Positions 1 to 32,000 of a DNA stretch of 32,000 bases are shown one piece after another. Origin of the DNA: Edaphobacter aggregans (GTDB lineage Bacteria; Acidobacteriota; Terriglobia; Terriglobales; Acidobacteriaceae). The position numbers and the translations under genes are program-made. The notes beneath the pieces were generated by a model. The model was not told the origin of the DNA. It searched no databases and saw nothing but the letters and a program-made list of their open reading frames with translations. The number at the start of each line of letters is the position of its first letter. Within the stretch, counting starts at the first letter, position 1. The DNA lies in assembly GCF_003945235.1 (NCBI RefSeq), contig NZ_RSDW01000001.1, forward strand, positions 1,740,001 to 1,772,000, written 5' to 3'.

Positions 1-1125
1 CGCCATCAAATCCCGAGTCCGCGTAAAACGATGCGGTTGAAACAACACCAGCACCCGTCCATACCCGCACTCCCTCGCCGCCTTCAGCGTAGCCACAATC
101 TCCGTCGGATGATGCCCATAATCGTCGACCACCGTCACCCCACGCACTACACCCTTCACCTGAAACCGCCGGTCCACCCCGCGAAAGCTCTCCAGCCCCG
201 CCGCAATCTGCTCCGGCGCAACCCCCAGCTGCACCCCCACCGAAACCGCCGCCGCCGCATTCAGCACATTATGCTTCCCCGGAACATGCAGCCGAAACGG
301 CCCCAACACCAGCCCCTTATAGTTCACCTCAAACCGCGAGTGACACCCTTCTTCCTTCGCCAGCAGCTGCACCTTGAAGTCCGCGTCCCCACTCTCCCCA
401 TACGTATAGACCCTGCGCCGAATCCGCCCCAGCACCGCTCGCAACAGCTCATTATCCACGCAAGCCGTCGTTGCTCCATAAAACGGCACCCGATCCATAA
501 ACTCCACAAACGCACTCTCAACATCCGCCATATCGCGATAGCAATCCATATGCTCGCGATCCAGATTCGTCACCACCCCCAGCACCGGCGACAGCTTCAA
601 AAACGACCGGTCGCTCTCATCGGCCTCCGCCACCAGATACTGTGAGTTCCCCAGCCGCGCATTCGACCCCAGCGCATTCACCCGCCCACCCACAACCACC
701 GTAGGATCCAGCCCCCCACCCGCCAGAACCGCCGCAATCATCGAAGTCGTCGTCGTCTTCCCATGCATCCCGGCCACAGCGATCCCATACTTCAGCCGCA
801 TCAACTCTGCCAGCATCTCCGCCCGCTGAATCACCGGAATCTTCCGCGCCCGCGCCTCCACCACCTCAGGATTGTCCCTGCTCACTGCTGAACTGGTCAC
901 CACCACATCACTCGCCGCCGCATTCGCCGCAACATGGCCCTCAAACACCCGAGCCCCCATCCCTACCAGCCGATCCGTCACCGCGCTTCGCCGCAAATCC
1001 GACCCCGAGACCGAATACCCCATCGTCAGCAGAATCTCCGCGATCCCACTCATCCCAATCCCGCCAATGCCAATAAAGTGAATGCGCTGCGAAGGCGCAA
1101 ACAGAAAGTGTCCAGGAACAAACAT
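1..1125 (-). CDS. murC: UDP-N-acetylmuramate--L-alanine ligase MurC, N-terminal 375 codons (C-terminus runs off the left edge)
   Basis: Absent from the ORF track because its stop is off-window. Manual reverse-strand translation from the ATG at 1125-1123 stays open for 375 codons to position 1: [33 protein letters not shown]...[20 protein letters not shown]...[11 protein letters not shown]...[14 protein letters not shown]...[14 protein letters not shown]. The GIGGxGMS Rossmann motif, Mur-ligase P-loop GKTTT and DDYGHHPTE are MurC hallmarks. It sits at the distal end of the dcw cluster. Confidence 0.92.
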
Positions 1126-1175
1126 ATCTTTCAAAGATATCAGCGCAAACAGGTGCCATCGCCATCGTCGCTGGG

Positions 1176-1235
1176 GTGTTCTTGTCTTTCCTGTTTTGTC
1201 ATCCCCCGGCAGAGGGTCTACTTTGTTGTTGTCGC
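1176..1235. repeat. REP-like short interspersed element (T-rich lead-in + GTCATCCC-loop-GGGTCT hairpin core + TTTGTTG tail)
   Basis: The sequence ttcttgtctttcctgttttGTCATCCCccggcagaGGGTCTactttgttgttg (core 1198-1221) resembles the two copies at 29510-29531 and 29565-29585 (..cttttcttgtttATCATCCgtaGGGATCTgctttt..). It is intergenic, upstream of murC. Confidence 0.45.
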
Positions 1236-1453
1236 CTGTTCTCGTCCCCATCCAGCCGAAACCTTGCCGTTCCCCAACAAAACAAAGCCGTTCCCCGCCC
1301 CTGAACCACCATTCACTTTCCTGCAACAAATCCACCACACCCGTGTCTAATATACTGAGTGCCTGATCCGCAGAGTGAAGCGGGCAGGAACCTCCGCCAG
1401 CCGTCCGCGAAGCCTGTTTTGGGCAAACGAAGGGCGACCGGCAAAGGGACCAA

Positions 1454-2401
1454 ATGAACCTCTCCCGTCGTCTTAGTACCATCCTCGGAGCAGCAATCAT
1501 CGCGGGTGCACTCTTCATGGCTCCCGCAGCCCACGCCCGCGTCTTTGTCTCAGTTGGAATAGCGCCCCCGGCCATCCCCGTCTACACCCAGCCCATTGCC
1601 CCCGGCGACGGCTATATCTGGACCCCCGGCTACTGGGCCTGGACCGATGATGGCTACCAGTGGGTCGACGGCGCCTGGGTTCTCCCGCCCTACACCGGAG
1701 CACTTTGGACCCCCGGCTACTGGGGATACGGCCCGTCTGGCTACCTTTGGAACGCAGGCTATTGGGGTCCCACCGTCGGCTACTATGGTGGCATTAACTA
1801 TGGCTTCGGCTACTTCGGAACCGGTTTCTACGGTGGCTATTGGGGCGGCGGACATTACTGGTACAACCGCGCCTACAACAACATCGGCTGGAGAGGCGGC
1901 TACATCTACAATCGCCCCTACAACGGCTATAACGGCCGCCCAGGAGGCAGCAGCTGGACCCGCAACACCTACAACGACAATCGCGGATCCTTCGCGACCG
2001 CCAACGTCAACCGCGGCAGCAGTAACTTCGCGGAACGCGGCTCCGGCTTCAACCAGGGCGTCAATCGCTCGGCCTATAACGGCGGCAATGTGCAGCGCAA
2101 CTTCGCCAGCACGAGCCCGAGCAGCAACTTCGGCAGCCAACCTCACGCTGGCTATAACGGCTACAGCGGCAGCGGCTACCACGGCAACGCCATGATGCCC
2201 GGTAACTACCGCCCGAGCACGCCCTCTGGTAGCAATTTCCAGCGAAGCACCACCATGAGTGCTGGCAACTACCACGCGAGCATGCCGTCCGGCAGCAGCT
2301 ACCATGGCGGTAGCATGAATAGCGGCGGTGGCTTCCATGGCAACAGCGGCGGAGGCGGAAGCTCCCACGGCGGTGGAGGCGGCGGCCACGGACACCGCTA
2401 A
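1454..2401 (+). CDS. Secreted YXWGXW-repeat protein with a Gly/Tyr/Asn/Ser/His-rich low-complexity C-terminal half
   Basis: 315-aa ORF with AGGGA 5-6 nt upstream of the ATG. N-terminal signal peptide [28 protein letters not shown]|R. Repeated aromatic motifs: [41 protein letters not shown]. The tail ends ...[25 protein letters not shown]. Third-position C bias matches other plus-strand genes. A strong terminator follows. Confidence 0.85.
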
Positions 2402-2422
2402 ACTCCAGCGACATTAAAACCC

Positions 2423-2459
2423 AATGGGCTGAGGAACCAACCTCAGCCCATTCTTTTTC
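2423..2459 (+). terminator. Rho-independent terminator of the YXWGXW gene
   Basis: aatgggctgagg (2423-2434) / loop aaccaa / cctcagcccatt (2441-2452): perfect 12-bp stem followed by cttttt. It starts 22 nt after the stop codon. Confidence 0.8.
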
Positions 2460-2577
2460 TCGCCCCTTTAAAACCTGTCAAGCCCATAAATCGAATATCC
2501 AATTTATTATCAGTTAGATACGCATGGCATAATAATTATCTCCAACCTGTTAAACTAGATACAGTCAGCAAAAGAGA

Positions 2578-2601
2578 GCCCCGGCCACCCCGGGGCTTTT
2601 T
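2578..2601. terminator. Second GC-rich hairpin terminator, possibly bidirectional (orphan on + strand; could end murG transcripts on - strand)
   Basis: gccccgg (2578-2584) / loop ccacc / ccggggc (2590-2596), followed by ttttt on the + strand and by ctctcttttg on the - strand. It lies inside an AT-rich ORF-free island. Confidence 0.6.
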
Positions 2602-2808
2602 CATTTGGAGCCAATACTCATGCCATAAACCACTTGAAATGAATACCTTATCAGTAAAGTATCTAGAATCAATACTTTGCAAAGAAATTAATTGCTAAGT
2701 ATATGAAAACAGATACTTAATCAACAAACAGTAGAGGGGGGCTACTACCTCATCAAAACCAAACCCAGGAAAGGAGCAGCCAACCATGCCAACCCATTCA
2801 CGAGCCGA

Positions 2809-3897
2809 TCACCGCTGCTTCGCCAATCCAGCCACCATCGTCCCAATCTCCCGCACCGCATCAGGATGCGCCAACCCCCGCGCCCGTCTACCCATCTCCG
2901 CCCGCCGCGCATCGTCGGCCAACAGCCCTCGTAGCGTCTCGAGCAACCGCGTTTCATCCAACTCGGCTTCGATGATCATCTCCGCTGCCCCGGCCGCCAC
3001 AAACGCCTCCGCATTCTTCCTCTGGTGGTCATCCGCAGCCTGCGGAAACGGCACCAACACCGCCGCCCTCCCCGCCGCTGCCAACTCCGCCACAGAACTG
3101 GCCCCGCTACGACAAAGAATCAGGTCTGCTGCAGCAATCTCGTCCACCATTCCATCGAGATACGGCTGCACTCGCACCCGACCCTCGATTCCCTCACCCA
3201 GAAATCCGGCCCGCTCATACGTCTCCTGCGTCGAAACCCCATGCCGTCCCCCAGCCTGGTGCACAATCTCCAACTTCGGAAATTCCGTCAGCAGACGCCC
3301 CGCAATCTTCGGCATCACCTCGTTGAACACCCGAGCCCCCTGGCTCCCACCGAACACCAGCAACCGCCGAGCCACTCCTATCCTCGGTGCAATCTCAAAG
3401 AACTCCTGCCGAACCGGAATCCCGGTCACCCGAGCCCCACGAAAATACAGCCGCGTCTCCTCGAAGTTCACCGCAGCTGCACTCACCCACTTTCCCACCA
3501 GCCGATTCGCCAGCCCCGGAACTGCATTCGGCTCAAACGCCACCGTAGGCACCCGCAGCAGAATCGCAGCCATCATCGCCGGCCCCGAAGCATACCCCCC
3601 AACTCCCACCACCACATCTGGCTTAAAACTGCGCAGTAGCTCCACACACCGCATCACGCCCAGCGGCAGATCAAACAACGTCCGCAACCGAGTAGCCAGG
3701 CTCACATTCTTCAACTGCCCCACCCGAATCAGCTCCAGCGGAAACCCGGCTTCCGGCACGAGCCGCGTCTCAAGCCCCCGAGCCGTCCCAACAAACCGAA
3801 CCTCGGCCTCATGCGCATTCCTGAGCTCCCGCGCAATCGCCAGCGCCGGAATCACGTGTCCCCCGGTCCCCCCACCCGCAATCAATACCCGCAGCAT
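2809..3897 (-). CDS. murG: UDP-N-acetylglucosamine--N-acetylmuramyl-(pentapeptide) pyrophosphoryl-undecaprenol GlcNAc transferase MurG
   Basis: MLRVLIAGGGTGGHVIPALAIARELR... carries the GGTGGH motif, and the C-terminal half has GASSVAELAAAGRAAVLVPFPQAADDHQRKNA. It lies between ftsW and murC. I chose the ATG at 3897. The ORF-track alternative is GTG at 3930, which would overlap the ftsW stop by 14 nt. Confidence 0.95.
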   Translation of the reverse strand: MLRVLIAGGGTGGHVIPALAIARELRNAHEAEVRFVGTARGLETRLVPEAGFPLELIRVGQLKNVSLATRLRTLFDLPLGVMRCVELLRSFKPDVVVGVGGYASGPAMMAAILLRVPTVAFEPNAVPGLANRLVGKWVSAAAVNFEETRLYFRGARVTGIPVRQEFFEIAPRIGVARRLLVFGGSQGARVFNEVMPKIAGRLLTEFPKLEIVHQAGGRHGVSTQETYERAGFLGEGIEGRVRVQPYLDGMVDEIAAADLILCRSGASSVAELAAAGRAAVLVPFPQAADDHQRKNAEAFVAAGAAEMIIEAELDETRLLETLRGLLADDARRAEMGRRARGLAHPDAVREIGTMVAGLAKQR

Positions 3898-3916
3898 AGC
3901 CGACTCACTCACGACT

Positions 3917-5008
3917 TCAATCGATCTCACGCGTAATGTTCAGCAACACGCCCATTCCAGCCAACGTAATGAAGATCGAAGTCCCGCCCGAAGAGATAAA
4001 CGGCAGCGGAATCCCCTTCGTCGGCAGCAACGCCAGCACAACGCTCATATTGAAGAACGCCTGAATCAAAATCGAAGTCGTCAATCCAAACGCCAGGAAC
4101 CGCGCAAACGGATCGGTCGAAAGAAACGCCGCACGCAGCCCACGATACCCCAGAGCCACAAACAACGCGACAATAATCACCGCACCAATCAGTCCAAGCT
4201 CCTCGCAGATGTTTGCAAAGATGAAGTCCGTCTGCACCTCCGGCAGATAAAACAGCTTCTGCCGCCCTTCCATCAACCCAAGCCCGTGAAGCCCACCGGT
4301 CCCAACAGCAATCAACGACTGTAGAATATGAAACCCGGTCCCCCGCGGATCGGCCTCCGGATTCACAAACGCCAGCATCCGATCCCGCCGGAACTTCACG
4401 TGAAACAGCATGTAATACATCACCGGCGAAGCCAGCGCCGCGCCAATCGCGAAGTATCTCATCCGTGCCCCGGCCAGATAAAGCATCAGCGCCGTCACCG
4501 CCATACACACCATAGCCGTACCCAGATCCGGCTCCTTCAAAATCAGAGCAGAAAATACCAACGGTACAGCAGCAGCCCGCAGAATCGTGCCCTTCACGTC
4601 ATCCATCAAGTGAATCCGAGTCTGCAGAAAGTATGCAAGAAACAACACCAGCACAGGCTTCGCCAACTCCGAAGGCTGCAGCGTCGTCCCGGCCAACCGA
4701 ATCCACCGGTGCGCTCCATTCATCCCGCTCATCGCAAACACGCCAATCAGCAGCAGTGTTGTAACCGCCACAGCCGGAAACACAACTCTGGGGTTGTTAT
4801 AGTGCCGGTAGTCCACCCGCATCAGCACCGTCAGCGCACCCATCCCCAGGAGCGCCCACAGCGCCTGCCTTCCCACATACGAATAGGGCGACCCCAGCGT
4901 CTCCTTCGCCATCACCGCCGACGCAGAAAAAACCATCACCAGCCCAAACAGCACCAGCAGCAGCACCACTCCGAAGAGCCACTTGTCCACCCCTACTCTC
5001 TTCGCCAT
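3917..5008 (-). CDS. ftsW: SEDS-family cell-division protein FtsW (peptidoglycan glycosyltransferase / lipid II-associated)
   Basis: 363 aa, polytopic membrane protein with FtsW/RodA/SpoVE family motifs (...PSELAKP..., ...LPTKGIPLPFISSGGTS...). Its position between murD and murG argues for FtsW rather than RodA. Confidence 0.9.
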   Translation of the reverse strand: MAKRVGVDKWLFGVVLLLVLFGLVMVFSASAVMAKETLGSPYSYVGRQALWALLGMGALTVLMRVDYRHYNNPRVVFPAVAVTTLLLIGVFAMSGMNGAHRWIRLAGTTLQPSELAKPVLVLFLAYFLQTRIHLMDDVKGTILRAAAVPLVFSALILKEPDLGTAMVCMAVTALMLYLAGARMRYFAIGAALASPVMYYMLFHVKFRRDRMLAFVNPEADPRGTGFHILQSLIAVGTGGLHGLGLMEGRQKLFYLPEVQTDFIFANICEELGLIGAVIIVALFVALGYRGLRAAFLSTDPFARFLAFGLTTSILIQAFFNMSVVLALLPTKGIPLPFISSGGTSIFITLAGMGVLLNITREID

Positions 5009-5053
5009 ACCATCACATCCCGCTTCTAGTGCTGATGCTGCCCATTCAACTGC

Positions 5054-6412
5054 CTAGCTCAACTCATTCACAAGCTGCCGGAACACCTGTCCCCGATGCT
5101 CATAATTTTCAAACTGATCAAAGCTCGAGCAGGCCGGCGCCAGCAGCACCACATCGCCAGAGACCGCAGCAGCAGCAGCCTTCGTCACTGCCACCTGCAT
5201 CGTCTCAGCTGACACCATCTTCACGACTCCCGCCAATTGACGCTCAATCTTTTCCGCAGCCGAACCAATCGTATAAACAGCCTTCACCCGCTCCTTCAGC
5301 AACTCAGCCATCAACGAGTAATCCGAATCCTTATCCTTTCCACCCAAAATCAAGTGAATCCCACCCTCAAACGAAGCCACCGCCTTCATCGCCGCATCCA
5401 CATTCGTAGCCTTCGAGTCGTTGTAGAACTCCACTCCCTTCGTACTCTTCACAAACTCCAACCGATGCTCCACCGCCTTGAACGAAGCCACCGAAGCCCT
5501 AATCTTCTCTGCTGGAACTCCCGCCAGCCGCGCCACACACACCGCCGCCAGCACATTCTCCACATTGTGCGCACCCTTCAGCGGAATCTCCGCCACAGGC
5601 ATCACAGGCTCCGCCTTTGCCCCCTCCCGAGCGACAAACAGGATGCTCTCCCCGTGCACAAACGCTCCCTGTTTGATCGGTCTTCTCCCGCTAAACCAGT
5701 AGATCTGAGCCTTCGTCTTCAACGCCACCATCTGCGTTGCTTTGTCTTCCCCATTCAGCACCAGGAAGTCATCCTCTCCCTGGTTCTCCGTAATCCTCGC
5801 CTTTGCCGCCGCATAAGCCTCAAAGCTCCCATGCCGATCCAGATGGTCTGGAGTAATGTTGAGCACCACTGCGATCCACGGATGAAACTCCTCAATCGTC
5901 TCCAACTGGAAGCTCGACACCTCGAGCACACTCGTCGTCTCCGCCGCGCTCTTCGCCACCAGATCGATCACAGGCAGCCCGATATTCCCACCCACCAACG
6001 TAGGCAATCCAGCATCACCTAGAATCTTCCCCACCAGCGTCGTAGTCGTAGTCTTCCCATTCGACCCCGTAATCGCCACCACCCGCCCCTGCAGGTACCG
6101 GCTCGCCAGCTCCAGCTCCCCGATCACCGTCATCCCAAATCCGACAACCTGCTTCACCTCAGGCGTATCCATCGGCACCCCGGGCGACACCACAATCAGG
6201 TCCTGTCGCCGAAACGTCAGCAACCCATGCCCACCCGACTCCACCATGATCCCCGCCTCCAACAGCGCAGGAATCTCCTTCGCCAGAGCCATCGCACTCC
6301 GCGTATCACTTACCGTCACCCGCGCCCCCTGCCCGCGCAGAAACAGCGCTGCCGAGATGCCCGATTTTCCCAGCCCCACTACTAAGACTCGCTTATTCTT
6401 CAAATCCATCAT
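5054..6412 (-). CDS. murD: UDP-N-acetylmuramoylalanine--D-glutamate ligase MurD
   Basis: 452 aa. N-terminal VLVVGLGKSGISAA Rossmann motif, ITGSNGKTTTTTL P-loop, LNITPDHLDRH. dcw position between mraY and ftsW. Confidence 0.95.
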   Translation of the reverse strand: MMDLKNKRVLVVGLGKSGISAALFLRGQGARVTVSDTRSAMALAKEIPALLEAGIMVESGGHGLLTFRRQDLIVVSPGVPMDTPEVKQVVGFGMTVIGELELASRYLQGRVVAITGSNGKTTTTTLVGKILGDAGLPTLVGGNIGLPVIDLVAKSAAETTSVLEVSSFQLETIEEFHPWIAVVLNITPDHLDRHGSFEAYAAAKARITENQGEDDFLVLNGEDKATQMVALKTKAQIYWFSGRRPIKQGAFVHGESILFVAREGAKAEPVMPVAEIPLKGAHNVENVLAAVCVARLAGVPAEKIRASVASFKAVEHRLEFVKSTKGVEFYNDSKATNVDAAMKAVASFEGGIHLILGGKDKDSDYSLMAELLKERVKAVYTIGSAAEKIERQLAGVVKMVSAETMQVAVTKAAAAAVSGDVVLLAPACSSFDQFENYEHRGQVFRQLVNELS

Positions 6413-6424
6413 CCTTCCACACTC

Positions 6425-7561
6425 TCATCGCAGCTTCAAAGTCGTCAAAGCAAACAGTGCAAACACCAGCGCCAAAATCCAGAACCGCGTAATCACCTTC
6501 GACTCCGACCACCCCATCAACTCAAAGTGATGGTGCAGCGGAGCCATCTTGAAGATGCGTTTCCCCTTACGAAGCTTATAGCTCCCTACCTGCAGAATCA
6601 CGCTCAACGCTTCAAGAATAAACACGCCGCCAATAAACGGAAGCAGCAACTCCTGCTTGATCGCCACCGCTACCGTGCCAATCGCCCCACCCAGCGCCAA
6701 ACTCCCGACATCCCCCATAAAAATCTCCGCCGGATGAGCGTTATACCAAAGGAATCCGATGCTCGCCCCCACCATTGCCCCACAGAACACCGTCAATTCA
6801 CTCACCATCGGCATTCGCTGCAGCTCAAGATAGTCGCTAAACACCACATGCCCGCTCACATACGTCAGCACAGTTAACGCACCGGCAGCAATAATCGTGC
6901 AACCAATCGCCAATCCATCCAGGCCGTCCGTCAGATTCACCGCGTTGCTCGCACCTGTAATCACCAGAATCACAAACAACACAAACGGCAGAAACGCCAG
7001 CCAGTGCATATGCGGAACGTGCCCCAACCAATCCCACACTAGATCCGGCCGGTACCGTTTCAGAAACGGAAACATCAATCTCGTCGAATACCCACGATGC
7101 AGGTCCATCACCACCAGCGCAACCGCCACCCCACCACTTGCCAGAAACTGCAAACCCAGCTTAGCTTTGGCCGTCAACCCCAGGTTCCTGCGATGCACCA
7201 CCTTAATGTAGTCATCCGCAAACCCAATCGCCCCAAACGCCAACGTCGACAGCATCACCAGCCACACAAACGGATTCGACAGATCCGACCACAACAACGT
7301 AGGCACCAGGATCGAAATACAGATCAGCACGCCACCCATCGTCGGCGTCCCACTCTTCTTCTGGTGCGACTGCGGCCCCTCCTCGCGGATATACTGCCCA
7401 ATCTGAAACTCGCGGAGCCGATCAATCACATATGGCCCGATCAGCAAACCGATCAGCAGCGCCGTCAGACTCGCAAACACAGTGCGAAACGTCAGATAGC
7501 GAAAGATGCGAAAGAGACGAAAGTAAGGAAACAACTTCTGATACAGCAGCCAATAGAGCAA
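6425..7561 (-). CDS. mraY: Phospho-N-acetylmuramoyl-pentapeptide transferase MraY
   Basis: 378 aa. MLYWLL...YLTFRTVFASLTALLIG...GPQSHQKKSGTPTMGG...NAVNLTDGLDGLA...PLHHHFE. It aligns from residue 1 with the enterobacterial MraY as I recall it. The start is TTG at 7561, preceded by GGAGA. Confidence 0.95.
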   Translation of the reverse strand: MLYWLLYQKLFPYFRLFRIFRYLTFRTVFASLTALLIGLLIGPYVIDRLREFQIGQYIREEGPQSHQKKSGTPTMGGVLICISILVPTLLWSDLSNPFVWLVMLSTLAFGAIGFADDYIKVVHRRNLGLTAKAKLGLQFLASGGVAVALVVMDLHRGYSTRLMFPFLKRYRPDLVWDWLGHVPHMHWLAFLPFVLFVILVITGASNAVNLTDGLDGLAIGCTIIAAGALTVLTYVSGHVVFSDYLELQRMPMVSELTVFCGAMVGASIGFLWYNAHPAEIFMGDVGSLALGGAIGTVAVAIKQELLLPFIGGVFILEALSVILQVGSYKLRKGKRIFKMAPLHHHFELMGWSESKVITRFWILALVFALFALTTLKLR

Positions 7562-7721
7562 AACGTCTCCGCCTTTAGTTCACGTCGATATCCGGATCGA
7601 TCACAGCCCTCACAAAAACAGCCGCAATCTCTCGTTATCTTAACAGCCGCTGCCCTCGCGCCCGGCAATCAATTTCCTCAGCGAATCAAGACACATTCGC
7701 GAATCCAGCTTGAATGCACTG

Positions 7722-9101
7722 CTAAGCAGTCAGTCCAGCCAGCGCCCGCTCCAGCTTCACCCCTCGCGAAGCCTTCAGCAGAACCGCATCCCCCGCCCGC
7801 ACATTCTCCCTGAGCCACACACCAGCCGCATCCGCATCCGCCACAAACACAGCGTACACGCCATCCTCCCGAGCAGCCCGCGCCAGTTCCTCAGCCACCC
7901 CGCGAACCCCCACCACTACCGTCACTCCACGCTCGGCCATCCGCCTCCCACACGCCGCATGAAGCGCAGCCGCCTCCGCCCCCAACTCCAGCATCTCGCC
8001 TGCGATCACCACATGCCGCTCAGCCGGCATCGCCATCAGAGCATCCACCATCGCATCCAGAGCCCTCGGATTCGAATTGTAGGAATCATTAATCAGAGTC
8101 GCCCCGCGCCACTCCAGCACCTCACCTCGCTTGTCGGCAGCGCGCATCTCACCCACGGCCGCCGCACACTCTTCCAACTCCATCCCACTCCGCAACCCTA
8201 CTGCAATTGCCGCCAAAGCATTCGAAACGTTATGCCGACCCAGCATCTTCAACTGCACGCTTGCCCGCCCGCCCTTCGCCTCCACGGTAAACACCACACC
8301 CTCCGCACCCATCTCAGCCACGTGAACAGCCCGTACATCAGCCCCCTCACCCAATCCATAGAAGACCGCGCGATCCCCCATCCCACGTCCAAACTCCTTC
8401 ACATACGCATCATCAAAATTTAAGACCGCCACGCCATCCTCAGGCAATGCCTCCACCAACTCATACTTAGCCCTCGCAATCCCCGCCAGCCCATCGGGGA
8501 AAAACTCCATATGTACCGGCGCAACATTCGACACCACACCCCAATCCGGCTCAGCAATCTCCGCGAGCGCAGCAATTTCCCCTGCGTGGTTCATCCCCAT
8601 CTCAATCACCGCGGCCTCATGGTCTCTCTCCAGCTTCAACAACTGCAGCGGCAAACCAAACCCATTGTTCAGATTCCCCAACGACTTCAGCACCTTGAAG
8701 CGCGCGCCCAACACCTGCGCCACCGCTTCCTTCGTCGTTGTCTTCCCCGCCGAACCGGTCACTCCAATTACCCGCCCGCCCCACTCTCGCCGAACCGCAT
8801 GAGCCAACTGTTGCAGCGCCTGCAGCACACAATCCTCACAAGCCGGAACTCGCAGCAGCTTCGTCTCATCCACCTCAGCCGGCACCACCCAGCCCATGCT
8901 CACAACCCCGGCCACCGCGCCATCAGCCAACGCCGTCGCCACATAGTCATGTCCATCCAGCCGTTCTCCCTTCACCGCAAAGAACAGCTCCCCAGCCCCA
9001 ATCGTCCGCGAATCGATCCCATACCCCAGCGCCTCCGCCGAAGTATCAAAATCCCCCTCCGCATGAATCCAATCCGCAATCTGCCCTAACGTCAATTTCA
9101 C
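7722..9101 (-). CDS. murF: UDP-N-acetylmuramoyl-tripeptide--D-alanyl-D-alanine ligase MurF
   Basis: 459 aa. VTGSAGKTTTKE P-loop, EMGMNHAGEI, NDSYNSNP. The GTG start at 9101 overlaps the murE TGA stop (GTGA junction). Confidence 0.93.
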   Translation of the reverse strand: MKLTLGQIADWIHAEGDFDTSAEALGYGIDSRTIGAGELFFAVKGERLDGHDYVATALADGAVAGVVSMGWVVPAEVDETKLLRVPACEDCVLQALQQLAHAVRREWGGRVIGVTGSAGKTTTKEAVAQVLGARFKVLKSLGNLNNGFGLPLQLLKLERDHEAAVIEMGMNHAGEIAALAEIAEPDWGVVSNVAPVHMEFFPDGLAGIARAKYELVEALPEDGVAVLNFDDAYVKEFGRGMGDRAVFYGLGEGADVRAVHVAEMGAEGVVFTVEAKGGRASVQLKMLGRHNVSNALAAIAVGLRSGMELEECAAAVGEMRAADKRGEVLEWRGATLINDSYNSNPRALDAMVDALMAMPAERHVVIAGEMLELGAEAAALHAACGRRMAERGVTVVVGVRGVAEELARAAREDGVYAVFVADADAAGVWLRENVRAGDAVLLKASRGVKLERALAGLTA

Positions 9102-10612
9102 GCAATCTCCTTCAGCACACTCGAAGCCACAGCCACATCATCAAACGGCACAGTCCCACCCTTCAAAATCTGCACCTTCTCATGCCCCTTGCCTGCAATC
9201 AAAACAATATCCCCCGCCCGAGCCGCACGAATCGCAATCTCAATCGCCTCAGCCCGATCTTCTTCGACGATGCACTTCGTCCCCGTCTCCTTCACACCCG
9301 CCAAAGCCTCTTCAATAATCGCCATCGGCTCTTCGCTCCGCGGATTATCGCTCGTCAGCACCACCAGATCGCTCCCCTCGCCTGCAGCCGTTCCCATCCT
9401 CGGCCGCTTCGTTCTGTCCCTATCCCCACCACACCCAAACAGCGTAATCACGCGGCCGCCGCGCTCCTTCACCAACTCCCGCGCCAGCGAAATCAAATTC
9501 CGCAAAGCATCATCCGTATGCGCATAATCCACCACCACCGTCACATCATTCGTCGAAGGCACCACTTCAAACCGCCCCGGAACCTGCGTCCCGGCCTCAG
9601 CCCCACGAGCAATCTCGTCCAGCGTCAACCCTCGAGCCCACGCAGCCGCACTGGCACCCAACAAATTGTAGACATTCACTCGCCCCGTCAACGGAGATCG
9701 CATCTCCACAACCCCATGCGGAGTCACCATCCGAAACCGAGTCTCCCCGGCGCGCATCCGCACGTCCTGCGCAACAAAATCTCCCTTACCCTCCATCCCA
9801 TACCGAACCACCTGCGACCGCTCGATCCCAGCAGCCAGTCGCTCACCATAAACATCATCCGTATTGATCACCGCCACTCGCGGCGGAGGAGCACCTACGC
9901 CATCAAACAGCCTCGCCTTTGCCGCAAAGTAACCTTCCATCGTCCCGTGATAATCCAGATGGTCCTGCGTCAGATTCGTAAAGATCGCCACCTCCACCGG
10001 CAACCCCCAAACCCGCTCCTGCTCAAGCGCATGCGAGCTCATCTCCATCACCGCTTCGCTCGCCCCAACCCTCACCCCATCGGCAAACAACGCCAGCACA
10101 TCCCGGCTCTCCGGCGTCGTATGTGGAGAAACCCTAATCTCATCCCCGATATGCGTCTCTATCGTCCCGATCAGCACACACCACCGCCCTACACTCCGCA
10201 GCATCGCCTCCAGCAAAAACGCGGTCGTCGTCTTCCCATTCGTCCCCGTCACCCCACTCAGCGCCAGCTTCTTCTGCGGATGCCCCATGACCGCCGAACT
10301 AACCTCCGCCAGAGCCCGCCGCCCTCGCTCCACAAGTGCCGCCGCCACCTCCGGATGCTCCCGCCGTAGCTTCGCATACGCATCACGCGAGTCCGTAACC
10401 ACCGCCACCGCGCCCTGCGCAATCACCGCGTCTATATAACGATTTCCATCCGCGCTTCCCCCACGCATCGCAATAAACGCATCCCCACGCACCACCCGTC
10501 GCGAATCATACTGAACCCCAGTAACCTCTATCGGGCTACCGGTACACTCCAGCACACACACTTCGCGTAAAACCTCATTCCAATCCATACCCACTGATTC
10601 TAAAGCCGACAC
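9098..10612 (-). CDS. murE: UDP-N-acetylmuramoyl-L-alanyl-D-glutamate--2,6-diaminopimelate ligase MurE
   Basis: 504 aa. VTGTNGKTTTAFL P-loop, NLTQDHLDYH, DYAHTDDAL, and the GCGGDRDRTKRPRMG motif (DNPR present: LTSDNPRSE). GTG at 10612 directly abuts the ftsI stop. The ATG at 10588 (MDWNEV...) is an equally plausible start. Confidence 0.95.
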   Translation of the reverse strand: MSALESVGMDWNEVLREVCVLECTGSPIEVTGVQYDSRRVVRGDAFIAMRGGSADGNRYIDAVIAQGAVAVVTDSRDAYAKLRREHPEVAAALVERGRRALAEVSSAVMGHPQKKLALSGVTGTNGKTTTAFLLEAMLRSVGRWCVLIGTIETHIGDEIRVSPHTTPESRDVLALFADGVRVGASEAVMEMSSHALEQERVWGLPVEVAIFTNLTQDHLDYHGTMEGYFAAKARLFDGVGAPPPRVAVINTDDVYGERLAAGIERSQVVRYGMEGKGDFVAQDVRMRAGETRFRMVTPHGVVEMRSPLTGRVNVYNLLGASAAAWARGLTLDEIARGAEAGTQVPGRFEVVPSTNDVTVVVDYAHTDDALRNLISLARELVKERGGRVITLFGCGGDRDRTKRPRMGTAAGEGSDLVVLTSDNPRSEEPMAIIEEALAGVKETGTKCIVEEDRAEAIEIAIRAARAGDIVLIAGKGHEKVQILKGGTVPFDDVAVASSVLKEIA

Positions 10613-12940
10613 CTAGCGCGCAAACCGGACCACAACCTCAGTCCCCGACGGCACCATCGTCCCCGCAGCCGGCACCTGCTCCCGAGCCAGCCCACTCCCC
10701 ACCGGCTGTACCCGCAACCCCACAGCATCGGCCCGCTCCACAACCGTCCGCAGCGCCGCACCATCAAACGAAGGCACAGCCACTCGCAACGCCGCATCCA
10801 CCACCACCGAACCGTTCGTCTTCGATTGCACAGCGGGCACAACCTTAGGCGCAGGCAGTGGCGCAGACACACCAGTATCACCGTCCCCCTTTGCCTGAAA
10901 CGCCGCCAGCACCTTCGCGGGCAGGAGGTTCAAAACTCCCTGCGACTTATCCGCAACCTTTGGCGCAGCAACAGCAGGCTTCTCCGCCACCGCCGAAGCA
11001 GTCTCTGACGCCGCCGCAGCATTAGCCGGAGTCCTCAGCGGATCATCCGCTGGCAAACTATTCACATCCGCAAACATCGCATTCAGATCGGCGCCACTAT
11101 CCGTCGGAGCCTCCTCCGCCTCATCACTTTTAACCGAAGCCACCAGATCCTTCTTTGCCTTCAACGGCTGATCATGCGGCACGCCAAGATACTCCAGCAC
11201 CTGCTGCGCCACCTCCGCGAACACCGGCGCACTCGTCTCGGCACCGTACCTTGACCCCACCGTCGGCGTATCAATCACCACCGCCACCGAGATCGCCGGA
11301 TTGCTCACCGGCGCGAACCCCGCAAAACTAGCCACCAGCTTCGTGTGCGAATACGTGTGCGTCGCAACATCGATCTTCTGCGCCGTTCCCGTCTTCCCAC
11401 CTGCGCTGTAGCCGTTCAGCGCACCCTTACGTCCCGTACCCTCCACCACAATTCCCTGCATCATCATCCGCATCTTCGCGGAAGTGATCTCTTTGATCAC
11501 ACGGTGCGCACCATCCGGCAGTGTCGATGGCAGTTGATTGGCCGGACGGAACGCCGCCGCCTGTAACCGCGGATCGCCCTTCATCTGATCGGTCGACTGC
11601 AGCAAAATATGCGGCGGCATGTAAACCCCACCGTTTGCAATCGTACTCACCATGGTCACCAACTGCACCGGCGTCACACCCACCTCTTGGCCTATCGCCA
11701 TCGACAGAATGCTGGTCGCGCCCCATTTCTTCGGATTACGCAACAGCCCGCGAGTCTCGCTCGGCAGCTCAATTCCCGAACGGTCACCAAAACCAAAAGC
11801 CCGCATGTACTCATAGAACTTCTGGTTCCCCAGCTTCAGCGCCATCTTCGCCGCGCCTACGTCGCTCGACTTCTCCAGCGCGTATTGCACCGTCACTCGC
11901 CCTAAGTGACCATCTGACTTGTCATCGTGCAACGTACGGCCATACATCGTCATGGCGCCGCCCTGGCAATCGACGATGTCTGTCGGCTCAACGCCCGCCG
12001 CATCCAGTGCCGCCGAGTACGACACCAGTTTGAACGTCGACCCCGGCTCATACACATCGCTCACAGCCAGGTTCTGCAACACGCTCGCATCCATATGCCG
12101 CTGGTCGTTCGGATTGAAGCGAGGAGAAATCGCCAGCGCCAAAATCTGCCCCGTATGCGGATCCTGCACCACGACAGTTCCATGCAGCGCCTTCATCTTC
12201 TCCATCTGCGCATCAAGCGCTCGCTCCGCCATGTACTGGATATTCGCGTCGATCGACAGCACCAGATTCTCACCCGGCAGCGGTTGGCTCTCTTCACTTC
12301 CGAGCACATGTCGCTTCGCATCGAGCGCCGTCAGCACATGCCCCGGAGTCCCATGCATATCATCGTCAAACTCACGCTCAAGCCCACCCAGCCCCGTATC
12401 ATCCGTGCCCACATACCCCAGCACCTGCGCGGCCAGGTCATTATTCGGATAGAACCTCTTGAACTCCTTCTGAAAATAGACTCCCTTCAGATTCAGCTCT
12501 CGCACCCGAGTCGCCGTCTCAGCATCAACTCGCCGCGCCACCCACGCAAAATTCCGCGACGCATTAAACCGAGCCAACATCTGCTGCCGCGACGTAAAGC
12601 TATCTCTCGCATCACTGTGAACAATTCCAGCCAACATCTCTGCCGCGCTCTCGCGGTTATCACCTAACTCGCTCGGCACCGCATACACACTGTCCACCGT
12701 GACCGTCATCGCCAGCTCTTTCAGGTTGCGGTCATACAGCACCCCGCGCCGCGGAGCTACCTCAAACGTCCGCTGCTGTTGCTTGGCCGCACGCTCTACA
12801 AAATCGCCATGCCGCACCACTTGCAACCAAACCAATCGCAACCCAATCGAAGCTGTCCAGAAACAAAAAAACAGCGCCACGTAGGCAAACCGAACTCTCC
12901 GTATAGGAGCGGTTAACGTCTGCCGTGGCGCCTTATTCAT
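10613..12940 (-). CDS. ftsI: Class B penicillin-binding protein FtsI (PBP3-type transpeptidase) with a long Ala/Pro-rich linker and C-terminal PASTA domain
   Basis: N-terminal TM anchor (FAYVALFFCFWTASIGLRLVWLQV), dimerisation domain, and transpeptidase motifs STFK (EPGSTFKLV), SSD and KTGTA. The 183-aa tail ends in VPSFDGAALRTVVERADAVGLRVQPVGSGLAREQVPAAGTMVPSGTEVVVRF, which is PASTA-like. I chose the ATG at 12940 (GGGA upstream). The ORF-track TTG at 12964 is the alternative. Confidence 0.93.
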   Translation of the reverse strand: MNKAPRQTLTAPIRRVRFAYVALFFCFWTASIGLRLVWLQVVRHGDFVERAAKQQQRTFEVAPRRGVLYDRNLKELAMTVTVDSVYAVPSELGDNRESAAEMLAGIVHSDARDSFTSRQQMLARFNASRNFAWVARRVDAETATRVRELNLKGVYFQKEFKRFYPNNDLAAQVLGYVGTDDTGLGGLEREFDDDMHGTPGHVLTALDAKRHVLGSEESQPLPGENLVLSIDANIQYMAERALDAQMEKMKALHGTVVVQDPHTGQILALAISPRFNPNDQRHMDASVLQNLAVSDVYEPGSTFKLVSYSAALDAAGVEPTDIVDCQGGAMTMYGRTLHDDKSDGHLGRVTVQYALEKSSDVGAAKMALKLGNQKFYEYMRAFGFGDRSGIELPSETRGLLRNPKKWGATSILSMAIGQEVGVTPVQLVTMVSTIANGGVYMPPHILLQSTDQMKGDPRLQAAAFRPANQLPSTLPDGAHRVIKEITSAKMRMMMQGIVVEGTGRKGALNGYSAGGKTGTAQKIDVATHTYSHTKLVASFAGFAPVSNPAISVAVVIDTPTVGSRYGAETSAPVFAEVAQQVLEYLGVPHDQPLKAKKDLVASVKSDEAEEAPTDSGADLNAMFADVNSLPADDPLRTPANAAAASETASAVAEKPAVAAPKVADKSQGVLNLLPAKVLAAFQAKGDGDTGVSAPLPAPKVVPAVQSKTNGSVVVDAALRVAVPSFDGAALRTVVERADAVGLRVQPVGSGLAREQVPAAGTMVPSGTEVVVRFAR

Positions 12941-12997
12941 CACAATCCCGTTATGAAAACTCAAACCAAGTTAGAAATTCGCTGACGAAACCCGCTC

Positions 12998-13522
12998 CTA
13001 CTGCGCCACCAGCGCCGGAGCGCCTGCCTGCGCCAACACCGAAGCATTAGGATCCCCGCCCTCAGGCCGCACAACCTGCCCAGGCTGGGGAGCATCCAGT
13101 CCAAGCTGCTTCGCAATCTTGTCGATCCGCTCCGGGTCCGTCAGTTGAGCCTCAGACAGACGCAATTGCCGATTCTCTTCCCGCAGCTGCTCAACCTGCT
13201 GCTTCTGCACCTCAACGTGATACCCAATCTCAATCGCCGAAAAATGCTGCCACACATAGACCATCACCAGCAGAAACAGCACGCTCATCACCGTCGCAAA
13301 CTGCCGCATCTCCCGCCGCCGCTCCGGATCGTCCGCCTTCACCAGCCGGGTGTTGTCGATGTGCTTCGCAAAGAAAACCTCGGGCGTAGGCCCACGCCGA
13401 GCCTTCCGCTGCGCCTCGTACAGCGCATGGTTGCGCTCCGCCAGCGACTCAGTGCGGCTCTGCGACTGCCGCCGCGCGCCCATCATCTCCATCTGCTGTC
13501 CTACCATCGCTGTCGTTGCCAT
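12998..13522 (-). CDS. ftsL: Cell division protein FtsL-like (single TM + coiled coil)
   Basis: Canonical position between rsmH and ftsI. One TM helix (FATVMSVLFLLVMVYVW) is followed by a heptad-like EVQKQQVEQLREENRQLRLSEAQL segment. I chose the ATG at 13522, preceded by GAGG. The GTG at 13534 is the ORF-track alternative. Assigned mainly by position and architecture. Confidence 0.75.
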   Translation of the reverse strand: MATTAMVGQQMEMMGARRQSQSRTESLAERNHALYEAQRKARRGPTPEVFFAKHIDNTRLVKADDPERRREMRQFATVMSVLFLLVMVYVWQHFSAIEIGYHVEVQKQQVEQLREENRQLRLSEAQLTDPERIDKIAKQLGLDAPQPGQVVRPEGGDPNASVLAQAGAPALVAQ

Positions 13523-13702
13523 CGCGTACCTCACTTGCTTCTGAACTCTCGCCTCTCCTCAACGTACGAACGGGCCGGGATTGCTATTGGAGGAGGGGAC
13601 TTTGTACTACAGAGTTGTCTTTCGCCTGAAAGAAGGTGGGACAACCCCGGCCCGATCACTTGTCGTTACATACATCGCTAAAATATGTAACTAATATCGC
13701 TA

Positions 13703-14596
13703 CTAAATCTTCTCTGCCGCCCGCATCTTTGCACTTCTTGCTCGCGGATTCCGCATCTCTTCTTCTTCACCAGCCACAACTGGCTTCTTCGTCAAAACCT
13801 CAAACATTTTGGTTCGACCGGCCTCACGAAACGCATCCTTCACCAACCGGTCCTCCAGCGAGTGGAAGCTGATCAACACCAGCCTTCCTCCCGGCTTCAA
13901 CAGAGACGGCGCGCTTTCCAGCAGCGTCCTGATCTCCCCCAGCTCATCATTCACTCGAATCCGAAGCGCCTGAAAGGTCCGTGTCGCCGGATGAATCTTG
14001 TCCCCTTTCATTGATGGGGCCGCAGCCGATATCACTCTGGCTAACTCTGCCGTCGTCGTTATCGGCCGGGCCCTCACAATGGCTCTGGCGATTCTCCGCG
14101 ACCTCCTTTCCTCTCCGAATTCGTAAATCAGGTCGGCGAGTTCGTTTTCGTCTTCCTGATTTACCACTTGCTCGGCCGTCTCTCCACTGCGCGTATCCAT
14201 CCGCATGTCTAGTGGACCTTCTGACCGAAAACTGAATCCCCTCTGTGCCTCGTCCAGCTGCAGGCTGCTCACGCCGAAGTCCGCAAGCAAACCATCCAGG
14301 CTTCCTGCCTTTATCTCGCCACTGGCCCCCGAGAACGCCTTCGGTACAAACACCACCTCCGGCATCTCTTCTCCCATCTCGGCCTTTACTTCTTCGAGCC
14401 GTGCCTTTCCCAACTCCATCGCCTGCGGATCGCGATCAAAGCAGATCAACCTGCCCTTCGCGCCCAGCCTCCTCGCTATCTCCGAGGAGTGCCCCGCCAG
14501 ACCCAGCGTCGCGTCCACGTAGACGCCGCCCGGCCGCACATTCAGGTACTCCAAAACTTCATCTAAAAGAACCGGCACATGTTGCGGTCTCTTCAT
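13703..14596 (-). CDS. rsmH: 16S rRNA (cytosine1402-N4)-methyltransferase RsmH (MraW)
   Basis: MKRPQHVPVLLDEVLEYLNVRPGGVYVDATLGLAGHS...DFGVSSLQLD...RGFSF...DMRMD...ISFHSLEDR are all RsmH signatures. The ATG at 14596 gives an N-terminus of E. coli-like length. The TTG at 14635 is the longest-ORF alternative. Confidence 0.95.
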   Translation of the reverse strand: MKRPQHVPVLLDEVLEYLNVRPGGVYVDATLGLAGHSSEIARRLGAKGRLICFDRDPQAMELGKARLEEVKAEMGEEMPEVVFVPKAFSGASGEIKAGSLDGLLADFGVSSLQLDEAQRGFSFRSEGPLDMRMDTRSGETAEQVVNQEDENELADLIYEFGEERRSRRIARAIVRARPITTTAELARVISAAAPSMKGDKIHPATRTFQALRIRVNDELGEIRTLLESAPSLLKPGGRLVLISFHSLEDRLVKDAFREAGRTKMFEVLTKKPVVAGEEEEMRNPRARSAKMRAAEKI

Positions 14597-14646
14597 CTCG
14601 TCCCGCCTTGTGCTGCCCCTGGGGGCCACATCCAACGTCCTAATCT

Positions 14647-15108
14647 CTACTCACTAACCTTCGTCTTCTCTGCCAAAGCCGTCAGATCGCTTACTGTCAA
14701 CTCAACTGCATCGCGTTCGCCCTTCATCTCGGCCTTGAACGACTCCGCATTCACCACTTCCAACATCGTCTGCACGCCGAGCACATTCACCTCGCCGGTC
14801 GCCTTCGCCGACTCCCGCAACAGTTGCGGCAACAGCAGTCGACCCTGTGCATCCATCTCAACCATCTGGCCGTAGTAGTTCGTTACGTCCAAAAACTTCT
14901 TCCTTACCGGATCCATCGGTGAGAGCCTGGCCAACTGCGCCTCGATCTTCTCCCACTCCTTCAGCGGCCATATTTCAGCCCGCCGTCCATCCTTGCTCGT
15001 AATAAAAAACTGAGGTCCGTACAGTTCATCGACCCTGCGCTTGAACTCCGCCGGCAGCTTCAGCCGGCCTTTTTCGTCCACGCGAGTTGGGTGATTTCCC
15101 CGAAACAT
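14647..15108 (-). CDS. mraZ: Transcriptional regulator MraZ
   Basis: 153 aa with two SpoVT/AbrB-like halves, each carrying the DxxGR motif (VDEKGRLKLP, MDAQGRLLLP). First gene of the dcw cluster. Confidence 0.95.
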   Translation of the reverse strand: MFRGNHPTRVDEKGRLKLPAEFKRRVDELYGPQFFITSKDGRRAEIWPLKEWEKIEAQLARLSPMDPVRKKFLDVTNYYGQMVEMDAQGRLLLPQLLRESAKATGEVNVLGVQTMLEVVNAESFKAEMKGERDAVELTVSDLTALAEKTKVSE

Positions 15109-15202
15109 GACAACCTCGATACCCGTTCCATCTCATTTCGCTCGAAACTGGCTCGGCGAAGTAGACTTCCATCAGGAATTGATCTTATTTGGTCCCTTTA
15201 AC

Positions 15203-15227
15203 TCCACTTTTGACCACTTCCGTCCAC
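15203..15227 (-). promoter_or_regulatory. Candidate MraZ operator: three direct GTGG(A/T) repeats at exact 10-bp spacing
   Basis: The minus strand reads GTGGAcggaaGTGGTcaaaaGTGGA (plus-strand tccac 15203-15207, accac 15213-15217, tccac 15223-15227). It lies 95-120 nt upstream of the mraZ ATG. It matches the published MraZ-box pattern of GTGG-type pentamers separated by 5-nt spacers. Confidence 0.6.
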
Positions 15228-15542
15228 ATCGTCTCGCAGCAGCATCCCGCTGTAAAGCACTAAATTGTGCAAATCAGTGCAATTCCCATAATGAAATGTG
15301 GAAAACTCACCAAATCGTATGAATCAAGCCGTATACCCCCACCCCTAGTGTTGCCGAGGCTGGTTCATACCAAGGACGCCACTTGCGACTTCTTCAATCA
15401 ATCTGATAGGCGAAATAAAGGCGAAAACGCACCCGAAAACCCGCCCTTTATCAGGTTTCGGTTTTCTATCCGTTTTAATCCGCGAAATCCGTGAGCATTG
15501 CAAATCGGTGTCATAGGTGGAGATCGGTGTTAAGCCTCTCGC

Positions 15543-16085
15543 TTAACTGGATACCTGAATCTCAGCCGCAACCTTCTTCCGCCGCAGCAGCCACAACAGA
15601 TACCCAAGCACGGCAAGATTGATCAGCAGCAGGCTCAACCGAAACCAATTCGGCCGCCGAGCCAGCTCATACAACTCCCACGGAAGAAATGAGATCGTCA
15701 GGAAAAGCGTCAGATACTCCGCCCACACTTTTTCGAGCACCAGCCCCACTCCTTCGGTCAACGCCAGCGCGGAGTAGGCAAACGTCGCCAGGCTGATCTG
15801 CTTTAATCGATGCGCATCGATCAGATCCACCTTGTCCAGAAGCAGAGCCACAACCTTGCTCTCCGGATCGAACTTCAGCGCTGTCACCAGTCGCATCACC
15901 TCGTCCCCAAGATCCCTGTGCAATAGATGGATCGCCCCCACTCCTAGCAGAAAAAACAGGATCGCCTTGCCCAGCTTGAACAACCCGATCAAAAGCAATC
16001 CGCGATCGCGATGCCCTGCATTCCTGCTCACGCTTTCCTCTCCTGTGTCCATCTGCGTTTCATCAGCAGTCGCTGGTAGATTCAT
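15543..16085 (-). CDS. DUF2127-family small membrane protein
   Basis: 180 aa with 4 predicted TM helices. RGLLLIGLFKLGKAILFFLLGVGAIHLL...FAYSALALTEGVGLVLEKVWAEYLTLFLTISFLPWELYEL...VLGYLLWLLRRK matches my recollection of the DUF2127 pattern. Confidence 0.75.
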   Translation of the reverse strand: MNLPATADETQMDTGEESVSRNAGHRDRGLLLIGLFKLGKAILFFLLGVGAIHLLHRDLGDEVMRLVTALKFDPESKVVALLLDKVDLIDAHRLKQISLATFAYSALALTEGVGLVLEKVWAEYLTLFLTISFLPWELYELARRPNWFRLSLLLINLAVLGYLLWLLRRKKVAAEIQVSS

Positions 16086-16311
16086 TTACACACACCTGAC
16101 TCTCAGTTGACGGGTACCCACCGCAATTGTCAACGCCCCATCCGTATCACCTCTTCTTCACAGCATCAACAATTTCACCCAATCCCTTTGCTTCACACAA
16201 TCGCGTCTCGTACTTCGGTTCTAAGTTGCTATCTTTCAAGCATCCATTCCACACAGACCAATCCAGCCTCGAGGAAGCGCTCGCCACTAGGCACACAACG
16301 AAATTCAGACC

Positions 16312-16851
16312 ATGCGACATACCTTCACAACAGAGCAGTGGCTCCCATATCCAGTCCACCTGGTCTTCGCCTTCTTCGCCAATCCCGAAAACCTCCCACA
16401 CCTCATGCCTCGCTGGCAGCAAGCCCACATCGAACAAGCATCGCTGACTACGCCTACACCACGCCCCGCCGGAACCTCGGCCCTCCGCACGATCGCAGCT
16501 GACCTCGGATCACGCATCACCATCAGCTTCCGCCCCTTCCCTTACTCTCCAATCCGCATCCCTTGGGAAGCCGAGATAACCGATTTCGTCTGGAGCGATC
16601 ACTTCACCGACCTTCAGATCCGAGGCCCGTTCGCCTACTGGCTCCATCGCCACTCGGTACAGCCAGCAACCCGCCCCGACAATGCAGGCCGCGCAACTCA
16701 CGGCACCCTTCTCTGTGACGAAGTTATCTACGAATCGCCTCTTGGCAAACTAGGAGAGCTGGCACGCTACCTCTTCATCAACCGCCAACTCCGCAACACC
16801 TTCGCCTATCGCCAGACTCAAGCCAGCAAACTCCTGCCCTTTATTCCCTAA
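16312..16851 (+). CDS. SRPBCC-superfamily (START/polyketide-cyclase-like) protein
   Basis: 179 aa. The N-terminal ...TFTTEQWLPYPVHLVFAFFANPENLPHLMP... and later ...FTDLQIRGPFAYWLHRH... are typical of SRPBCC/cyclase-dehydrase-like small proteins. Assigned from motif memory only. Confidence 0.65.
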   Translation: MRHTFTTEQWLPYPVHLVFAFFANPENLPHLMPRWQQAHIEQASLTTPTPRPAGTSALRTIAADLGSRITISFRPFPYSPIRIPWEAEITDFVWSDHFTDLQIRGPFAYWLHRHSVQPATRPDNAGRATHGTLLCDEVIYESPLGKLGELARYLFINRQLRNTFAYRQTQASKLLPFIP

Positions 16852-16860
16852 GCAAACGAA

Positions 16861-16884
16861 AACGGGCTGCATCAGCAGCCCGTT
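16861..16884. terminator. Bidirectional hairpin between convergent SRPBCC gene and dxs
   Basis: aacgggctgc (16861-16870) / atca / gcagcccgtt (16875-16884): perfect 10-bp stem. The flanks are T-containing on both strands (cttactt on +, ttcgtttgctt on -). Confidence 0.6.
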
Positions 16885-16904
16885 CTTACTTCGTCCTCTA
16901 TGGT

Positions 16905-18803
16905 CTAAGCATGCTTAGCCAGAATCTGCTCCATCATTTTGCTCAGGTAGGGCCGCGCTTTTGCAAGTGCAGCCTCCGCAGTCAGCCCATACTTTTCACG
17001 AAGCGCCTCAACCTTGCCATGCTCGATAAACTCATCGGGCCAGCCAACGCGCACCACAGGAACCTGCAGTTCAAGCCCACTCAGTGTCTCCAGCACCGCA
17101 GATCCAAACCCACCCGCGAGCATATGGTCCTCCAGCGTAATGACCAACCCACAGCGACCGCCGAACTCTCCCACACAGGCCTTATCGATAGGCTTGGCAA
17201 ACCGCGGGTTGATCACCGCAGCGGAAAACCCTTCCCGCTCCAGCATCTCCGCCAGCCGCACGGCCTCAGGCAGCATCGCTCCTAGACCAAAGATGGCAAC
17301 ATCAGTACGTCCTGAGTCCTTAATCACCTCAGCCTTACCAATCTCCAGCGCCAGCGGCTGAGCCTTCACCGCCACGCCCGGCCCCGTTCCACGTGGATAT
17401 CGAATCGCGCTCGGCCCCTCGTGCAGCATCGCCGTATACATCATGTCCTGCAGTTCGTCCTCGTCCTTTGGAACCATGTGAATCAGGTTCGGCACGCTCC
17501 GCAGATAGCTGATGTCAAACAGCCCATGGTGCGTCGGCCCATCATCGCCACTCAACCCGCCGCGATCCATACAGAACACAACCGGCAAATTCTGCAGGCA
17601 TACATCATGCACAACCGGATCGAACGCACGCTGCAAAAACGTCGAGTAGATCGCGCAAAACGGCTTGTACCCCTTCGTAGCCATACCCGCCGCAAAGATC
17701 ACCGCATGTTCCTCGGCAATCCCTACGTCGAAGTACCGCGAAGGATGATGCGGCCGAAACAAATCCAGCGCCGTCCCATTCGGCATCGCCGCCGTAATCG
17801 CCACTACCTTCTCGTTCTCCGTAGCCAGCTTCGTCAGCGACTCGGCAAATATCTCCGAATAAGTCTTCTGCCCCGCCGACTTCGTCTCACCCGTCTCCGC
17901 GTCATACGGCCCCAGCCCATGAAACTTCTTCTGCTTCTCCAGCGCTGGCTGAAAGCCTTTGCCCTTCTGCGTAATCGCATGCAGCACCACAGGCTTGTTC
18001 TGCTGCTTCAAAAATTTGAACGTCTCAATCAGCAGCGGCAAATTATGCCCATCGATCGGCCCAAAGTAACTAATCCCAAATTCTTCAAACAACGTACCCG
18101 GCCCGATCAAGCCCTTCGCAGCCTCTTCGGCCTTGCGTGCCACGTGACGAACCGTCTTGCCGCCAAACCGCTCCAACAACTCCGCGGCCTTGTCATGCCA
18201 GCTCGAGATCGTCGGATTCATCACAATCTTGTGGAAGTACTCCGCAATCGCTCCGACGTTCTTATCGATCGACCACGCATTGTCGTTCAACACCACAATC
18301 AGCCGCTTTGTCTGCGCTGCAATATTGTTCAGCGCCTCATACGAGATCCCATTCGTAAACGCAGCATCCCCAGCCAGTGCGACAATATGTTCGCTCCCAC
18401 CCGACATATCCCGGGCCACAGCCATTCCCAACGCCGCACTCAGCGCCGTACCAGCATGACCCGCGCCATAGCTGTCATGCTCGCTCTCCGTGCGCAGCAT
18501 AAAGCCATTCAACCCATTCGGCTGTCGAATCGTATGGAACAACTTCTCCCGCCCGGTCAGCAGCTTATGCACATACGCCTGATGGCTCACATCGAAGACA
18601 AAGCTGTCCGCAGGCGTATCGAACACATAGTGCATCGCGAGCGTCAGTTCAACAACACCCAGATTCGGTCCGATGTGGCCACCTGTCTTCGAAACCCCAA
18701 TGATTAACCGCTCGCGAATCTCTTCCGCAAGCCGCTCCAACTCCACCATCGACAACTTCTTCACATCTGCCGGGGAATTGATCTTCTCAAGATACGTACT
18801 CAT
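16905..18803 (-). CDS. dxs: 1-deoxy-D-xylulose-5-phosphate synthase
   Basis: 632 aa. MSTYLEKINSPADVKKLS...GGHIGPNLGVVELTLAMHYVF...DVSHQAYVHKLLTGR...GAGHAGTALSAALGMA...GDAAFTNG...LNDN is canonical DXS with a TPP-binding motif. Confidence 0.97.
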   Translation of the reverse strand: MSTYLEKINSPADVKKLSMVELERLAEEIRERLIIGVSKTGGHIGPNLGVVELTLAMHYVFDTPADSFVFDVSHQAYVHKLLTGREKLFHTIRQPNGLNGFMLRTESEHDSYGAGHAGTALSAALGMAVARDMSGGSEHIVALAGDAAFTNGISYEALNNIAAQTKRLIVVLNDNAWSIDKNVGAIAEYFHKIVMNPTISSWHDKAAELLERFGGKTVRHVARKAEEAAKGLIGPGTLFEEFGISYFGPIDGHNLPLLIETFKFLKQQNKPVVLHAITQKGKGFQPALEKQKKFHGLGPYDAETGETKSAGQKTYSEIFAESLTKLATENEKVVAITAAMPNGTALDLFRPHHPSRYFDVGIAEEHAVIFAAGMATKGYKPFCAIYSTFLQRAFDPVVHDVCLQNLPVVFCMDRGGLSGDDGPTHHGLFDISYLRSVPNLIHMVPKDEDELQDMMYTAMLHEGPSAIRYPRGTGPGVAVKAQPLALEIGKAEVIKDSGRTDVAIFGLGAMLPEAVRLAEMLEREGFSAAVINPRFAKPIDKACVGEFGGRCGLVITLEDHMLAGGFGSAVLETLSGLELQVPVVRVGWPDEFIEHGKVEALREKYGLTAEAALAKARPYLSKMMEQILAKHA

Positions 18804-19024
18804 TCAGAACCCTGTTCTGCAGCCTCGCACACGGACAACTCCGGCATCGCTGCGTCCGATCGTCTACTCAAACCGGCTCTTGTACCACAGCCCTTAAGTA
18901 TATCAATTCGAAACAGTCAGTCTCTCTACAAGCCGTCTGCAAGAGTTAGACCCACAAATACGACAATCGCTTTCCTCAAAATCGAAGAAAACAACTTTGC
19001 AGCACACTTCTACGTCTAAGGAAC

Positions 19025-19297
19025 ATGGCAAGATTCATCCGAGCCGCCGCTGCTGTCCTCTGTGCACTCTGCGTACTTGCCATCTGCATCGCGCCTCTCG
19101 TCGATCTGCCAGACACAAATCTTCGCTCCTACCACCTCGCCATGCTTCTGCTCTTCTCATTGATGGCGGGAGCCACCCTGGCCTGTGCGGAGGCTTTCAA
19201 GCCTGCCACAACCATACGAGTTTGCCTCACTCCCCCTGAGCGAATAAATCACCACCAGCTAGCGCCGATCGATACCAATTCCATTCTGCGGTACTAG
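19025..19297 (+). CDS. Hypothetical 90-aa protein with two hydrophobic helices and five Cys residues (first ORF of the radical SAM operon)
   Basis: MARFIRAAAAVLCALCVLAICIAPLVDLPDTNLRSYHLAMLLLFSLMAGATLACAEAFKPATTIRVCLTPPERINHHQLAPIDTNSILRY. Third-position C/G bias in this frame matches the plus-strand genes. The SD is weak and too close (AAGGA 2 nt from the ATG). No family recognised. Confidence 0.5.
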   Translation: MARFIRAAAAVLCALCVLAICIAPLVDLPDTNLRSYHLAMLLLFSLMAGATLACAEAFKPATTIRVCLTPPERINHHQLAPIDTNSILRY

Positions 19298-19378
19298 TCT
19301 CCAACATCTCCGTTATTCGATTGATCCACCTTCCAGTGGCAACTCCGAATTCAGCGCTTAAGCGCACAAGGAGATCAG

Positions 19379-20383
19379 GTGAAGTCTTCAGAAGTAATGC
19401 AGGCATGGAAGTCCATCCTCTTAGGCAGACGTCCGTCGTTATCGATCGAGATCACCCGTGAATGTCCCCTCCGCTGTCCCGGATGCTACGCCTTCGATCC
19501 AGCCCACCTCGGCGGCGAAGGCAACATCACCCTTCGCCAATTGTCTGATTACAAAGAAGACGCACTCGTCAAAAATGTCCTCCGCGTAGTCGACGAGTAT
19601 CAGCCTCTCCACGTCTCCCTCGTCGGCGGCGACCCCCTCGTCCGATATCGCGAGCTCGAAGCCCTCCTGCCCGAGTTCGACCGTCGCGGCATTCACGTCC
19701 AGATCGTTACCAGCGCCTTCCGCCCCATTCCCGCCCATTGGGCCGACTTCAAACGCCTCAATATCGTGGTCTCCATAGACGGTCTGCAACCCGAACACGA
19801 TATTCGCCGCGCACCTGCGACCTACGAGCGTATATTGAAGAATCTTGCGGAGGCGACCGTTACGATCCACTGCACCATCACCGGCCAGATTGCGGACCAG
19901 CCCGGCTATCTTGAGCGCTTCCTTCAGTTCTGGACCGAGCGCCCCGAAGCCAACAAGGTCTGGATGAGCATCTTTACCCCTCAGCAACGCGCAACAGGCC
20001 CGGAAATCCTTACGCCAAGAGCGCGCGCAAAGGTCATCACCGAACTCCTCCGTCTCCGTCCCCTCTATCCCATCCTCGACATGCACGAGTCAGCACTCCG
20101 GGAGTTCCTCCATCCGCCCCAGTCTCCTGCGGACTGCATCTTCGCCCGCACCACCCACACCATCTCTGCCGATCTCAAGACCGTCATCACCCCTTGCCAA
20201 TTCGGCGGCAATCCCGACTGCTCTCAATGTGGCTGCATAGCATCCATGGGCCTCGCGGCAGTCGGTCACCACAAAGTCGTCGGCGGCCTCACCGCCGGCC
20301 ATCTCTTCAAAGCCTCCGACATCGTCGGAAGAAACCTTAAGAAGCTTTTAGATCATCCCAACAAGAGGTCCGCGATCCAATGA
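19379..20383 (+). CDS. Radical SAM enzyme, HpnH/DUF3463-like architecture, unknown substrate
   Basis: 334 aa. AAGGAG (19368-19373), then 5 nt, then GTG. CX3CX2C cluster motif in EITRECPLRCPGCYAF, GGDPL SAM-binding motif, and a C-terminal Cys cluster C-x7-C-x2-C-x-C (CQFGGNPDCSQCGC). The overall layout (N-terminal helix + core + Cys-rich tail) recalls HpnH-type enzymes; this is from memory, not a search. Confidence 0.88.
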   Translation: MKSSEVMQAWKSILLGRRPSLSIEITRECPLRCPGCYAFDPAHLGGEGNITLRQLSDYKEDALVKNVLRVVDEYQPLHVSLVGGDPLVRYRELEALLPEFDRRGIHVQIVTSAFRPIPAHWADFKRLNIVVSIDGLQPEHDIRRAPATYERILKNLAEATVTIHCTITGQIADQPGYLERFLQFWTERPEANKVWMSIFTPQQRATGPEILTPRARAKVITELLRLRPLYPILDMHESALREFLHPPQSPADCIFARTTHTISADLKTVITPCQFGGNPDCSQCGCIASMGLAAVGHHKVVGGLTAGHLFKASDIVGRNLKKLLDHPNKRSAIQ

Positions 20384-21111
20384 CACAATATCTGACGCAC
20401 CAGACCATTCACGTCGACCGCGCCGATCTCGAATCGTCGTTCCCTTCCTCCGAGTTGGATCTTCGCAGGCAGCTCGTCCGCTTCGGCAGATGGGTTCACC
20501 GCCTCGGCTACACCCCCGGCACCGCCGGCAATCTCTCCGTTCGACTCGACGACCACCTTATCCTCGCCACGCCCACCGGCTGTAGCAAGGGCCTCCTGCA
20601 CGCCGTCGACATGGTCCTCATCGACAACGATGGCAACAAGCTCTCCGGAACCCGCAACGTCACCAGCGAGATCGGTATGCATCTCGCCGTCTACCGTATG
20701 CGACCCGACGTACAAGCCATCGTCCACACCCACCCGCCCATCGCGACCGCCTTCGCCGCATGCGGCAAAGCCCTCGATCAACCCATCTGTTCCGAAATCC
20801 TGATGACCACCGGCCTCGTCCCGCTGGCCCCCTACGCCACCACAGGAACCGAAGAAGTCAGCGCCAGCCTCGAACCCTTCATCCCTGATCACGACGCCAT
20901 CCTGCTCGCAAACCACGGCCTGCTGACCTACGGCTCCTCCCTGCCCGACGCCTTCATGAAGACCGAAACCGTCGAGCACTTCGCCCAGGTCTGCCTCTCC
21001 GCACATCAACTAGGAGGAGCCTCGCCCCTCCGCGACATCGACATCGCCAAACTCCAGCAGGCCCGCGCCCGATACAAACTCAACGCCTCCCGCGGCCCAT
21101 CCTGCCGCTAG
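20380..21111 (+). CDS. Class II aldolase/adducin N-terminal domain protein (FucA/MtnB-like)
   Basis: 243 aa. GTAGNLSVR, SEIGMH (catalytic/metal Glu), VHTHP and ANHGLL (His ligands). The start codon overlaps the radical SAM stop (ATGA at 20380-20383). Confidence 0.85.
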   Translation: MTQYLTHQTIHVDRADLESSFPSSELDLRRQLVRFGRWVHRLGYTPGTAGNLSVRLDDHLILATPTGCSKGLLHAVDMVLIDNDGNKLSGTRNVTSEIGMHLAVYRMRPDVQAIVHTHPPIATAFAACGKALDQPICSEILMTTGLVPLAPYATTGTEEVSASLEPFIPDHDAILLANHGLLTYGSSLPDAFMKTETVEHFAQVCLSAHQLGGASPLRDIDIAKLQQARARYKLNASRGPSCR

Positions 21112-21113
21112 CC

Positions 21114-21162
21114 GGAGAAGCATTCGCTGTGCCCCTCAAAAAGGCATGCGGTATGCTTCTCC
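21114..21162 (+). other. Intercistronic RNA stem-loop (10-bp perfect stem, 29-nt loop) between the aldolase and ABC ATPase genes
   Basis: ggagaagcat (21114-21123) pairs with atgcttctcc (21153-21162). The left arm starts 3 nt after the aldolase TAG. The right arm ends 3 nt before the ATPase ATG at 21166. Confidence 0.5.
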
Positions 21163-21165
21163 CAA

Positions 21166-21996
21166 ATGACCCCAGCCGTCTCCACCACAGGCCTCACTCG
21201 CCGCTTCGGCGACTTCACCGCAGTCGAAGACGTCAATCTTTCCGTCGCACCGGGCCAGTTCTTCGGCTTCCTCGGCCCTAACGGAGCCGGCAAGTCCACG
21301 ACCATCAAGATGCTCACCGGCTTGCTCGCGCCCACCTCCGGCTCCATCGAGATTCTCGGCCTCGACGCCGCCACCAACCCCATCGAAGTCAAGCGTCAGA
21401 TAGGCGTGGTCCCCGAAGGCCTCGCCCTCTTCGGCCGTCTAACCGCAGCCGAATACCTCCGCTTCGTCGGTCGCATGTACGGTCTCGACCGCGCCACCAC
21501 CGCCGACCGTACCCACGAGCTTCTCGACTTCATGAACCTCGCGGCCGAACCCAAAAAGCTCATCACCGACTTTTCCCACGGCATGCAGAAAAAGCTCGCC
21601 CTCGCCGCCGCCGTCATTCATGGCCCCAAAATCCTCTTCCTCGACGAGCCCTTCGAAGGCGTAGACGCCATCGCAGCCGGCACCCTCAAAAACATGCTTC
21701 AACGCATGATCGCCCGCGGCGCAACCATCTTCCTCACCTCGCACGTCCTTGAAATCGTCGAACGCCTCTGCAGCCACATCGCCATCATCGACCGCGGCCG
21801 CCTCATCGCCCAGGGCTCCCTGGAAGAACTCCGCGCTGGCACGAAACCGCTCCACACGACTCCCAACGGCCCCTCCTCGCCGCAACACCTCACCCTCGAA
21901 GAGATCTTCGTCCAAATCGTCGGAACCCAGCAAATCCCCTCCGAGCCAACAACGGCCGTCCTGCCTCCCCCAAAGGAGCTCTCATGGCTCGGTTAA
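21166..21996 (+). CDS. ABC transporter ATP-binding protein (ABC-2/DrrA-type exporter ATPase)
   Basis: 276 aa. Walker A GPNGAGKST, Q-loop, degenerate signature FSHGMQKKLAL, Walker B ILFLDEPFEGVD, H-loop TSH. Confidence 0.93.
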   Translation: MTPAVSTTGLTRRFGDFTAVEDVNLSVAPGQFFGFLGPNGAGKSTTIKMLTGLLAPTSGSIEILGLDAATNPIEVKRQIGVVPEGLALFGRLTAAEYLRFVGRMYGLDRATTADRTHELLDFMNLAAEPKKLITDFSHGMQKKLALAAAVIHGPKILFLDEPFEGVDAIAAGTLKNMLQRMIARGATIFLTSHVLEIVERLCSHIAIIDRGRLIAQGSLEELRAGTKPLHTTPNGPSSPQHLTLEEIFVQIVGTQQIPSEPTTAVLPPPKELSWLG

Positions 21997-23663
21997 CCAC
22001 CATTCCTCGCGCAACCGATCACTTCGCCGCCATCGCCCAACTACGCTGGCGTCTCTTCATCAACGCCTTCCGCGGCAGGAGCGGCAAGATGTCGCTCGCC
22101 GCTCTCATCATCCTGCGCATCATTGTCTACTCCATCGCCGCCGCAATCTCCATCGGACCAATCATTGGCTCTGGCTTTGCTGGCTACTTCGTCATAGCTC
22201 GCTCGGAACCTCTGCTGCTGCCGACCATCCTTTGGATACTCTCAGCCATCTGGTGCTTCATCTCCTTCAGTGCGTCACTGCAGCCTGCGCTGCAATCGGG
22301 CGGCTTCGATCTCTCTCAACTGATTCGCTTCCCCATCAGCTTTCCCTTCTATCTCGGCACACGAATCTTCTTTAGTTTCTTCAGCTACACCACCATCGTC
22401 GGCTTCTGTTGTCTGCTCGCTACGGCCACCGGAATCGGCATTGCCCAACCAGGTCTTTTTCTCTGGGCTGCTCCCGTCCTCCTGCTCTACGGCTTCACAC
22501 TCTTTTCTTTCCTGCGCATGATCTTTCTCTGGCTCGACCGCTGGCTCGCCCAGCGACGCACCCGCGAGATCGTAGCAGCGCTCTTTGTCAGCTTCTCCCT
22601 CGCCGTACAACTCCTCGCCTCATCCGTCCGCAGTCATACAGGCCACTCGCATTCCGCCATCGCCTCGCGCTTTGACCTCCTTGCTCGCGTCATCGTTCGG
22701 CTTCACCCATTTATCGCTTTCTTTCCTCCAAACCTTGCCTCCAACGCAATTCTGCGCATGCACGCCGCGCAGCCAATCCAAGCCATCGCTTCCATGCTCG
22801 GCGTAGCCGCGTTCTGCGCAATCTTTCTCGCCCTGTACGCCCTTCGTCTTCGCGGAGAATTTCGCGGAGAGAACTTCAGCGAAACATCCGCGCGCAGCAC
22901 ACAATCGCCCAGCGGCAAACCGGCCCTTGGTTGGAACCTCTCCGGTCTCTCTCCCGCGCTCGCAGCCTGTATGGAAAAAGAGACACGCTATCTCCTCCGC
23001 GGCGGCAACGCTCTCGTAGGCCTCTTCAGTCCGCTTATCTTCGTTGCTATTCTCACCAACCGCGGCGGTGCACTATCAAGATCGCCTGACATCATGCTTC
23101 CCGCCGCCCTCGCCTACCTCCTGTTCGGACTCTTCGCCACCCTCTACAACGTCTTTGGCACCGACGGCCCTGGCATCCATCTCTACTTCCTCGCACCCGT
23201 CCGCCTTCGCGACGTCTTCATCGCGAAAAACCTCGTCAGCACGGCTCTCATCACCACTGAAGTCCTGCTCGCCACGCTCATCGTCACCTACTCGCACAAG
23301 ATCGCGCCGCCAGTCCTCGCAGCCACACTTCTGTGGTTCGTCTTCGCTCTCTTTACGAACCTCACCGTCGGAAACATCCGCTCTCTTCGCGCCCCACGCC
23401 GAGTCGTCATCGGCAAAACTATGCGCCAGCCTCCCTCACGCGGAGGAGCCTACATTACTCTCCTCGTCCTCTTCGGTTCTCTGTTCCTCTGCATGGCGAC
23501 TCTCTGGCTCTGCCGCCACTTCGGTTACCCCTGGCTGCCCTCGCTCATCTTTCTCGCATTAGCAGCCGCAGCCTTCGCAGCCTATATTCGCGTCCTGCAC
23601 CGAATCGACACGATGGCCCTAGCCCAACGCGACACTCTCACCCGGGAACTCTGCAAAACCTAG
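21984..23663 (+). CDS. Polytopic membrane protein, putative ABC exporter permease partner
   Basis: 559 aa with about 12-14 hydrophobic helices in two blocks separated by a hydrophilic loop (RGEFRGENFSETSARSTQSPSGK...). AAGGAG (21973-21978), then 5 nt, then ATG. 13-nt overlap with the ATPase gene. Confidence 0.8.
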   Translation: MARLTTIPRATDHFAAIAQLRWRLFINAFRGRSGKMSLAALIILRIIVYSIAAAISIGPIIGSGFAGYFVIARSEPLLLPTILWILSAIWCFISFSASLQPALQSGGFDLSQLIRFPISFPFYLGTRIFFSFFSYTTIVGFCCLLATATGIGIAQPGLFLWAAPVLLLYGFTLFSFLRMIFLWLDRWLAQRRTREIVAALFVSFSLAVQLLASSVRSHTGHSHSAIASRFDLLARVIVRLHPFIAFFPPNLASNAILRMHAAQPIQAIASMLGVAAFCAIFLALYALRLRGEFRGENFSETSARSTQSPSGKPALGWNLSGLSPALAACMEKETRYLLRGGNALVGLFSPLIFVAILTNRGGALSRSPDIMLPAALAYLLFGLFATLYNVFGTDGPGIHLYFLAPVRLRDVFIAKNLVSTALITTEVLLATLIVTYSHKIAPPVLAATLLWFVFALFTNLTVGNIRSLRAPRRVVIGKTMRQPPSRGGAYITLLVLFGSLFLCMATLWLCRHFGYPWLPSLIFLALAAAAFAAYIRVLHRIDTMALAQRDTLTRELCKT

Positions 23664-23667
23664 CCGC

Positions 23668-24702
23668 TCAGCGACTAGCCTCCCACTGCCCTGGCACTCC
23701 TGCCTCCGTTGCCGTTGAACCCCATCGCCCGTCCAAGAGACGTCGACCCTCCGGCCCCAGCGTCGCCGAATATGAGCCCATTGCCAGATGTAACTGACGC
23801 GGATGCACACTTTTTATAGATGTTCCCTCAAGAATCACCTGCCGTGTCGCTTCCACATAGTGACCCGTAACCTCTTCGGTGCCGGCTAATTCACCATTCA
23901 GCCGCCAGTTGAATGTCCCCTTCAGCAACAAACCATCCGGCGTCGGCTCCTGCGATGTGAACTGGAGAACCGAATTGCTCCAGTCATTCTTGCTGTCATC
24001 GATCGCATTATGCAGTGTCCATATCCCATACGTCAGGTGAGGAAGAGCACGCGCGGGAGAGGTTTGCGTTACCTGAGATGGCTCAGGCTGCGCAGTAGGA
24101 GGAGTCGACGTCTGAGCCCCCACCTCCGCCGTCTTGTGACTAAATCTCGGCATTACAAAAAGGGCAAAAAGCACACCGGCAAGCACTACTCCGCCCACAG
24201 GAAGAATCGCTGATCGAAACACCGATCGATTCGTGTGTTCAGATTCGAGTGCGGGTCTGGCCGCCGGCGCAGGCGGCGGTACATACGCAGGTCTTGGCGG
24301 TGTCTCTTGTCGAGCCGCCTCCTTTGACTCTAGTCCAAGTCTCTCCACCAGCCGCTCAAGCCCATGCGCATAATCTGTCCTGAAATCGATCCACTGAACC
24401 CGCCCCAACCGAAACGGAATCTCGCACTCCCGATACAGAATCGGAATCACCGTCTTCTTCGACTCCAGCCCAAACGCCACCTCATCCAGCACATTCGGAG
24501 AGTTCACCGAATCCGGCGACAGAATCACCAGCAGATGCTGACAATTCTTCAAAGCATCCTGTACCGTCATGTCCCACCGGTCACCTGGAGCAATATCCTT
24601 ATCCAGCCAAACCATTGCTCCGGCAGCCTTCAGGTCACCTGTCAGTCGAACCGTAAAGTCTGTGTCCACATGGCTGTAGCTGAAAAAGGTACCCAAGGCC
24701 AC
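23668..24702 (-). CDS. TIR domain - TM helix - uncharacterised extracytoplasmic domain protein
   Basis: N-terminus ..FFSYSHVDTDFTVRLTGDLKAAGAMVWLDKDIAPGDRW...HLLVILSPDSVNSPNVLDEVAFG...VIPILYRECEIP...WIDF shows the TIR_2-like pattern. It is followed by a Pro-rich linker, the TM helix AILPVGGVVLAGVLFALFVM, and then a ~150-aa unassigned C-terminal region. The ORF-track start is GTG at 24702, but GGAGG directly abuts it. TTG at 24696 (6-nt spacing) is the more likely start. Confidence 0.85.
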   Translation of the reverse strand: MALGTFFSYSHVDTDFTVRLTGDLKAAGAMVWLDKDIAPGDRWDMTVQDALKNCQHLLVILSPDSVNSPNVLDEVAFGLESKKTVIPILYRECEIPFRLGRVQWIDFRTDYAHGLERLVERLGLESKEAARQETPPRPAYVPPPAPAARPALESEHTNRSVFRSAILPVGGVVLAGVLFALFVMPRFSHKTAEVGAQTSTPPTAQPEPSQVTQTSPARALPHLTYGIWTLHNAIDDSKNDWSNSVLQFTSQEPTPDGLLLKGTFNWRLNGELAGTEEVTGHYVEATRQVILEGTSIKSVHPRQLHLAMGSYSATLGPEGRRLLDGRWGSTATEAGVPGQWEASR

Positions 24703-24763
24703 CCTCCAATCTCGCCGCTATGCACAAAAACATACTCTTCCGCCTGCCCGTGCACCAGCCCAA

Positions 24764-26185
24764 TTACTCAGCCATCCCCTCCAGCACAACCTCGCTTACC
24801 GGCTCTGCCCCAAACTGCCCCTCCCACTTCGCAACCACCACACTTGCCAGGCAATTCCCCACCACATTCACCGTCGTCCGAGCCATATCCGCCAGCGCAT
24901 CGATACCCAAAATCACAAAGATCGGCTCCGTAGGTAGCCGAAACGTAGCCGCAGTAGCCAACAGCACAACCAGCGTAGCCCTCGGAACCCCCGCCACACC
25001 CTTACTGGTCAACATCAGAGTCCCCATCATCAAAAGCTGCTCACCCAACGAAAGATGCACCCCCGCCGCCTGCGCCACAAAGATGCTCGCAGCAGCCAGG
25101 TAAAGCGTCGACCCATCCAGATTGAAGCTATATCCCGCCGGAATCACAAACGACACAATCCGCCGCGGAACCCCCAACGCCTCCATCGACTCCATCGCCC
25201 GCGGCAGCGCCGCCTCACTCGTCGATGTAGCAAACGCAATCGTAGCCGGCTCAGCCACCGCTACCAGAAATCTCTTCACCGGCACCTTGAACAGCAAAGC
25301 AATCGGCAGCAGCACCAGCAGCCCAAACGCCACCAGAGCCCCATAGATCGTCAGCAGCAGCTTGCCCAGATTCACCAGCACGCCCAGCCCCATATGCCCG
25401 ACCGTATACGCCATCGCCGCGCCCACCCCAATCGGCGCAAAGTACATCACCACATTGGTGAACTTGAACATCACCTCGCTCAGGCTCTCGCAAAGCCGCA
25501 GCACAGGCGCCCGCTTCTCCTCACTCAAAGTAGCCAGAGCAATCCCAAAGAAGACCGCAAACACCGCCACCTGCAGAATCTGCCCCTCCGCCACCGACTT
25601 AGCAATATTCTCCGGAAACACATGCAGCAAAAAGTCCTGCCAATGTGTAGGCGGAGGAGCCGTAACCACCTCGCCGCTGCTCACCACCTCAGGCACATGC
25701 AGCCCGACCCCGGCCTTGCTGATATTGATCGCCACCAGCCCCACCACCAGCGCCAGCGTCGTCACCACCTCGAAGTAGACGAGGCTCTTCACGCCCATCC
25801 GCCCCACGCCCTTCAAATCGCCATGCCCCGCAATCCCCGTCACCAGTGTCGCCAGAATCAGCGGAGCCACAATCGTCTTGATCAGCCTCAAAAAGATATC
25901 GCTAAACACCCGCAGCCCCACCCCAACCGCCGGAGCATCGAACCCCACCTCTGCCCCCGCCACCATCGCTACGAAGATCCAGGGCGTCACCGACCGCCGC
26001 CGCCACGCAAACACCATCAACACCACCACACCCAACCACCGCAGCACCATTGCAACGCCGTGCCCAGCCCCCCCATACATCAGCCCCAGAGCAATCCCCG
26101 CAGCCAACAAGCACGCCGCCACCGCCACTAAAACCCGTTCTGAACGCACGTTTTCCATTCCGCGCAGAATACCAGCATCCCCCAA
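24764..26185 (-). CDS. Dicarboxylate/amino acid:cation symporter (DAACS/GltP-DctA family)
   Basis: 473 aa, polytopic. ...FLRLIKTIVAPLILATLVTGIAG..., ...SSEAALP..., ...IPAGYSFNLDGSTLY..., ...ILGIDALADMARTTVNVVGN... are DAACS signatures. Start uncertain: TTG at 26185 or ATG at 26158. Confidence 0.92.
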   Translation of the reverse strand: MGDAGILRGMENVRSERVLVAVAACLLAAGIALGLMYGGAGHGVAMVLRWLGVVVLMVFAWRRRSVTPWIFVAMVAGAEVGFDAPAVGVGLRVFSDIFLRLIKTIVAPLILATLVTGIAGHGDLKGVGRMGVKSLVYFEVVTTLALVVGLVAINISKAGVGLHVPEVVSSGEVVTAPPPTHWQDFLLHVFPENIAKSVAEGQILQVAVFAVFFGIALATLSEEKRAPVLRLCESLSEVMFKFTNVVMYFAPIGVGAAMAYTVGHMGLGVLVNLGKLLLTIYGALVAFGLLVLLPIALLFKVPVKRFLVAVAEPATIAFATSTSEAALPRAMESMEALGVPRRIVSFVIPAGYSFNLDGSTLYLAAASIFVAQAAGVHLSLGEQLLMMGTLMLTSKGVAGVPRATLVVLLATAATFRLPTEPIFVILGIDALADMARTTVNVVGNCLASVVVAKWEGQFGAEPVSEVVLEGMAE

Positions 26186-26406
26186 CCGATATCCCGTTTC
26201 GAGCCCACCATATTACGAAAGTCACCAAAAATCTGCGCGAACAGGGTATAGGAACCCCCTCACAACCAGCTATTCTGTAACTGCGAGACCACCCAAAAAT
26301 GGCCGCATTCCAGACCGGCAGCGGCCGTCTAACCACAAGAGCCGCACTCTCATGGAATTTGTATTGAACTGCTGCTCTTGTAACACGCATCTAGCCTGAG
26401 GTTTCC

Positions 26407-26985
26407 ATGTCTAAGCACGCCCAACTGCGCCTTGCTGCAGCGACTCTTTGCATCGTTGCGACCCTCCCGCTCGCCGCCCAAACCGGCGCAAACACCCCTA
26501 CTCCTCCAAGCTTCGACCCCCTGGCCCAATCCCCGGCCATCACAAGCCCACTCACCCAGCCGACCCTATCGCCTGGCGTCCTCCTTCTAATGGAGCTTGA
26601 GGGCCGCTTCGCCCAGGCCGTCGCCACCGGAGGCGGCAAAGCCTTCGCCACCTGGTTCGCCGACGACGCCGTCACCCTCAACAACGGACGCCCCGCAGTC
26701 CTCGGCCGAGCCAACATAGCCGCCCAGGCCGACTGGGACCCCAAGACCTACCAGCTCACCTGGACCCCGCAAGGCGCACAGATGGGCCCGTCCAACGACA
26801 TGGGCTTCACCTGGGGACACTACGAAGGCCATTCCAAGGACCAAAATGGGAATCCCGTCGTCATCTCAGGTCGCTACATGACCGTCTGGAAAAAAATGCC
26901 CGATAACACCTGGAAAGTAGCCATGGATGCAAGCTCAACCGAGCCTCCCGCAACGGGCGAATGCTGTGTACTTCCAAAACCTTAG
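26407..26985 (+). CDS. Secreted DUF4440/SnoaL-like (NTF2-fold) protein
   Basis: 192 aa. Signal peptide MSKHAQLRLAAATLCIVATLPLAAQ, a Pro/Thr linker, then ...FADDAVTLNNGRP...GFTWGHYE...GRYMTVWKKMPDNTWKVAMD, typical of DUF4440. GAGG 6 nt upstream of the ATG. Confidence 0.7.
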   Translation: MSKHAQLRLAAATLCIVATLPLAAQTGANTPTPPSFDPLAQSPAITSPLTQPTLSPGVLLLMELEGRFAQAVATGGGKAFATWFADDAVTLNNGRPAVLGRANIAAQADWDPKTYQLTWTPQGAQMGPSNDMGFTWGHYEGHSKDQNGNPVVISGRYMTVWKKMPDNTWKVAMDASSTEPPATGECCVLPKP

Positions 26986-27051
26986 CCCACCCGCTACACC
27001 AAAAGTAGCAGTGCGAAACCGCTTATAACTCTCCTACGATCAAGAAGCTAG

Positions 27052-29448
27052 ATGAATGCTCTGTTAGTCAAAGACGAAGCCCTCCGCACCGAAGCTCTCA
27101 ACCGGTACGAGGTACTCAATACGGCCCCCGACCCCGTCCTCGACGACATCGTCCGGCTGGCGGCTCAACTCTGCGAAGCACCCATCGCGGCCATCTCTCT
27201 CATCGGCTCCGAGCGCATCTGGCTCAAGGCACGCTTCGGCTTCGACATCACCGACGTCCCTCTCTCCACCCTCCCCTGTGAGACCACCATCCTCGGCGAC
27301 ACCATCTACGAGATCGAAGACGCGCGCCACGACGCCGACTTCGCCCCCGACGGCGTCTACCTCGAAGGCCGTCCCCATCGTTTCTACGCCGGCGCGCCCC
27401 TGACCACCCCCGACGGCGTCAGCATCGGCGCACTCTTCGTCCTCGACCGCGCCCCCCGCCGTCTCACCATCCCGCAAGCCGACGCGCTCGAAATCCTCAG
27501 CCGCCAGGTCATCACCCGCCTCGAGCTCAACGGCCGCATCCGCCAGATGGACCGCGCCGCCCGCTCCCGTCAGCGCGTCGAATCCGCTCTCACCGTCGAG
27601 CGCAACTTCGTCTCCGCCGTCCTCGACACCATCGGCGCTCTCGTCGCTGTCTTCGATACCGCAGGCCGCATCGTCCGCTTCAACCGCGCCTGCGAGGTCG
27701 CCTCCGGTTACGAATTCGCCACCCTTGTCGGCCGCTACACCTGGGACAAGCTCATCCCCCGTAACGAAATCCCCGACGCCATCGACACCTTCGAGCGCCT
27801 CCGCGCCGGTGCCTTCCCCGCCAGCTTCGAAAACCAGTGGCTCAACCGCGACGGCACCCTCCGCCGCATCGCCTGGTCAGCCACCGCCCTCCGCGACACC
27901 CAGGGCCAGGTCGGCTTCATCATCGCCACCGGCATCGACGTAACCACCCAGCGCATAGCCGAAGCAACCCTCCGCGAAAGCGAGGCCCGCTACCGCCAGC
28001 TCGTCGAAGGCTCCCTCGGTATGGTCTGCACCCACGACCTCAAGGGCAAACTCCTCTCCATCAACGCCCACGGCGCAGAAACCATCGGCCGCACCGTCGA
28101 GTCGATGCTCAATCACTCCCTCGCCGAGTTCATCCCCGAAGACCGCCGCCCCTCCATGCAGCGCTACCTCGACAAGATCGCCGAGACCGGCGAAGCCCAG
28201 GGCCTCCTCCACCTCTCCCACACCGACGGCGAGATCCGCGTCATCGCCTACCGCAACAAGCTCATCGCCGTCCCCGGCCTCCCTTCCTACGTCCTGGGCT
28301 TCGGCGTCGATATCACCGAACAAGTCCGCGCCGAAGGCCGTCTCCGCACCCTCACACGCCAGTCCGACTCCATCCTCGAGTCCGTCGGCGACGGCATCTT
28401 TGCCATCGACCTCGACGGCAACGTCACCGTCGCCAACGCCGCTGCAGCGCAGATGCTCGGCTACAAAAAAGACGAGCTGCTCGGCCGCAACCTCCACGAG
28501 CTCATCCATCACACCCGCGCCGACGGCACTTACTTCGGCTACAACGACTCCCCCATCCGCAAAAGCCTCCTCAACCTCGATACCATCCGCGTCTCAGACG
28601 AAGTCTTCTGGCGCAAGGACGGCACCAGCTTCCCCGTCGAATACGTCGCACGCCCCCAAATCGATTCCACCTCAAGCGACGCAAGCTCCGCCATAGCCGT
28701 AGGCGTCGTCGTAGCCTTCACCGACACCACCGAGCGCAGCGCTCTCGACCGCATGAAAGACGAGTTCATCTCCACCGTCTCCCACGAGCTCCGCACCCCC
28801 CTGACCTCCATCCGCGGCTCTCTCGGCCTGCTCGCCGGCGGCGCACTCTCCACCCGACCCGACAAGTCCCAGCAGATGCTCGAGATCGCCATCAACAACA
28901 CAGACCGTCTCGTCCGTCTCGTCAACGACATCCTCGACCTGGAGCGCATCAGCAGCGGCAAAAGCGAGCTTCACACCACCATGTGCAGCGCCGAAGACCT
29001 CCTTCGTCGCGCTGCCGGACTACAGCAGGGCCGCACCCCCAAACCCAACACCCGCATCTTCTTCGCAGCCAACGGAGTCACCGTCTGGGCCGACCCCGAC
29101 CGCATCCTTCAGACCCTCGACAACCTCATCTCCAACGCGATCAAGTTCTCAGCCCCCGGCGGCGAGATTCACCTCACCGCACGCAACCTCGACGACCACG
29201 AAGCCATCATCGAAGTCCGCGATCAGGGCCGTGGCATCCCCGAGGACAAGCTCGAGCACATCTTCGATCGCTTCCGCCAGGGCGACGCCTCCGACTCTCG
29301 CTCCCTCGGCGGCACCGGCCTCGGCCTGGCAATCTGTCGCAGCATCATCACCCACCACGGAGGCCGCATCTGGGCCACCAGCACCCCCGGCCAGGGCACC
29401 ACCTTCCACTTCACCCTTCCCACCAAACCCACGACCAACCTCCGCTAG
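27052..29448 (+). CDS. Cytoplasmic sensor histidine kinase: GAF - PAS - PAS - PAS - HisKA - HATPase_c
   Basis: 798 aa with no TM segments. N-terminal GAF-like domain (YEVLNTAPDPVLDDIVRLAAQLCEAPIAAISLI...). Three PAS-like repeats, each ending in ..G(I/V)D(V/I)T(T/E)Q. H-box FISTVSHELRTPLTSIRG, N-box LISNAIKFS, G-boxes DQGRGIP and GGTGLGLAI. Confidence 0.93.
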   Translation: MNALLVKDEALRTEALNRYEVLNTAPDPVLDDIVRLAAQLCEAPIAAISLIGSERIWLKARFGFDITDVPLSTLPCETTILGDTIYEIEDARHDADFAPDGVYLEGRPHRFYAGAPLTTPDGVSIGALFVLDRAPRRLTIPQADALEILSRQVITRLELNGRIRQMDRAARSRQRVESALTVERNFVSAVLDTIGALVAVFDTAGRIVRFNRACEVASGYEFATLVGRYTWDKLIPRNEIPDAIDTFERLRAGAFPASFENQWLNRDGTLRRIAWSATALRDTQGQVGFIIATGIDVTTQRIAEATLRESEARYRQLVEGSLGMVCTHDLKGKLLSINAHGAETIGRTVESMLNHSLAEFIPEDRRPSMQRYLDKIAETGEAQGLLHLSHTDGEIRVIAYRNKLIAVPGLPSYVLGFGVDITEQVRAEGRLRTLTRQSDSILESVGDGIFAIDLDGNVTVANAAAAQMLGYKKDELLGRNLHELIHHTRADGTYFGYNDSPIRKSLLNLDTIRVSDEVFWRKDGTSFPVEYVARPQIDSTSSDASSAIAVGVVVAFTDTTERSALDRMKDEFISTVSHELRTPLTSIRGSLGLLAGGALSTRPDKSQQMLEIAINNTDRLVRLVNDILDLERISSGKSELHTTMCSAEDLLRRAAGLQQGRTPKPNTRIFFAANGVTVWADPDRILQTLDNLISNAIKFSAPGGEIHLTARNLDDHEAIIEVRDQGRGIPEDKLEHIFDRFRQGDASDSRSLGGTGLGLAICRSIITHHGGRIWATSTPGQGTTFHFTLPTKPTTNLR

Positions 29449-29474
29449 TAGCGCAACAGTCGTTGCTCAGCAGG

Positions 29475-29620
29475 TGCAGTTGCCTTGTAGTTGCTTTTGC
29501 TTTTCTGGTTGTCATCCCGTAGGGATCTGCTTCTGTCTTTGTCTTTGTCTTTGCTTTTCTTGTTTATCATCCGTAGGGATCTGCTTTTGCAGTTGCTTTT
29601 GCCTTTGTAGTTGCTAGTTG
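29475..29620. repeat. Intergenic repeat array: two hairpin cores CATCC(C)GTAGGGATCTGCTT 55 bp apart, (TGTCTT)3 microsatellite, and repeated GCAGTTGC/TTGTAGTTGC/TTTTGC blocks
   Basis: Core 1 at 29510-29531 (gtcatcccgtagggatctgctt). Core 2 at 29565-29585 (atcatccgtagggatctgctt). TGTCTT x3 at 29533-29550. gcagttgccttgtagttgcttttgc at 29475-29499 versus gcagttgcttttgcctttgtagttgc at 29588-29613. The array lies between the convergent HK and GIY-YIG genes. Confidence 0.6.
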
Positions 29621-29632
29621 CCTTTCACCCCT

Positions 29633-29923
29633 TTACATATCTGCTGCTAAATCCTCCCAAGTCGGATTTTCAGCCTCGATCAGCTGCACCTTCAACTCCC
29701 GCCGCCAATCCTTCAATTCCTTTTCCCGGGCGATTGCATTACTCACGTATTGAAACCGCTCAAAATAAACGAGCCTGGTAATCGCATATCGCTTCGTAAA
29801 CCCTTCAACAGCGCCTGATTTATGTTCACCGACCCGTCGAATCAGATCATTCGTTATCCCCACATAAAGCTTCCGTGAACGACTGCACAGGATGTAGACA
29901 AAAAACTCATAATCTCTCCGCAT
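29633..29923 (-). CDS. GIY-YIG nuclease family protein (small, stand-alone)
   Basis: MRRDYEFFVYILCSRSRKLYVGITNDLIRRVGEHKSG...YFERF...AIAREKELKDW shows the GIY-YIG motifs (FVYIL...LYVGIT, R, E, and the REKxxK helix). I chose the ATG at 29923, with GGGGAGA upstream. The ORF-track start at 29959 would overlap the VOC gene by 31 nt. Confidence 0.85.
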   Translation of the reverse strand: MRRDYEFFVYILCSRSRKLYVGITNDLIRRVGEHKSGAVEGFTKRYAITRLVYFERFQYVSNAIAREKELKDWRRELKVQLIEAENPTWEDLAADM

Positions 29924-29928
29924 GTAAG

Positions 29929-30369
29929 TCACATCTCCCCAGCCATCTTCGCTCCCCACTCGTCCGGACTCACATCACGAGCATGTTGCGAAAACAGCCA
30001 ATGATGCCCCTCCAGATCCTCGACGCCATATTGATGTTCCCCGTACTCCGTCACGTGGAGATCCTCGACAACCTTAGCGCCAGCCGCTTTCGCCTTCCGG
30101 AAATGCCCTTCAACATCATCGACGAACACTGTCAGGCTCTGAGTCCAATACCCTAGCTGCTTCGGACTGCCCCGCCCAGCCCGTGCACTTTCAACCATGA
30201 TCCAAGCCTCACCCAGATGCATCTGCGCGCCGCTCGGCTCCTTAGGATCGCCATAGCGATAGTGTTCCGAAAACCCAAACGTCCTGCTCAACCAAAGAAT
30301 CGCTTCAGCGACATCCCCATACACAACGTGCGGCAGCACAATATTCGTCGGAACTGATCTGTTATTCAT
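29929..30369 (-). CDS. VOC (glyoxalase/bleomycin-resistance/dioxygenase) family protein
   Basis: About 146 aa. ...LPHVVYGDVAEAILWLSRTFGFSE...VFVDDVEGHFRKAKAAGAKVVEDLHVTEYGEHQYGVEDLEGHHWLF is a paired beta-alpha-beta-beta-beta VOC pattern. The ATG at 30369 is preceded by GGAG. The GTG at 30375 is the alternative. Confidence 0.8.
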   Translation of the reverse strand: MNNRSVPTNIVLPHVVYGDVAEAILWLSRTFGFSEHYRYGDPKEPSGAQMHLGEAWIMVESARAGRGSPKQLGYWTQSLTVFVDDVEGHFRKAKAAGAKVVEDLHVTEYGEHQYGVEDLEGHHWLFSQHARDVSPDEWGAKMAGEM

Positions 30370-30392
30370 ACCCACTCCATCATCAACAGATA

Positions 30393-30417
30393 CGCCGCCC
30401 TGAGTTCAAAGGCGGCG
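30393..30417 (-). terminator. Weak candidate hairpin downstream of acs
   Basis: cgccgcc (30393-30399) / 11-nt loop / ggcggcg (30411-30417). It starts 30 nt after the acs stop. The T-tract on the minus strand is poor (tatctgttg), so this may only be a stabilising hairpin, and acs-VOC-GIY-YIG may be co-transcribed. Confidence 0.35.
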
Positions 30418-30446
30418 CATCCGACCATTTGATTCGAAGAACCGGA

Positions 30447-32000
30447 CTACTCCTCATCCCCCCGCAACTTCGCGATCACTCCAAAGTCCTCAAGAGTAGT
30501 CGTATCGCCCTTCACCTCACCCGTAGTAGCCAGCTCGCGCAGCAGCCGCCGCATAATCTTCCCACTCCGAGTCTTCGGCAGCGCCTCGGTAAACCGCACA
30601 TCATCCGGCCTCGCCAGCGCGCCAATCTCTTTGGCCACCCACTGCCGAATCTCCTGCCGCAACTCTTCGCTGACCGTATGCCCCATCTCCAACGTCACAA
30701 ACGCGCAGATCGCCTGCCCCTTCAAATCATCCGGACGCCCAACCACCGCAGCCTCAGCAACCTTCGGATGCGCCACCAGCGCCGACTCAACCTCCATCGT
30801 GCCCAGCCGGTGACCGCTCACATTCAGCACATCGTCCACGCGTCCCATCAGCCAGTAGTACCCATCCGCATCCCGCCTCGCGCCATCGCCCGTAAAGTAG
30901 CTCCCGGGAATCTCCACCCAATAAGCCTTCTCATACCGCTCAGGATTCCCATACACCGTACGAGCCATCGAAGGCCACGCCGTCCGGAACACCAGCAGCC
31001 CGCCCTTTCCATCCGGAACCGGTTCGCCCTCTTTTGTAACCACTTCAGGCACAATTCCAAAAAACGGCCGCGTAGCCGACCCCGGCTTCGTCGCCACAGC
31101 CCCCGGAATCGGCGCAATCATGATCGCACCCGTCTCCGTCTGCCAGTATGTATCCACAATCGGGCACCGTTCCTTGCCGATCTCGCGATGAAACCACATC
31201 CACGACTCCGGATTGATCGGCTCTCCCACCGTCCCCAACAGCCTTAGCGAAGCCAGGGAGTGCTTCCGCACCCACTCCGCGCCCCACTTCGTAAACGCCC
31301 GAATCGCCGTCGGAGCCGTATAGAACACCGTCACCTTATGCGCGTCAATAATCTTCCAGAATCGATCAAACTCCGGCCAATTCGGCGCGCCCTCATACAT
31401 CACCACCGTCGCACCATTCTGCAACGGCCCATACACAACATAGCTATGACCCGTCACCCACCCAACATCCGCGGTGCACCAATAAACATCGTCTTCCTGC
31501 AAATCGAACACATACTTACTCGTCAAATAAGTCTGCACCGAGTACCCGCCCGTCGTATGCACCAGTCCCTTCGGCTTCCCTGTCGTCCCCGACGTATACA
31601 GCAAATACAGCGGATCCTCAGCATCCATCCACTCCGGCGCACACTCATGCTCCGCTGCCAGTAGCGCCTCATCCCACCAGATATCGCGCCCTTCCTTCAT
31701 CTTCACTGCTGTATCCGACCGCCGATACACCACCACATGCTTCACCGTCGGACACTGCTCCAGCGCCTCATCCACAATCGCCTTCAGCTTGATCTCCGTG
31801 CCACGCCTGTAGCTCGAGTCCTGCGTAATCACCGCGACGCACTCCGAGTCATTCACGCGATCCACAATCGCATGAGCCGCAAACCCGCCAAAGATCACCG
31901 AATGTACCGCGCCAATCCGAGCACAAGCCAGCAGCGCAATCGCCAGCTCCGGACACATCCCCATATACACAGCGACCCGATCGCCCTTCTTGATCCCCAA
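30447..32000 (-). CDS. acs: Acetyl-CoA synthetase (AMP-forming), C-terminal 517 codons (N-terminus off the right edge)
   Basis: ...[19 protein letters not shown]...[14 protein letters not shown]...[32 protein letters not shown]...[15 protein letters not shown] are canonical Acs/AMP-binding motifs. The ORF is open to the window edge. Confidence 0.95.

Follow-up and report, generated by a model that had tools for sequence, protein, structure and literature searches.

The window analysed here, a stretch of 32,000 nt from Edaphobacter aggregans, carries five genes on the forward strand, and re-reading of the ORF list placed all of them at the coordinates given in the original prediction. The first gene (19025..19297, 90 aa) encodes a small membrane protein, referred to as type B, and is followed after a gap of 81 nt by an orphan radical SAM gene (19379..20383, 334 aa, PF04055), which starts with GTG at 19379 and has the ribosome-binding site AAGGAG (19368..19373) 5 nt before this start. 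The third gene codes for a class II aldolase/adducin-family protein (20380..21111, 243 aa, PF00596); the radical SAM stop codon and the aldolase start share the ATGA at 20380-20383. Behind a spacer of 54 nt come the genes for an ABC-2/DrrA-type ATPase (21166..21996, 276 aa, PF00005) and its partner permease (21984..23663, 559 aa, ~12 transmembrane segments), which overlap by 13 nt, with an AAGGAG at 21973-21978 standing 5 nt before the permease ATG at 21984. The ATPase and permease genes lie outside the conserved cassette formed by the first three genes, as does a gene for a TIR-domain protein (23668..24702, reverse strand, PF13676) that is convergent with the ABC pair. Direct reading of the sequence bore out every junction claimed earlier.

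The spacer between the aldolase and ATPase genes contains an inverted repeat (21114..21163, forward strand) with the arms GGAGAAGCAT at 21114-21123 and ATGCTTCTCC at 21154-21163, which as RNA folds into a hairpin of -28.1 kcal/mol (z = -4.5). The predicted stem-loop is thus present, but the closest relatives have not kept it, the 5' arm not being conserved in L086-L089. It is specific to the window and lacks a T-run; it was not called in the terminator scan, and neither a promoter nor a terminator was called in the interval from aldolase to ATPase.

An orphan radical SAM subfamily and its partner genes

The motifs CPLRCPGC and GGDPL expected in the radical SAM protein were both found, the CX3CX2C cluster consisting of C29, C33 and C36. 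The C-terminal arrangement C273-x7-C281-x2-C284-x-C286 was likewise confirmed and was, together with C253, invariant in 83/83 relatives, so that the subfamily has eight invariant cysteines. The five C-terminal ones (C253, C273, C281, C284, C286) probably hold an auxiliary Fe-S cluster. PF04055 (48.5 bits) was the sole domain-level match in Pfam, and no cut-off was passed in the NCBIfam search. The label 'HpnH/DUF3463-type' had to be given up: TIGR03470, the HpnH model, gave only 21.3 bits where 225 are required, and PF11946, the model for DUF3463, was not matched even at E <= 10. A sequence search of the PDB matched nothing, and the best Foldseek TM-scores obtained with an AF2 model (pLDDT 73.6) were below 0.5. 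Relatives occur in at least 587 species, the best 80 being all from Acidobacteriaceae. The protein is a member of an orphan subfamily.

For the aldolase, the motifs SEIGMH, HTHP and NHG were present as predicted, GNLS and TPTG are also kept, and the class II assignment was supported by PF00596 with 166.8 bits in the Pfam search. Among the NCBIfam equivalogs no cut-off was passed (best OtnC, 139 versus 250), and by phmmer the protein was about equally distant from PDB 6VOQ, 6BTD (DrdA) and FucA (roughly 1e-24 to 1e-29).

That the 90-aa ORF is a genuine gene is reflected in two hydrophobic segments in the hydropathy profile, 328 homologue clusters and a dN/dS of 0.17-0.41. The clusters comprise proteins of 80-110 aa, every one of them 'hypothetical' and from Acidobacteriaceae; the protein matches no Pfam or NCBIfam model. 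Alignments place basic residues at the cytoplasmic sides and an acidic loop between the helices, and the predicted cytoplasmic tail of 35 aa ends in ...LAPIDTNSILRY. The most conserved stretch of the alignment is TM1-loop-TM2 (MPxTExxWxxDxFLRGGQDFE), periplasmic loop included. The small two-helix proteins upstream of radical SAM genes fall into two families, types A and B, between which no homology was detectable; in both, the end of the tail is conserved behind a variable linker, as Y-x-L-P-[LI]-x-[IV] in type A and as ...LPPI[DQ]TN[SC][IV]xx in type B.

Conservation of the gene arrangement was followed in 83 loci sampled by radical SAM similarity. In 44/83 loci, a small two-helix ORF precedes the radical SAM gene on the same strand and ends 74-209 nt before it (the type B gene always on the same strand, 74-131 nt upstream), and the small protein gene was missing in 38 of the 82 testable ones. 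In the reverse test with the type A small protein, a radical SAM gene lay <400 bp downstream in 33/40 metagenome loci, and the aldolase was also there in 18 of the 22 with enough downstream sequence. The 90-aa ORF thus belongs with the radical SAM gene (44/83; 33/40), as had been supposed. An aldolase gene was found within 400 nt of the radical SAM gene in 32/83 loci, in ~19 different flanking contexts. The combination of radical SAM and class II aldolase that the original prediction had singled out is kept across taxa. Both partners were near in 28 loci and neither in 35, so the genes need not lie side by side. Three type B small proteins from three unrelated contexts were each followed by radical SAM and Aldolase_II genes.

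Even distant radical SAM relatives, only 48% identical, have an Aldolase_II gene behind them, with an overlap of 4 nt in P0125/L085 and a gap of 14 nt in P0147, and the small protein is absent beside these distant pairs. In L085 the aldolase represents another branch of Aldolase_II, the YuxG/RhaD-ADH N-terminal type, and matched the window protein only at E = 0.009. Another distant relative (P0124/L083) is accompanied by a flavodoxin-like gene and lacks the aldolase.

Altogether, this is a conserved, uncharacterised cassette from soil Acidobacteriaceae, and the small two-helix membrane protein, the orphan radical SAM enzyme and the class II aldolase very probably form one conserved functional unit. 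The radical SAM and aldolase combination appears undescribed, since no curated family covers it and a literature search on this combination or this radical SAM family found nothing.

The variable site downstream of the cassette

The five-gene unit proposed earlier shrinks to these three genes, because the ABC pair adjoins them only in the immediate clade of the window. Walker A (GPNGAGKS) and DEP are present in the ATPase, which scored best in NCBIfam with the DrrA subfamily TIGR01188 (246.7, cut-off 312). The permease, with ~12 hydrophobic segments, matches no Pfam model, including PF16962 which had been suggested for it; some homologues carry PF09847 (12TM_1). The L089 permease is only 56% identical, compared with 88-98% for the neighbouring genes, an unusually fast divergence.

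The pair follows the aldolase only in L086-L089 and was found beside the cassette nowhere else in the 82 scanned loci and the type B contexts. Loci without it include close relatives with radical SAM proteins 84-91% identical, and it is missing in the close relatives L003, L004, L150 and L151. There the site between the aldolase and a convergent GltP-like gene is empty (L003) or occupied by an alginate lyase (L004, L150, L151). Orthologous ABC pairs of other genera sit after SppA-HU, among them those of Granulicella, to whose ATPases the window protein is 77% identical. The TIR protein (PF13676 at 91 bits, with a central hydrophobic segment) gave only generic TIR matches in PADLOC, and its gene is present in L086 and L087 and absent in L088 and L089. 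Downstream of the cassette there is thus a variable site, which holds the ABC pair and the TIR gene as neighbours; in all likelihood the pair does not belong to the cassette itself.

A candidate pathway and its alternatives

With a probability of roughly one half, the cassette encodes a membrane-tethered small-molecule pathway in which radical SAM enzyme and aldolase would both take part and which would run over a ribose-derived deoxy-ketose phosphate. The aldolase retains all metal, catalytic and phosphate-binding motifs found in the deoxy-ketose 1-phosphate-cleaving enzymes FucA and DrdA, and to our knowledge the adenosyl ribose of SAM is the only source of a ketose phosphate generically tied to radical SAM chemistry. 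On these grounds the aldolase would most likely split a 5-substituted 5-deoxy-ribulose-1-phosphate into DHAP and an aldehyde, the substrate deriving either from the by-product 5'-deoxyadenosine or from an adenosylated intermediate. The phosphorylase or nucleosidase and isomerase steps needed would be supplied by housekeeping genes elsewhere. In Acidobacteriaceae, the cytoplasmic tail of the small protein would probably dock the enzyme at the inner membrane face or regulate it; that the tail is a dock rather than a substrate is a tentative prediction, and a ribose-derived aldolase substrate, taken by itself, is still more doubtful. Of the three mechanisms put forward in the original prediction, the two that invoke a ribose or deoxy-ketose would gain from the depth at which radical SAM and aldolase genes are linked. 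Against the candidate pathway, the known 5-deoxyribose and DHAP-shunt clusters, in which DrdA (6BTD) is the 5-deoxyribulose-1-P aldolase, are defined by kinase or phosphorylase plus isomerase genes (PMC6079011), and no kinase, phosphorylase or isomerase gene was present in any cassette examined. Translational coupling to one radical SAM enzyme is also not expected for a generic by-product salvage enzyme.

The original prediction had all five genes in one operon, the ABC pair serving specifically to export what radical SAM enzyme and aldolase make. The shared strand, the 54-nt gap and 13-nt overlap and the lack of a called promoter or terminator between aldolase and ATPase would fit this, as would the retention of the arrangement in L086-L089 despite a permease at 56% identity. 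However, the clade-only adjacency, the empty or alginate lyase-containing site in L003, L004, L150 and L151 and the location of the orthologues after SppA-HU in other genera speak against a dedicated exporter of the conserved pathway; judged by this comparative context, the five-gene operon seems largely refuted and is highly improbable.

It is also unlikely, to a lesser degree, that the radical SAM enzyme modifies the small protein at its cytoplasmic C-terminal tail, for instance by epimerising, cross-linking or C-terminally processing it, with the aldolase-family protein in a tailoring or accessory role. Such a RiPP-like system would account for a short ORF directly upstream on the same strand at constant distance, for the conserved extreme C-terminus behind a variable linker, and for an enzyme that has an auxiliary Cys cluster and roughly matches the small peptide-modifying radical SAM enzymes in size. 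The best neighbours of this enzyme in NCBIfam and Foldseek, although weak, also have peptides or proteins as substrates (PapB, FlmE/OhkG, PqqE, TigE, PFL-AE, EpeE). Nevertheless, every structural match stayed below a TM-score of 0.5, no reactive side chain recurs consistently in all tails, and searches for an RRE, a SPASM Pfam domain, a protease and a conserved exporter found none. The small protein is missing beside the distant radical SAM-aldolase pairs and in 38/82 testable loci, and an aldolase with intact sugar-phosphate motifs would have no obvious role. Conservation peaks in TM1-loop-TM2 rather than in the tail, and the RiPP reading is weaker since the small protein spans the membrane with two helices, is confined to a lineage and has its periplasmic loop best conserved. 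Least probable of all is a membrane-lipid-modifying enzyme tethered by the small protein, with the aldolase recycling the stoichiometric 5'-deoxyadenosine; it might couple iso-fatty-acid tails to iso-diabolic acid or perform a hopanoid- or isoprenoid-modifying step. The known Mss synthase is absent from Acidobacteria, and a Tes homologue was present in only 3/14 producers (PMC13159169), which leaves room for another membrane-spanning-lipid synthase. A family centred on Acidobacteriaceae and widespread there, a membrane protein as partner and sub-threshold NCBIfam matches to the lipid enzymes HpnH and Tes would agree with such a role. These scores (20-30 bits), however, stem solely from the radical SAM core that the families have in common, the protein with its 334 aa is far smaller than Tes (486 positions in the NCBIfam model), 35/83 loci lack the partner genes, and adjacency to dxs is confined to the clade of the window.

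Comparison with known systems

The ABC pair resembles DrrAB/ABC-2 exporters in the Walker A, Walker B and signature motifs of the ATPase and in a permease of ~12 transmembrane segments whose gene overlaps that of the ATPase, but the ATPase stays under the DrrA cut-off, the permease matches no curated family, and the pair is a separate two-gene module with other contexts in other genera. With the EpeE/YydG epimerases, PapB and TigE, which are among its best, weak structural and HMM neighbours, the window enzyme shares the short ORF directly upstream, a size of ~330 aa and a C-terminal Cys cluster. It differs in TM-scores of only 0.34-0.49 and HMM scores of 20-30 bits where cut-offs start at 170, in the lack of a detected SPASM or RRE domain, in a 'precursor' that is a two-helix membrane protein with conserved periplasmic loop, and in having as conserved partner an aldolase, not a protease or exporter.

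HpnH (adenosylhopane synthase, TIGR03470, with DUF3463/PF11946 as C-terminal domain) has a radical SAM core of similar size, an N-terminal helix followed by the CX3CX2C strand and a Cys-rich C-terminal region. HpnH sequences presumably also share a 'C..GNP...C..C' flavour with the window protein, which we take as a lead only. The HMM results given above (21.3 versus 225 bits; PF11946 unmatched) set the two apart, the neighbourhood gene tables read contained no hopanoid genes (shc, hpnG etc.), and the dxs neighbour is limited to the clade of the window.

In the futalosine pathway (MqnE...MqnD) and in HpnH/HpnG, the ribose of SAM enters the product and is cleaved later. The candidate pathway would resemble both in concept, with a radical SAM step first and a retro-aldol-type reaction on a ribose-derived moiety afterwards; the window protein, however, belongs by sequence to neither MqnE nor HpnH, and its cassette has no nucleosidase gene. 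With the DHAP-dependent class II aldolases FucA, DrdA/Ald2 (6BTD) and the OtnC/YgbL-like 6VOQ, the aldolase has in common the PF00596 fold, three His as metal ligands, a catalytic Glu and, for phosphate binding, GN(L)S and TPTG, but it passes no equivalog cut-off. It differs from the aldolases of the 5-deoxyribose/DHAP-shunt clusters (PMC6079011) in having no kinase or phosphorylase plus isomerase neighbours, and from FucA, DrdA/Ald2 and 6VOQ in being coupled to one specific radical SAM gene.

Gene content and conservation of the cassette

Five ORFs follow one another on the plus strand of the window as the original prediction had placed them: a small ORF of 90 aa (19025-19297), a radical SAM ORF of 334 aa with a GTG start (19379-20383), a class II aldolase ORF of 243 aa (20380-21111), an ATPase ORF of 276 aa (21166-21996) and a permease ORF of 559 aa (21984-23663). 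Comparison with relatives divided this proposed five-gene operon: the first three genes, hereafter the cassette, were conserved, and the ABC pair formed by the last two was not part of the conserved unit.

To document gene content, the window proteins were mapped onto 83 loci picked by radical SAM similarity. An aldolase gene was located within 400 nt of the radical SAM gene in 32 of the 83 loci (30 downstream and co-directional, 2 divergent), and a two-helix small ORF ended 74-209 nt upstream on the same strand in 44. Two small membrane-protein families were distinguished, type A and type B, the latter containing the 90-aa ORF of the window. Type B occurred together with an aldolase at 11/83 loci and type A with an aldolase at 17/83; type A without an aldolase was found at 16/83, an aldolase without a small ORF at 4/83 and neither of them at 35/83, some of these last loci having short flanks. 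In the 38 testable loci lacking type A and type B, two-helix ORFs of another kind were not detected upstream, and loci without an aldolase showed no alternative conserved downstream partner. Pairing of the radical SAM gene with an aldolase gene extends well beyond this genome, and the aldolase-linked loci represent about 19 distinct flanking contexts.

The reverse test gave a similar picture. Since the broad type A alignment was too divergent for metagenome search patterns, a narrower alignment was used; a radical SAM gene followed less than 400 bp downstream of type A in 33 of 40 metagenome loci, and an aldolase gene was present too in 18 of the 22 loci with sufficient downstream sequence. 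The other 7 of the 40 loci, e.g. L108, had no downstream radical SAM gene. For type B, three proteins were looked up, one each in a dxs, a RimP-NusA and a TonB-type context, and radical SAM and Aldolase_II genes came after all three.

Behind radical SAM genes of relatives with only 48% identity there was likewise an Aldolase_II gene, overlapping by 4 nt at locus L085 and separated by 14 nt for the relative P0147. The L085 aldolase falls in the YuxG/RhaD-ADH N-terminal branch and can hardly be aligned with the window aldolase (E = 0.009), and the ORF upstream of the L085 radical SAM gene does not encode a membrane protein. Because such distant relatives are paired with an aldolase of a different branch, radical SAM plus Aldolase_II is the deepest association, the small membrane protein being added only in the Acidobacteriaceae branch. 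Full-text literature searches on the gene combination and on acidobacterial radical SAM candidates returned nothing specific.

Further genes were noted at several loci. At L085 a second radical SAM-like gene (2-1237), judged by eye as B12-binding/DUF4070-type, lies upstream of the pair. A third distant relative, 45% identical to the window radical SAM protein, has no aldolase beside it and is directly preceded by a flavodoxin-like NAD(P)H oxidoreductase gene (Flavodoxin_2; 4833-5579 in L083 and 772-1518 in L084), the product of which could be its reductant partner. The clade of L053 and L066 has neither the small membrane protein nor the aldolase; in both loci a short ORF lying about 140-320 nt ahead of the radical SAM gene ends ...CETPLLKAILEYH.NM.AG, and the shared stretch could be conserved either as a small ORF or as non-coding DNA. 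L141, considered as a distant triad, was rejected as frameshifted and located on a low-quality contig.

The gene junctions could be read from the window sequence as predicted: an 81-nt gap with AAGGAG-5 nt-GTG upstream of the radical SAM gene, an ATGA overlap between the radical SAM and aldolase genes, a 54-nt spacer with a 10-bp inverted repeat between the aldolase and ATPase genes, and a 13-nt overlap with AAGGAG-5 nt-ATG joining the ATPase and permease genes. As RNA, the spacer folds strongly (-28.1 kcal/mol, z = -4.5). A conserved terminator or regulatory element was nevertheless rejected, as the 5' arm of the hairpin is not kept in L086-L089, the loci of the immediate clade; together with the absence of a T-run and of a call by the terminator scan, this led us to regard the hairpin as window-specific. 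Promoter and terminator scans gave nothing informative inside the gene cluster, an Rfam search of the window detected neither riboswitches nor other RNA families, and PADLOC matched the cassette to no defence system.

The transporter genes and the surrounding region

The ATPase (21166-21996) matched PF00005 with 102.8 bits and has the motifs GPNGAGKS, FSHG and DEP; against the DrrA subfamily it scored 246.7, below the cut-off of 312. The permease (21984-23663) has about 12 hydrophobic segments and matched no curated family, and some of its homologues carry PF09847. With the ATPase motifs and an overlapping gene for a polytopic permease, the pair has the features of an ABC-2/DrrA-type transporter. 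Its proposed role as the exporter of a conserved cassette did not hold, since the pair was beside the cassette in 0 of 82 loci scanned. A lookup of permease homologues recovered the arrangement of the window only in the immediate clade L086-L089, and an orthologous ABC pair follows SppA and HU genes in Granulicella and another genus, with an ATPase 77% identical.

The site between the aldolase gene and a convergent GltP-like gene (21110-24765) was empty in L003, where the aldolase gene abuts the GltP-like gene. An alginate lyase gene occupied it in L004, L150 and L151. L088 and L089 had only the ABC pair there; in the window, L086 and L087 the pair was accompanied by a TIR gene (23668-24702, minus strand). 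Judged from adjacency, the clade-restricted arrangement, these differing contents, the SppA-HU orthologues and the presence or absence of the TIR gene, the site downstream of the cassette is variable and the ABC pair an independent two-gene module. Read-through co-transcription of the pair with the cassette is possible in this strain. The operon boundary is thereby corrected, and the ABC exporter is unfit for inferring the product of the pathway.

The permease was only 56% identical between the window and L089 (7001-8680), at neighbours showing 92% (ATPase), 98% (dxs), 95% (GltP-like), 89.5% (radical SAM) and 91% (aldolase) identity. The divergence runs along the full length of the permease (24-77% per 50 aa), and between genera the permease drops to about 40%, at an ATPase identity that stays at 77%. 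This suggests diversifying selection or allele replacement. The TIR protein consists of a PF13676 domain (residues 6-119), a Pro-rich linker, one hydrophobic segment and a C-terminal part of about 130 aa that matched no family; PADLOC gave only generic TIR matches, and genes for known TIR-defence partners were not found nearby.

Upstream of the cluster lie the cell division and cell wall genes ftsW, murD, mraY, murF, murE and a PBP gene on the minus strand, as well as a MraZ homologue (14647-15108), the position of which equals that of the Pfam MraZ gene of L086; genes for DUF2127, an SRPBCC protein and dxs follow after these. Downstream, beyond the TIR gene, follow the GltP-like gene, with an SDF (PF00375) gene as counterpart in L086 and L089, and a gene matching the DUF4440 gene of the same two loci. 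Genes for a histidine kinase (counterpart in L089 with GAF, PAS, HisKA and HATPase_c) and an AMP-binding, acyl/acetyl-CoA synthetase-like enzyme (counterpart in L089 also with ACAS_N) are located further downstream. The closest protein matches came from Edaphobacter, Granulicella and other Acidobacteriaceae.

The whole stretch (1-32000) has an extreme strand composition bias, with an overall GC skew of -0.31 that resides mainly in third codon positions (-0.51 to -0.73 in plus-strand and +0.50 to +0.69 in minus-strand genes). In several relatives the absolute GC skew reached 0.25-0.31 over 21 kb, the locus median being 0.07, and strong strand bias was also noted at L003, L004, L033, L045 and L078. 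The cassette lies on the C-rich strand, presumably the lagging strand. Codon-usage gene calling is unreliable here because the bias is so extreme; the loci were mapped by tblastn and HMM searches, plus precomputed gene calls.

Protein families of the cassette

The radical SAM protein (gene at 19379-20383) matched PF04055 with 48.5 bits (threshold 29.5), which places it in the radical SAM superfamily, and all motifs described for it were found, namely CPLRCPGC, GGDPL (residues 83-87) and C-x7-C-x2-C-x-C. In 83/83 relatives C29-x3-C33-x2-C36 was invariant, as were C253, C273, C281, C284 and C286, giving eight invariant Cys, of which the five C-terminal ones are compatible with an auxiliary cluster. 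The HpnH/DUF3463 label of the original prediction had to be dropped: TIGR03470 gave 21.3 bits against a cut-off of 225 with only core residues 22-163 matched, and even a limit of E <= 10 gave no PF11946 match, be it with the full protein or with its last 106 aa taken alone. Hopanoid genes (shc, hpnG and others) were absent from the window and from the neighbourhood gene tables read; dxs alone lies nearby, and this only in the clade of the window.

Pfam matches of the protein were restricted to the generic PF04055 and Fer4_12, NCBIfam matches all scored 15-30 bits over the shared core, SPASM Pfam models did not match, and the twitch model NF033640 gave 29.9 against a cut-off of 170. A profile built from the radical SAM alignment matched no PDB entry at E <= 0.01, and what Foldseek retrieved for the AlphaFold2 model (pLDDT 73.6) were only generic radical SAM folds (TigE, PFL-AE, EpeE, DesII, viperin), all of them at TM-scores below 0.5. 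Since the family matches are generic, solved structures are not reached by sequence and the structural matches are weak, the protein belongs to an orphan subfamily with the eight invariant Cys as its hallmark. Relatives were detected in at least 587 species when one genome per species was scanned; the best 80 were all from Acidobacteriaceae, and tblastn against plasmids gave remote radical SAM matches only.

The aldolase (gene at 20380-21111) scored 166.8 bits with PF00596 (threshold 22.2) and is thus a member of the class II aldolase/adducin superfamily. The predicted motifs SEIGMH, HTHP and NHG were confirmed; together with GNLS and TPTG they align with the structures 6VOQ and 6BTD, so that all metal, catalytic and phosphate-binding motifs are kept. 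No equivalog cut-off was reached among FucA, MtnB, OtnC, ribulose-1-P aldolase and AraD (score/cut-off: OtnC 139.1/250, RU1P aldolase 129.9/300, FucA 122.9/264, MtnB 95.9/226), and the protein is about equidistant from 6VOQ, the 5-deoxyribulose-1-P aldolase DrdA (6BTD) and FucA.

Type A small proteins comprise about 100-150 aa with two hydrophobic helices, an almost invariant inter-helix loop MPxTExxWxxDxFLRGGQDFELGLL (P, T, D, G, D and E invariant), then, past helix 2, about 50 variable residues and the end Y-x-L-P-[LI]-x-[IV]. Their genes lie about 100-500 nt ahead of that for the radical SAM enzyme, e.g. in L016, L018, L020, L023 and L045, and no Pfam or NCBIfam model exists for them. Type B proteins (82-103 aa, including that encoded at 19025-19297) have ...CIAP.VD.P... 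between the helices and a conserved end ...LPPI[DQ]TN[SC][IV]xx; they form 328 clusters, none of them named, and their dN/dS of 0.17-0.41 points to purifying selection. Homology between both types was not detectable by hhalign. From the charge pattern, with basic residues before helix 1 and after helix 2 and an acidic loop, an N-in, C-in topology is predicted, which would place the conserved C-terminal tail in the cytoplasm.

Putative chemistry and relation to known systems

Both Aldolase_II branches found beside the radical SAM family are known for cleaving terminal-deoxy ketose phosphates, and the radical SAM enzymes HpnH and MqnE adenosylate their substrates. 5-Deoxyribulose-1-P derives from 5'-deoxyadenosine (PMC6079011), and we infer that it is the one ketose phosphate tied to radical SAM turnover generally. 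The intact ketose 1-phosphate motifs, the recruitment of two Aldolase_II branches and this 5-deoxyribulose-1-P link favour a two-enzyme small-molecule pathway with a ribose-derived intermediate. In such a pathway the aldolase would cleave a ribose-derived ketose 1-phosphate to DHAP and an aldehyde, the phosphorylase/nucleosidase and isomerase steps being supplied from elsewhere in the genome; a 5-substituted analogue of 5-deoxyribulose-1-P would arise if the radical SAM enzyme adenosylates its substrate. The tail of the small protein, with its predicted cytoplasmic position, may dock or regulate the radical SAM enzyme, or may serve as its substrate. Against this model, no cassette contains a kinase or isomerase gene, the aldolase is absent beside 51 of 83 radical SAM genes, and a general salvage enzyme would have no clear reason to be tied to one radical SAM enzyme.

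In the main rival explanation, the tail of the small protein would be the target of a system that modifies peptides or proteins. Gene order, with the small ORF adjoining the radical SAM gene, would fit such a system, as would the conserved C-terminal motif and the weak similarity to peptide-modifying radical SAM enzymes. However, it is the loop and not the tail that is best conserved in this two-helix membrane protein, the tails share no common reactive residue, and only one lineage has the small protein; moreover, no RRE/PqqD domain, protease or conserved exporter was found. A different proposal has the membrane-tethered radical SAM enzyme modify a bulk lipid, either as the missing acidobacterial enzyme that would couple the tails of iso-fatty acids to give iso-diabolic acid or in an adenosylating step on a lipid or isoprenoid, and the aldolase cleave the resulting ribose-derived 5-deoxy-ketose phosphate. 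The palaeoclimate biomarkers known as brGDGTs presumably derive from iso-diabolic acid. Acidobacteria lack the membrane-spanning-lipid synthase Mss, and a Tes homologue was present in only 3 of 14 producers (PMC13159169; PMC8941075), leaving room for a speculative lipid role of a membrane-tethered radical SAM enzyme found throughout Acidobacteriaceae. We nonetheless consider this proposal very improbable.

The two-enzyme pathway is the preferred reading. Elucidating the chemistry of the cassette would establish either a novel radical SAM reaction coupled to the cleavage of deoxy-ketose phosphates or a new kind of radical SAM enzyme directed by a membrane protein. Acidobacteriaceae rank with the most abundant bacteria of soils, and for a large part of the genes conserved in this family no function is known. 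The cassette is present in hundreds of species, and we found neither a curated family nor a publication covering it; its genes are also concrete candidates to account for acidobacterial traits that lack an explanation, membrane-spanning lipids among them.

Compared with known systems, the cassette sits within the radical SAM and class II aldolase superfamilies and outside HpnH, all aldolase equivalogs tested and the 5-deoxyribose/DHAP-shunt clusters. In the latter, the aldolase (DrdA/Ald2) stands beside a kinase/phosphorylase (DrdK/MtnP) and an isomerase (DrdI/MtnA) (PMC6079011), whereas genes of these kinds were absent on either side of the aldolase, both in the window and in the loci tabulated. 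Nor is the cassette a member of a recognised RiPP class, the aldolase being its only conserved downstream partner. Combined in the cassette are an orphan radical SAM subfamily, class II aldolases of two branches and previously unrecognised families of small membrane proteins.

Follow-up and report, generated by a model that had tools for sequence, protein, structure and literature searches.

The window analysed here is a 32,000-nucleotide stretch of the Edaphobacter aggregans genome, and its minus strand carries a gene for WP_185827041.1 (RSL15965.1), a RefSeq "TIR domain-containing protein" of 342 aa that starts at TTG 24696. A first-pass annotation, made from the letters and their open reading frames, had taken the gene to be the open reading frame 23668..24702 (-). 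This frame is present and counts 344 aa from its GTG, but the start codon must be revised, since the RefSeq TTG at 24696 lies two codons downstream of GTG 24702. The motif GGAGG is found 6 nt 5′ of this TTG. Residue numbers below are those of the 344-aa frame, and the features of the locus are the following.

21984..23663, plus strand: ABC-2-type permease (flank), convergent with the TIR gene, stop codons 4 nt apart
23664..24763, no strand: inserted segment of 1.1 kb, found in this window and in the related locus L001 but missing from L014, L015, and L016
23668..24696, minus strand: coding sequence of WP_185827041.1 / RSL15965.1, 342 aa, TTG start, stop codon 23668-23670
23671..24048, minus strand: C-terminal calycin-like β-barrel module, eight strands as modelled by AlphaFold2 (AF2), residues 219-344 (126 aa), without a Pfam model
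24049..24150, minus strand: Thr/Pro/Gln-rich linker, predicted extracytoplasmic, residues 185-218 (AF2 model and analysis of the transmembrane flanks)
24151..24210, minus strand: single predicted transmembrane (TM) helix, residues 165-184, AILPVGGVVLAGVLFALFVM, Kyte-Doolittle 19-mer mean 2.58
24214..24330, minus strand: Pro-rich linker, predicted cytoplasmic, residues 125-163, 8 Pro in 39 residues, low model confidence
24346..24687, minus strand: TIR_2 domain, predicted cytoplasmic, residues 6-119 (Pfam, AF2, Foldseek, and profile matches to NADase TIRs)
24481..24483, minus strand: GAG codon of Glu74 (Glu72 in RefSeq), the putative catalytic residue, located in the S-x-N-V-x-D-E motif of the clade
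24764..26185, minus strand: SDF-family symporter (flank), same strand as the TIR gene and upstream of it, gap 61-67 nt

Insertion and neighbourhood of the TIR gene

Neither the composition nor the borders of the TIR gene point to a foreign or mobile origin, and it is by synteny that its accessory character becomes evident. In L014, L015, and L016 the whole flanking block is kept, and the stop codons of the ABC permease and of the SDF symporter have nothing between them; the 1.1-kb segment 23664..24763 occurs also in the 91%-identical relative L001. Three related genomes thus have the flanking block without the TIR gene, which is therefore an insertion of one gene that left no scar and brought no conserved partner. 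At the 23664/24763 boundaries, no meaningful direct or inverted repeat and no mobile-element scar were detected. The accessory origin proposed earlier is therefore sustained by synteny and not by GC, and the survey of related genomes shows that the gene is not a strictly conserved syntenic core gene. The lower GC offered as a hint does not hold: the GC fraction of the gene is 0.56, the window averages 0.586 (sd 0.03), and 24% of the same-size windows lie lower still, so that a foreign origin on this ground was rejected. The C>G skew, described as host-like, is so in the TIR domain (−0.30) and not over the whole gene, where it is weaker (−0.18 versus −0.31). A foreign origin was rejected on this ground too, because the weakening is due to the Pro-rich linker/TM segment (0.0).

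The neighbours encode an ABC ATPase/permease, the SDF symporter, a DUF4440 protein, a PAS histidine kinase, an aldolase, and a radical SAM protein. The three relatives that lack the TIR gene have the ABC, SDF, DUF4440, and kinase genes as well, and two of them have the aldolase; the gene listings of these relatives do not contain the radical SAM gene. Since relatives lacking the TIR gene have the ABC-2-type permease too, the permease is not regarded as a partner. The PADLOC matches to mad3, AriA, and pVip were discarded as generic ABC-ATPase and radical-SAM similarity, and the window, as was claimed, holds no usual defence partner among the neighbours. No partner gene is common to the five homologue contexts compared. 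In two distant homologues a CHAT/caspase/Lactamase_B neighbourhood recurs.

A simple consensus scan, which may not suit Acidobacteria, detected neither a sigma70-like site nor a terminator in the gap between the symporter and the TIR gene, so that read-through from the SDF symporter is possible. A scan of a genome collection returned six MAG loci, with the genome of the window itself not among the results; of these loci, L005 encodes a short TM-plus-tail protein and L007 is possibly frameshifted.

The TIR domain and its glutamate

The N-terminal part had been read as a TIR_2 domain, and profile and structure searches agree with this. TIR_2 (PF13676) matches residues 6-119 with E=7.8e-26 and 91.4 bits against a cutoff of 28, spanning profile positions 2-122 of 122, and PF01582 also matches the TIR head (1e-08). 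The AF2 model has a pLDDT of 80-92 across the domain. In Foldseek the modelled head matches the TIR of Hydra TRR-2 (4w8g) with E=4e-7 and a TMt of 0.83, and further matches include the SARM1 TIR (TMt 0.72-0.75), the SPARTA TIR-APAZ, and MyD88.

The Glu of the sequence NVLDEV, to which a catalytic position had been attributed, is E74 (E72 in RefSeq numbering). In a profile search it is aligned with the Glu of PdTIR (3h16), of the BabAgo TIR-APAZ (8qlo), and of the bacterial TIR 7uxr, which we take to be the catalytic residue of these bacterial NADase TIRs; the attribution is thus supported. The residue is unchanged in the alignment of 17 full-length homologues, stands opposite a Glu in 105 of 105 BLAST-alignable relatives, and is constant across three TIR subtypes, each just 23-30% identical to the present TIR. 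TIRs which serve as scaffolds without catalysis generally do not have the catalytic Glu. NADase TIRs usually carry, in addition, an aromatic residue (Trp) four positions ahead of it, in the arrangement W-x-x-x-E. Here this position is occupied by Asn70, which is conserved in the clade (S-x-N-V-x-D-E), whereas the two other TIR subtypes bearing the same tail have W or F. Because an Asn is conserved where a Trp is normal, NADase competence is not assured, and the substitution may point to a different substrate or chemistry, or to loss of activity.

The Hydra TRR-2 TIR is the top PDB match of the head by both sequence and structure, with 14 of 26 residues identical in the βD-αD stretch, and it has no Glu at the E74 position. 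Judged by its sequence, the present TIR clade seems unusually TLR-like while retaining a Glu at the catalytic position. A non-enzymatic adaptor can be envisaged on these grounds, in which the TIR would act in the style of animal TLRs and nucleate an assembly with a TIR protein encoded elsewhere in the genome. The kinship to a Toll-related receptor in the βD-αD stretch and the missing aromatic ahead of the Glu would both suit such an adaptor, which is nevertheless very unlikely, as the Glu is kept in all alignable relatives and across divergent TIR subtypes, TRR-2 itself has none there, and no TIR partner is found nearby within the window.

Membrane topology and the C-terminal barrel

The protein has one hydrophobic segment, and with its Kyte-Doolittle mean residues 165-184 conform to the single TM helix predicted at the outset. 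A hydrophobic segment lies at the equivalent place in all full-length homologues, and a TM helix follows within 120 aa of the TIR in 78 of 105 relatives. The linkers on both sides of the helix are disordered in the AF2 model and vary in length among the aligned homologues.

A topology with the TIR inside and the C-terminal module outside had been put forward, and three observations are in line with it. No signal peptide precedes the TIR in WP_185827041.1. Among 82 single-TM relatives, K+R in the TM flanks is 3.13 on the N-side versus 1.77 on the C-side (p ~1e-6), and a cytoplasmic TIR is deduced from this positive-inside bias across the family. Stand-alone relatives of the tail bear Sec signal peptides, lipoboxes, and PEP-CTERM anchors; since most members of the tail family are secreted, are lipoproteins, or carry a PEP-CTERM or TM anchor, the tail is placed outside the cytoplasm here. 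Four head-tail fusions (TIR-tail and DUF4062-tail) are without a TM helix, and the tail is therefore not exclusively extracytoplasmic family-wide.

The tail, first described as a β-rich module that could not be placed in any family, is modelled by AF2 as eight sequential strands forming a calycin-like β-barrel (pLDDT 95.1, pTM 0.88). Its sequence gave no match above threshold in Pfam, NCBIfam, or the PDB (phmmer), in agreement with that description, and DUF6081 (E=0.013-0.1) and a lectin (E=0.72) were dismissed as chance-level scores. With the model as query, Foldseek ranks a de novo barrel, nitrobindin, RBP, and avidin highest, all of them short of E≤1e-3; the best calycin matches range from E 6.6e-3 to 0.3 with a TM of 0.44-0.63 and no sequence match. 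The PDB and the BFVD viral structures contain nothing of this fold at E≤1e-3. The periplasmic barrels of Vibrio ToxS/VtrC are among the fold neighbours at weaker probability. Avidin, lipocalin, and nitrobindin, to which the modelled barrel comes nearest in fold, are ligand binders. A word-index search with the tail alone recovered only 8 truncated fragments, and an exhaustive profile search was required to gather the family, which comprises about 160 cluster representatives. Across the full-length proteins 49 positions are invariant, and the majority of them fall in the tail, where W228, D235, W266, E276, Y311, W327, and W340 are invariant residues. The tail defines a new domain family, so far unnamed, whose fold is modelled with high confidence.

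Head and tail are each found with other partners. The TIR head recurs at 52-68% identity on more than 10 other tail types, mostly behind a TM helix, and these alternative tails include DUF1566, BNR (PSII_BNR), Sel1, LprI, Ig, ricin, and PKD, which are usually extracytoplasmic. The tail, for its part, is found joined to three TIR subtypes and also to DUF4062 (a few of these fusions are direct and TM-less), and this favours a sensor-effector coupling; other fusions in the tail family involve secreted M23 plus dockerin, PKD, and caspase domains. Domains co-occurring in the family lean to the conflict type (TIR, DUF4062, caspase, and peptidases), and such separate shuffling of head and tail among partners is typical of conflict/defence modules.

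A TM receptor outside defence would read part of the same data in another way. Its barrel would sense an environmental or self-made small molecule, and its TIR would regulate physiology (envelope, exopolysaccharide, or biofilm) through a nucleotide second messenger produced from NAD+ or through a recruited cytoplasmic partner. The housekeeping surroundings suit this, with a dicarboxylate symporter directly upstream and no intervening terminator, as does the frequency among tail relatives of PEP-CTERM anchors, which are tied to exosortase/EPS systems. Moreover, the many ectodomains per output head resemble the sets of TM Ser/Thr kinases and of anti-sigma factors in soil Acidobacteria. However, the patchy distribution of a single-gene insertion missing from close syntenic relatives, the lack of a linked receiver or effector for the messenger, and the conflict-type leaning of the co-occurring domains make this alternative unlikely.

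The linkers and the TM helix also allow a different mode of control, in which the helix would restrain an auto-active TIR NADase until cleavage by an envelope protease frees it. The barrel would then be a protease substrate or sensor in a RIP-like process, and the freed TIR would oligomerise and deplete NAD+. Protease-controlled anti-sigma factors consist of a cytoplasmic domain, one TM helix, and a variable periplasmic domain, a layout like the present one, and the long Pro/Thr-rich linkers would be protease-accessible. In Dictyostelium, TirC is a TIR NADase of bacterial origin whose toxicity is restrained by a single-TM tether and unleashed by removal of the TM, and proteolytic release has been proposed there (PMC13142454). 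TirC differs from the present protein in being eukaryotic, in having its TM helix N-terminal to the TIR, and in having no ectodomain. Release by proteolysis is quite unlikely here, as a site-1/site-2 protease gene is linked in none of the five contexts, the TM-less TIR-tail fusions would be constitutively active, and the strong conservation of the barrel is more in keeping with specific binding of a ligand than with a handle for cleavage.

Relation to known TIR systems and proposed function

To our knowledge, the bacterial NADase TIR systems known are soluble and cytoplasmic and respond to triggers inside the cell (phage proteins, cyclic nucleotides, or guide/target nucleic acid); partner genes or fused intracellular sensor domains accompany most of them. 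The present protein has TIR_2, fold, and Glu in common with AbTir, PdTIR, BtTir, ThsB, the SPARTA TIR-APAZ, TIR-SAVED, and TIR-STING, and self-association is the expected activation logic in either case; unlike them, it is membrane-anchored, has an outside domain and no partner, and carries Asn for Trp. It does not fit Thoeris, CBASS/Pycsar, or SPARTA. ThsB_TIR scores 15.6 bits, below its cutoff of 21.2, the PADLOC ThsB match (6.9e-07) is confined to the TIR core, and no Thoeris effector (ThsA SIR2/SLOG, Macro-TM, or caspase-like) adjoins the gene. With regard to CBASS and Pycsar, the window is without a cyclase gene and the protein without a SAVED, STING, or cNMP domain. The PADLOC Aga_TIR matches are confined to profile positions ~9-142, the TIR part, and no pAgo is nearby, which separates the protein from SPARTA.

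Metazoan Toll-like, IL-1, and Hydra TRR receptors are single-pass proteins that have a binding domain outside and their TIR in the cytoplasm, as is predicted here. In contrast to these, the present order is TIR-TM-barrel, with an N-terminal TIR and the C-terminus outside. Signal peptide, LRR, and Ig are lacking, a small, unrelated β-barrel forms the ectodomain, and the Glu is kept while it is absent in TRR-2. The likeness to Toll-like receptors is one of layout and not of membership.

Experiments on single- and two-gene TIR systems of E. coli have shown that they act against phages and that this requires NADase-site residues, and one new system includes a TM element; by the same account, TLR-like features seem to be missing from bacterial TIR systems, and an extracytoplasmic sensor domain is not described (PMC11350192). 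The TM-containing system is likened to the present protein by its description. A literature search that covered few subscription journals found no description of bacterial TM-anchored, outside-sensing TIR receptors.

VtrC/ToxS, avidin, lipocalin, and nitrobindin share with the modelled tail a ~120-aa, eight-stranded up-and-down barrel outside the cytoplasm, although the fold matches are weak (TM 0.3-0.63, E>1e-3) and there is no sequence similarity. In VtrC/ToxS the barrels are bile-salt binders that control a single-pass TM regulator, whereas in the present protein barrel and TM effector are joined in cis.

In the most likely reading, taken with a confidence just short of even, the protein would be a single-pass inner-membrane, outside-sensing TIR NADase activated by clustering and supplied by an accessory single-gene cassette; what we infer is that it binds a ligand, is switched on by clustering, has NADase chemistry, and serves in defence. 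The TIR would reside in the cytoplasm and the calycin-like barrel in the periplasm or cell envelope, each joined by a long disordered linker to the one TM helix. The barrel would bind a ligand outside the cytoplasm. This ligand could be a small molecule, either hydrophobic or derived from the envelope, or it could be part of the surface or of a polymer of an invader or competitor. Binding would alter the proximity or oligomeric state of the receptors, as the linkers are too flexible to transmit a rigid conformational change. The cytoplasmic TIR domains would then self-associate, the general route by which TIR enzymes are switched on, and form around Glu74 a composite active site that cleaves NAD+, with NAD+ depletion or an ADPR-derived signal as the result. 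Some observations weigh against a NADase sensor: the gene lies outside any defence island and is possibly read through from a housekeeping symporter, the closest TIR match is a metazoan receptor TIR without the Glu, and the barrel is without a significant structural relative, some family members being also without a TM helix.

In a wider reading, which is possible but rather doubtful, the protein would represent an undescribed class of bacterial single-pass receptors, with a catalytic TIR output inside and interchangeable extracytoplasmic sensors, that is, an inverted counterpart of the TLR, and its barrel would be a new ligand-binding family. The sensor repertoire of this class would include the calycin-like barrel, DUF1566, BNR propellers, Sel1, LprI, Ig, ricin, and PKD, and would detect phage adsorption, competitor molecules, or envelope ligands, leading to NAD+-based signalling or cell arrest. 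The barrel itself would be a widely distributed domain family. The well-studied bacterial TIR systems, as far as we know, detect from inside the cell; here NAD+-based immunity or signalling would be coupled to envelope events, before or without cytoplasmic invasion, and bacteria would possess a counterpart to the layout of animal Toll-like receptors. The mix-and-match ectodomains would offer a ready comparative set on what such receptors recognise.

TIR head and its conserved glutamate

The open reading frame proposed in the first-pass annotation at 23668-24702 (minus strand) is real; it begins with GTG and encodes 344 aa. The product is deposited as RSL15965.1/WP_185827041.1, with 'TIR domain-containing protein' as its sole annotation and a length of 342 aa, RefSeq placing the start at a TTG (24696) two codons downstream of the GTG and preceded at 6 nt by GGAGG. 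Residues are numbered here from the GTG, and RefSeq numbers are lower by 2. By its sequence the protein belongs to the TIR_2 family: the Pfam model spans residues 6-119, its full profile length (E=7.8e-26; 91 bits vs a cutoff of 28), PF01582 matches too, and PADLOC models align to the protein solely via their TIR portions. In a full-length AlphaFold2 model built from 17 full-length homologues, the TIR domain has a pLDDT of 80-92, and Foldseek matches it to the TIRs of Hydra TRR-2 (TMt 0.83), SARM1, SPARTA TIR-APAZ, and MyD88.

The Glu of the NVLDEV motif (E74), which the first-pass annotation had placed at the catalytic position, is invariant in the alignment of the 17 homologues, although these cover three TIR subtypes just 23-30% identical to the E. 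aggregans TIR, and a Glu is found there in 105/105 BLAST-alignable relatives. A profile search of the PDB aligns E74 with the Glu of PdTIR (3h16), BabAgo TIR-APAZ (8qlo), and the bacterial TIR 7uxr, which we take to be the catalytic residue; Hydra TRR-2, the top-scoring match of that search, has no Glu at this position. A non-catalytic TIR adaptor is a rival reading of the protein, but heads that otherwise diverge all keep E74, which speaks for catalysis rather than pure scaffolding. NADase TIRs usually carry a Trp four residues before the catalytic Glu. Here a conserved Asn occupies that place (clade signature S-x-N-V-x-D-E), and with this change the substrate and product of the putative catalysis could vary.

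A separate observation concerns the betaD-alphaD stretch KKTVIPILYRECEIPFRLGRVQWIDF (window 24385-24462, residues 81-106), identical at 14/26 positions to HQIIPILYRPCEVPYFLNHMTYLDW of Hydra Toll-related receptor 2. The motif is TLR-like, yet this bacterial TIR clade has kept the Glu at the catalytic position.

Membrane topology and the C-terminal barrel

A single strongly hydrophobic 20-mer (residues 165-184; Kyte-Doolittle mean 2.58) lies between a 39-aa Pro-rich linker and a Thr/Pro/Gln-rich linker of about 36 aa, both of pLDDT <50 and of variable length among homologues. Three lines of evidence point to a cytoplasmic TIR and an external tail (residues 219-344), as first proposed: no signal peptide precedes the TIR, positive charge is biased toward the N-side flank of the helix, and most relatives of the tail are exported. 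In 82 single-TM relatives, mean K+R is 3.13 on the N-side vs 1.77 on the C-side (55 vs 17 proteins; Wilcoxon p ~1e-6).

The tail is the best-conserved part of the full-length homologues, all of which terminate in W-E-A-x-R (17-sequence alignment). It had been described as a beta-rich module without a family, and indeed searches of Pfam, NCBIfam, and PDB sequences returned no above-threshold match. Modelled alone with 31 diverse relatives, it gives eight sequential beta-strands at pLDDT 95.1 and pTM 0.88. Foldseek found no PDB match at E<=1e-3; the top fold matches, none reaching that threshold, were a de novo beta-barrel, nitrobindin, retinol-binding protein, and avidin/shwanavidin (TM 0.44-0.63), with the periplasmic barrels of Vibrio ToxS/VtrC ranking below these at a lower probability. 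No significant match was obtained among BFVD viral structures. The model is read as a calycin-like barrel that would found its own family.

An exhaustive HMMER search with the tail profile gave 160 cluster representatives at E<=1e-3 (40 at E<=1e-30), and local architecture classification covered 155 sequences.

Architectures of tail-family sequences (of 155)
TIR-headed: 14
Short N-terminus, one hydrophobic segment, and tail: 60
Fragments: 17
Other architectures: 61
No tail match by the local model: 3

Stand-alone members begin with a Sec signal peptide or lipobox, and several finish in a PEP-CTERM anchor. Larger proteins fuse the tail to Peptidase_M23 + dockerin, PKD, a C39-like peptidase, M48, or Sel1 + LRR_5, and in P0138 it is joined to a caspase (Peptidase_C14) bearing a signal peptide. 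A few metagenomic proteins (P0134, P0136, P0146, P0158) are TM-less fusions to TIR or DUF4062 heads, the DUF4062 head being joined directly to the barrel in P0158 and P0146; the tail is therefore not obligatorily external. The DUF4062 and caspase fusions suggest a general sensor/targeting module for conflict-type effectors. In P0190 (4382 aa), P0233, P0259, and P0264, the profile matches 5-10 times each over only ~33 positions (63-96 or 80-119), a hint that the barrel hairpins may resemble a short beta-hairpin repeat of giant repetitive proteins.

Head-tail combinations and genomic insertion

The TIR head recurs at 52-68% identity in more than 80 proteins with differing C-terminal regions; the organism-named sources point to Terriglobales and Acidobacteriota.

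C-terminal regions behind the TIR head (number of proteins)
PF07603 DUF1566/Lcl: 15
Sel1: 6
PSII_BNR/BNR: 5
WD40: 3
LprI, I-set Ig, ricin, PKD, MacB_PCD, and others: single cases

In 78/105 relatives the 120 aa that follow the TIR contain a TM peak; WD40-tailed forms have none. The barrel likewise occurs behind three distinct TIR subtypes, so head and tail are shuffled independently of each other. Five homologues (P0007, P0024, P0025, P0036, P0044) carry an extra conserved domain of ~110 aa, inserted after the TM helix and before the barrel (columns ~250-350 of the 17-sequence alignment), with the motif IDGxWIAExQKPGQPPFRIRL...ATGVARR.

In the window the TIR gene is flanked by housekeeping genes: on one side radical SAM, class II aldolase, ABC ATPase (RSL15963.1), and permease; on the other, SDF symporter, DUF4440, GAF-PAS histidine kinase, and acetyl-CoA synthetase; and farther out Dxs (RSL15959.1) and the mraZ/rsmH cluster (both accessions by exact-sequence look-up). 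For these genes PADLOC reported nothing beyond generic ATPase and radical-SAM similarity, and no defence island surrounds the gene in the window. Nor was a partner gene common to five unrelated homologue contexts. The ABC-2-type permease (21984-23663, 559 aa) has no above-threshold Pfam match in E. aggregans; some orthologues match PF09847 12TM_1 weakly, and across Acidobacteriaceae the permease is widely conserved and always lies beside its own ATPase.

Synteny is identical in a metagenomic relative with a 91%-identical TIR protein. Three more distant relatives (adjacent permease 68%, 64%, and 56% identical) keep the block MraZ-DUF2127-Dxs-(aldolase)-ABC-permease-SDF-DUF4440-kinase-ACS, with the permease and SDF stop codons 9-68 bp apart in 3/3 and no gene between. 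Junction alignments show both gene ends conserved and 1.1 kb of extra DNA in the window (23664-24763), with no flanking repeats. Since the gene is absent from these three syntenic relatives and the extra DNA lacks repeats, it is, as read from the alignments, a recent, scar-less, single-gene insertion, and the accessory status claimed earlier is borne out. The lower GC offered as a hint of it did not hold: the GC of the gene is unremarkable, and foreign origin from composition was rejected. Its weak skew was likewise dismissed as a foreign sign, being caused by the segment encoding the Pro-rich linker. Read-through expression from SDF is possible, because the gene lies 61-67 nt downstream on the same strand and the gap holds no terminator-like or sigma70-like site.

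The window as a whole (1-32000) has C>G skew on the plus strand (mean -0.31, sd 0.07, 1-kb windows), independent of gene orientation and weaker only at ~1000-2800 and in the TIR gene, an unusually strong asymmetry for a 32-kb stretch. In one syntenic relative (L015:6326-7013 and 12749-15618), gene calling splits the ABC ATPase, histidine kinase, and acetyl-CoA synthetase into several short fragments, which could be due to assembly frameshifts or pseudogenisation.

Proposed mechanism and relation to known TIR systems

The best-supported reading of the protein is a putative outside-in sensor with TIR output, and the first interpretation is upheld overall. Both folded domains sit on long disordered linkers, which makes it implausible that the helix passes on a signal by rigid piston movement or rotation. 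TIR enzymes are activated by self-association (SARM1, plant TIRs, AbTir, TIR-SAVED, TIR-STING, SPARTA), and for these two reasons ligand-driven clustering of the barrel would be the most economical coupling of the outside to the TIR. A rival mechanism is protease-triggered release of the TIR from its membrane tether, for which Dictyostelium TirC (PMC13142454) offers a comparison case.

The biological role is less certain than the mechanism. A non-immune second-messenger receptor is one candidate; a conflict or defence role is favoured over housekeeping by the accessory insertion, by the way head and tail are exchanged independently, and by the domains that accompany the tail (TIR, DUF4062, caspase, peptidases). 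Around two distant full-length homologues, P0053 and P0013 (regions L003:1-4732 and L012:5635-12847), genes for giant DUF7379-CHAT proteins, a Peptidase_C14 caspase, a Tle1-like lipase, and Lactamase_B lie at 1-6 kb, with a CAP12-PCTIR_TIR gene additionally at L003. These neighbourhoods, which may be a conflict island or a coincidence of lineage, recall the TIR-to-caspase signalling described in a preprint on type IV Thoeris (10.1101/2024.10.24.620036).

The protein does not belong to Thoeris, CBASS/Pycsar, SPARTA, or TLR families, a defining feature of each being missing. Its layout is like that of a Toll-like receptor, but the domain order is inverted and the ectodomain unrelated. Among the TIR defence systems surveyed in E. 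coli, one has a TM element, and the authors remark explicitly that bacteria seem to lack TLR-like features (PMC11350192); the full texts searched, which covered few subscription journals, describe no bacterial TIR receptor with an extracytoplasmic sensor domain. The TIR-TM-tail architecture is already visible in public databases, so an earlier account of it may exist. Beyond the first-pass annotation, the analysis gives the tail a fold and a family, sets the head within a modular receptor-like family, and provides clear evidence that the gene is an accessory insertion.
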